Assembly (NCBI RefSeq): GCF_035084215.1
Contig: NC_090357.1
Coordinates: 8,370,001 to 8,434,000, forward strand
Source of the DNA: Heptranchias perlo
Lineage: Eukaryota
Reading direction: 5' to 3'
Length of the DNA: 64,000 nucleotides
This document shows, piece after piece, positions 1 to 64,000 of the stretch (the stretch's first letter is position 1; every line of letters starts with the position of its first letter). The notes beneath the pieces were generated by a model. The model was not told where the DNA came from. It searched no databases and saw only the letters and a list, made by a program, of their open reading frames with translations. Both the position numbers and the translations under genes were made by a program.

Positions 1-935
1 AAAACCAGTAAGAATTCCATTTGCATGCTCTTAACCAAGTAAAGTGCCCACTTGTGATGATAGTTGATCAAATTCTACATAAACAGATGAATTCTAGCTA
101 TTGCAGGAAATTTGGCAGTCTATTACTGACTTGCAACAGAGCCAGCTCTCTACCTCATTAGGCTGGAACCTGGTGCCACAGTGTGGACTCATCAATCAAA
201 TGAACACAAGCAAACTGAGTAGATTCACCCAATTTACAGTACAGCAAAGCTATGGTTTTTTTTGTACATGGAATGCACATTTGCATTAGATACAAAATGC
301 TTACACAACATACAGGGATGGTTTTTTGAGGGGGGAGGGGAGAAGACTCTGAATGAATGCTGAGAATACATGATAGGCATACAATATCTAGTATTAGAAA
401 TTAAGCTGTATGTGAAAAGAGGAGGAGGGAATAAGGAAATTCAGTTGCAAGCTGCCAGTTTACACTGCCATTGATCTATTCATCTCCAGTGCCTACCCAT
501 TAAAATGGCTCTGGGTTACACAGGCACCACTCTGTAACCCACAACTCAGTGGTAAATTTCAAAATAAATTTTACCTTTATTTGAGTTTATACCATATTGT
601 GATTTAATGGCTTGAGTTCTTGGCATATTTAGGAAATCTTTCTGCCAAACAGGATCAGTAAATATACAAATAATTTTCCAACTATGCTATTATTGTTTTG
701 GATCTCGACAGAATGATATATCTCTAAAACAAGGTCCTGTTCCATTTATCCCACTGCAGAGTTTCAGTTCGTTTTTTTTTAACGTTAAAAAGCACACTTC
801 AAGGCTGAAATCTGCATGGGAAAAAGTTAGTGAAACTCCTTTTCATTTGCTCTTGTACCAATTGATTCACTAATCATGAAAGTTCATAAAATGGAATTTC
901 CTGTTTTTTTAAAAAAAAACTTAAAATGTTCAAGT

Positions 936-1095
936 TTGAGTGGCACACTGTCCTCTTATCTCTGTGATCTGGGTTTGAATCCATTCCAGAGTGATAAGAT
1001 GAAAATCCCCTCTCACTGTTAGCTGGAAGAGTCCTATATGAAATGAGTCTGGGCAGTTTCAAGTCAGTTTGTAGTGGACAACTGGGCACAATCAC
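936..1095 (+). mobile_element. Degraded LF-SINE-like tRNA-derived SINE, 5' part
   Basis: B-box-like GGTTTGAATCC, then cctatatgaaatgagt...gtagtggaca, resembling the LF-SINE consensus (recalled, not aligned). Confidence 0.55.
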
Positions 1096-2741
1096 GCCCT
1101 ACTAGATATATACACACAATTACAGATCTGCTTGTTGCTTTACTTGTTTAGCTTTGTTAAGAACTGCATATCTTTGATTTGTGTTACTTTTTAGAGAACT
1201 GACAGTTTACTTTTTTTGCACAATAAAACAGAGACCACCAGGTATATTAAAAGTTAATTCATTTTATTCAGTGTTTGAGTGCATGTAGTGCAGGTATTCA
1301 ATGTGTTTTCCTATTTTGTTTACCAGTAGCTATTTACTAACTTATGTGTAAGTGCTCCTCTAGCTGAGGCGTAGCATTGGGGGTGGCTGCTTAATCAACT
1401 GGGGAGTTCCATGGGATACAGGAGGTCCCACCACCTTTTGATTGATCTCGATGAACCTATATCAGAGCCAGAAGTGTTCTTTGCTGAATTCACTGTGGGC
1501 TTATTGCATTTGGAGGCAAAGTCTGCAGTCACTTACAGAGAGCAATAGCCATGAATGGCGTGATGGCAACAGGCTGCTCCAGTGCTTCTCTGTGCATAGC
1601 ATTATTGGCGGGCATGTGTACATAAGGCCCATTAATATGTGCAAGCAAAGGATACTGGGCATCTATGAGAGCTCTGAATCCCTCTCTCATGGCTATCTGT
1701 AATCATTCTCCAAATAAGTTGAAACCAGCACGTGGTGCTTCTTCGAGTTTCGGCCCCAAGATAGTAGTTGGACCATTAATGAGAGATAGTCTTACTACTG
1801 TGACCATGTCTGTGTTACAGTAATCACCACTACAACTGCCACCAATGTTGCACCTGTACAATAGTTGCATGCAATGTAGCCTTACCACCTCGCAATACCA
1901 TATGTATGTAGGCATGTGACTGCTGAACACTGTCCATGTATTGTAACATCCTCCATTGGAAAACAGGCCTATTAAGGTCCGTATTCAGAAACATCCCAGG
2001 ATGGGATATCGGCACATCAAATTTTCGCCCTACACCTACTGGCCCTTCATCAATTCCCAACTCGTCTCACTGTCATCATTGCCCTCAATTTCCTCATCTA
2101 TACTATTATGTATTTATTCTGCTGTTTAATGCAAGTGTGCATGGTGACACTTGTGCTCTGATGACTGGTGCTCTTTAGATGCACAGTGAAGACCACATGA
2201 TTCTTTTTGTCCTGCGAATAGGATATATGGGACATTATGAATATATAAGCACATTTTTGCATTTGGGTATTGTACTGTCATTACATAAGCTATTAAGAAC
2301 TTATGAATAGTGCAAATGGACATGTTAAATGTAGCATATGGTGCAATTATACATTACATGATTATTACGATACATATCAGTTGGTCTGCACATCCCTACA
2401 ATTTTCCGAGGCCCAACACCTTTGAGAACATACCCTCCCCCCAAATTAATTCTACAATTTCAGTTAAAGGTTTCTCCTGATACAGTCCATGCTCTCCTAT
2501 TATATGAAATGTTGTCTTTAAACACAAAAGCAGTGTTAATTGAGGCACGGTAATTTACAGCATGGAAATTTCTTCCTGCAGTACACTCTGTGCCATTATG
2601 GCATGTGTAACATAATTTGCATCAGCCTGCTATTTTCTTTGCTGCAACCTGAACATTTCAAAATGTGAGCATTGGGTTTTTGTATATATCTAACTACTTC
2701 TTAACTTCAACTCCATATGTTCTGTGTTGCTACTTTGTCAT

Positions 2742-2959
2742 ATCTTGATGCTCTTTTTGAAGTGGTGAAACTTCATCCTGACCTCCTTTCAGATCTTCAC
2801 AGTAATCAACCCCAAGTTCCCATGATCTGTGATATAATGTCACACAGTTTGCCTCCTGAGCATGTTTGTAGGCCAACCCCCAGGCTCAAAAAGGTCATCC
2901 TGTTTCTCCATTATGCAAACAAAGATCTGGAGGCCCTGGTCGGTGAAATGGTCTTTAAT
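2742..2959 (-). pseudogene. Ancient Harbinger-type Myb/SANT-like (MSANTD) domain remnant
   Basis: One frame reads IKDHFTDQGLQIFVCIMEKQDDLFEPGGWPTNMLRRQTV*HYITDHGNLGLITVKI*KEVRMKFHHFKKSIK. Both TGA stops sit where the conserved Trp residues lie in the Myb domain at 13057-13296. Confidence 0.55.
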
Positions 2960-3039
2960 TTACTGCAAACTGTTTCTCCAAACTTTGCAGATGACCCAAA
3001 AATAGGAAGCACGAGGACCATAAGCAACGCCAGAAGACA

Positions 3040-3855
3040 TAGACAGATTAGTAGATTGGACAGATAGATGTTAGATCAAATTAAATCAGATAAGTGTGAA
3101 GTGATACATTTTGGGAGGAAAAATATGGAGAAAACATACAATAACTAATAAAACTTTAAAAGGAATAAAAAAGCAGATAGTCTTAGGGGTTCAGATATGC
3201 AAACCTTTAAAGTAGGAGGACAAGTTGATCAAGATTGTTAAAAAAAAACAGATTTTATAAATAGGAGCATAGAGTGCAAAAACAAAGGTAATGCTAACCC
3301 GACACAAAATGTTGGTTAGGCCCCAGTTAGAATGTTGTGTTTGGGTGCTCTGCTTTAGAAAGAATGTCAAGGCCTGGAGATGGCACAAAAGACATTTACT
3401 AAAATAACGCTAGGGATAAGAGTTTTTATTTATGAGGAAAGACTAGACAAACTGGGGCTCTTTTCACTAGCACAGAGAAGGGCAAGAGGTGAACTGATAA
3501 AGGTGTTCAGAATTATGATGGTTTTCATAAGATAAATAGGGAAAAACTATTTCCAGTGGTCAGAGTCAGTTGCTGGAGGGCATAAATTAAAGATAATCAC
3601 CAAAAGAACGAAGACCGAGGTTAGGAGAATTTCTTTATGTACAGGGTTGTTAGGACATGGATCGCCCTACCAGAAACAGTGGAGAAAGCTGAATCCATGA
3701 TAGCTTTTAAAGGGGAAGCAGATAAATATTTAACAAAAAAATCGAACAGGTAAAAGCAAAGGAATGGGATTAAGTGGAGAACCCTTTCAAACAGCCAATG
3801 CAGGCATGATGGGCTGAATTGCCTCCACCTGTGTTATAACATTTTATGATTCTAT
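3040..3855 (+). mobile_element. Old CR1 LINE, 3' portion
   Basis: Degenerate RT C-terminal sequence (aagtgtgaagtgatacattttgggagg, ttaggccccagttagaa) and CR1 3' UTR ending ttttatgattcta. Confidence 0.8.
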
Positions 3856-4099
3856 TGCACTGTATTTCAAGTAGGCAGTGAAGGTTTGCCAGCATACTGG
3901 GGATCAGTAACACCTAGGTTTTAAATGGGATTCAAATTTTTAGCACAGTGGAGAATTAAACGGTAAGACAAATCAAACATTTAGAATACAGAGGTGTTTT
4001 TGAAGGATAAAAACTGCTAGAATACAGTCTTCACATTATCATGGATCCATCTGTCCCTGCAGTGGCACATCCATTCAGAAATGTGGCTGTAACTCAGAG

Positions 4100-5030
4100 A
4101 TAAAAAGATTAAAGGGTATGGAATGAAGGGAAAAGTAGCAAATTGCATTAAAAACTGGTTGGAATGGAGGAAAGAGAGAGTAGGAGTTAAGAGTAGTTTT
4201 CAGGGTGGTTAGAAATGAGTAGCAGCATCGCACAGGGTTCTGTTCTGGGATTATTTGTGTTCACGGACTACATCAATGATTTGGGTTACAGGGAGTGGCA
4301 TCCAAACTTGCAGATGATGCTAAAATAGGAGGCACAGTACATAATTCTGAGGAGCACAGGAAGCTGCAAGGGAATACTGATAACATGGTGAAATGGGCAA
4401 TATTTTGGCAGGTGTAATTCATGTCAGTAAATGTGAGGTGGTTCATATTGGCAAAAAAAATAAAAGTAATAATTATACTTTGAATGGGGGAAGGTTGGGT
4501 GACGTGAAAGGACAGGGGGATTTAGGGATTCGGTTTCACAAGACATTAAAAGCAGTACCTCAAGTGGGTAAGACAAACGGTATAAAATATAAAAGTCCAG
4601 ATGTAATGGTGAATCTATATTAAACATTAGTGAGACCACGTTTGGCATACTGTGTACAATTTTGGGCTCCACACAATAGGAAGGATGTTGAGGCAACAGA
4701 GAGGGTACAGCAGAGATTCACTAAGATGTTGCCTGATGAAGAAATACAAATTCGAAGAAATACTTCAAAAAGTAGGTCGATTTACATTGGAACAGTGGAG
4801 ATAACGGGATGATTTGATAGAGACGTTTAAATTTATGAGTGTTCTAGAATGAGAGGACATGGATACAAGGTTAAATCCAAGAGATTTAGGACAGAAAGCC
4901 AGACAAACTTTTTTTTAAATAATGGCTTGTGAAGCTGTGGAATGCACTACCAGAATTAGTGATTGCTACAGAGACCTGTCAACATTTAAGACTAGGTCAG
5001 AAAGGTGGTTGAAAGAAAGGGAATTTAAAC
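4100..5030 (+). mobile_element. Old CR1 LINE fragment (RT region)
   Basis: ORF pieces [46 protein letters not shown], and a degenerate ADD motif (gcagatgatgctaaa). Confidence 0.85.
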
Positions 5031-5779
5031 CCAGATATTTGAAGATTGTACAGGAGCAAAGGTGATTATGGCAGATATATTAACATGGGACATAATATAA
5101 TAAATATGATGAAAGAATGAGAAAGATTCTGAAGCACCAGCTACGCAAGTATCTCAAGTCCTCGATGAGGCATTGCATAATATGAAAGAAATGCTTGCCA
5201 TAGTGCTTAATTATGAATATTTCCTCAACAATCTATGGACAAGAAATAGATGTGGATGCAACTGTACGGCAATCAAATTTATATTCAAGAAGTCAATGCC
5301 ACATATTCTACCTCAACTACTGAGACCAGGAAAAAAATTACAAAAATATCAGCTGCATGTCCTATTTAAGGCTAAAAAGATGTATACGGCAGACATATTG
5401 ATTACAGCGCAGATGAAGTAAAAAAAATTCAAGGGAATATATTCAAATTGATATGATTTCTCATTTACCAAACTCTGGTTAGAAGCTACAAGAAGCAACA
5501 CAATGTGACAGTAGAAAGCAAAAGATGAAACCAGTAGTTAAAGGAGGATGGCCAAATGTAAAATCACAGGTGGATGCTGAGCCAAGACCTTATTGGTACT
5601 AAAGGAGAAATCAGTGTCAAGGTGAGCGACTGACGCAAATTATATCCTCAAAAAAGCAGTGGGAGTTCAAGGCAAAAATCTGGAAATGGGTAAGAAATTG
5701 GCTGAAGAAAAGGAAGGAAGAAGTACTTGTTGGGCGAGTGGTGACAGGGTGAGGAGGGAGGGGGGTGGGGGTTTAAGAG

Positions 5780-6200
5780 CCTGGAGGTGGTACAGAGAAC
5801 CGTAAGACTGATCCCTAGCATTAAAGGACTGAGTTTTGAGGAGAGACTGGAGAAATTTGAGCTGTTCAGCCTTCAAAGGAGGAAACTTTGATAGGACCTT
5901 CTGGCGGTATGTAAGAAAGCAAACAGTACAGAAAAGATCAATTTGAAACACTACAAATTAAATCATGACAGTAGGGCAAGGGGGCACAGGTGCAAATTAG
6001 AGAAATGCACATTTTGGGACTAATATCAGGAAGTTCACAGAGTGATCAACACATTGAATAGAATTCCAGATAGGGTAGTAAGGTGAAAACTCTGGAATCA
6101 TTTAAGAAACAGATGGATGCTTTGGGGGGAGGGGGTGGGATTGTAGGTACTCACTGGATGAATGAGCTAAGATGTGCCAAATGGCTTCCTTCATCCGTAG
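5780..6200 (+). mobile_element. Highly degraded CR1 3' fragment
   Basis: gaggagagactggagaaa, agggggcacagg and UTR-like gccaaatggcttccttc. Confidence 0.6.
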
Positions 6201-9200
6201 CTATTTTGTGATCTTGTGAACAACGGTAGTTTTGTAAAGATCAAATGAAGGCAGTCTGGATAACAGCTGTACCAAAAGGAGAAGTAGTATGAAGAGCCTA
6301 ATTAGTGAAATTGAGAGTGGATACTTACATGAGAAACAGGAGATCGCAGAATTGTAGTACAATAGAATATCACACAAGAGATGGGTAGGAGAAACTAAAC
6401 TAAATTGTAAAGAGATGACAGGCAAGAAAATAAAAACAATATTTATCACCTGCTAGTGGTCAACAGAAACCAAATGCTGCTAATGCTAGTAGTGAAAAGC
6501 CCTAATAACCTACAGTATGAAGTACTTGTATTGTAAATGAACCTGCAAGAATACTTACTATCTGTTTTATAAAGTGAAAATATTGTTACATGTCTTTGTT
6601 GAAGAGACTTGTATTTTGTGATTTTAAATTCTTTGGTGGGAGCAGAATGTTTCATAGCCTTATAGAGAGGTTACTGGATACAAGTGCTATCAAAAATAAC
6701 ACGCTCCACAATGAGCAATGAAATAAATGTTGCAATTATATTGCAAGTACCAACTGAGAGCGGTGTGAGCTTTGAGTTATACTGACAGGTCTGCTCGATG
6801 TTAAAATCCGGAACATAACACGTGCAGAGCTCTGCTAATCTCAAAGCCAGTGAATTTTTCTTTCAGTGTTACTATTAAGGATTCAGTAGGACACTTGGCT
6901 CTTCATCACTACACTTTTTTTTAAACTGTACTCCCATCGAGGCAGAAGTGCAGTCATATGTTTTATGGTAATCAGTGGGTTTGCAAAAAAAGAAATGGAG
7001 GTTGACCACCTTACCTGCACTTTGCTGCTGGTAGCATTGCTTATTTTTCAGACTGTAATGCAAGAATACCACCAGCAGAAACATTAAATAGTTATAAAAT
7101 ATGAGCTAATGACCGGCAACAAAAATACACCTGCTCTGATTCACCCGTTTAGTGTAAGCAGTAAGCCCATATAGCCAGCCAGACCACTGAGAATTTGATT
7201 TTGGTTGAACAGAAAAGTAGAAAATAGTGTTGGACAGCATAAGAAAATAAAGCAGAAAGGTATAAAATAAAAAATATTCATCAGTGCAGATTTGAAAATT
7301 CATCAACATTTTCTGCTGCATTCCATTTGGAAATGAATTGATAAAGATATACCGGTGGTGCTAAACTATATTCAGTAGAGGTCATAATTCACAAACTTTT
7401 TAAAAATTACAAAACCAGGTTACATTAAGGCTTGATTTGCAATACAGTTGTAACATTGGGGTTTCATTTTGCAGGAATGCTAAGAAGTTGTAGCATAAAG
7501 CCAGAGTCACAGCCCAAACTAATCCAGAGCTGAGTGGAGGGAGACTTCCTTCTCCAGGGAATTTCAAACTGCTATGCATTGACATTTCAGTTGTAGTGTA
7601 TATGCAGTCTCACACATAACAAAATAGTTTGCATAAAGTTTGAGAAACAGAATACACATCACTTATTGAACTTTTACTTAATAAAGCTACTGTTGTCTGA
7701 CCTCACCATAAAATATACTGTATTTGCATCAAGTGATGAATGAATCACAATATGACCAACGGTCCAAATACAATGGTTTACTTTTTTATTAAAAAAGTGC
7801 GCCCATAGGATATGTTTGTGCTCCCACATTTTTTTTCTCAAAAATAAATACTAGAATTACCAAAGGCTACAGGTTAGGCCATTTGTAGGATTTTGTGTGT
7901 CAGTACACAAAAAGGTTCTTAATACGGCTACAATCATATATATAATTTTTCCTCTAAACATTAAAATAAAGAGTGTTGTAACTTCTATGCAATTCTATAT
8001 AAAATTTTATTAAATGATAACTTGCAAAATGTATTTATAACCAGTGGTTTTCATTTTTTTTTGTGCAGAACTTGTGAAAATGTTGACACACTCCCAAGGA
8101 TCCCCAAGATAGTGTTAGATACCCAAAAGAAAAATTCTACTCTCATTGCAGAACATTTTTTGTTAGTATACAACAGATATAACATGCTAGCAAGTCAACA
8201 AAACAGAAATCTGATGACAGACTGACAGAAATGTCTTGCAGATACGGCTCCATTTACAATAGTCACAACAATATTTGTAAAACAAAACAAGTTGGGGTGT
8301 GAACAGGTCACTATCAGAAAGCTGCCATCCAATTGCCATTATATAGCAGCAGTAATCTGCACCGTGATTAAAATCAAAACGGTCAGAACTCTTCTCTGCA
8401 GTAGTGGAAATCACAGCAGTTTGAGTATTACCCACTATATTAACAATGCAGGCTTGGGTCAGTCAGCAGGGGATTGCTCCAACCACCAGCATAAATTGAC
8501 AGCAAGAACCAACTGCGGAGGTGTGAACCAACTGTTTGATCACTGAACCAGAGAAACATATTTAGATGAAGGAAAATGGGAACTACAAGCTGGGAGTCTG
8601 GAATTTGATTCTAAGCAGGGAAATAAATTTATGTTCGGATCAGTGCAAAGTCTAATGCTATTACTGACCCATGCTGCACTGATCTAGATTTCTCTACAAG
8701 TAATTTCCATTGCAAAAATATTGACTGATGAATTTTCTTTGCATGCTGCTGCCCATTGACATGTTCCTTTCTTCTCATATGATTACAAAAATATAATTTT
8801 AATTAACATATATAATGAAAGGCTTTGTAAGTTTTAACTGGAGTTGTTTATTATTCGCATCTTAAAATTGGCACAAACTCTTTAAAATATACTAGTTCCT
8901 TTTGTAAATTTAGTAAATTTTTTGTGAATTTAGTAAACTTTGGGACTTGAAAAAAAATCCAGAAATTTTCTGGTCTGTATAACTCAGTACCACACCATAT
9001 AATGCACTTACCATGAGACATCATGGGAATCTCCATGCAATATTAGTGATTTTGTTTTTGAACGAAGAATATGGTATTTTTAGCATTGATAATTTTGATG
9101 GATGCAAAATGTCACACGGTGTGTGACAGAGGACCTCAACCGATACAGGTTATTTTGGATTGTAAAATCCACTGAACTCCATTTTGATTATCAATGAGTT

Positions 9201-9490
9201 TTCTCCAGCAACTACAACATAGTAAGTGGCCTTTTTCAGTATTTCTACTTGTATTTGGAATTTCTTTACTAACATTATTTTGTTTGACAAGTCGTTATTG
9301 GCCTCAATTTTCAAATGGAAATCTGGGTGTATTGGGGCAGTGGGGTGCAATGAAAATCTGGAAAATCTGGAGCGGGTAAGGAAGCCAGCTCCAACCCGCC
9401 GACTTCCGCATTTCACACAGACCCATCTGTGTGCGCGCACGTGCTTCAGGAATCCGGAAGTCCTGCCGGCAATTAAAGCCAGCAGGCTGA

Positions 9491-9498
9491 TATTTAAA
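9491..9498 (+). promoter_or_regulatory. Candidate TATA box (TATTTAAA) of the Harbinger transposase gene
   Basis: TATTTAAA about 190 bp inside the left TIR. The same motif precedes the Myb ORFs at 13346-13353 (-) and 30441-30448 (+). Confidence 0.4.
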
Positions 9499-9852
9499 GC
9501 AGTCATTAAGATAGTTAAAGTTGTTAAAGTACTTAATTTTATGGTGAGTGAGGCAGGGAAAGGATTTTCATTCTGCCTCAGTATGTTTCCGTGCTGTGGG
9601 AAACGCGCCATGGTGAAGGAGTCACGTTTCAGCCGGCAGCCATTTGGACATTAAAATCTTTTTGACAGATGGGGATAAAAGGTGAGTTATTGCAGCAGGG
9701 CACTTCATTCTCTCAGACAAACTTTTGGCTGGGAGATCTTTGTGTTTAGACTGAGAATTCTTGGTTTCCACTCAGAATTGTTCTGTTTACACACATTTAC
9801 CAACTTTCTGGACCCCCTCAAACTGACATCAGGATGGGGGGGGGTGGGCGCA

Positions 9853-11043
9853 ATGGCTGCATTCACCAGTACATCCAAGGATGAGGATCATCACCAGGCA
9901 CGCCGTACATTTACACCACTTGGAGCTCCACAACACAGTGCTGCGCCACAGGGACCTGCACAAAAGCACAGAGGGGAACAACAGAGGGAGCGACGTCGCA
10001 GGAGGCACTACCCTCATCAGAGGGTCTACAGACCGAGGCTCAGCTTCCTGGACCTCTCTGAGGAGCAGTGCATATGGAGACTGAGAGTGAGTCACCAGGT
10101 GGTCGGAGACATCTGCAGCCTCCTTCATGCCGAGCTGCTCCCGGCTGGGCCTCGTGGCATCTCATTACCCGTCGCAGTTAAAGTGACCACTGCCCTCAAC
10201 TTCTTCACCTCCGGATCATTCCAGGGTGCCACCGGGGACATCGCCGAGATCTCTCAGTCGTGTGCACACAAGTACATAAGGCAGGTCACCGACAGCTTGT
10301 TTTGCAGGGCCTCGCAATACGTCAACTTCCCCATGGACGACCTCAGCCAGACGGGGAGAAGAGTGGGATTCCACTCTGTGGCTGACTGCCCACGGGTACA
10401 GGATGCAATCGATTGCACGCATACAGCAATCCGAGCACCTCCACACGAGCCAGGACTGTTCATCAGCAGAAAGGGGTATCACTCCATCAACACTCAGCTC
10501 GTTTGTGACCACTGGAAAAGATTCCTTCACGTGTGCGCCAGATTCCCTGGCAACTGCCACGATTCGTTCATTCTGACGGAATCCAACATGCCGGGCCTCT
10601 TCCACGCACCGAACACCCTTAAGGGCTGGCTCCTCGGGGACAAGGGATACCCCCCTGCACACTCTGCGGAACCCCATCAATGAGCAACAGTGTCGATACA
10701 ACGACAGCCACATCGCCACCAGGTCTATAATTGAACATGCGATAGAGCTGCTCAAGATGCGATTTCGGTGCCTCGATCATTCTGGGGGAGTGCTTCAATA
10801 CGCACCAGCGAGAGTGGGGCGCATTATAGTAGCGTGTTGTGTCCTGCACAACATGGCGCAACAGAGGGGGGTATCGGTTGATGAGGCCCCATGCCCTCAT
10901 CCAGCATCCACTTCTGCAATCAACATTGTGGAAGAGAAGGAGCAGGAGGAGGAGGAGAAAGAGGAGAACCCATGGGCAGAGCAGCAGCTTACCTGGCTGC
11001 CCATGAGGCCAGGGAGTCACTCATATATGAACGGTTCTTGTAA
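9853..11043 (+). pseudogene. Harbinger (HARBI1-like) DDE transposase, frameshifted
   Basis: Motifs YRPRLSFLDLSEEQC, ALNFFTSGSFQ, AIDCTH (D1), RKGYHSINTQLVCD, GNCHDSFIL, LLGDKGY (D2), then after an indel near 10650-10665 RSIIEHAI (E), KMRFRCL, CCVLHN. A second frameshift lies in the acidic tail. Probable stop TAA at 11041-11043. Confidence 0.9.
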
Positions 11044-11354
11044 GATCAGAAAGTGAGAAGAGTCCAGTCCTCACACCACCTGGAAAGACCAGCGCCAAAA
11101 CCAGCACCCCCACCACCGCACAAAACAGTCCTGCAACTACACATACACCCACTGTAAAGTGACCCACTTGGTGGCATCAAGTGCTTCACCATGAATGGCA
11201 ACACATGAAAGGGCGCTATCACAAAAGCCAGTCAAGAATGGGCAAGATGTAGCAGTAATGGTGAGAATGATAACATTTAATGTGACTAACAAAAACCAAA
11301 TATAAATGAAAAACATAACAGTCTGTCAGACACCCTTGTGCATACTCTTCGTGA

Positions 11355-13296
11355 TCACAAATCCTTAGCCTGTCTCTTCCTACCGCTTCTACATGGTGCA
11401 GCCCCTGTGGCTGCAGCAGAGATAGTGGCAGGTTGCTCATGTTCATACCCTAACTGCTTAGATGCTTTCGGCCTATGCCCTCTGGGTTTTGTGGCCTGTG
11501 AGGGCCCTCCAAAGACTGCTCCACCTGCATCTGTGCAGAAGCAGACTTGGTCACCTGGAGAGGAGGCAGCATTCCAGGTGCTGGTTGAGAGGGGGGCCAC
11601 GGGTGAGACGTGGGCACATTTTGAGTGGCGTCCCCACTTCCATGTCCCCTTTCGCCATAATCCCTCTCCTGGATCAGGCCCACATCACTCCTACCACCCC
11701 GCTGGACAACAGTTGGAGGACATGTGTGATGCCTTGGAAGGCCACTTCTAAAGTATCTGTCAGCCTGTTTAAGGCGGCAGAATGTTGCTCACCCTGAGTC
11801 CGAACGGCCGTTTTCGGGGCCTGAATGGACTCATTTGTGAGTCGTGCTAGAAGCTCAACAGAGGGTAGCCTTTCCTCCATCGCAGACATTCCTGCACTTA
11901 CCTGCGACATTATCTCAGACATTTGCCCCGCAGTTACCTGCGACACCATCTCAGACAGTTGCTCACGTCCTTGTGACACTATCTCAGAGATTCCCTCCCG
12001 TACCTGTGCCACCATTCCACTCATGCAGGAGCTGGACGCCTCCATCCTCTGCGCTATTGTGGAGAGTGTGCGTGGCACCTGTTCCAGTAACTCGCAAACG
12101 TTCTGCTGTTCCTCTATCATTCTCCTTTTAAAGGGTGGTCCCGGGGGTTCAGCATCTGCGTCCAGCTGAGCAGAGCCTGGAGAGGAGTGCGCCCACCGAT
12201 GCACACTCTCCACAGCTGCCCCTGCCACCAGTGTCTGCTCATGCTCATTTGTGTGTGGTGACTCACCAGGTGCCAACCCAACTAACTGACTACTAGGGCC
12301 CACCGAGGTGTGAGTATCTGCGCTGGTGGATGGTTCGCTAAGATGTGACGGTGAGCCCTCAGAGGCCAGGACCTCCTCTGAGGAATCGCCCTCTCCCACC
12401 ACTGCAGTCGTTGAAGGGCCTGTAAGAGAACAGAAGGCAATATTTAGCATCATCACAGATGTGTCATGTTGCAATGAGCATACTGAGGTGTTCAACATGC
12501 CAATTATTGTTCACATCAATTAATATTGTGTGTGATGAATGTTAAAGTTGTGTCACCAGACATTTGTGGGGTGCCAGTCTCGGGCTCCCCGACGGACAGG
12601 CACTCAAGGGTGCGGCTGATCTCCAACACCTCCTCCTCCTCCACGTCTGTGAGGACCACTATTTGTTGTGGCCCCCCTCCAGTCCTCGCCCTCTCACGTG
12701 CATTTTGCGCTCTCTTCCCCTAGAAGGGGAGAAAGTACGGACGTGTGAGTGAGTGATGGTGAAGTGGCCAGCCGACGAATGCATTGCTTTGGGTGAGGCT
12801 GACCATGAAAAGAGGTGCATCAGAGGGTGAGTATGAGGCAGAGACATCACATTGGATGAGAATTGGGATGAGTGGTAGTGGTGGGGTCACAAATGGAGAG
12901 GTGAGGATGTGCTCAGGAAGTGCAGGTAAGTTGAGGATGAGCCTTAAGTGGGTGTGAGGAGTGATGTGATGGAGTAGTCTTGGCAGCACAGAATGAGTTG
13001 GGGGAGCGGGAGTGATGTGCACCACGGAATGCAGGAGAATCAGTAAGTCTACTCACTTTTGCTGACCTAGTTAGGTCACTGAAACGCTTCCTGCACTGGA
13101 CCCAAGTGCGGCAGATGTTGCTCCTGCTAGTGACCTCCTCTGCCACCTCGAGCCAGGCCTTCTCAGAGGAAGAAGTGCCCTGCTTCTGCCAGTCAGCCGG
13201 GTAAAACAGTGCCCTCCTCCTCCTCAACCCGGCCAGTAGCATTTGAAGTGAGGCATCATTAAATCTTGAAACAGCCTTGCCCCAGTGCTGCTCCAT
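11355..13296 (-). pseudogene. Harbinger Myb/SANT-like DNA-binding protein gene, 3 exons (13296-13057, 12719-12557, 12419-11355)
   Basis: Exon 1 RFNDASLQMLL...KAWLEVAEEV...RTWVQCRKRFSDL, donor gtgagt. Exon 2 GKRAQNARERARTGGGP...LTDVEEEVL. Exon 3 has S/E/P-rich and coiled-coil-like regions and basic end RSGRKRQAKDL, with a frameshift near 11600-11710. Splice phases are compatible. Confidence 0.85.
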
Positions 13297-13345
13297 TGTG
13301 TCTTTTTGGACTTTGCTTCAGCAAAAGCCATTTGAGCAATGGCCC

Positions 13346-13353
13346 TTTAAATA
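13346..13353 (-). promoter_or_regulatory. Candidate TATA box of the Harbinger Myb gene
   Basis: TATTTAAA 50 bp upstream of ATG 13296. Same motif and spacing in the second copy (30441-30448, ATG 30498). Confidence 0.5.
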
Positions 13354-14648
13354 CAGACGCTCCAGCTGACAGCCTGTCATGCAGGTGCGCAGTCTGCCCA
13401 CTGCGCAACTTTCGGACGGCAAACCCGGAAGCCATTTTAAGAGCCACCAATTAACTCGCAATCGCGTGGGGAACGGTAAGTTTTTATTATCCGGGATTGG
13501 CGCACACCCATTGACTCCCCCTCCCCCCCCCTCCCCCCCGCTGTCCTTTGAAAATTGAGCCCATTGTTAATTCACATTATAAAAGTTTTTCAGGAAAAAG
13601 CCTCGAAGCAAACCAAGAATGTTTCTATAATCCCAAAGGGACAACACAGTGGATTAGACAGAAGTCAAAATTTACTGATTACAGGTACTTCAATAGAAAA
13701 CTGTGGGACCAGAAAGGCAAAATCTGCTTTTAAGTAAAGTCAGTCAACTGTGCTGGCAGAAAAGTTCCCACTTGATGAACCATCTAGTACTCCAATTGCT
13801 GTATTGTTGTCAGTACAAATCAGTGTCGAATATAGCCATTAAGTCATACACTCTACTGCTTCCAATTAAACATTACCGACAGCTGGACTACAGGGAATTG
13901 GATATAATAAGGGTGTTAACCTCAAAGAATGGAAACATTGCCTTGGGAGATTAGTAACAATGGCCTGTATATTTAGACCAATTTACTGAATGTTGGATTA
14001 ATCCCCCATAGATTATAGTGTATTCAACATTAGTAAATATTTTCCCTTTAAATTAAATGATTGTATACATTCATTCTCATCAAAAATCTCCTAAGAATTT
14101 TCAAATTGTGCAATTGCACAATTATTTAAGAAAACTGAGACATTTAAAAAGATATTATTTTAATTGTCTGGAAAAAGCTACATTAAAGCCACTGATTCAC
14201 GTATAAGTAATGTGTTTGTGATGCTGAAATTTGACACTCAACTTTCAGTGGCATTATAAATGCAGCCCACACAATTTTACCATTTACATCTTATGCAACA
14301 TAGGGACTGTTAAGATGCTTAAACAAGAACAAATCTTTAAAATCAAAAAATTGTTGGAAAACATTGCGAGAAATTATATTCACATTTTGAAGGCACTGAC
14401 TCATGTGGAGTATTGTTACACAGACACCAGCAACCCTCTAGTTCTTGGCCCAAGTTGTCAATTTTTATGTGTCCTTAGATAGTGAGTGTCAGCAGGCTAC
14501 GTAGTCAAAGGAACCATCAGAGCCCAGCCTAGTGCTGTCCTCAGCCTAATTTCATACCAATGCACTTTCCAGCAGGAATCACAGGACAACAATCAGTGGT
14601 GGGAACTCCGACCAATTTTGTTTTTCCTTGGCGCAGGTTCAGAGACGA

Positions 14649-15598
14649 GGGCCCTGATATTAACTTGGAGCCGGGAAGAGAGCGGGGATGGGCTTGCGAA
14701 CGGGGAACCCAGAAGTAAGGTTTCCCGCAGGTCCTACCGAATTTAACCGTAGGATTGGTTTAAAAAATTTTCAAAAGATTTTCCGCCCGGTAGCCAGTTT
14801 AATTGACACTCCTGCTCCTCCTGCCTGCCTGTTAGGTGGGAAAGCAGCCGGAGAGCGGATGGAAAGTAAGTCGGAGTTTGGATTGGGGGGGGGGGGGGGG
14901 AAGGTTTGGAGGGAGATTGGGATCTTTGGGGTTTGGATGGGGGGGCGGGGGGAAGAGTCGGACATCTTTTAGGGGGTGAGCAATGGGACATCATTGGTGG
15001 GGGGGAGTGGATCTGGGATGGGGGGGGGGGTCCTGGGTCGGGGGGGGGGGTCCTGGGTCATTGGGGAGGGATGCCTCAGAAATCGGGGGGATGGGGTGTG
15101 TGTCTCGGCCATCGGGGGGGGGGGGTACCTCGGACATAGGGGGGCGGGGGATCTCGGACATGGTGGGGGGGGCGGGGGTGGAATCTCAGACATCCGGGGG
15201 AGAGGGTGGGGGGGGGGGTCGGTCGATCATGGCAGGTCAGCTTGTTGGACCTGGAGGAAACACTCCTGCTCCTCCTGGCCCACAAGTAGTGACAAAGGCA
15301 CTTACCTCATGCCCTGGCTCTTCTCACCCCCTTTTCACTGGCGAGATTGACAAGCTCCGGGAAAGTCGTGCTGAAGGCGGTGAATTTAAAGGTTTGTGAA
15401 ATTCAATTTAAAAAGACCTAATTAATGTCTCATAAGGACGTTAATTGGTCCGAGAACTACCCGCCCGCCTGCATCAATTAGGGCCCGACTGCAGCGAGTA
15501 GGTTACTCACACACATCCAAACCCGCCTCTGTTAAACCCATGGGCACGTTGGAGTCGGGCTGTGGTCGCACTTGAAAAATCAATTATTTTAACTACCC
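14649..15598. mobile_element. Non-autonomous CpG-rich MITE-like element (probably Harbinger-type) with G-rich core
   Basis: Starts GGGCCCTGATATTAAC, similar to the Harbinger TIR start. CpG-rich, non-coding, interrupts a colinear SINE. Right TIR not found. Confidence 0.6.
14880..15220 (+). repeat. G-tract minisatellite with G-quadruplex potential
   Basis: Many runs of 4-16 G separated by short units such as atctcggacat, tcctgggtc and atcgg. Confidence 0.85.
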
Positions 15599-16753
15599 CC
15601 CAAGGTGTAGCACCGCACATCTGCCCCAGCTAAGATCAGATAATGCAGCAGAGTCCAACCATTGAACATGACAGCTATGTGGTTTGCAAGGCTTAGTACC
15701 ACACCAAGCACTGTGTTTACCCACTGAGCCACGTTATGCCTTTCAGACAGACAAGCATTCACAGTCTGAGCCATTATCTCCTCTGCATCTAATAGCCAAC
15801 CAGTCCTTGATAAAATGAAAGCAAGATGTGCTTTAGGAAGGCAGTCAGACTGACCCTGCCTTAGCTTACTTGGGAGAAGTGCTGAGGTTAGTCATTTCTT
15901 ACTTTCCTCAAAGACAGGGCAATTGAAGCTGGGATTCAAACTCAGGTTCTCTGTCTGGAAACCAATGTTCTGCAAATTTTTTTAAAATACATATGCATGG
16001 TTTGCAACCAAGAGTAACATATTTACAAGGTTTTAGGTGGCAGCCACATGCAAAATTTGGAATAGAACACTGAAATGATTCACTAACATAACCATTTGTT
16101 GAAGACAAAAACAATTGGCTGTCAACTGTGCAAATCAAATTGGTATTGATAATGGAATGCATCTTTTCTAAATCCACAAATAATTAGCAGAGATATTGCG
16201 TGATTAAAATTTCCATCCTGAGAGTTAAGAGTACTTTAAAATAAAAGTGCTAGTGATATTAAAGAAGCCACTTAATCAAAGAAATCTGACATCCATATTC
16301 AAAATACAATCATGCATGGTTTGGGTTCTTTGATTAAACTTATTTTCCAGATTTTTACCACCACAAAAATAATTATGTTCAAATTAGTGTCCATTAGAGA
16401 GATATGTAGAACAGTGAAGGTTAGCTCAGAAATCAAAACAACTTTTTAAAACCCATGTAATCTGCAGAGGTACCAAACTAGGTCCTTAATAATTAACATT
16501 TCCCTCAAAAACAAGCAGAGTGAAAGGGCTAACTGGGAAAAATTGTATAGCTTTAAACTGTAAAAGACTGACATACCATAAAAGCCTACATTATTCCTAG
16601 CATCTGCAGGTGTTACAAAGGGATTTAGTAATAAATCACCGACATAAATATACTAAAAGATACACTAGCAGTTGCTTCCATATTGCATCCATAGGACAGG
16701 ATTATGACAATACACAAATGCCTTAGATCACAACTAGCTTTTTCAACTAGTTA

Positions 16754-17533
16754 CCATAGAACCATAGAAAAGACACAGCACAGAAGGAGGCCATTCGGCC
16801 CATCGTGTCCGCGCCGGCTCGAAGAACAACCAGATGCCCATTCTAATCCCACCTTCCAGCACCCGGTCTGTAGCCCTGCAGCTTACAGCACTTTAGGTGC
16901 AGGTCCAGGTACTTTTTTTAAAAAAAAGAGTTGAGGGTCCCTGCCTCTATCACCAATTCGGGCAGCGAATTCCATACACCCACCACCCTCTGGGTAAAAA
17001 AGCTTTTCCTCATGTCCCCTCTAGTCCTTCCGCCAATCAGCTTAAATCTATGCCCTCTAGTTCTTGAACTCTCCGCTAGAGGAAACAGGTACTTCCTGTC
17101 TACTCTATCTAGGCCCCTCATAATTTTATAAACCTCAATCAAGTCTCCCCTCAGCCTCCTCGGCTGCAAGGAAAACAACCCCAGCCTATCCAATCTCTCC
17201 TCGTAGCTGCAATTTTCAAGCCCTGGCAACATTCTTGTAAATCTTCTCTGCACTCTCTCCAGAGCAATTATGTCCTTCCTGTAATGTGGTGACCAGAACT
17301 GCGCACAATAATCCAGCTGTGGCCTTACCAGCATTTTATACAGTTCCATCATTACATCCCTGCTTTTGTATTCTATACCTCGGCTAATAACGGAGAGCAT
17401 TCCATATGCCTTCTTCACAACCTTATCCACCTGTACTGCCACCTTCAGGGAACTGTGCACATGCACTCCAAGGTCTCTCACTCCCTCTACTCCTCTCAAT
17501 ATATTCCCATTTACTGCGTATTCCCCTTTACTG
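16754..17533 (-). mobile_element. Young 5'-truncated CR1 LINE
   Basis: ORF 16918-17499 (RDLGVHVH...LVRPQLDYCAQFWSPH...RRLRGDLIEVYKI) and 3' tail of TTCTATGG repeats. Confidence 0.93.
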
Positions 17534-17662
17534 ATACATTTATAAAATTACAGAATCAATCATTTCTGAACCAAACACTAAGAGCTAGCTCTGCCACCTA
17601 AAATTTGTGTCTGTGGGGTCCCCATGAATGTTTCAGTGCCACCCTTTCTATTCACTGTTTCA

Positions 17663-17866
<204 letters not shown>

Positions 17867-18609
17867 TTAACTATTTATCCTTTCTTTCTCCCCTCCACTG
17901 CTGCTAAACTCTAGTCCGATTACGCAAAAGGAATTGCTGACACCTCAGCAAGACTCTTTAATCAGTCTTACGCTGTCAACTCAGCTGGTTGAATATCTCC
18001 ATTTACATCAGGATGAAATAGGTTTCATGTCTCACATCTTTCGCAGAAGTGTTAGTAGAAGGAAACAGCAACAGGAGAGTTGATATTTCTCATTTATGTA
18101 AGAAACTGATAGTTTGACACAATTTTCGCTCATGTACTGCACACTTACAGATATAGTAAAACTTTTGTCCTACATTCAAAAAAAAAGTTTGTTCTATCTA
18201 TGATTTACTTTCTCAAATAAAATGTATAATTTGTTCCATTTACTACATTCTAAATGTGTAAAAATATATTAGCTTGGGACAGAGCAGGGAGGGAGGTGGG
18301 AGAAAGTTTCTGAACTTAATACGTGCGAGCATAACACAAATTACTTCAAAATTTAATTTTTACATTCATTTTATGATGACAGTTCTTTATTTTGTGGCTT
18401 CTGCTCTTGTGCAGCCAAAAACAGAACATTCATTTAAATATATATTTGATGAATGTTCTTTTACTGACCAAGTCTAGTTGTTATTCAGCAATGACTATAC
18501 AGCATTTAGACAAATGGGTCTCAAAATTCTCTGAACTTTTAAAAGAAAAATGACAGTTTGACCATACAGTCCCAGTTTGGACAAAACAATTATGTCAAAC
18601 ATTAAACTA

Positions 18610-18807
<198 letters not shown>

Positions 18808-20139
18808 TTATTTTAGTATATTTAAGAAGTATACATCACAAATAGAGATTTCAATTGTTTAGGTAACATTTTCACACACAAAATGCACAACATTTTTTCA
18901 TATTAATAATGCCTGGTATACTGTCAGTAATAGTTTTCATTTAATGCACTGCAGAATGCAAGTATTCAACCTATGAGAGGATCAAGTACTGAGAACATGA
19001 AGTGATTTTAAGGCAGTAGTTAGTATTAAATCTATGGCAAAAATCCACATTCCTTCAATGAGCTCAACTGCCACGACTGCGTAAGTATATTGCAACTTAT
19101 TTTGATCTACTCATGTTCATAAGAACACGCCTCATGACGGAAGTGAAGAGCCCATGCAGATTAATGCACTCAGCATAGTCAATCTCCTATTTCAGCAAAA
19201 GACACACTAAAATACTTATCACCGTGAACTGGCACAACAAAAGAAAGTAATATCTCTAAACCATTGCCAGAAAGAACAAGTTTATCCATGCCCCTAAAAA
19301 AAAAGTAATTTATCCCAATATATCCACTAATCGCTACAGATGTGTGAATGCTCCGAGGCACAGAGCACTTTTGGCCAATTGTCGCATTCTGTTATCACCG
19401 TGTGTTTTCTTTGATGGTCCTCTGCTGCAAACTACCACCCATTCGAGCATGCGTTATAGCCCCTAACAACTTATTAAATGGAGCAAAGGTCATTCATCAG
19501 AACAGATTTTCTATTAGAACAGTAAATGACAAGTGTTTTGCTGTATGTAACAGAGAACCATTGTGGTGCAGTGCACAAAAATGTAATTCACTTCAAGGGA
19601 AATAGTTAATAAAAGATGAAGATTCATTGTGATTCTTTCCAAAATGCAAGAAAGTTTCTAAATTAAAAGTTTATCAGAAATTTACACATTAAGTTGCAAA
19701 TTAATTTTTCACACAATTTCTTTTTGCTTTTAATAAATCCCCATCAAGTTTCAGTGATGAATAGCATGCTAGAAATGCAACTGAATCATTACTCAGCTAT
19801 TTTAAATCTCTTGGAGTAACATCTTAGTGCAGACAATACATTGTCAGAAGCCATGCAAAGCGGCTTTGAATTTTACACGGTCGAGGTTTAAAATGGCAGC
19901 CAACATCCCAATCGGGATGTCTAACTCAAAACCCTCCCCCAGTAAAATAATCTCCCCAAAGGAATTCACTCGGAGCAGTCAGGAGGCTGAGATGAAAACT
20001 GCTCAGGCATATAAACTCCTCTGTAGATGCTCTTAATGCCACTTAATCAACTCGTCAGAAAGTATGCTCGAGCATCAGCAGAATGGACTTCTTCCTTGTC
20101 AGTTTTACCTCTCTCCCTAAAGACTCCAATGAGACATCA

Positions 20140-20225
20140 ACAGCCACTGTACTTCAAAAGTAAATCACTGTGTGAAACACTAGGAGACATTTCAACATAG
20201 ATAGAGCTAAATAAATACAAGTATT
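20140..20225 (+). mobile_element. Degraded SINE 3' end (DeuSINE/L2-type tail)
   Basis: acttcaaaagtaaatcactg...gctaaataaatacaagt resembles DeuSINE 3' ends as recalled. Confidence 0.4.
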
Positions 20226-21414
20226 ATTATCCCACCAATCCCAAATAAATCTAAATTCGAAGGACCACTGAGACAGGGATTCACTCTTAAGGTTTGCTTG
20301 TGATAGTCAAGAGCCCAGGATCCAATCTATTGTATTATTTTACTCCACAGTCAGAAACTCAGTTTGAACCGATCCTTATTCAATACGAGTTCTCTTCTCT
20401 GATGAAACTTGTATACAAGATAACTTGCAGGGATGGATCCAAGGTCACTAAAACAGTTAGAGTTACACTCTTTGTCACACTGAAAACATATGAAAATAGG
20501 CACGGTTGTCCTGTAACACAGCATGGTTACATAGGACCGTCTCATAACTACAATTTAAGAACAGTGGATTCTCAACTGGTTTTCATTCTATCATTTATAG
20601 TACTGTAATCCCAAGTGGCACTTCAAGGCTGGGAAAATACTACTCTCATCATAATTCCTGTCAAATTGCTGTCTTTATTCACTTTAGTGGAAGAAAAATG
20701 GTGAACTAATTGGACATATTTTATTTACTGTGACAGTAACTACGAGATCCATCATTATAATTAAATACGTGCACCACAGTTTGAGTTTTGGGAGCATAAA
20801 GCATATCAACATCTTGTATTTTAATATTAACCTGATGCAATACATCAAGGATGTCCAACCTTCTGGAGCTGGGGGCTGGATACATGGGTCAAAACCAGTT
20901 TGTGGGCCGCTTATGATTAGGCAATAATGCAAGCCTCCCACATGTAAAAAAAGAGATTCCCTGAAACAAAAAAGTGAAATCCTGTGAGGCCCCTATCTTC
21001 CTTTCACCCTCATTTTCCCCACTCATTCTCATCCCTCCTTTGCCACATACTCCCCCCTCCTTTGAAGCATGATGATTCTTGTTCTTTCTCTATCTTCCTA
21101 ATCCCCTTTTCTAGACCTTTCCTTTTCTGGTTCTGGCTCTCCCTCTCCTTTTTTTTCCTATAAATTCCGATGTCCACATTTATAATAGAAACTGCCTACA
21201 TAACCTTGTCACAGCACTATTAAGCTACTTCCAGAATTTGTTTAATTTTTTTTTTTAAAAAGTATTTTAAATCTCATCTTAAATTAAAAAAATGTTTTTC
21301 TGTCTGTAATTTCAAATAGATTATTACTATGTTCCTAATTTTGGCAGAAATAATTAGAAGAATAAAAAAGAATTAATGCTAGCGGTGAGCATCCAATTAA
21401 TTAAGAGATAAAGA

Positions 21415-21535
21415 AAAACTGCAAATACTGGAAAATTGAAATAAAAAGAACAGAAAACTCTGGAAATGCATAGTGGGTTAGCCAGATTCTGAAAGCAAAA
21501 AAAAAGACACCCTGCCAGCATTTTCTGTTTTTATC
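21415..21535. mobile_element. Degraded inverted Penelope-type terminal remnant
   Basis: ataaaaagaacagaaaactctgg is inversely related to ccagcattttctgtttttat about 70 bp downstream, resembling old PLE pLTR ends. Confidence 0.35.
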
Positions 21536-23811
21536 CAATCAATTAAAACCAACCAGGTGATTTTATTGACTGACTTATACAGGTATAGCTCTGAAAAACA
21601 TTTAACAAATATCAATTAACGTGCAGCCATTTTGTTTTATTTTCAAAAATGTTATTTCTGGATTTATGTCATCTAAATTTTCTGCAAATCTGTTAAATGA
21701 ATCAGATTTCTGATAACATATCCACGAGTGGTTCATTTTAAGTGACAAGGAAAGGGATGAAATATTAGGTTAATTATGTCTAGCCCTTTCAATGTGGTGC
21801 AAATTCTACTGGAAATAATCACTATGCTCAAAATTAAATCACACAAAATTAAATCGCACAAGGTTGTTGACCTTGAAAGCAAGGGAGTTAAAAGCAAGTT
21901 TTGATCGATGTATAGATTTTGCCAATGGATTTCTAGGTAACTATATTTTTTTAACTCAAACACTTTTTCTGTGTTCTAAGATGACCTTGTACTCTGTTGT
22001 CCTGCAGTGTGCACCATTGATAATCCATTAGCTGCATTAAAGGGGAACTGGATTCATATGAATTGCCACATAATACCAAGTGTTACAAAGAGAAATGTGT
22101 ACATTCACTGTTGCATTTCTATGATATCTTATTACCATGTTGTATGCTTTAAAACCTGGATAAAATGAAACCTTGCATTTTGTGCTGAATTTCCCTCTTC
22201 AGTGATATTATGCATAGGAACATGTCACTGGAAGAAACTTATGTCAGTTAAAGCAGGGACAATTCAGATGAATAGAGGTCTTAAAAAATTAGAATAAGCT
22301 TACATGCCAACTTACTTTAAGGCACAGTCGTTCACTGGTAATTAAAAAGTAATTTAACATTCTATCAAATCTTGCACAATAGTTTCCTATGCTTTCACAC
22401 CGTTGACATTTGATGGGACTCTTGCAATTTTAATCGTCCAAAGTCATATATCAGTTGTTCCTCTCTACTATCCAATTGCCTACTTGATACAACATTAGAA
22501 ATTTCTTTAAGTTGTTAAGTTTTGATATATTTAGATTTGGGATCACAACTCACGTTTATACAACTGAAACACTCTTATCAGGTCTTCAGCTAAATTGATT
22601 TGATGGTGTTGGTGATCTCTGCTAGTAGCATCAAGGCACTGGTGAGCCTCAAGTCACATTTTCACACCTGACTAATAATTAAATTGACACAGACTGCTCC
22701 TCTTGCATTTAAACAGGGTGACAAATCTGTCTCATCTGTGATCATTTAGCAGAATTTTCCAAATGATTTTGCACTGTACACCAACAGACGTGTGACATGT
22801 GAGCTCTCATACTGCTAACAGCATTAATGTTTCAAGCTAATTACCTGAACATCCCACATAAATCCTTTGAGGACTGCAGCGCCCAGCTTACATAAAAAAT
22901 TAAATTTTGTAAGCATAGCATTGTGCATAGGAATACAAATGTGACAAAACCAGGTCAGTGCATGTAATTCCCAACACAATCAATTCCTAACAGAAGCTGC
23001 CAGGGAAGGGAAGGAAAATAAAAATGAAATGTTATCTTGGGCCACTATCGAGCATCTGTGGCTCACCATTTAGTGACCCACACGTGCTGCACCACCCTTG
23101 TCCATATCATTAGCTGCACAAATTTCCCTAATTCTGTTTTAACAACCAGTGTTACAAATATAAAGAAAATTACTTCAACAGAAATAAATGGGAGTGTAAT
23201 TTGCAAATTGCAACGAACATTCAGTATCAAAAGTTAATCTAGTCTGTCAAGATCAAAAATTTGTGACTGGCTGTTGTCATATGAATAATTGTAGTAAAGT
23301 ATTTCAATTAAATGTGCCCTTATGTTTTTTTATTTCGTGGAACACTGTCCACTACTCATTTAATTCTATTTTTCTTTTGTGCTGAACTTTGACAAACATA
23401 GAAACTTGTCAAAGTAATCACATGAGTGCACAAGATTATGACAAAGACACAGCAGTGTTTCTACTCCTTCAAGCAACACCTAATTTCATCCCTCAACACT
23501 TAATCTCAGTTCTCAGAAATCAATGTTTTGAAAAAATTTCCACTAAAAAAAATTCCAGTCTTCAAAATCCATCATCTAACCACTAAATCGTAAACCACAT
23601 GCAGTACTCGATTTCTCAAGGAACTATGCTTTGAGTGAGCTAATGTTTGTTAAAATTTTTTTTTTTTTAAGTAGGTTGCTTCAAACCAAGCTGTTTTCTT
23701 CCCTCTTCCCCTTCATACCACACACTGTTCTCTTTGGTCCAGAATAGCTAGATAGCCTGCTCCTAAATGTCTGCAGACCAGCTTTTGTATTGACTGCTAC
23801 AAGGAACCCAA

Positions 23812-24035
23812 AAACAGTGGTTAGAATGTGGAACTTGCTACCACATGGAGTAGTTGAGGCGAATAGCATAAATTCAATTAAGGGGAAGCTAGATAAATAT
23901 ATAAGAGAGAAAGGAATAGAAGGTTATGCTAATAGGGTTAGATGAAGTAAGGTGGGAGGAGACTCATATGGAGCATAAACACAGGCATAGACCAATTGGG
24001 CCAAATGACTTGTTTCTGTGCTGTAATTTCTATGT
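23812..24035 (+). mobile_element. CR1 3' end fragment
   Basis: gtggttagaatgtggaac...ggagcataaacacaggcatagacc...tttctgtgctgtaatttctatgtaa. Confidence 0.8.
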
Positions 24036-26035
24036 AAATTAGAGTAAATATCGCACCTTCCCTTTCTGCGCGTGCGGAAGTGCCTCTTTGTTGTCGACCC
24101 TTCTCGCAATGCATCTCAAAGATTTCAAAGTAACCATTCTGGGTGATCACGAGTACATTGAATGATCTGCTCTACCACCTGATTGCATAATAAGTTGGTG
24201 CACCAAAATATTGTGCCATCAGGCTGTCTACATCAGTCTTTCCTCCAATTAGGTAATCTGCTAAATTGGATTTTCCTTTGTACAATAGACAGAAAATTAC
24301 TTGCAACAATATTAGCAGTATTGTGTTGCATCTAATACTTATCATTTAAGAGATATTTTCATCTATGGAAATGATGCATTTTGCAGTTAAAAGTTATACT
24401 GCTACAGTTATGGAGTCAATGGAGCCTTAACACCATAACCCAACCTAACAGCAATTTGGCCTGCAGGAATAACATGCTATCCACCACTCTTTGCCTTCCG
24501 TTGATTTCCTCTGTTCCCTGCACTGTTCATTCATATTACGCAACACTCTCTTCCCACAGCTGTCAACATTTCCCAAAAGGTTCATTATGCTGGGTCATGC
24601 ATGACTTGTTTGTAACTAAACCAAACTATTCATTATTCCATTATGCTGCAATCACACAGCAATGTCGATATACCTTAACCCCTTTAACTGGTCTATTGCA
24701 AAAACTTTAACAGTAAAATTCATGTGTTCCTTTAATCTTTTAAAGGTGATAGTATTTTTCTAACAAGTGCATGCAAACTAACAATTAAAAAGCAAAATTG
24801 TCAAATAATACTGTGAATGAAGGAATGTTATGTGGCTCTGTGCAATTCTTTTGTCCAATTTTATAATAGGCACCAGTAATTTATAGAAATATTTTGACAG
24901 ATGTTATATAATATTAAAATGCATATTTTCATAGTTACATAAGAAATGCAATTTTCAAAAGGTTAATCTTTACACAACTTTAAGTTCCATGCTTGAAAGC
25001 CCTATTTCCCAAAAATGAAATTCATCATACAAAGAAAGTAGTTTAAGCCATAGTAAGAGGAAACCACATAATATTCTGTTGAAACCAGCAGAAAAATATA
25101 CTTGGCCTTACTTAACTATCTTAGTACTCAGTTTATGTCACTGAAACCTCAGTGAGATATGCAGATAGTAGATCCTTTTCTACAGAAAATTGGTACTACG
25201 ACATTTCAACCTACTCCATAGGTCTAACGGCCTTTATACTCGTATTTCTGCAGGTCCTGTTCAAGCCCTTCCCCAATTTGAAGGTTCTGGATCGCAAGCA
25301 TCAAACCTCAAATCTCCTGAACTTTTCAATTATGTATAATCTCACATGCCTGTTTGTCCATGAAAAGGCAGCATACTATTACCATAATTTACATTAGTTA
25401 CACCTGAACAAAATAACTCCCTGGATCGTATTGTGTTTAGATAAATTTGAAATATTCAAAATGTGAACTGCAAGAAATACAGTTGTAATAAAGTTAACAT
25501 TTAAACTGTGAAATAAAAAAATTCAAATTCAATTTTACACCGGTGACAATTTAATGTTACATAAGCAGGCTTATGAAATGGTTAATGCTTCACATTCATC
25601 GTTGATGACAGAATACAGCAGAATGCAGTAGGACTGGTACATCTTTACTGTAATCAACAAAATATATTTGGGAGACATGATGGAAAAGTGCAACAGTATT
25701 TACACCAAAGCACTGTCCAGCCTTATCTTTATGCCACATTACTCTTTCATAAAAAAAGATTGGTATCAAAAATATCAAGCAACTCCTGTGGATTTGAGAT
25801 TTCTATAAATTCAGAAGCCATGAAACATTCAAATATTTATGCAGGAACACAAAAATGCAAAACCAATGTTTCATCATTGAAAATTCATTTAGCTGTATAA
25901 ACTTTCATCTTTCTCACGTGCTCATACAGAAGATCCTACATTGCAGAACATATTACATTTTCATACGGTTTAAATTACAGTTAAAAAATAATTAATTTAC
26001 TTCAGGAAAGTTTACCAGTTACAGTTTCAGATTAG

Positions 26036-26160
26036 CCATGATGTGGAGATGCCGGTGATGGACTGGGGTGGACAAATGTAAGGAATCTTACAACACCAGG
26101 TTATAGTCCAACAATTTTATTTTAAAATAAAATTGTTGGACTATAACCTGGTGTTGTAAG
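26036..26160. mobile_element. Miniature Penelope-like insertion: tail plus perfect 74-bp palindrome, with TSD
   Basis: Homologous to 59882-59966. Palindrome 26087-26160 has no spacer. TSD TTTCAGATTAG at 26025-26035 and 26161-26171. Confidence 0.88.
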
Positions 26161-29100
26161 TTTCAGATTAGGACATTATATAATTTTTTTAAAAGCTCAG
26201 ATTTTAAATAAAGAAGTCTCCATACTAGTCACATCAAGAAAACAAGCTGCTCAATGAGAATGCGAGAGATATTACATTGCTGGAGGAGTTACATTGCCAC
26301 TTCTCTTCAGAAATTGCAAAAGAGCCATAATTCACAAGTAGCACAATTATTTAGGTCTTCACTGAGATCTCAGGAAAGCTGCGTTACCAGTGTATTTGAA
26401 AGCGTCTGATTGGAACAAAATTTAATCCAAACTCAAAATGTGTATTCACAAGAACAGTACAGACTAGGGTTAGATATAGTGTGAACTGTAAATTAATGAT
26501 CCAGTTTGTTGACTCAATACATCAGTAGGTTTTTTTTAAAGCATCCAATACAGTTCTTGCAAATCAGTTCAAGCGCTCTGAGTACATTCTCTTGGTATTC
26601 AAACTAATGATTCTTGAGTTGAAAGAAGATGTATTAAAGTAGCAACTACACCAAATCTCTTATTTCAAAATACTAATATCCACTTTGAGATTAGCATTCC
26701 AGTTAAGCAGGGACATACACATATTCATATTCCTTCTTTAAAGCTGTGTAGTAGATACTTGTATTTTTTAAGGGAAAAAAGCCTAGTAAGGCTTGCAATC
26801 TAACAGCTCCAGTAACAAGATACAAAACTCCCATTCAGAGGAACCAAGTTTGAATTCCAGCCTTGACTGACATTCAAACTGCACTACTCAGTTCTCAGCA
26901 AGATGGAGCACTTCACAATGGAAAAGGGAATGTCCCACACTAGGAAAGCCTGCCTTCTCCTGAGCACCATAGAGCAACACTAACACCAACCAGGAAGTGG
27001 TCCAAAATCTAGATCATCCCACCTAGTTTGCTAAGGAATAACAAAGCAAAAGTCATCCTTCAAAACTAGGATATCAAAAACGAAATGCACATTCGACATG
27101 TTGGAAAAAAGAATCTGTAAACAACAAAAATAGTAGAAAGTTTTCTATTAATCTTGCAAGTAAGTTTTTAAATATAGCGTACATGAATAAAATGATGTCT
27201 AACTAGAAAGAAACAAAAGTCTTTCATAGATCATAGAAACAAATCTGATCCCTACACTCTGAAATAATGAAGACGACATTCATATATACAAGTATCTGTG
27301 GTCTGACCAATGGAAAATTTAGAGGTGATCTATTTTTAATCAAAATCCAGCATTATTGTGGTCGCTCCACATTGTAGTGGCTGGGGTAAGAGTATTTACA
27401 TACAATTAGCGTACACACTGTGCTGTAAAATACTCCAAATTCATTATTTAAAAAAGATGAGGTAGAACAAAATAGAAGTAGCAAAACATTACTTTCTTTT
27501 TTTAAACAAAATCTAAGTGGCATTTTAATGAAATAGGATACACTTATAGTGATAAACATTAACTAATTGTATTGTTATTATCAAATGATAATCAATTAAA
27601 GTACTGGTAACTTCAGAGGCTATAAAAGGTAAAGGATGGCCAAGTACAATTTCTGAAGTACTTATATTTGACAACATAGATCTAAACAAACTATTTATAT
27701 CAAAACCCAAGTTTAGTATCACCTATTAATATTACCTAATTTGCCTTGTATTCTCTTGAGTTGTTTTCAACCTCAAAAGTGTTTTCCACTATGGATATAA
27801 ATTTCTCAATTTTAAAAAGCATGAAGTGAGTACATAAAAACAGTTACGTACAAAGAAATTATTACATTCAAAAAATGTGACACAAGAGACTCAGAAACCA
27901 CCAAACTACAAAAGAGTTTACAACTATCATCTAACTATACATTTATATGCTTGAATTATTTCCCTTCATAAAATGGTTTAACTATTATGCAAGAATTACA
28001 TGTTAGGTCCAATTGTGTGTCAGCAATGGCTAGTTATTCGTACATATGCATTTAAAAGATTTAAAGCAAGCTAAAAATTACTTTTAAAAAAAAACTGAAT
28101 TTATAAAGTTGAATTATGATGCTAGACAAAAATCAGTACATTCAGCAACAGATCTGGGAGAGTGGGAGCATGTTGATCCAATAGATAGTAAACAAACTCC
28201 AATTGCAATGTGCACAGTGCACTGTGGTCCTAAATTCATGAAGCATCTTTAGCAGTTTTTTGTTAAAACAGGTTACTTCTAATAAAGAACAGTACATGTG
28301 AAGTGTGGCAGGTACATTTTTATATTCTGTAATGCTAACAGGGCCCGATGTTTATTTACCGCAGGCCAATGACTCGTTAATCTAAAGACTCTGCAGTCTT
28401 AATTGCAAGCCCCATTAGATTGAAAAATATAAATCATACAACTTATACTTAAATCAATGTTACTTTCACTGATTTTAAAAGTTTAAAATGTTTACCAGTT
28501 TTTGGCACAGCCTCATCAGAATGGGAATGTGAGGCTTTTCTGATATAAAACATGAATGTACTCTCAGAACCCCAGGGGTGTGTTAATATTTTTGGTGAGT
28601 CCCCCACACAGGTAAGATGGAAGAAAATGCTAAAGGGGAACATGGAACAACCTAGAAGCTTGCCTACCCATTCTTGTCCAGGGAATGCCATACAGCATTG
28701 GAAGATCTAAAGGTAGGATTTTTCTTCACTGAGAATGGGGCAAGCATTAAAACCCATAAAATAATTTCACCAAATCATTACATACACTTTATAAAGTTCA
28801 TTCAAGAATTCCAAATAACATTCAATTAGCTCATGAAATAAAAAGCAAATTAAAACCTACTTAATATACTGATTTTATTGAAACTGCAGTATATCTCTAC
28901 CCCAGTAGACTTTTCAGCCTTCAACACACAGATGCATCTGCAAAACCATTTTCTATCAATCTGTAATGTGAATTTTACAAAGGAGAATAAGATTTTGCAG
29001 ATATGCTACTGCTGTCATCAAAGGCATATTAAATTACATTTTTATTTGGCAGAAACATTGCAATTTGTTGTAGCCAGACAGATATAACCCTGGACAATAC

Positions 29101-29404
29101 AGAAAAGTATATGTAAAGTTCTGATTTAAGGGCGGTGCAGCAGCAACTAAGGAACACAACTAAATAACAATGCCTCAAGGTTTGCGAAAAAAACTATCTT
29201 TTCTGTACAATGCAACTACTTTTAAAACAGTAGGAATGTTATCAAGTTTCCTCTTACTTACCCCAATGAATATAATTGTTCATAATTGGAGGCATATAGG
29301 TAGGAACATACATCATCCTCTCCTGAGCCGAGCACACCAGTTTCAATTGAAAGTGCATTTGGAATTACAGGCAATATTCTTCTACAGAAAGTACAACAGT
29401 TTGG

Positions 29405-29495
29405 TCTCTAAAATGGAATATACCAAGGAATATACAGCATGGGCTTGATGGACTGAATGGCCTCATTCTGTGTTGTAACCATTCTATGATTCTAT
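29405..29495 (+). mobile_element. CR1 3' tail fragment
   Basis: ggcttgatggactgaatggcctcattctgtgttgtaaccattctatgattctat. Confidence 0.75.
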
Positions 29496-30237
29496 ATACA
29501 CCAGATTTGTAATTCTGGGCAGTTCAGTATCATCAGACAGTTCCCTAAGGTGAAAATGAAGTTTAAAAACAGACTCCAACCATCATCCAGTGTACAGAGA
29601 TTAAAACTGATCCAGATGTTGTGGATGACAAGTTCAGCACAGCCCAGTTTAGTGCTGAGTACATGATCCTCCCAGCAGACTGTCATTTTACACTTTTCAT
29701 CTCATAAAAGATGATCTGCAGTCAGTGCTTAGCTCAACACGGAAAATGGGGTGGGTGTTAGATTCAGTAACGTGTATTCGGCATCCAAAAGTTTAGGAAG
29801 CATCTAAGGATAATTACCGACCAAATATGAAAGTCAATCATTGGCAGCTTCAAAATATAAAATAATTTATGCCAGTTAGTTTAACTTTAATTTCTAGCCT
29901 TAAAAACTGTAAGCTACTAGGTACAAGGTTCACCTCTGGCTCATAGGTAACAGTACTACCAACTGAGCCAAGTTAACACAACGATGAAAATTGATGTAAT
30001 CTGCATCACCATTTTGAATTAACAAATGATGGTATGCTTTAAATAGTTATAGTACTTTAATCAAAACACCACACTCAAAAAAGTAATCTAATGCTAAAAA
30101 GTTATCACCGCAGAACAAGTCCCATCATTACTGGATAAAGAGTATATGAAGATATTGGTTTCGGACTTCGTAATTAGATGTTGGTGTTTGGACTTCCAAG
30201 GAGCAGGTTTGGTCAGTGGAAATGAAACCCAAACAAT

Positions 30238-31970
30238 GGACTCGATATTAGGAGGGAGGCGGGTTGGCAGCAGGGGGGTCGACTGGGCGCGTGGGTAACG
30301 CGCCCAGTGAAATCGGTGGGTTTGGCATGTGATCGTAAATAAATCGAAGCCACTTACCTTGGCTTCCGGGTTTCGCGCTGGAAAGCTGCGCAGTGGGTGG
30401 ACTGTGCACCCACTTCATAGGCTGTCAGCTGGAGGAGCCCTATTTAAAGGGGCAGTCCTCCACTGACTGATTCTGCAGAAAACAGGCAAATTACAGCATG
30501 GAGCAGCCCAGGGGGAAGGCTGCTCCCAGGCTTAATGATGCCTCACTCCAGGTCTTACTGGATGGGGTGGGGTGAGGAGGAGGAGGAGGGAGATCTTCCA
30601 CCCGGCGGATGGGAGGAAGTGGCCTATCTCTGCCACCACGAAGGCCTGGCTCGAGGTGGCAGAGGAGGTCACCAGCACCACCAACATATCACGCACCTGC
30701 ATACAGTGCATGAGGCGCTTCAATGACCTAACCAGGTCAGCTGAAGAGAGTACTTTTACTCATTCCCCTACCCTCCGTCTGCCCCATCACTGCCCCCACC
30801 CCACATCTCCTTCTGCACTGCCAACACTACTCTATCACATCACTCCTCACACCCACTGAACCCTCATCCTCATCTTTCCTGCACTTCCTCACCTCCCCAG
30901 TACTCATCCCACCACTACCACTCAACCCAATCCTCATACAATCTCATGGCTCTGTCTCATACTCAACCTCTCATGCATCTCTTTGACGGTCAGCCTCACC
31001 CAACCTGCCACTACGTGTGCTGCAGCCATTGGGCATGCATCATATATGTGTAGTAGGAAGCATAAGGCAAATGTGTCGTGAGCATGAAGGGGATGCACAA
31101 GGGTGTTTGAGGGTTTGTCATGGTTTTTTACTTATATTTGATTTCTGATCAACTCACATTACATATTATATTATCACCACTACTGCCACGTCTTGGCCAT
31201 TCTTGACTGGCTTGTGCAATAAGGCCCTTTCATGAGGTTCCCCATGAACACCCTTGATGCCACCCATTGGGTCACCCTACAGTGGGTGTATGTGTAGTTG
31301 CACGACTACTTTGTGCAGGTGCCTGTTGCGCAGCACTGTGTTGTGTAGCTCCACGTGGCGGAGGTGGACGGCGTGCCTGGCGAGGCTGGTGATGTTGCTC
31401 GACCTCCACTGGAGTGATGAATGCAGCTATGGAACACCCCACCCCCAATCCTGACGGTGTGAGTGTGAGGGGATCCGCAAAGTAGGTAAATTTGTTTGGA
31501 CAGCATAGTTTAGAGTTTGATGTAATAATTTTGAGTGTGGAGACAATGGTGTGGCAGGCAAAACTTTGACTGAGGTGACAGGGTGCCCTCCTGCAATGAA
31601 TGAGGTATTCCCCCCAACTGTCAAGGAATCCTCTGCATCTTCCAATGGCTGCTGACTGAAACACGTCTGCAACAACAGGGAGTGTTTCCCACAGCATGGA
31701 AAACACGCTGAGGAGAGTCCAAAATCACATCCCTGCTAAATTCTCTTCCCATTGAGGTCTGTCAATGACCTCAAGTACCTCCCTAACTATCTAAACTGTC
31801 ATCCCGCCGGCTTTAATTGCCGCTAGGAGTCCCGCATGCGGGGGCTGCGTGCGCACCGATTTGCGTCATTGGGGAACCTGGAAGTGGGCGGGTTGAAGCC
31901 GGGCTCCGGACCTGCTCCGGGATTCCCCAAATTTTAGGAACCCCCTCCCCCCCATGACCCCAATATATTC
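30238..31970 (-). mobile_element. Internally deleted non-autonomous Harbinger, related to and inverted relative to 9300-13562
   Basis: Myb exon 1 on + from ATG 30498 (KAWLEVAEEVTSTTNISRTCIQCMRRFNDLTRSA), shared 3' UTR segment, transposase 5' region on -. Left end GGACTCGATATT is preceded by AAT. Right end is degraded. Confidence 0.85.
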
Positions 31971-32991
31971 AATCACTCATTCTGTATTCTGTTTATAATC
32001 CTACTCCTACTAATTTTGTGCAAAATAAGTTAATTGTTGATTGTTATCTTTCAGCTGGAACATCACATCACAGTAAAATGTCTGATGACATCAGTGCTTC
32101 AGTATGTTGTCATTAAAATGAAAATATGATTGAATCACAGCTCTGTTAGAAGTGAAGAACATCCAGTGTTCACCCAGAGCAAACAAAATATTCTACAAGT
32201 CACCTCGCATCATTTCTCAAAACCAAAGAAGTTACAAATCTGACCTCAATGTCTTCAATATGGTTTCTAAGTAGTTACAGTATTTTGTAAGTGTGCTGGC
32301 ATCTATTGATGGGATTAATACCACAAAAGTCATGATTTTTATATTGATAATCTAGATAGCCCAAGGCCTTTCTGCAGCTTTTAACTGGAATATCACTGCA
32401 CAATTGAACTTACGGTGAACACTAAAGTTATAGCCAACTACCAGTCCAAGACCAGGAGATGCCAAGTGCAAGCCCAGTGGGCAGCACCCGAGGTATGTTG
32501 CTGGCTGCAAATTGCATTCCACCAGCCAGGAGAGAGACTCCTGCCCTTGCATCCTTACATAATTTCGTAGCTCACCATTCCACTGCCTGAAAAATGTTAA
32601 TATTTTTACAGCATAGATGCTAGTGTCTGCTTACCTAAAATGTTTTTAAAATGCTCTTGTTAAATCTATAAAGTACCTAATAGGTCCTCAGTATTTTTAA
32701 AATCTGGTTTGACACTTCACCAGAGTTAACAACACCATGATGCATGTGCTCTGTCTATATCGGAGAAAACCCACAGACTTCTCAAGGCATCAAATTTGTT
32801 GCTTCACAATTCTGATGGTCTACTCAATGATGGCTCTAGTAGAAGTGATGGACTCACACCACTGCTCTCAAGTCTGATCAGGACCTTGCAGTGACACCAA
32901 AATAGGGAATATCATTTTACCCTAACACTATTACTATCACATCTATTAACATAACAACAATTCAAGAAGAAAATGTACTAATTGTAAACTA

Positions 32992-33100
32992 CGACAACAA
33001 TTTGCATTTATATAGCACCTTTAACATAGAAAAAGTCCCAAGGTGCTTCACAGGTGGGTAATCAGACAAAAACTGACACTGAGCCAAAGGAGACATTACC
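32992..33100 (-). mobile_element. L2-type LINE 3' end fragment
   Basis: Minus strand tgaagcaccttgggact...ttaaaggtgctatataaatgcaaattgttg, a typical L2/partner-SINE tail. Confidence 0.65.
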
Positions 33101-33299
33101 ATACACGTTTACTGTTTCTTTAAAATGAGTCACGAAGAGAAATGAAAATAAGTACAATAAAAATAACAAATTGAATTCAACCTATCTTACGAACAGATGA
33201 AAATGGACAATGAAACGACCAGCTGGTCCATTAAGCTTCTTCTATATTATCATGATGTGACTTCCACACATTACCCCCCTCCACCCCCACCCACACAAT

Positions 33300-33700
33300 A
33301 TCCTGGGAGAGGAAAAAAATCTTATGCCAATTTAGGAACTGACTCTGGGAAATTCTTCTCCGACCCCTAACGGCACTCAGACAAGTTCCAGGAGATACAC
33401 ACCCCAATAGTCTACACTTTTCTGGAGTAAAAAGGCCCTGCTCTCTAAGCCTAGCATGGTAATTGAAAGTTTTTAAACTAGGTACCAATCTCGTGGCCTT
33501 CCTCTAAACCTTTTCCAGGAGCTCTACATCACCCACCATAAGAAGGGTCCACAACTGGACACAGTATTCTAGATAAGGCCTGACCAAGGTCTTGTACAAA
33601 TTGCTGGACTATAACTTGGTGTTGTAAAATTGTTTACAATTGTACAAAGACAGAATAGTATTTCTTGTTTTGCATTTAATCGTCCTAGCAACACATCCTG
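33300..33700 (-). mobile_element. Old CR1 fragment
   Basis: Minus strand reads LYKTLVRPYLEYCVQLWT-like and LGLF-like RT C-terminal sequence. Confidence 0.7.
33601..33639 (+). mobile_element. 39-bp Penelope-like terminal fragment with 9-bp TSD
   Basis: Identical by eye to 60978-61016. Flanked by TTGTACAAA at 33592-33600 and 33640-33648. Confidence 0.8.
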
Positions 33701-36580
33701 GCTGTAAGGTTAATTATGTAAAACAGCAGGCCATTGGTGTTAGTAAAATGAGATGATGTCCTGAACAAGTCTTTATCCCACAGAATTCTGGCACATAATC
33801 AGGAAGGAAGATAACTGCGACATGGGCCATGGAGGTTTCACTGCAACTGCAATGTCCAGGCAATAAATATTACTACATGTAGGAATGTTTAATATAATGT
33901 GACCATCTACCTTGCAAGGAATTTTGGGCAGGATTTATACTGCACTCTTTATAAAGTCAAATCAATGTAAGGCAGTTTCTCGGAGGAGTTTCATACGTCA
34001 GAGTTTAAGTGCAGTCAGCAGTCTTCAGTGTTAGACTGCCACATGCGTATTGATGGCCACCTAAAACTACTTTGCATGAAACAAAATTGGCAGCATAAAT
34101 GCAAAAATATGTAGAACTTTATGAAGTCTTTTGAAATACAACACACAATTCCCATTATGACAACATTTTTACACAGGGCTTTCAAATGCCATATCTCCAC
34201 AGAAGCAGGTGCAACTCTCAAAATGGCAGCTTCTTGTTATCATTCATCTAAATGAAGGTGCTGAGTAGATTTGACGTTTCACAGGCAGCAAAATAAATCA
34301 GAACATGAACACTAGGGCTACTCTCAAAAAAAAAGGTATTGTCAGAGTGCTGGGAAGTTGCCTACCTGTCCTTTCAATAAAGTTGTGGTGGGCATTTAGG
34401 TGGAAGGGAACTACATGAGACTTTTTTTTTTTGAAACTATACTTTAAAAATAAATGAAAAACACAAGCCTGAGACTGAGTCAACTTACTGTTTCAACAAT
34501 TGATAATTGGAACAGGAGATCTAAATGAATTTGATGCAGTAGATTTTCTTTTATTCTTGATTATTTTTGCCCTTTTCTTTCACAGGACCCTTTATTTTAG
34601 TCATATATGTACACATACCAATACAGAATTTGTAAATAAACAGAACCAAAAAAAAAATCAATATAAGTGTATAATGTCAAGTATTCAGTTTTTAAAAAAA
34701 ATAGTACCAGAAAATAAAATCCATAGGACAGAACACCATAAAAATTCTGGAAAAGCATTGGGCTCAAAAAAAGTATCTAATGCAGGGTCACCATCCAGAA
34801 CTGCAGTGTGGAGTAAGAAAACTACTTTCTGCCCACTCATTCCAGGGTCCGTGAGGTCGCCAAAGTGGTACCTTTGTCTTCAGGGAAGTATGAATAAGTA
34901 TACAGAGGTCATCCTTCCCGCCCCCCCCCACCCCACCCAAAGACCTAAGCCCGACTTCCGGATCATTTTACGGTCATCACGATCATGTATTCTCATCCAT
35001 CCAAGAGGGAAGAATGGTTTGAGCTACTGGTTTTCCAGTAACTGCCATCAATGCTGTTTTGTCAGCCATGAATTGTTCAGCTGTTAGCCACTTCTCTTCC
35101 CTTTTCACTCCTGCTCCCCCGCCACCCCCCCAACAAAACAGAACAGCATTCCATCTATTGGCTAGGCTGAGAACTGCCAAAACTCACCCAATCAAGGTAA
35201 GTGAGATCAAGTGACAAACATTCTTAAAATTCAAACTTCTGTATACAGGCCAAAAATTCACTTGGTTGCACCATCAGACTGCCATAGCTTTATTAATGAA
35301 AATATTGAATATTTAATGAAATGAATACTCCCTTTTATAGTACCCACAAACCTATTTCAATTTGCTGATGAATCTCTCTGATTTTCTCTACTCTTTTTGC
35401 TAATGCAATTCTTACTTTCAGGTGTACACTGCTTTCCTCGCTGCATCATATTTTTCAACTAAAGGACAGCCTAATGAGATTTGGGAAACTGCGAAGTAAA
35501 GTATTTTTGGGGGCCTATGTACATATACATATAGCATGACAATTTATGAAAAAAACCACAAATCCTATGGTAAGAAACCATATGCTAACTTTAGCATAAA
35601 TAATGTAGAATTATTTTCTTCTTGAGTTATACAAGTAATAATTAATTGCTTATAGACATTTGTATTGCTTCCAGTCAATCCATTTTCTAAAGGAACCTAA
35701 AATCTGTAGAAATGTTACTGAGGTAACAAATTACTGTTCAAGTAGAACCTGTCTCCAGGCACATGGGCAGACGTACTGATGGTTCCCAGCACAGCCATAT
35801 TTGAAAGAACCCAGAGGGTGATGAGAGGAAATCACTTATCTATCAAGTTCAGTGAAGACGTAACAAGAGTTTGAAGTGTTGGAGGTAGCTCCTCAGTACT
35901 TAACCAATATTTAAATCATAGCGGGTAGATCTGAACAAGCCTTTGTTCAAAAGAATTCAGTCTGAGGAGAACGAAACACCTTTGAACCAAGCTCATATCT
36001 AATTGGGCAAATTTGCATAATTGGTGTAACAAATTACTGTTCAGATATAACAAATTAGTGTTCATGGGTGAACATGACAAGGCAGAACTGTTTAAAAAAA
36101 ACACACTAACATAGAGGGATTAAAATTTATAGAATGACAATTGAGGGGTTATAATTTTCACTTAATGCCACAAGTACGTGCTGAGTGGACATTTTGCCCA
36201 AATTACACATTATCCCTTTTACAAACCTAACCAGAAACAGCCTTGGTCTGCATCATGTATGGCTGCTGAAGTACATACTCTTTTTGATTATATTCAGTTA
36301 AGCATACTGTTTTGTGGGACCAGCCAACAGCCACAATTACAAGTTAACCCTGCGTAGCCTGTACTTATTCAGGTTCAATTTGAAACATGCACAAAAATAT
36401 CAAACTCTATATTCCAGAAATTGCAGTCAATTTTTGGTGCTCTTTAAGTAGCTAGTAAATGTTCCACCCTCATGATTTCTAACCACAAATCTTTGAGCTG
36501 CAGCGTATAAAAATTTCTATTGGCTAAGTTGGATGTTTCAAATGATTTCAACATAAAGGCTTTGCACTCAGGATATTTCC

Positions 36581-36635
36581 TTTTCCCCTCTCACTTTGTA
36601 CTAAGTATTCCTCCCCCTCATTTACTCTTACTGTT
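36581..36635 (+). repeat. 55-bp direct repeat, copy 1 (copy 2 at 39101-39159)
   Basis: ttttcccctctcactttgtactaagta...tttactcttactgtt. The copies differ by one 4-bp insertion and one substitution. Confidence 0.9.
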
Positions 36636-36711
36636 ATTCTAAGTTTCCAAAGATGCTGACCACTCATTGGTATCTTGTCCAAAAAGCCATTCTCCCCATG
36701 TCAGCTTATAT

Positions 36712-37005
36712 CACAAGATCACAAGATAATTACAGAGGAGGAAGACCGTTCATCCCATCTTAATTCATCCATCTGGAATAACCCTCAAATTCCCACACTG
36801 TAGAATCCAATTGGTTATTAAATGATACGAGAGTTTTCAACTCCACTACTCTATCTGGGAGCACATTCCATATGTTGATCACTTTTTGTGTGAAGAAGAA
36901 CTTCATGATATCAGTCTAAAATTTGCCTTTCACTAGTTTGAACCTATGGCTCCTTGTCCTACTTTCACAATTTAAAGTTATTTTCCAACTTTACCTGTTC
37001 CATAC
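36712..37005 (-). mobile_element. Old CR1 3' end
   Basis: tcacaagatcacaagat tail, tgtgtgaagaagaacttc, ttgaacctatggctccttgtcct. Confidence 0.7.
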
Positions 37006-37011
37006 CATTAA

Positions 37012-38690
37012 TGTCTAACTAATCTAATATATTTTTTTGGCAAAGTTACAAGGTTAGTGGCTGGGAGCCTCCCAGTAGACGTGGTCTCATAGAGTCATAG
37101 AGTTATACAGCACGGATAGAGGCCCTTCGGCCCATCGTGTCCGCGCCGGCCATCAGCCCTGTCTACTCTAATCCTATATTCCAGCATTTGGTCCGTAGCC
37201 TTGTATGCTATGGCATTTCAAGTGCTCATCCAAATGCTTCTTGAATGTTGTGAGGGTTCCTGCCTCCACAACCCTTTCAGGCAGTGAGTTCCAGACTCCA
37301 ACCACCCTCTGGGTGAAAAAGTTCTTTCTCAAATCCCCTCTAAACCTCCCGCCTTTTACCTTGAATCTATGTCCCCTTGTTATAGAACCCTCAACGAAGG
37401 GAAAAAGCTCCTTAGTATCCATCCTATCTGTGCCCCTCATAATTTTGTACACCTCAATCATGTCCCCCCTCAGCCTCCTCTGCTCCAAGGAAAACTAACC
37501 CAATCCACCCTGTCTCTCTTCATAGCTGAAGCGTTCCAGCCCTGGTAACATCCTGGTGAATCTCCTCTGCACCCTCTCCAAAGCGATCACATCCTTCCTG
37601 TAGTGTGGCGACCAGAACTGCACACAGTACTCCAGCTGTGGCCTAACCAGTGTTTTATACAGCTCCATCATAACCTCCTTGCCTCGACTAATAAAGGCAA
37701 GTATCCCATATGCCTTCTTTACCACCTTATCTACCTGTTCCGCCGCCTTCAGGGATCTGTGAACTTGCACACCAAGATCCCTCTGACCCTCTGTCTTGCC
37801 TAGGGTCCTCCCATTCATTGTGTATTCCCTTGCCTTGTTAGTCCCTCCAAAGTGCATCACCTCGCACTTTTCCGGGTTAAATTCCATTTGCCACTGTTCC
37901 GCCCATCTGACCAACCCATCTATATCGTCCTGCAGACTGAGGCTATCCTCCTCGCTATTTACCACCCTACCAATTTTTGTATCATCAGCGAACTTACTGA
38001 TCATACCTTTTACATTCATATCCAAGTCATTAATGTAGACCACAAACAGCAAGGGACCCAGCACTGATCCCTGTGGTACCCCACTGGCCACAGGCTTCCA
38101 GTCACAAAAACAACCTTCGACCATCACCCTCTGCCTTCTGCCACTAAGCCAGTTTTGTATCCAAAGTGCCAAGGCACCCTGGATTCCATGGGCTCCTACC
38201 TTCTTGACCAGTCTCCTGTGGGGGACTTTATCGAAGGCCTTACTGAAATCCATGTATACCACATCCACTGCGTTACCCTCATCCACACGCCTAGTCATCC
38301 CCTCAAAAAAATTCAATCAAATTAGTCAGACATGATCTTCCCTTGACAAAGCCATGTTGACTATCCCTGATTAATCCTTGCTTCTCCAAGTGGAGACTAA
38401 TTTTGTCCTTCAGAATTTTTTCCAATAATTTTCCTACCACTGATGTTAGGCTCACTGGCCTGTAGTTCCCAGGTTTTTCCCTACTCCCCTTCTTGAATAA
38501 TGGTATTACATTAGCGGTTCTCCAGTCCTCTGGCACATCCCCTGTGGCCAGAGAGGTTCTGAATATATGTGTCAGAGCCCCCGCAATCTCCTCCTTTACT
38601 TGGTCTACTTGGACTTCCAAAAAACCTTCGACAAGGTACCTCATAACTGGGTACTCTACAAGACAGAATCTTGTGGTATCGCTGGGGATA
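37012..38690 (+). mobile_element. Old plus-strand CR1 RT fragment split by a younger CR1 (halves 37012-37087 and 38601-38690)
   Basis: Rejoined halves read in frame: CLTNLIYFFGKVTRLVAGSLPVDVV|YLDFQKTFDKVPHNWVLYKTESCGI. Confidence 0.8.
37088..38600 (-). mobile_element. Young 5'-truncated CR1 LINE with RT domain and 6-bp TSD
   Basis: ORFs 38303-38600, 37495-38316 ([16 protein letters not shown]) and 37174-37488. Tail of CTCTATGA repeats. TSD TGGTCT at 37082-37087 and 38601-38606. Confidence 0.95.
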
Positions 38691-38715
38691 TTCCCACCCA
38701 ACATCCCCCAATAAA

Positions 38716-38871
38716 GGGGGCAATTTTGACTTTGTGCTACAGTGTAAAACGGGGGATAGCAAATTGCCAGCCCCATTTTACATCTCTCCCGATTTTTATT
38801 TCCATTGACTTCAATGATATGGATAGCTGATTCACTATTTTACACTAACGCACAAAGTCAAAATTACTCCC
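38716..38871. mobile_element. Small MITE (156 bp) with ~34-bp imperfect TIRs
   Basis: GGGGGCAATTTTGACTTTGTGCTACAGTGTAAAA versus reverse complement of the right end GGGAGTAATTTTGACTTTGTGCGTTAGTGTAAAA. Confidence 0.8.
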
Positions 38872-38874
38872 AAG

Positions 38875-39060
38875 GACTTTCCAGCAGGAGTCAGTGATTA
38901 ATGATCAGGAATGGTGACTCTGGCTGATTTTATCTGTTCTTCCTCTATAGCTCAGGAGTAATGAAGCCAATTGCCATTAGCTAACTCAGCAAAAGCCAGG
39001 GATCAAACCTGGGAAGTTTGTGATCTGTGTATGCTTGTTGCTAACTGAGCTATCAGGGGA
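38875..39060 (-). mobile_element. Ancient tRNA-derived SINE, 5' half (same family as 14385-15735)
   Basis: Minus strand tagctcagttag...cccaggtttgatccctggc...gctgagttagct...aatcagccagag...cctgctggaaagt. A likely 3' half lies at about 36640-36710. Confidence 0.6.
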
Positions 39061-39100
39061 GGAGGAGAAATAGGAAGGATTTCAGATGATTAAAAAAACA

Positions 39101-39159
39101 TTTTCCCCTCTCACTTTGTACTAAGTACGTATTCCTCCCCCTCGTTTACTCTTACTGTT
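39101..39159 (+). repeat. Direct repeat, copy 2 of 36581-36635
   Basis: Direct sequence comparison. Confidence 0.9.
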
Positions 39160-39454
39160 GTAAATCCAAAGAAGTAGATGAAGGCAGTAGTTTTACACAA
39201 TTCCTAAGGAAGGGCTAGGACTTATTTCAGCTGGATTTACGCACACACAAGATTGATTCAAGGTTAATACTAAGCAAACGTCCTAAAGGAAGCACAACCG
39301 GCTAGGTTACTACTAACAGCGATCTACTTCCTCTACCATAAATAATTAGTTTCACTATCAAGAGGTGATATCTCCAAATGCTCAGACTTGAACTTGCTGC
39401 TTTCTTGCTTTGAAGCTGTCTGCTAGCAATGCTCAATCGGCCAGTTCCAGATAC

Positions 39455-39685
39455 ATTCACAGAATCACAGAATGATACAGCACAGGAGGCCATTCGGCCC
39501 ATTGTGCCTGTGCTGGACCTTTGAAAGAGCTATCCAATTAGTCCCACTCCCCCACTCTTTCCCCGTGGCCCTGCAAATTTTTCCCCTTCAACTATTTATC
39601 CAATTCCCTTTTGAAAGTTATTATTGAATCTGCTTCCACCACCCTTTCGGGCAGTACATTCCAGATTATAACAACTCGCTGCATA
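39455..39685 (-). mobile_element. CR1 3' end fragment
   Basis: cacagaatcacagaatgatacagcacaggaggccattcggccc tail and UTR. Confidence 0.85.
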
Positions 39686-40472
39686 CATTGAACTTGATTT
39701 CACTATAAAAGGGTGCCACTATACCTGTGTATTTTGGTTTGGATATTTGTTTTGACTACAGATTACCAATTTTTAGAATTTGTTTTTCTCTTACAATTAC
39801 TGTTATCACAGCAGATGCTTTTACATAGCCTTGAGTAGAGTGCAAATACATTTGTAAATTGTAGCATCTGCATTTAACAAAAATATATAGTTCTAAGTTG
39901 TGCTGCAATTAACCCTTTAGTATTACTTGGACCTTCTTGCCTCGCCCTGCCCCCAACATCACGTAAGACAGTTTGCCAATGTGACAACATCCGTTTAAAT
40001 ACACCAATTTTTAGAATTAGTACAATTTAAGAAACATTTCTCAATTACCGCCAAATTAGAGGCAGTATCATGTTGGATGCATGACCATCATGAAATCGAT
40101 TGAGGTTTCCCAAAATCATTTCACGTGTAATCAAAAATTCTTCATGAAGTAAACTGTAAACACTGAGGGATGTCCATCACTATCGCATATTACAAGCCTC
40201 ATCCTATTGCTGCTTCCATTTATTGTATGGTGCACAGTTTCAATTTGCAATGTCTCACACTTAGAAATATGCTCAAGGCCTGCAGTTACAAGACAATGAT
40301 TAGCTCTTGCCTGCATGTTTATAGCACTGTGGCACTCTATTACTGGTGACCATAAAAAAGAAATGCACCGATGCAGTCAGGGGTACTTTTCGAAGATGTA
40401 TTACTACATTTAAAAGAGAATATTATGGTTATAGGGGCACGGAATCAATATTTGCTTACTTTTAACCGTGAA

Positions 40473-40518
40473 AGTTCAGAACCAACTAATACAATTCTGT
40501 ATTAGTTGGTTCTGAACT
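40473..40518. repeat. Perfect 21-bp inverted repeat with 4-nt loop
   Basis: AGTTCAGAACCAACTAATACA-attc-TGTATTAGTTGGTTCTGAACT. Confidence 0.92.
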
Positions 40519-40749
40519 ATGTTGCTCTGAGGAAAGTTCAATTTTGGCACAGTATAGCGAGATGAAGCAAAGTCATTCTATTCTGCCTGCAAAACAAGAA
40601 TATAAATAGGAAACCTCCTTCTCGACAAAGTGATGTGTAAAAATATTTAACTGTGGTTTATGCAGAATTGAAATATTTTAGTACAGTTCTCTTTCCCAAA
40701 GTCAAATCAGTAAACGGCAGTATCGATACCTTAGCAGTGTTAAAAGGAC

Positions 40750-41145
40750 AAGAATCAAAGACGAGATATGGCCATTCAGCCCATTGGAGCTCAGCTATTC
40801 TAACTCTATCATCCAGCTGAATTTTGTATTTGCCAAATATTTTTGTCTTCATTACCCATTATTCCAAACATCTACCACTTTTTCAGTAAATAAGTTCTTT
40901 CAAATATCTTTTCTCACCGTAACTTTATGTCTCAGGTCCTGCTCTCTGTACTTACTTTGAAGTAATATTCTCAGTTTAACTTCCTTGATTGGTTCCTCCT
41001 TAACCACCTTCCTTCTAGCCCATCCCCACTGCAAAGTTATCAGTCTTGTTGCTCTCTATGTACCCCATCCGATGCATTTGTTTTGTGGCACAGTGACAAA
41101 ATGCGTATTCCAAATGGGGCATGTCAGTGTATTGTAAAGTCTTAC
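40750..41145 (-). mobile_element. Highly degraded CR1 3' fragment
   Basis: ggccattcagcccatt UTR motif, and tgacaaaatgcgtattccaaatggggc corresponding to the PHLEY..FW region. Confidence 0.5.
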
Positions 41146-41676
41146 CCTAACCCAATTGCCAACCGTTCAATTCTGACAAGCCAGAAAAGGAAACTGCATC
41201 CAGCAAAAAGTCATTGCTGACACGACAGAGGTTGGGTCCAGGAATGCTGCTGCCAATGGTACAAGAACCATGCAATGCAGCCGAAGCGGTCGTTCAAGGT
41301 AAAAGAGCCTTAAACTGTCTCGCTCAGGCCAATGTAAAGTTGTAGTCTCTGATGTTTACAATGAATGCTTAATAATTCATATAATCAGAGAACCCTAAGC
41401 AGGTAAGAAGATCCTCGTCAAAGGCCGCCCGGTGAGCAAGAAAGCTTTTTTTTTTAAGTTTTCATTTAAAACATTTGTGAAGCATACCCAAATTTGGGCC
41501 TTGATGTCATGTTGCACAAAAATTATTTTTTCAGTCTTTCCCTTCCACGTTTCCTAGGTTCAGTTCTTCAATTCATCTCAGTCCCAAGACATTGCTGCAG
41601 GAGTTCCTCAGGGCAGTGACCTAGGCCCAACCACCTTCAGCTGCTTCATCAATGACCTTCCCTCCATCATAAGGTC

Positions 41677-42821
41677 CCACACAAGAGGTTAGTGTGCAAA
41701 ATTAAAGCACATGGGATTGGGGGGAATATACTGGCATGGATTGAGAATTGGTTGACAGGCAGGAAACAGAGAGTAGGAATAAACGGGTCTTTTTCCGGGT
41801 GGCAGGCAGTGACTAGTGGGGTACCGCAGGGATCAGTGCTTGGGCCCCAGCTATTCACAATATATATCAACGATTTGGATGAGGGAACTGAATGTAACAT
41901 TTCCAAGTTTGCAGACGACACAAAGCTGGGGTGGAATGTGAGCTGTGAGGAGGATGCAAAGAGGCTCCAATGTGATTTAGACAAGTTGGGCAAGAACATG
42001 GCAGATGCAGTATAACGTGGATAAATGTGAGATTATCCACTTTGGTTATAAAAACAGAAAGACAGATTATTATCTGAATGGCGATAGATTGGGAAAAGGG
42101 GAGGTACAACGAGACCTGGGTGTCCTTGTACACCAGTCGCTGAAAGCGAGCATTTAGGTGCAGCAAGCAGTTAGGAAGGTGAATGGTATGTTGGCGTTCA
42201 TTGCAAGAGGATTTGAGTACAGGAACAAGGATGTCTTACTGCAGTTGTACAGGGCTTTGATGAGACCACATCTGGAGTATTGTGTGCAGTTTTGGTCTCC
42301 TTATCTGAGGAAGGAGATCCTTGCCATGGAAGGAGTGCAACGAAGATTTACCAGACTGATTCCTGGGATGGCAGGACTGACATATGAGGAGAGATTGGGT
42401 CGACTAGGCCAATATTCACTAGAGTTTAGAAGAATGAGAGGTGATCTCATGAAAAATATAAAATTCTAACAGGACTAGACAGACTAGATGCAGGGAGGAT
42501 GTTCCCGATGGATGAGAAATCCATAACTAGGGGTCACAGTCTCAGGATACGGGGTATGCCATTTAGAACCGAGATGAGGAGAAATTTCTTCACTCAGAGG
42601 GTAGTGAACCTGTGGAATTCTCTACCACAGAAGGCAGTGGAGGCCAAGTCATTAAATATATTCAAGAAGGAGACAGATATATTTCTTAATGCTAAAGGGA
42701 TCAAGGGATATGGGGAAAAAGCGGGAACAGGGTACTGAGTTAGACAATCAGCCATGATCATTTTGAATGGCGGAGCAGGCCCGAATGGCCTACTCTTGCT
42801 CCTATTTTCTATGATTCTATG
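41677..42821 (+). mobile_element. 5'-truncated CR1 family A inserted in family B, 8-bp TSD
   Basis: ORFs 41692-42015 (KFADDTK), 42158-42469 and 42499-42738. Tail ttctatgattctatg. TSD ATAAGGTC at 41669-41676 and 42822-42829. Confidence 0.93.
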
Positions 42822-42920
42822 ATAAGGTCAGAAATGGGGATGTTCGCTGATGATTGCACAGCGTTCAGTTCCATTCGCAACCCCTCAGATAATGAAGCAG
42901 TCCGTGCCCGCATGCAGCAA

Positions 42921-43705
42921 ATAACATTCGCACCGGACAAGTGCCAGGCAATGACCATCTCCAACAAGAGAGAGTCTAACCACCTCTCCTTGACATTCAA
43001 CGGCATTACCATTGCCGAATCCCCCACCATCAACATCCTGGGGGTCACCATTGACCAGAAACTTAACTGGATCAGCCACATAAATACTGTGGCTACAAGA
43101 GCAGGTCAGAGGCTGGGTATTCTGCAGCGAGTGACTCACCTCCTGTCTCCCCAAACCCTTTCCACCATCTACAAGGCACAAGTCAGGAGAGTGATGGAAT
43201 ACTCTCCACTTGCCTGGATGAGTGCAGCTCCAACAACACTCAAGAAGCTCGACACCATCCAGGACAAAGCAGCCCGCTTGATTGGCATCCCATCCACCAC
43301 CCTAAACATTCACTCCCTTCACCACCGACACACTGTGGCTGCAGTGTGTACCATCCACAGGATGCACTTCAGCAACTCGCCAAGGCTTCTTCAACAGCCC
43401 CTCCCAAACCCGCGACCTCTACCACCTAGAAGGACAAGAGCAGCAGGCACATGGGAACACCACCACCTGCACGCTCCAAGTCACACACCATCCCGACTTG
43501 GAAATATATCGCCATTCCTTCATCGTTGCTGGGTCAAAATCCTGGAACTCCCTTCCTGACAGCACTGTGGGAGAACCTTCACCATACGGACTGCAGCGAT
43601 TCAAGAAGCTGGCTCACCACCACCTTCTCAAGGGCAATTAGGGATGGGCAATAAATGCTGGCCTTGCCAGCAACGCCCACATCCCATGAACGAATAAAAA
43701 AAAAA
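42921..43705 (+). mobile_element. Second family-B copy inserted in the host family-B element
   Basis: Has its own poly-A end at about 43695-43705. The host sequence atgcagcaa (to 42920) resumes seamlessly as gacctggacaac at 43706. Confidence 0.75.
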
Positions 43706-44844
43706 GACCTGGACAACATCCAGGCTTGGGCTGATAAGTGGCAAGTAACATTCGTGCCAGACAAGTGCCAGGCAATGACCATCTCCAACAAGAGAAAGTC
43801 TAACCACCTCCCTTTGACATTCAACAGCATCACCATCACCAAATCCCCCACCATCAACATCCTGGGGGTCACCATTGACCAGAAACTTAACTGGACCAGC
43901 CACATACATACTGTGGTTACAAGAGCAGGTCAGAGGCTGGGTATTCTGCGGTGAGTGACTCACCTCCTGACTCCCCAAAGCCTTTCCACCATCTACAAAG
44001 CACAAGTCAGGAGTGTGATGGAATACTCTCCACTTGCCTGGATGAGTGCAGCTCCAACAACACTCAAGAAGCTCGACACCATCCAGGACAAAGCAGCCCG
44101 CTTGTTTGGTACCCCATCCACCACCCTAAACATTCACTTCCTTCACCACCGGTGCACCGTGGCTGCAGTGTGCACCATCCACAGGATGCACTGCAGCAAC
44201 TCGCCAAGGCTTCTTCGACAGCACCGCCACCACCTAGAAGAACAAGGGCAGCAGGCACATGGGAGCAACACCACCTGCACTTTCCCCTCCAAGTCACACA
44301 CCATCCCGACTTGGAAATAAATCGCCATTCCTTCATCGTCGCTGGGTCAAAATCCTGGAACTCTCTACCTAACAGCAATGTGGGAGAACCTTCACCACAC
44401 GGGCTGCAGCGGTTCAAGATGGCGGCTCACCACCACCTTCTCGAGGGCAATTAGGGATGGGCAATAAACGCTGGCTTTTCCAGCGACGCCCACATCCCGT
44501 GAACGAATAAAAAAAAATTATCAGCACAAATTTCCTTTACACACACAATACTTGCCATGCAATCACTTTTATTGCATTTGTCTTGCCCTTGGACCATGGT
44601 CCCCACTGCTCTCTCCCCAGCCCTGCTTGACTTACCTCACTGAATGCTGCTTCTCAACACCTGCCGCTCCTCTCCCAAAGCCACTACTTCCCAGTTCTCA
44701 CCACCGCTCATGCAACATCTGTGGCCACGTTATGAGCAACAGTCTACAGCACATCACATCTGTGCCCATTCCACCAAGCAGAGATGCGGGAGCCACATCA
44801 CTGGTAATTTGAATGCAAAGGAAAGAACTGCATTTCAGAAATAG

Positions 44845-44893
44845 AAGAGTCGCATGTGACTTGCAAGCCACAGGTTGGTCACTCCTGTTTTAG
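44845..44893. mobile_element. Possible hAT-Charlie MITE right end
   Basis: gagtcgcatgtgacttgcaagccacaggttggtcactcctg resembles Charlie-type termini as recalled. No matching left end found. Confidence 0.4.
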
Positions 44894-47109
44894 CGTGATC
44901 TTAGAAGATTTGTACTCTAATGTTCTGGCTATATACCCAGCACTGTATTAGCTTTTATCAATTGCTTTACCATATTGTCCAGACCCCATTTTCCCAGTTC
45001 CTTTTCTACATTTCCCTCTGCAATTCAATTCCATCGCAAACCAGACACGAGTATCCTGCTGGATACTGACCCAGAATTCAGAACCTGGAGCTCCGGTCTT
45101 CACTCTCCGGGACTGTCTAGAGCGGGGTTCGCATGTTGCAACTTCTGACTCAGAGGTGGGAATGCTACCACTAAGCCAAATGCTCGCTCCTATGATTTAG
45201 TATTTACCTGGGAATAATGTCCTATACTTTCCGGACTCTGCCTATTGACAAATGTATACTAAAATTGTTAAATGAAGTATAATAGATCATGCTCAATACT
45301 CCATTATGTCCACCGGTTCCTCGATCCAGCAGCCTTCCTAACTTCTTCATAGACCGCTCAGTTTTTGATCATTGGACGTGAAAGCCACACATTAAAAGAT
45401 ATGTACGACAACAAGGAACCTGCTTAGGATGGCCAAAGTTTCCTTGCTCTTTTCACATCCTCTTGATGGTTTGTCACTTTTCTTCCCCTCCCTCATTTCA
45501 AGCTGGCATTCTTCTCCTTCTGACTTCCATCCACCCTTTTCTACCCACCTCTCCCATTTCATGCTGGCACTATCCTGTCCTCAGTGCAGCTCCCAAAAGC
45601 TGGTACCTCAGCACTGCTGCCAAATCCCACCTCCTGCAGCTCCAAGTGACTGAGCGGAGGTGCAACACTGTGAGTGGCAATTCCTGATATCAAGCCAATT
45701 CCCACCGAGAGCATGCAAGCATGCTCAATTACTTGGAGCAGTAGAAGCTGGTAGTGGAGCAGATAAGAGTGGCACTGGGATCCATAATCCTTTCACGTAG
45801 GTCCGATAACTCAAACTTGTAGTTGGATCTGGACTTTGGGCTGTAGTTTGGCATCCCTGATTTTAAAGGGTAGCATCAATATAATGAAGTGTTTTCAACA
45901 TGCTCAGGTCCAAAACAGTCAGGAGCATCCTATTACAGAAGAGGTGATGCAAAATTACTCATGTGGCTACTGGGGAAATGCTCTATTCCTGCAAACATGC
46001 CCCTCTGTTATCACAGTCAAACATTATGTAAGACACTTTGCCAAAGTGACAATATCCCTTTAAATATAATATTTCCTTACCTTAAAGTTGTAAGTTCAGA
46101 TGAAAATCTTGTTTTGTCAGTGTATATGTATTCATAAAGACTGTGAAATTTAAGTTTCTTTCAATTTAAAACCCTGGGATTTTGAATATTTTTCAGTTTT
46201 TATTTTTAGCATCAAAAACCAAGAGAAAGTTGGGGGGAGGGGCAATTAGAACCCCAAAAAATAGGTTAAATTTGGAGAAAAATCAGTAAAAGTCAGTTCT
46301 TATTTTAAACATCACTAAACCTCAAGTAAACATGCAAGAGATTAACAAAGTCATAGTTAAGCTAAATGTCAACTCACAATTATTTACACAGTTCACAGAC
46401 ACCATTTTATGGGGCTTACTGGCAGTTCCTAAAATAATGAAAGTTTCCATGGCCACAAAATACTGTCAAGCTACTTTAACAGTAAAAATATATTTATAGT
46501 GTTTGTGAATGGACAGTGCTGCTAAATGTTGACGACTGAAACGTATGTTAACACAGCACATTACTACCACAGTATCGTAAAACACAATTTTTTTTAAAGT
46601 TTGATTGAAATACGAAATAGTTAATGCTAAAGTTTAATTTTGCAGAATGTGCAATGAATGGTATACTGTGATCATTGTATGCAGTCTTTCCATTTTGTTA
46701 ATAACATTGCTGTCGCCATTATCTAAGTTCTTCAATGTGTGTCCTGACATTACAAATATAATGCATGCACACTTCCAGACCAGACTTTTGCAAAGAAGGA
46801 AAAGGGAAATTGCGACGGTTTTTTCCTCAAATTCGGGAGGAAATCTGTTTTTAACCGATACACTGCCCAAAAGAGAGCAATTTATCGGTGGAAACTGATT
46901 TTAAAAGATCCCAATGTATGTGAAATATTATGAATCAACAATCTGCTCCAACAGATCTGGCAAGGACAGGCACAATCTTTCTACAGAATTTAAAACATTT
47001 GGCTACACGTTAAGCCAAAACAGTTTGTAAGAATGAAGGTCTGTTTTACAAAACAGTAGAAGCCAGGCACTTCCTCAAGGCTGCGGGGAGGGGTGGGGAA
47101 GAGGAAGAG

Positions 47110-47208
47110 GGAGAGAGAGAGAGAGAGAGAGAAAGAAAGAGAGAGAGAGAGAGAAAGAGAGGTAAAAGAGATAGAGAGAGAGGTAAAAGAGATAGAGATA
47201 GAGAGAGA
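47110..47208 (+). repeat. Imperfect (GA)n microsatellite
   Basis: Direct reading. Confidence 0.92.
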
Positions 47209-48721
47209 AATATGGAGGGCAGCCTGCTGTAAACTATAGAACATTAGCAGAGGCCTAGTAGCAGCTCACTTACCTTCCCTCTTGTTTGATTGAGGGGGCC
47301 TGCAGTTTTCAGTCTACCTAGGGAGGGATGTCAGTTTACTCTTAAGGTGTTCACCCAGCACTTGCTTTAACTGCATCTGGTTTATTTCAACAGGATATCC
47401 AAATCAAGAAGGCTTCCCAAGAAAGCAGCCAGCTAAGAAATCGGATGAATTAATTCCATGTGTGACTGTACATAAAACCCAAGACCACGGGTGCAAAGCA
47501 AATGTTTATAACCACTGAGTTGAGAGCAAATGTACTTATGTTTTTGGGAGTATGAACTCAGCTGGACTAGTTCCTGTTAATGCCAAAATATGTTTTGCAC
47601 ATATCAGAGTAGCGTTTGCTCACTTTGCTCATACAGTCAGCATAAGTACAGCAGCAAATGTGATCCATAAAATATGGCCAAGGATTCATAGGTTTCTTTT
47701 ATGGTACCAGTCAAAAATCAAAAAAAACTATGCATGTGCTAGAGAGAATTTTTTTTAAAACCTAACAAATTTCTATGTAAATACTGACATTGATCATTTA
47801 GTAACTTTACAGTCAGACGACAAAAATGTAAACATCGAAATGGAAAGCAATGCTGTGGTTTTGAAACATGAACACCAGGTCCGTATGTAAAAGGAGAGGA
47901 ATAACAGGTTTGTCGTGAACTTTCATGGGAGCTGTGGTAAGGAGCAACTTAATGTTAGTCACATTTATCATAAAGATTACTTGTTATAATTCAACAATGG
48001 ACTGCTGCAACCCATTGATGAGAGAATTAATCCAAACTTCTGCAGAGAATGGCTTTCACCATCAGAAATACTTTTACAGTCCAACAATAATGCACCACCA
48101 CAACATCAGTAAAGCCACAGTAAATTTGAACGCCATTTACTGACCTGTATTTGCAAGTAAAATATCTGTGAACAGCTGCAGACACCAAGACTGTGGTATT
48201 ACAGAAATGTACAGTAAAATAATGACAATACTCAGGCACATATTGTCCACCCATATGCTGTCTCCATACTACACCTTTGACACTGATACCATGCCAAAAC
48301 TAGTTCCAACAGATGGCAAAAAGATGTTAGCGCAGACCAGAATTGGAGGAAGTGAAAACACCTCCAAGGAATGATTGCTTCCCTTTACTACTATTGGTCT
48401 GAGGCCTGTTTAAAAAAAACCTTGGGTATTACATGCTTTCAGGTTCTCACTGAAAACAGCTGATTGCTCCAACGGTGCTTCTTAATTGGGGAAAAAGATC
48501 TGAGTCAGAAGCTGGAAAACAATGCTCCATGTAAAGTATGTATCCCCAGAGCTCTACCATCCCCCACTCCATGCCAATGCAAGTGGGCAGTGTAACCGTG
48601 GCTCCCTACTTGCATCGCCACTGAAGTACTGCAGCAGTAAATGCATCATAAAGATAGCATTCGTCACTGAATTAAATTAACAAATAAATTAATGAATAAT
48701 CAAGATCAGATTTTTTGTAAA

Positions 48722-48812
48722 TAGGAACACAGGAACAGAAGTAGGCCATTCAGCCCCTCAAGCCTGTTCCGCCATTCAATTAGATCATGGCTGATCTGTA
48801 TCTTAACTCCAT
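48722..48812 (-). mobile_element. Short CR1 3' tail
   Basis: aggaacacaggaacagaagtaggccattcagcccctcaagcctgttccgccattcaa. Confidence 0.85.
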
Positions 48813-51687
48813 TTATGCAGAAAGGATGCTGTGTCTCAATTTAATAGATATGTTTATTTTAAGTAATTGCTGTAACCCTATTTGTCCTGTTTAAATTGTC
48901 CTATTTGTGAAGAAGTCGCATAAATAAATATGGAATGCATCTCAATACTTGTTTACAATCTGCAGGAAGCTTAATTTACATTATAAATAACTTAAAAACA
49001 GCAGGGAATTTCAACGCTTTTTTGGCAGACTCTTAGTTTTTGCAAGATTTGTTGGAAAGGAGACATTAATTTAGGGACCAACATTACTACAGTTGACAAT
49101 GTGGGTGTTACGGGGCAGCAATCAACACTGTGACTGACAGAAAACTCGAGCCAAAGTACTGGAAATAAAGATTCCAAAATAAATATTAGCACAGTAAGTT
49201 TTCAACAATTTTGCCCTATGAATATTAATATTACTGAATTGAAAAATGAACAATTGTGGGACACAGCACTTTTATTTACATTTTCTTCTGCTTTTCTGTC
49301 CTTTGAACTGTTACCTTTCTCCCACCAAACCTTTACCATAAAAGAGGAGTCCTTGTTGTTCAGATGATTCAGGATAAAATTAATAATGAGCAGAATTTTT
49401 TTTGGCCTTCTAGTGAACATGTTCTCATCCACATAGAGATCCTCAAATAAGGGGGTTTCTCACTGCAAGTCACATTATCGATGAAGAAAATCCTGGAGAA
49501 GTTCCATAGAAAACAGTAAGGAATGCGACTTCAACTCCGGGAAGCCATGCTATAAGCTAGGAAATTTGAATCGCTAGACCATTACGCAATTTTCTGACGT
49601 TAAGCGACTTAGGAATTGGCCCTCATTCAAGTCCAAAGTCATGGCCCTCACCATTCCCAACGGAGCTGCTCAGAGTGCATGGGGATTCTCACCATCAGTT
49701 AGCTAATCTAGCTGGGAGCAACCCAAGAACCTCAATGGAAATAAGAAAATTAGCATTTTTACTAAATATCCCAAAAAAGTACCACTTTTTTTTCTATAAA
49801 TGGGAGAGTATTTTGATCATAAAGGTACTCCCCTCACACTTTCCTTCCCCTTTAAATCTTTGCAGGTGGAATAGTCCTTTGGCCAAAAATTCTCTACGAT
49901 TACCATAAATGCCATTCCATGTTCATTCAACAGGAGCCACACTTCTCCAGGTCAGGATTGGTACTGCTCATTTTTGTTTGCTTTAAAGATGGAGCACTCC
50001 ACTATAGTGCAATGTGCACCTACCAGCCTGACAAAGAAATCAAAATTTGCCTAATTGGAATAGTTTAATTTAAATACTAAATTCAAACTAAATTGGATAA
50101 CATTGCTTTATCATTACTGGAGTAGTGTTTTTAAAAAAAATAATCTCAGCTTTGGTAAAGTATTCCATGAAAGAAATTATGCAAAATGATTTGAACAAAA
50201 GAATTTGAAGTAGGATGCAAACTTATTTTGGAAGATGTCTAAAAGGGTTAGGGTTGAATTTTTATACAATTATGACTTGTTAAGTATTTTAAATATAAAA
50301 TGATTTCCAATAAAATTCCATTTTTTGACAGTAATAGTTTGTGAATGATGGCATATTGGCGTATCAAACTTAATTTTTTTTCAAATAAAATATTGGAGAG
50401 ATCTCATGTTATACAACAGACTGTTCCTCTACAATCAGTAAAATAGTCTATTTAATTGTCTACTGGACATATAGGGCTTCAAGTTAGTCTTTTTGGTCCT
50501 TTGATGATGTTCAGTAGAGCAAACAAACTTTTAGAGAACATCATCACATAACTGGTATCTCAATACTTATAGCATTTGTCTATTTAAAGGGAGATGGAAC
50601 TACATAAAAAGAGAATTCTTTCATAAAGCAGTCTCATGTTCCAAAGTTATTTGAGATTTGAAACAAAGTTTAATTTAGTATGTTATTCTTGTGGCAACTA
50701 GTGCCGCTGGCAATTAAATATAAACCAAAAACAACAATTAGAGCTTCTCTTCACCTTAGATGTAACATTTTGAATGCAGCACTGTGGAGGCAGAAGCTTG
50801 TGTGTGCAAGGGCTCTTGAATTTTTCAAAAGGAACCAATCCACTGACACCATAATCACTAAAGATCACGACCAACCATTATGTCACTCCCAGTTTGTGCT
50901 GGGTATGAAACAAGCCTTATAAAAGGCTGATTCATGAATAATTCAGAAATTAAGAGTATGCTACATTAAATCCACTGTTCATATTTTTTTTTACTTAAAA
51001 TGGAGTGCTCAGGTATGTATATTCAGGATCCCTCGTAAAGCTCAGTACATGGGGGGCACCATGTGATATGCTTTTAATTATTGCATATTTCAAACAGAGT
51101 CAAGGAGGAATATACTTTAAAACATTAATTCTTGCAACTGTTTCTGACTACTGATCACAAATCTTTAGGCGTCTGAATAGCAAATATCGACTAAAATTGG
51201 CAGGCTGCTGGTATTGCTGCTGTACCAATATCCACCGCCACGTCACTGCAGAATGCAAATGTATACTAGTAGTTTCTCAGAAGAGAGGAGAGATTGAGTA
51301 GAATGGGCTTATATTCTCTGGAGTTTAGAAGAATAGACCTAAGGACCCAAAATGGCATCCGGAATGCGCACGCCAGCTTCTAGCGTGACGTATGGTGGAC
51401 GCCATCTTGGTAAAGGCGTTTGCCCACGTGCTGATAATGAACGCCAGCAGCATATAAAGTAAGGAAAATATGTGTTAGATCAGTGTGCAACACTAATTTA
51501 AAGGGACAGATACAATTTTGGAACTCAACGCTCCAGCCAACACACTGTCTTAACCTCGTACAGCTGAACAGGTTGTAAACAGCCTGGAGGACCCCCCCAT
51601 CAGCGCTATTTAAAGAGATCACGCAGGATTTACAGGTTAGTTGCTTCTGGCCGCTGATGCATTTGCACCTGTTTTTGGAGGTCTCCA

Positions 51688-53134
51688 AGAATCATAGAAT
51701 CATAGAAAATTTATGACACAAAAGGAGGCCATTCGACCCATTGTGTCCACGCCGGCTGAAAATGAGCCACCCGGCCTAATCCCACTTTCCAGCACTTGAT
51801 CCGTAGCCTTGTAGGTTACGGCACTTCAGGTGTTTATCCAGGTACTTTGTAAATGAGTTGAGGATTTCTGCCTCTACCACCCTTTCAGGCAGTGAATTCC
51901 AGACCCCCATCACCCTCTGGGTGAAAAAGTTTTTCCTCAGCTCCCCTCTAACCCTTCTACCAATCACTTTAAATCTATGCCCCCTGGTTATTGACCTCTC
52001 TGCTAAGGGAAATAGGCCCCTCATAATTTTGTACACCTCAATTAAATCACTCCTCAGCCTCCTCTGTTCCAAAGAAAACAATCCCAGCGTATCCACCTTT
52101 CCTCATAGCTAAAATTCTCCAGTCTTGGCAACATCCTCATAAATCTCCTCTGTATCCTCTCTTGTGCAAATACATCCTTCCTGTAATGTGGTGAACAGAA
52201 CTATACGCTGTACTCAAGCTGTGGCCTAACCGACGTTTTATACAGTTCCAGCATAACCTCCCTGCTCTTATATTCTGTGCCTCGGCTAATAAAGGAAAGT
52301 ATCCCGTGTGCCTTCTTAACCACTTTATCTACTTGTGCTGCTACCTTCAGGGATCTGTGGACATGCACTCCAAGGTCCCTCACTTCCTCTACATCTCTCA
52401 GTATCCTCCCATTTATTGTGTATTCCCTTGCCTTATTTGCCCTCCACAAATGCTTCTCCAGATTGAATTCCATTTGCCACTTTTCTGCCCACCTGACCAG
52501 TCCATTAATATCTTCTTGCAGTCTACAGCTTTCCTCTTCACTATCAACCACACAACCAATTTTTGCATCATCTGCAAACTTCTTCATCGTGCCCCCTACA
52601 TTTAAGTCCAAATCATTAATATATACCACAAAAAGCAAGGGACCTGGTACTGAGCCCTGCGGAACCCCATCGGAAACAGCCTTCGAGTCACAAAAATACC
52701 CATCGACCATTACCCTTTGCTTCCTGCCACTGAGCCAATTTTGGATCCAACGTGCCACTTTCCCTTGGATCCCATGGGCTTGTACTTTTTTGACCAGTGT
52801 GCCATGTGTGACCTTGTCAAAAGCCATGTAAACTACATCAAATGCACTACCCTCATCGACATTCCTTGTTACCCCCTCAAAAAATTCAATCAAGTTAGTC
52901 AGACACGGCCTTCCCTTAACAAATCCATGCTGACTATCCTTGATTACTCCGTGCTTTTCTAAGTGACGGTTTATCCTGTCCCTCAGAATTGATTCCAATA
53001 ATTTGCCCACCATCGAGGTTAGACTGACTGGCCTGTAATTACACAGTCTATCCCTCTCTCCCTTTTTAAACAACGGTACAACGTTAGCAGTCCTGCAATC
53101 CTTCAGCACCACACCTGTATCCAGGGAGGATTGG
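51688..53134 (-). mobile_element. Young 5'-truncated CR1 LINE with RT domain
   Basis: ORF 52201-53112 (NYRPVSLTS, QHGF, VPQGSV, KFADDAK) and ORF 51776-52096. Tail of TTCTATGA repeats. Confidence 0.94.
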
Positions 53135-53154
53135 ATACAGGTGTCTTCTGTACT

Positions 53155-53462
53155 TGAATACTAGGACTAGGGAACATAGCCTAAAAATTAGAGCCAGGAC
53201 TTTCACGAGTGACGTTAGGAGATGCTTCTACATGCAAAGGGTGGTAGAAGTTTGGAATGCTTTTCAGCAAATGGCGATTGATGCTAGCTCAACTGTTAAT
53301 TTAAAATCTGAGATTGATAGATTTATGTTCACCAAAGGTATTAAGGGATACGGGGCTAAAGCTACATTCAAGGGTATATGGAGTTAGGTCACAGATCAAC
53401 CATGATCTTAATGAATGGCGGAACAGGCTCGAGGGGCTAAATGCCCGACTCCTGTTCCTATC
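53155..53462 (+). mobile_element. CR1 3' end inside the Harbinger derivative
   Basis: TRTREHSLKIRA...FYMQRVVEVWN, and UTR gaatggcggaacaggctcgaggggc...ctcctgttccta. Confidence 0.85.
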
Positions 53463-53869
53463 TTCGTGGGCTGGCTGGCTGACAGGCAACAGCAAGGTCA
53501 CCGGCAGAGTGGCAGGGGTGGGACGGGAATGCTATCATCCTGAGAGAGGACAGCAGGTTCATATTCCATGGAGCCACTGCCACTTGTTGCCTCCTGTTAT
53601 GCGACTTCTTCTCCTGCAAGAAAGCAGGACGTGTGTCAGTGAGTGCCGTGCAGGATGTTTGGGTGATGTGCCTGTCATGGTTGAATAGCTGCCAGTGGGT
53701 GACCTGTAAGTTGTGGGTGTGCAGCTTGCAATAGTGGTAATGTGTGAGGGTGAGAGGAAGAGTTGAATACTGATTGAAAGAGTTTGTTGGCATGTGGGTG
53801 ATGGGGGGTGTAGTGCGTGGAGCAGTGGAGGTGGCTGGTGGTGCAGTTGATAGGAGACGCCACGTTCAC

Positions 53870-54086
53870 CTTGACCACTCGTGTCATAGCAGTGAACATC
53901 TTCCTGCGTTGCATCCATGTTTGTGGTGCTATGTGCCTGGCATTAATTTTGTCCCCTACTGCCTCTTCAGCATATGCCTGGAGAGCCTCTTGCCCCCCCT
54001 TAGGATATAAGATGCCCCTCCTTCTGTCCACCTCTTGCGCCAAAGCCTCTAGTGCATCAGCAGAGAACCTTGGTGCACGCTCTCTC
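53870..54086 (-). pseudogene. Harbinger Myb/SANT-like exon 1 remnant
   Basis: RERAPRFSADALEALAQEVDRRRGILYP...INARHIAPQTWMQRRKMFTAMTRVVK followed by a GT donor. Frameshifted. Confidence 0.75.
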
Positions 54087-56589
54087 GCCGGCCTGGTACA
54101 AACTCAGATCAGCAGATTGGTGAGGTCTCGCGTGCGGATTGGAGGATGTGGGATTTAGTAATGCGCAGCTTTTATTCAATGTTTTAACATAACTCTACCA
54201 TTTGTAAACATATGGACGGGACCTGCATCCGTGTTTTACATGTGTAGTGTCTGATCCCTGTTCAGATTCCGTGCAGACCCGTATCTTATATTTTGCAAGC
54301 AAGAGGTGCAGGCTTCCTTTACGTGGTAGTCACTCGCACGATATCGGGGACCCCCTGCTGGTGAGCAGCCGCTGAACAGCACAACTAGGACCGGCTGCTC
54401 GAAGATTTCAGGTAAATGACCAGGCAGCATGAATCTCATATACTGCCTGCATCTCAACGACCGGGCAGGGGTTAACTGCACACCGCAACCCTCCGCGCCC
54501 GGATTCAGGGGTTATCAAATTTAAACCCCTAAAGAGTATATTCAAGACTGAGATCGATAGATTTTTGGACAAGGGATATGGGGATCAGGCGGGCAAGTGG
54601 AGTTGAGGTAGAAGATCAGCCATGATCTTATTGAATGGCGGAGCAGGCTTGAGGGGCCGTATGGCCTACTCCTGCTCCTATTTCTTATGTTCTTATGTAG
54701 TAGTTCCTCAGAATGAATTCTTGAACTTGAGAGAGCCATCAGTGGCGTGAGCAGAGGCTAGCTCACTCCCCACAGGGAAAAGGCTAAAGGAAATCCTCCG
54801 GGGCCACTCTTACAAGTCATAGAATTAATCTGCAGACCAATAGCAGCACAGATATAATTGAAGATCAACTGTCTACCCTTTGGGTATAGTAATGGTGTGT
54901 GTTGCAGGGCAATTTAAAGCAAGAAGGAAAAAGCAGTACGGGGTAATTTAAAAAAAGCAAGATTGCTTGAAGCTGACAGTAGGTTTGTCAATAAAATCAC
55001 ACCTTCCATTTGAAGCAGAAAAGGACACTCAAATGGAATGGTAAAGAATGTGACTTCTTTTGCTTTTAAAACCAAATAGCTGGGATTTCCTATGGAACAA
55101 AGTTTGGATGGCTATTCATACCATCGAACCAGTTTCTTCCACAAGTAATGTACAATTTGCATCATGAACTCTGAAAAGTGCTATTTTCAGCCAAATTGGC
55201 TGCATTTATTTAATCTCCTGAGGGAGGTGAAAAATACCAGCTAAAACATCCAAGAACATAAAGTTTGGTAAAATTTCTCCATGACACTGAAGGCAATCTA
55301 ACAGAACCCCAGATCTAATTCTAACATCACTACAAATACTATTTAAAAAGGGGAAACTTCAATGAAATGAGGCATGAATATGATAAATTAAGAGTAACTA
55401 AAGATGGGAAATTTCTAAAACTATTATTAAAAACACAGCACATGTAGACACGCAAGAAGAGAAAGGGCGAGTTAAGCAAGCAGTCTGCAAAATGCGTGAA
55501 TAGCACAATTAAAATCGAAATAGAACAGAAGAAAAATAGTCTACACAAAGTCTATAGGAAAAAAGTGGGGGAGAACTTTGGAAAGGGTGTAAGGAAATCC
55601 TAAAACAGATTTTAAAAAGTGTGTACAGGTGGCGGAGAAACAAAGGGTGTTAAGTACAATGCAAATATTTTCACTATTGTAACAGAAAAGAGTAGTTAGA
55701 GAATTATAAAGGTTTAAAGTTATGGTGAATTAGAGAGAAAAGAGTCAAAATTTAACAACTGTTAAATAAAAATAACTTGTTTTCTGATATTTGCAGGAAT
55801 CAAATATCCTAAAACATTGTGAAATCAGTGATGTAAAGACAGACTAAAGGGACTGAAGATTGAGCTAGACGGCCTAGATCCTACGGCACTAAAGGATTTT
55901 CAGTGGATAAAGAGACATTAAGGGAATTCAAAATGCAGATCTATGTGGTATGCAAAGTACTAGAGGGATCATCTTGATGGTCTCATCTTTGACTGTTCCT
56001 TTCTTCCATAGATGCTAGTCCCTATTTTAAGAAAGAAGAAATACATTTACCACTTCGCTTTCTGAGGACGTACCTCCAATTTTCCCTCTTCTCCCGCACC
56101 CCCCCCCCCCCCCCACCCCGCTCCAATCCTGCCTATGTGGAGGTACCAGGCAAACACTAGGCACCTCAGGGAGTGGGATATCAAATCTGCATCTCTTCAT
56201 TCCATTGCACCATAGAATGGTACTGCAAAACAATGCTCATTAAACCACATTCATGAAGAAAAACAGATGGCACAAACAAAATAGATCGCAGGTAACAGTG
56301 AAACTTCTATGTTGACCACAATTTATTCAATGTCATTCCCTCACACCTATATCATATTCTCTCCATGTCTTCAATTCACATGTCAAGCTGGGATGAAATC
56401 TTTGAAAACAAGCTAGTTTCGAAGCCTATGAAATGGTTGACGTACTATTTCACAAGAATAACTAGTGTAGCAGACTCCATTTAATAAACCCAATGTCATA
56501 TCCTCCCCCACAGAGGATTACATTTCGCAAAGCAAAATTAATTCCTGTAAAATGCAGTGGTTGAAAAACACAGAACAAATTAACATCTA

Positions 56590-56949
<360 letters not shown>

Positions 56950-57594
56950 TCATCAAGGCCAAAATTTTAATTTTAAAGCTATTTTCCTCTTCATCCTCCC
57001 TCCCACCCTTGCCACTACGTCATCTCCATAAGCCAATACCATGTATGAAATGGTCACAGATTCCTTCACAGCTTCCTTTATAGCTATTTTTATTTCAACC
57101 AATATAAAGCAGAATTGATGCCGAGGAGATGGAAAAAATATTGTTTTTCTTGCCATGGTAAGGTTTTGCTTGGAGGCAAATCCTTCCAACTAGTAACATA
57201 TTTCAGAAATGGCAACCATCACTAGCATCAGTGTTCTGTACACGGTTCAATGCTCTACTCAGGTTGCAGCCGTACTATACAGTGAGACACCAGAGGCCAG
57301 ACAGCTCCAATCAAGCTAGGAGGGAAAAATTGAATAATCTCCCTTTGCCAGGCTGGGCTCTCATACCTCCTGGTAGCTTTTCAAGAGCAACATTTGCAGT
57401 AACCAGAGGAAGTGGCCACCTACAAAGAATAGTGTGACTTCTCAGAGGATAGTATGTACCTTTGACTAAAAAGAAAGGCGACAGTGGTGCCAAACACATC
57501 ATTTAATGTTCTACTAGGCAGTTTTAAGTATAAAGTATATCCATTCCAATTTCATATACAAGATAATATCTAAATTTGTTTTTCAGATGTTGAT

Positions 57595-59130
57595 GACTCA
57601 GGCAAAGCTGCATTTATTGCCCATCCGTGGTTGCCCCAAGAAGGTGGTGGGCTTTCTCCTTGAACTGCTGCAGTCCTTGAGGTGATGGTGCTCCCACAAT
57701 GGTGTTAGGTAGAGAAATCCAGGATTCTTATCGACCAATGAAGGTACAGTGATATATGTCCAAGTCAAGATGACATGTGACTTGGTGAGGGACTTGGAGG
57801 TGATGGTCTTCTTAGTGGTAGGGTCACAGGGAAGGAAAATGCTGCTGAAGTAGCCTTTTAAGTGGCTGCTTTGCATCCTGTAGATTGTACATACTGCAGC
57901 CACAATGAGTCAGTGGTGGAGGGGGTGGATGTTGAGTGAACTGCTCTATCCTGAATGGTGTCAAGCTTCTAGAGTATTATTGCAGCTGCACCCACCCAGA
58001 CAAGTGGTAAGTATTCCATCGCACTCCGGATTTGAGCCTTGCAGATGGCGGAGAGGCTTTGAGGGGTCAGGAGGTGAGCCACTCATCAGCCCCTGTCCTG
58101 CTCTTGTAGCCACGGTGTTGATATGGCTGGTCCAGTTCAGCTTCTAGCCAATGGAAATCCCCAGGATGGTCCAGTGGATGTGGCTGGGCTTTCTCTTACT
58201 CGAGATAGCCATTACCTGGCACTTATTGGCATAAATGTTAGCTACCATTTGTCAGCCCAAGCCTGGATGCTATCCAGGTTTTGTTGTAGGCAGACATGGG
58301 CTGTTTCGTTATCAGAGGAGTTGTAAATGTTGCTGAACACTGTGGAATCGTAGGTGAACAGCCCCACTCCTGACCTTATAACGGAGGTATGGTCATTGAT
58401 GAAGCAGCTGAAGATGGTTGTGCTGAGAACACTTCCCTGAGGAACTCCTGCAGTGATGGTCTGAGGCTGTGATTACTGATCTCCCAACAACCACAACCAT
58501 CTTCCTTTGCGTTAGGTATGACACCAGACATTGAAGCATTTTCCCTTTGAACCCAAGTCACTTCAGTTTTGCTAAGGCTCCTTGGTGCCATACTTAGTCA
58601 AATGCTGCCTTGATGTTGAGGGCAGCTACTCTTACCTCTCCTCTGGCATTCATCTCTTGTGTCCATGTCTGGATCAAGGTTGTGATGAGGTCTCGTGCTG
58701 AGTGGTTCTGATGGAACCCGAACTGAGCATCGGTGAGCAGGTTATTGATAGTAGGTGTTGCTTGGCACTATTGATGACTTCTTCCATCACTTTACTGATG
58801 ATTGGAAGGATGTTGATAGGATGATAATGGCCAGGTTAGATTTGTCCTGTTTTTATATTCTTGACCAATCTTCCACTTTGTCGAGTAGATGCCAGTGTCA
58901 TATAGTTGTACTGGAACAATTTGGCTAGAGCAGCAGCTAGCTCTGGTGCACAGGTCTTCAGCCCTACAGCTGGTGTGTCCTCAGGGCTCATAGCCTTTGC
59001 TGTATCCAGTGCACTTAGCCACTTTGTAATGTTATGTGGAGTGAACTGAATTTGTTGCACACTGGTATCTATAATGGTGGGGACCTCAGGAGGAGGCAGA
59101 ATAGGATCACCCACTCTGTACTTTTGGTTG
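57595..59130 (-). mobile_element. Older family-B CR1-clade LINE
   Basis: ALDTAKAMSPEDTPAVGLKTCAPELAAALAKLFQ, gcaggagttcctcaggg, AAVCTIYRM, and 3' UTR gatgggcaataaatgc. Confidence 0.88.
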
Positions 59131-59966
59131 ATTACACTTCTGTAATTATATTATTTTAAAACCGTATAAAGGTAGCCTAGCAACTATAAATCTGAAGGAT
59201 TGGACTATCAGCTAGCAAACAAAAATTCTGAACCCTTCCCTTGACTAAAATCTGTAGGTTCTCTCTTTATGGGCTACTGCAATATGAGTATCCCTGCCTG
59301 CACTTAGTTTGAGGCCCTATTTAGTGCTGTTTAATGTTGCAATATTTCAGCAGGTAAAATGTTAAAAATTACTATATCTTGGGATGGGGGGTGTGCATTT
59401 GTAAATAGAACCTTCCCACTTCTACATCCCAAAGCAGCTTTAATACTTATATGCAAATGCAGCGCATGCTATGGCGCAGAAATCACCGTATCATTTTCAT
59501 TACAAACTTCCTTTCTAAGTGTAAAGCTTTTGTGGAAATTATTACTAATTGAGAGCATTTAGTCTGTCTGTTCAAAATGTACTTCAGTGCTGTACTGAAT
59601 TAAACAAAACATGTGAAAATCTTTAAGCCACTTTCCTGGGAGCATTCACAAATATGTATTGAAAATCTTTTTACATTATTTCCCTACCCTCTCCTTCCAA
59701 AAATTGCAAGGCATGACTGGCTCCCAAATTATGATTAATTTACTGTATATAATGCAAAACCACTCAGGTAACAAGTAAGATGCATTCAGGGTCAATTGTT
59801 TTATACTTGTACAACAGTTTTACGATCGGCCAGACCTAGAAGCAGTTTGTTATTCTATTAATCAATACTGACTTTTCTGTAATGTGGAGATGCCGGTGAT
59901 GGACTGGGGTTGACAATTGTAAACAATTTTACAACACCAAGTTATAGTCCAGCAATTTTATTTTAA

Positions 59967-60007
59967 ATTCACAAGCTTTCGGAGGCTTCCTCCTTCCTCA
60001 GGTGAAT
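59967..60007 (-). ncRNA. Minimal type I hammerhead ribozyme motif, inverted copy (sense to SIK3)
   Basis: Exact reverse complement of 60926-60966. Confidence 0.75.
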
Positions 60008-60350
60008 GTTGTGGAAATGAAATCCTCGAAATGAAATCGCATTTATAAATCACAGAACAATGCTTGGTGATTACAGACAGTTTTTTCAACTGCCCGTTGC
60101 CAAGGCAATCAGTGTGCAGACAGACAGGTGTTACCTACAAGGTCTCCGAATATACAAATCACCAAAAAAAAAAGAGATAGAGAGGTAGAAACATAGAAAA
60201 GACAGCAACTGACCCGTTATATTAGAAACAGATAACATTTGTTCGCTGGTGGGGTAACGTGTAGCGTGACATGAACCCAAGATCCCGGTTGAGGCCGTCC
60301 TCATGGGTGCGGAACTTGGCTATTAATTTCTGCTCGACGATTTTGCGTTG

Positions 60351-60710
60351 TCGTGTGACTCGGCCAACGTTGTCTACCTCATACGTTGCAGGAAAGGATG
60401 CCCCAGAGCATGGTACATTGGCTAGACCATGCAGACGCTGCGACAACGGATGAACAGACACCGCGCAACAATCACCAAACAGGAGGGTTCCCTCCCAGTC
60501 GGGGAACACTTCAGCAGTCAAGGACATTCAGCCACCGACCTTCGGGTAAGCGTACTCCAAGGCGGCCTTCGAGACACACGACAACGCAAAATCGTCGAGC
60601 AGAAATTGATAGCCAAGTTCCGCACCCATGAGGACGGCCTCAACCGGGATCTTGGGTTCATGTCACGCTACACGTTACCCCACCAGCGAACAAATGTTAT
60701 CTGTTTTTAA
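60351..60710 (+). pseudogene. PLE GIY-YIG endonuclease domain, 5'-truncated with a premature stop
   Basis: SCDSANVVYLIRCRKGCPRAWYIG*TMQTLRQRMNRHR...PVGEHFS...GH...RKIVEQKLI...GLNRD. TAG at 60423-60425. Confidence 0.88.
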
Positions 60711-60925
60711 TATAACGGGTCAGTTGCTGTCTTTTCTATGTTTCTACCTCTCTATCTCTTTTTTTTTTGGTGATTTGTATATTCGGAGACCTTGTAGGTA
60801 ACACCTGTCTGTCTGCACACTGATTGCCTTGGCAACGGGCAGTTGAAAAAAACTGTCTGTAATCACCAAGCATTGTTCTGTGATTTATAAATGCGATTTC
60901 ATTTCGAGGATTTCATTTCCACAAC

Positions 60926-60966
60926 ATTCACCTGAGGAAGGAGGAAGCCTCCGAAAGCTTGTGAAT
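60926..60966 (+). ncRNA. Minimal type I hammerhead ribozyme motif in the PLE terminal repeat
   Basis: ATTCAC-CTGAGGA-A-GGAGG-AAG-CCTCC-GAAA-GCTT-GTGAAT: 6-bp stem I, CUGANGA and GAAA cores, 5-bp stem II, palindromic AGCU in place of stem III. Confidence 0.75.
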
Positions 60967-61504
60967 TTAAAATAAAATTGCTGGACTATAACTTGGTGTT
61001 GTAAAATTGTTTACAACTTTTCTGTACAAAGCTCTTCCACGTCTCACACCAAAGAATGGTTGTTTATTTCCATCAAAGGAAATTCTGCTTCGCAAACAAA
61101 AAAGTCTCCAAGCAAGATGCTACTGAATGCACCAAATGCTCTCACACCATCAAAAATCCCAAAGTATTCCAACACCTATATCTGCTAATGTTACATCACA
61201 GCTTTCAATATAAATGAAGCTGCACCTCTGCCGCTGGAGGAGCTTGTAATCAAATCAGTAGGCTCTCCAGAAGTGGCAGTGTCTCCAGTGGGGAACTTAA
61301 ATGGACTGCGATACAGGACACCACTGAAGAGTATTTTTATGACCATGGGCAGGCCAAGTTCTAATAAGCAAAGTGAATTTTGAACCATTGTTTTTCAGTT
61401 GTCGCTGATGTTCTGAAATCTACTGTGCAAAGTAACTGGAAGCTACAAAGAACTTTTTTTTTTAAAGTAGAGAACAGGGTCAATTGGCCTTTCTTGTCTG
61501 TGCT

Positions 61505-64000
61505 AACATAAGAATATAAGAAATAGGAGCAGGAGTAGGCCACATGGCCCCTCAAGCCTGCTCTGCCATTCAATCAGATCATGGCTGATCTTCAACCTCA
61601 ACTCCACTTTGCTGCCCGATCGCCATATCCCTTGATTCACCAAGAGTCCAGAAATCTATCTACCTATCTCAGCCTTGAATATATTCAACGACTCAGCATC
61701 CACAGGCCTCTGGGGTAGAGAATTCCAAAGATTCACAACCCTTTGAGTGAATAAATTCCTCCTCATCTCAGTCTTAAATGGCCTGCGACTATGTCCCCTA
61801 GTTCTAGACTCTCCAACCAGGGGAAACCACCTCTCAGCATCTACCCCTCTCAAGCCCCCTCAGAATCTTATATGTTTCAATGAGATCACCTCTCATTCTT
61901 CTAAACTCCAGAGAGTATAGGCCCATTCTACTCAACCTCTCCTCATAGGACAACCCTCTCATCCCAGGAATTAATTTAGTGAACCTTTGTTGCACCGCCT
62001 CTAAGGCGAGTATATCCTTTCTTCGGTAAGGAGACCAAAACTGTACGCAGTACTCTGGGTGAGGTCGCAGCAAAGCCCTGTATAACTGTAGTACAACTTC
62101 CTTACTCTTGTACTCCAACCCCCTAGCAATAAAGGCCAACATGCCATTTGCTTTCCTAATTGCCTGCTGTACCTGCAAGCTAACTTTTTGTGTTTCTTGT
62201 ACCAGGACACCCAGATTTCTCTGAACACCAACATTTACTAGTTTCTCACCATTTAAAAAACGTTCTGTTTTTCTATTCTTCCTACCAAAGTGAATAACCT
62301 CACATTTCCCCACATTACATTCCATCTGCCACCTCCTTGCCCATTCACTTAACCTGTCTATATCCCTTTGCAGACTCTGTGTCCTCCTCACAGCTTACTT
62401 TACCACCTAGCTTTGTATCAGCAGCAAACTTGGATACATTACACTCAGTCCCTGCATCTAAGTTATTAATATAGATTGTAAATAGCTGAGGCCTAAGCAC
62501 CGATTCTTGCGGCATCCCAATAGGTACAGCCTGCCAAACTGAAAATGACCCGTTTATCCCTACTCTCTGTTTTCAGTCCATTAACCAATCCTCTATCCAT
62601 GCTAATATATTACCACCAACCCCATGAGCCCTTATCTTGCGTAACAACCTTATGTGGCACCTTATCGAATGCCTTTTGAAAATCCAAATATACTACATCC
62701 ACTGGTTCCCCTTTATCTACTCTGCTAGTTACATCCTCAAAAAACTCTAATAAATTTGTCAAACACGATTTCCCTTTCATAACACCATGTTGACTCTGCC
62801 TAATCATATTATGATGTTCTAAGTACCCTATTACCACTTCCTTAATAATGGATTCCAGTATTTTCCCAACGACTGATATCAGGCTAACTGGCCTGTAGTT
62901 CCTTGTTTTCTCTCTCCTTCCTTTCTTGAATAGCAGGGTTACATTTGCTACCTTCCAATCCGGTGGGACCGTTCCAGAACCTAGGGAACTTTGGAAGATC
63001 ATAACCAATGAATCCAGTATCTCTGCAGCCACCTCTTTTAGAACCCTAGGATGTAGGCCATCAGGTCCAGGGGATTTATCGGCTTTTAGTCCCATTAGTT
63101 TCTCTAGTATTTTTTCTCTACTGATATTAATTACTTTTAAGTTCCTCACTCTCATTAGCCCCTTGGTTTCCCATTATTTCTGGTATGCTTTTTGTGCCTT
63201 CTACTGTGAAGACAGATACAAAATATTTGTTTAACGCATCTGCCATTTCCTGATTCCCCATTATAATTTCTCCTGTCTCAGCCTCTAAGGGACCAACATT
63301 TATTTTTGCTACTCTCTTCCTTTTTACATACTCGTAGAAGCTCTTACAATCCGTTTTTATAATTCTTGCCAGCTTACTTTCATATTCTATTTTCTCCCTT
63401 TTTATCAATATTTTGGTCACCTTTTCTGATTTCTAAAACTCTCCCAATCCTCAGGCTTACTTCTCTCCTTGGGAACATTATAGGCCTCTTCTTTTAATCT
63501 GATACAATCCTTAACTTCTTTAGTTAGCCACAGACAGATCACTTTTCCCCTGGAGTTTTTATTTCTCAATGGAATGTATGTTTGTTGAGACTATTGAAAT
63601 ATTTCTTTAAATGTTTGCCATTGTTTATCAACCATCATACCCTTTAATCTAATTTCCCAATCTACTTTAGGCAACTCGCTCTTCATAGCTATGTATTTGG
63701 CTTTATTTTAAGACTCCAGTTTTTGACATTAAGTATGTCATTCTCAATCTCAATGTGAGATTCTATCATATTATGATCACTCTGCCCCAAAGGATCCTTT
63801 ACTGTGAGATTACTAATTAACTCTGTCTCATTATACAATATAAGATCTAAAATAGCCTGTTCCCCAGTTGGTTCCATAACGTATTGTTCTAGGAAACCAT
63901 CTCGAATGCATTCCATTAACTCGTCCTCCAGACTACCTTTGCCAATTTGATTTGCCCAGTCTATATGAAGATTAAAGTCCCACACAATTACTGCATTACC
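61505..64000 (-). mobile_element. Long CR1 LINE (APE C-terminus plus RT), continuing beyond the window
   Basis: Fragmented ORF2: DFN...LDLIL...SDHN (63689-63985), KSPGPDGLHPRVLKE, NYRPVSL, YLDFQKAFDKVPH, CVQFWSP. Tail of TTCTTATG-like repeats at 61505-61525. Confidence 0.95.

What the first reader, a model, noticed from the sequence alone, without database searches (positions are those of the whole stretch)
59882..61016. Young inverted Penelope insertion placing a hammerhead ribozyme and a 441-bp hairpin in SIK3 pre-mRNA
Seen: two near-identical ~441-bp inverted arms around a 217-bp spacer, a 35-nt tail on one arm only, a 10-bp TSD, and a hammerhead motif in each arm. Established: PLEs carry minimal hammerheads in their pLTRs, thought to work as dimers, and often insert as inverted structures with a short tail. 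Inference: SIK3 is transcribed on the minus strand, so the motif at 60007-59967 is in the pre-mRNA, but its antisense arm is transcribed first and should mask it inside a long dsRNA. That dsRNA would be a candidate ADAR or endo-siRNA substrate about 3 kb upstream of the catalytic-loop exon.
Basis: partly seen in the sequence, partly recalled or inferred. Interest (0 to 1): 0.7.

Follow-up and report, generated by a model that had tools for sequence, protein, structure and literature searches.

The report
Ordinary Penelope hairpin in SIK3 intron
A young, truncated Penelope jumping-gene copy with mirror-image ends sits in an intron of the SIK3 gene, where its small ribozyme motif is predicted to be locked inside a long RNA hairpin; because the genome holds about 65,000 such motifs and a related species lacks this copy, it is likely an ordinary passenger rather than a regulator of SIK3.

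Summary
The anatomy is confirmed. The arms are 441/442 bp around a 217-bp spacer, with a 35-nt tail on one arm, a 10-11-bp TSD and one minimal hammerhead per strand. The insertion lies 3.1 kb upstream of the SIK3 catalytic-loop exon, in a ~31-kb intron. It is a 5'-truncated head-to-head insertion of a probably active Neptune-type Penelope family. It is not special: the genome holds 65,374 hammerhead cores, 43 of 75 sampled loci are head-to-head, and 13 of those have arms of 400 bp or more (about 420 such loci extrapolated for this motif variant). SIK3 introns carry three more inverted copies. A relative has an empty site. Folding supports masking: forming the ribozyme in the pre-mRNA costs about 68 kcal/mol, and the two motifs lie on opposite strands, so they cannot dimerise within one transcript. 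Three RNA contigs from the carrier individual cover exactly the next exon, consistent with normal splicing. Editing at this locus could not be tested, but massive editing of Penelope copies is already published for lizard. The scan found this family many times in this genome, and a similar intronic copy in another genome. Verdict: real, ordinary, likely neutral.

The parts
59872..59881 (.). Left target-site duplication (10 bp; 11 with the ambiguous A at 59871)
59882..59916 (-). 35-nt Penelope tail, on this arm only; in full-length copies it ends just before the ORF start codon
59917..60357 (-). Short inverted arm: 5'-truncated element end (last part of the endonuclease region plus pLTR)
59967..60007 (-). 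Minimal type I hammerhead motif in SIK3 pre-mRNA sense; predicted paired to 60926-60966
60354..60362 (.). Inversion junction: 4-nt exact microhomology (60354-60357), 8 of 9 nt if extended
60354..61016 (+). Long copy: C-terminal GIY-YIG endonuclease fragment (60354-60710, private stop at 60423-60425) plus pLTR, no tail
60575..61016 (+). Right arm; antisense in the SIK3 pre-mRNA and transcribed first
60926..60966 (+). Second hammerhead motif, antisense to SIK3
61017..61026 (.). Right target-site duplication
56595..56756 (-). SIK3 catalytic-loop exon (fourth coding exon by my count), downstream of the insertion in transcript order

Best explanation
This is a lineage-specific, 5'-truncated head-to-head insertion of a Neptune-type Penelope retrotransposon in a SIK3 intron, whose single sense-strand hammerhead is predicted to be buried in a ~440-bp hairpin and is likely inert, making the insertion a likely neutral passenger. 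Shown: anatomy, family, abundance, intronic position and the empty site in a relative. Inferred formation: the element's protein nicked both strands 10-11 bp apart. Two reverse transcripts started at the two tail boundaries (one with tail, one without), grew inward, and joined at a 4-nt microhomology. Inferred RNA fate: transcription meets the antisense arm first, and the sense arm zips onto it as it emerges. The ribozyme, which is reported to need a dimer partner or the element's protein, does not fold. The hairpin is probably A-to-I edited like other inverted repeats and leaves with the intron.
For: Parent family: full-length copy L092 has a 902-aa ORF with RT (RVT_1 E 3.8e-10) and the same inverted-arm and one-sided-tail form. 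17 of 70 protein matches lie in a 918-codon stop-free frame. Abundance: 3,248 exact 41-mers and 65,374 degenerate cores. Of 75 loci (all of the first 100 listed exact hits), 43 are simple head-to-head; of these 37 have a tail on exactly one arm, 31 a TSD of 10 nt or more, and 13 arms of 400 bp or more. Junctions: 11 of 23 long junctions have 1-4 nt of exact overlap (mean 2.2, null 0.63). Youth: 98-99% identity to the 38 other copies scored, about 2 private changes per copy, and an empty site in organism B. Masking: duplex -81.2 against -12.7 kcal/mol; forcing stems I and II costs 67.7 kcal/mol; every motif base pairs to the antisense arm with P>=0.997. 3 of 3 RNA runs give 1.1-kb contigs covering exactly the next exon. 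Papers: minimal hammerhead monomer inactive and dimer weak (PMC4209133); lizard Penelope hammerhead cuts only with protein, and that protein nicks and extends both strands from two start sites at the tail (PMC11167929).
Against: No expression comparison with an insertion-free allele exists, so a small effect on SIK3 is not excluded. The RNA data are contigs of one sample, RNA status is a guess by the tool, and I did not see the letters flanking the exon. 12 of 23 junctions show no overlap with the single reference copy, so microhomology joining is not universal, and one complex locus was counted twice. 32 of 75 loci are not simple head-to-head. Folding is an equilibrium calculation plus one truncated-transcript fold; hyper-editing or RNA-binding proteins could open the duplex. 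Contigs running unbroken into the insertion in 3 DNA runs of one individual hint at homozygosity, which fits drift but also benefit. Organism B is distant (about 83% flank identity) and lacks 10 nt of the target site, so the age bound is loose.
Confidence: 0.85

Rival explanations
1. The hairpin has a real regulatory effect on SIK3 without cleavage: editing, nuclear retention or slowed splicing of the intron tunes SIK3 output.
For: Near-perfect ~440-bp duplex with 261 adenosines in the two arms. Elephant shark brain has about 200,000 hyper-edited sites, 81% in repeats (PMC5625713). The carrier may be homozygous.
Against: It lies 3.1 kb from the nearest exon in a ~31-kb intron. About 420 comparable loci are extrapolated for this motif variant alone. 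Exon-only RNA contigs occur in 3 of 3 runs. The site is empty in a relative.
Confidence: 0.08
2. The hammerhead cuts SIK3 pre-mRNA conditionally, once editing or a helicase opens the duplex and the element's own protein or a second hammerhead assists.
For: The motif is intact and has all listed minimal-hammerhead features. Without the opposite arm, stems I and II form with P about 0.4-0.56. The family appears active, and protein-assisted cleavage is published for a lizard element (PMC11167929).
Against: The folding penalty is 67.7 kcal/mol. The nearest same-strand intact motif found in the gene is about 100 kb upstream and itself in a hairpin. Editing would also change core adenosines (established hammerhead chemistry, recalled). 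No RNA-seq reads ended at the cut site in lizard. A cut intron can still splice in vertebrates (recalled).
Confidence: 0.04
3. The hairpin is a source of endogenous siRNA that helps silence the Penelope family.
For: Long perfect duplex. Penelope copies yield small RNAs in rotifer and fly (PMC3846280 passages).
Against: The rotifer reads are mostly piRNA-sized. Vertebrate endo-siRNA from long hairpins is mostly an oocyte phenomenon, and intronic RNA stays nuclear (recalled). Any signal would be shared by thousands of copies. No small-RNA data were available.
Confidence: 0.03

Closest known systems
Endonuclease-bearing Penelope-like element insertions with an inverted 5'-truncated copy, a 30-40-bp tail on one end and a TSD (PMC8557442, PMC3846280; passages read)
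   Same: Head-to-head arms, 35-nt one-sided tail, 10-11-bp TSD, 5' truncation; the parent has RT, a Cys-rich linker and a GIY-YIG domain.
   Different: Nothing of kind. This copy holds no RT and only the end of the endonuclease.
Minimal type I hammerheads of metazoan Penelope pLTRs (PMC4209133; results and discussion read)
   Same: Core boxes, extra base between positions 9 and 10.1, G10.1-C11.1 pair, palindromic stub of helix III. Pairs 100-700 bp apart on opposite strands are described there.
   Different: Helix I is 6 bp and helix II 5 bp here. That paper's text names no cartilaginous fish in the parts I read. Activity is untested here.
Hyper-edited repeat hairpins: Penelope in lizard, palindromic Harbinger in frog (PMC5625713; passages read)
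   Same: A self-contained long duplex formed by one insertion in a transcript.
   Different: Editing at this locus is not shown.
Conserved intronic ribozymes of amniotes and mammals (RECK hammerhead, CPEB3 HDV-like; recalled, not from a call)
   Same: Ribozyme motif in sense orientation inside a host intron.
   Different: Those are single-copy, conserved and active as monomers. This one is one of tens of thousands, lineage-specific, lacks a stable helix III, and is predicted masked.

Membership tests
EN+ Penelope-like element | Parent ORF with reverse transcriptase | tested here: met
   L092, 902 aa, RVT_1 E 3.8e-10; the window copies align to it at 93-95%
EN+ Penelope-like element | C-terminal GIY-YIG endonuclease | tested here: inconclusive
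   The two-part motif and downstream R, H, E, N residues are seen by eye (motif recalled). Pfam gave no GIY-YIG hit.
EN+ Penelope-like element | Inverted 5'-truncated copy adjoining the 5' end | tested here: met
EN+ Penelope-like element | 30-40-bp tail on one end only | tested here: met
   35 nt on the left arm only; 37 of 43 sampled inverted loci likewise
EN+ Penelope-like element | Target-site duplication | tested here: met
   10-11 bp; family mode 12-13
Neptune clade | Zn-finger-like Cys motif in the RT-EN linker (PMC8557442) | tested here: met
   CxxxxCxxC in L092 and L033, read by eye
Neptune clade | RT phylogeny | not tested
   No reference Penelope sequences were fetched.
Minimal PLE hammerhead | Core boxes, extra base after position 9, G10.1-C11.1, palindromic 15.2-16.2 | tested here: met
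   against the features in PMC4209133
Minimal PLE hammerhead | Helices I and II supported by variation | tested here: inconclusive
   15 distinct variants in 30 loci. Double-sided changes occur at one helix I pair (2 of 15) and at the helix II closing pair (3 of 15), with many G-U swaps. Breaks also occur (A-C in 3 of 15; 5 of 15 at that helix I pair). The search pattern fixed most of helix II.
Rfam hammerhead families | Covariance-model match | tested here: not met
   no hammerhead family among 7 hits at E<=10
Minimal PLE hammerhead | Self-cleavage | not testable with these tools
   needs a bench assay
Co-opted intronic ribozyme | Conserved at the orthologous site in other species | tested here: not met
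   empty site in the one relative tested
ADAR hyper-editing substrate | Long near-perfect duplex in a transcript | tested here: met
   predicted
ADAR hyper-editing substrate | A-to-G clusters in RNA reads of this locus | not testable with these tools
   Only contigs were served, and none could be assigned to this copy.

The most novel reading that the evidence does not exclude
Head-to-head Penelope insertions are self-disarming. Read-through from either side meets the antisense arm first, so the ribozyme is always buried. Selection may therefore tolerate these forms in introns while purging lone sense-strand hammerhead copies, and thousands of long perfect hairpins would make this family the dominant ADAR substrate of this genome. 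The SIK3 copy would be one test case. All 3 insertions with a hammerhead core inside SIK3 are inverted and no lone sense copy was seen, but that is too few to test the idea.
Probability: 0.2. Interest if true: 0.45.

Novelty: new member of a known kind. Interest (0 to 1): 0.15.

Why it matters
As a single locus it matters little: it is one of hundreds to thousands of equivalent hairpins and shows no sign of conservation or of an effect on SIK3. As a class, these insertions record how Penelope elements integrate (two primed strands joined head to head). They could also show whether ribozyme-bearing retroelements are filtered by orientation inside genes. If this copy did cut or tune SIK3 pre-mRNA, it would be a host-gene effect of a Penelope hammerhead. 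One search for that listed three papers, none on such an effect by title or abstract start.

Tried and rejected
Rfam scan of 58000-63000: no hammerhead hit. Pfam on the endonuclease fragment: nothing above cut-off. Run search on the left flank: no RNA holder listed. RNA contigs gave no cover of the unique intron flank 59137-59850 or of 60997-61500; this is not evidence on transcription. The heavy RNA-contig cover of the tail region comes from the whole family and cannot be assigned to this copy. Heterozygosity: no empty-site loose end among the rows listed for the carrier's DNA runs, but the lists were cut (666 and 11 rows hidden) and contigs drop variants. An editing scar in the DNA of this copy was rejected: only about 4 private changes, with no A-to-G run. 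An extra exon at 61120-61340 was considered: no long open frame. The two motifs forming a dimer was rejected because they are on opposite strands. An assembly artefact was rejected: arms differ at 3 places, a TSD is present, and DNA contigs cross both junctions (these runs may be the source of the assembly). Literature searches; one search returned nothing relevant. No supplements were read; the in vitro cleavage figures of PMC4209133 are in its supplement and were seen only as described in the text.

Full report
Observation. The arms are 59917-60357 and 60575-61016 (441/442 bp, two substitutions and one indel). They extend five bases further across one more mismatch. The spacer is 217 bp. A 35-nt extension lies on the left arm only, and a 10-bp duplication flanks the whole, 11 bp with one ambiguous base. 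The same 41-nt motif lies at 60926-60966 (+) and 60007-59967 (-). Rfam did not call it: none of its 7 hits was a hammerhead. By eye it has every feature listed for minimal Penelope hammerheads in PMC4209133 (abstract, results, discussion and start of methods read).

Host gene. The exon at 56595-56756 (-) encodes the catalytic loop and matches human SIK3 best (E 2e-28; MARK4 1e-22). I fetched 200 kb beyond the window and found three upstream coding exons on the minus strand, at window-equivalent positions ~87.7, ~90.4 and ~211.4 kb. The insertion is thus in a ~31-kb intron, 3126 bp upstream of the acceptor. That the host is a cartilaginous fish comes from earlier scan notes and my recall of the element; I did not test it.

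What the element is. The long copy (60354-61016) encodes the end of a GIY-YIG-type endonuclease with one stop, followed by the pLTR (motif read by eye, no Pfam hit). A full-length relative, L092, has a 902-aa ORF with RT, a CxxxxCxxC linker of the kind that marks the Neptune and Nematis clades (PMC8557442 passages), an inverted 270-bp arm and a one-sided tail. 17 of 70 protein matches sit in a 918-codon stop-free frame, so the family is probably active. The window copy is young. It is 98-99% identical to the 38 other copies scored and carries about two private changes per copy against six near relatives. In organism B one contig aligns to the right flank at about 83% identity. Its loose end matches the left flank at 59841-59870, 25 of 30 bases against a next-best 19. 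The site is therefore empty there, although B also lacks 10 nt of the target sequence.

How common the anatomy is. The exact 41-mer occurs 3,248 times and a degenerate core 65,374 times, about one per 50 kb; reversed controls gave 0. I fetched all 75 loci behind the first 100 listed exact hits (contig C1) and mapped them on L092. 43 of 75 are simple head-to-head pairs. Of these, 37 have a tail on exactly one arm, 31 a TSD of 10 nt or more (mode 12-13; 3 of 600 unrelated flank pairs reach 10), and 13 have arms of 400 bp or more. The other 32 are lone or more complex. Scaling 13 per 100 hits gives about 420 long-armed hairpins for this variant alone, if C1 is typical. Within SIK3, three further inverted insertions lie at 26.0, 126.7 and 160.3 kb, and two lone antisense fragments at 33.6 and 139.2 kb.

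How it formed (inferred). The lizard Penelope protein nicks and extends both strands and starts reverse transcription at the two ends of the tail (PMC11167929, first half of the text read). Two such cDNAs growing inward give exactly this structure: tail on one side, TSD, head-to-head junction. The junction here has 4 nt of exact microhomology. 11 of 23 long junctions in the sample overlap by 1-4 nt (mean 2.2, null 0.63). The other 12 do not overlap, and one locus was counted twice. Earlier scan notes reached the same reading on other loci of this genome; they are not independent support. An alternative in print is self-priming on an antisense template (PMC3846280 passages).

What happens in the pre-mRNA (predicted). 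The motif alone folds at -12.7 kcal/mol, and its duplex with the antisense copy at -81.2. In 1.3 kb of context every motif base pairs with the other arm at P>=0.997, and forcing helices I and II costs 67.7 kcal/mol. A transcript cut 10 nt past the motif is also fully zipped. Without the opposite arm the helices form at P 0.4-0.56. The second motif is on the other strand, so no dimer forms within the insertion. The nearest same-strand core found lies about 100 kb upstream, in its own hairpin. Published minimal hammerheads were inactive as monomers and weak as dimers. The lizard one cut only with protein, and no RNA-seq reads ended at its site. Masking is a property of the geometry, so it applies to every head-to-head copy in any transcript.

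RNA and DNA data. Only contigs were served. Three runs guessed to be RNA, from the same sample as the DNA, each give a 1.1-kb contig that covers 56595-56757 and continues on both sides with sequence not in the stretch. This fits spliced SIK3 mRNA in a carrier, though I did not see the flanking letters and cannot judge levels. DNA contigs from three runs of that individual pass unbroken into the insertion, a weak hint of homozygosity. Editing and small RNAs could not be tested.

Comparison with what is known. The insertion form (PMC8557442, PMC3846280), the motif including opposite-strand pairs 100-700 bp apart (PMC4209133), and heavy A-to-I editing of Penelope copies are all in print. The last is over 40,000 sites in lizard, with about 200,000 hyper-edited sites overall in elephant shark brain (PMC5625713 passages). 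The preprint 10.64898/2026.07.22.740005 (passages) adds that 1 of 9 frog retrozyme dimers cleaved in vitro. PMC10636886 was seen only as a search listing. The scan also holds a near-identical earlier finding in a CEP128 intron of another genome. The locus fails the test for a co-opted intronic ribozyme (not conserved in the one relative tested).

Verdict. A real, well-described, ordinary insertion, likely neutral (0.85). The one reading with some reach is family-wide: head-to-head copies disarm their own ribozyme and may be preferentially tolerated in introns (0.2). That needs a gene annotation to test. Interest 0.15.

Noticed in passing
window 26038-26159: Older mini head-to-head insertion of the same family in the next SIK3 intron; both arms start downstream of the hammerhead.
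   Followed up: partly
window 33598-33643: 46-bp lone pLTR-end fragment, antisense to SIK3, apparently flanked by a short duplication.
   Followed up: no
L015:2713-2893 and L018:6315-6498: Two more inverted mini-insertions in SIK3 intron 1.
   Followed up: partly
L029-L088, L099-L113: 54 of 133 pieces begin within about 17 nt upstream of helix I or at the first core bases, and 1 of 133 at the predicted cut site. This suggests that inserted templates were uncut and started just upstream of the ribozyme. The sample is biased because anchors required an intact motif.
   Followed up: partly
L092:212-3681: Full-length copy with an intact 902-aa ORF, inverted arm, partial pLTR and one-sided tail; the tail ends two bases before the start codon.
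   Followed up: yes
loci: In most copies the tail is followed by the first few bases of the ORF start context, which may reflect short homology with the target at priming; the SIK3 copy lacks this.
   Followed up: no
window 61026-61458: Intronic flank alignable to organism B at about 83% identity, with no long open frame.
   Followed up: partly
L084:2603-2634, L088:803-871, L105:507-1548, L107:2463-2643: Complex junctions with extra internal element pieces between or beside the arms, suggesting template jumps.
   Followed up: no
window 41575-44439 against 57638-58473 and 61658-62656: Older 75-83% identical inverted repeat pairs that span the SIK3 catalytic-loop exon; pairing across an exon could in principle favour skipping or circularisation.
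   Followed up: no
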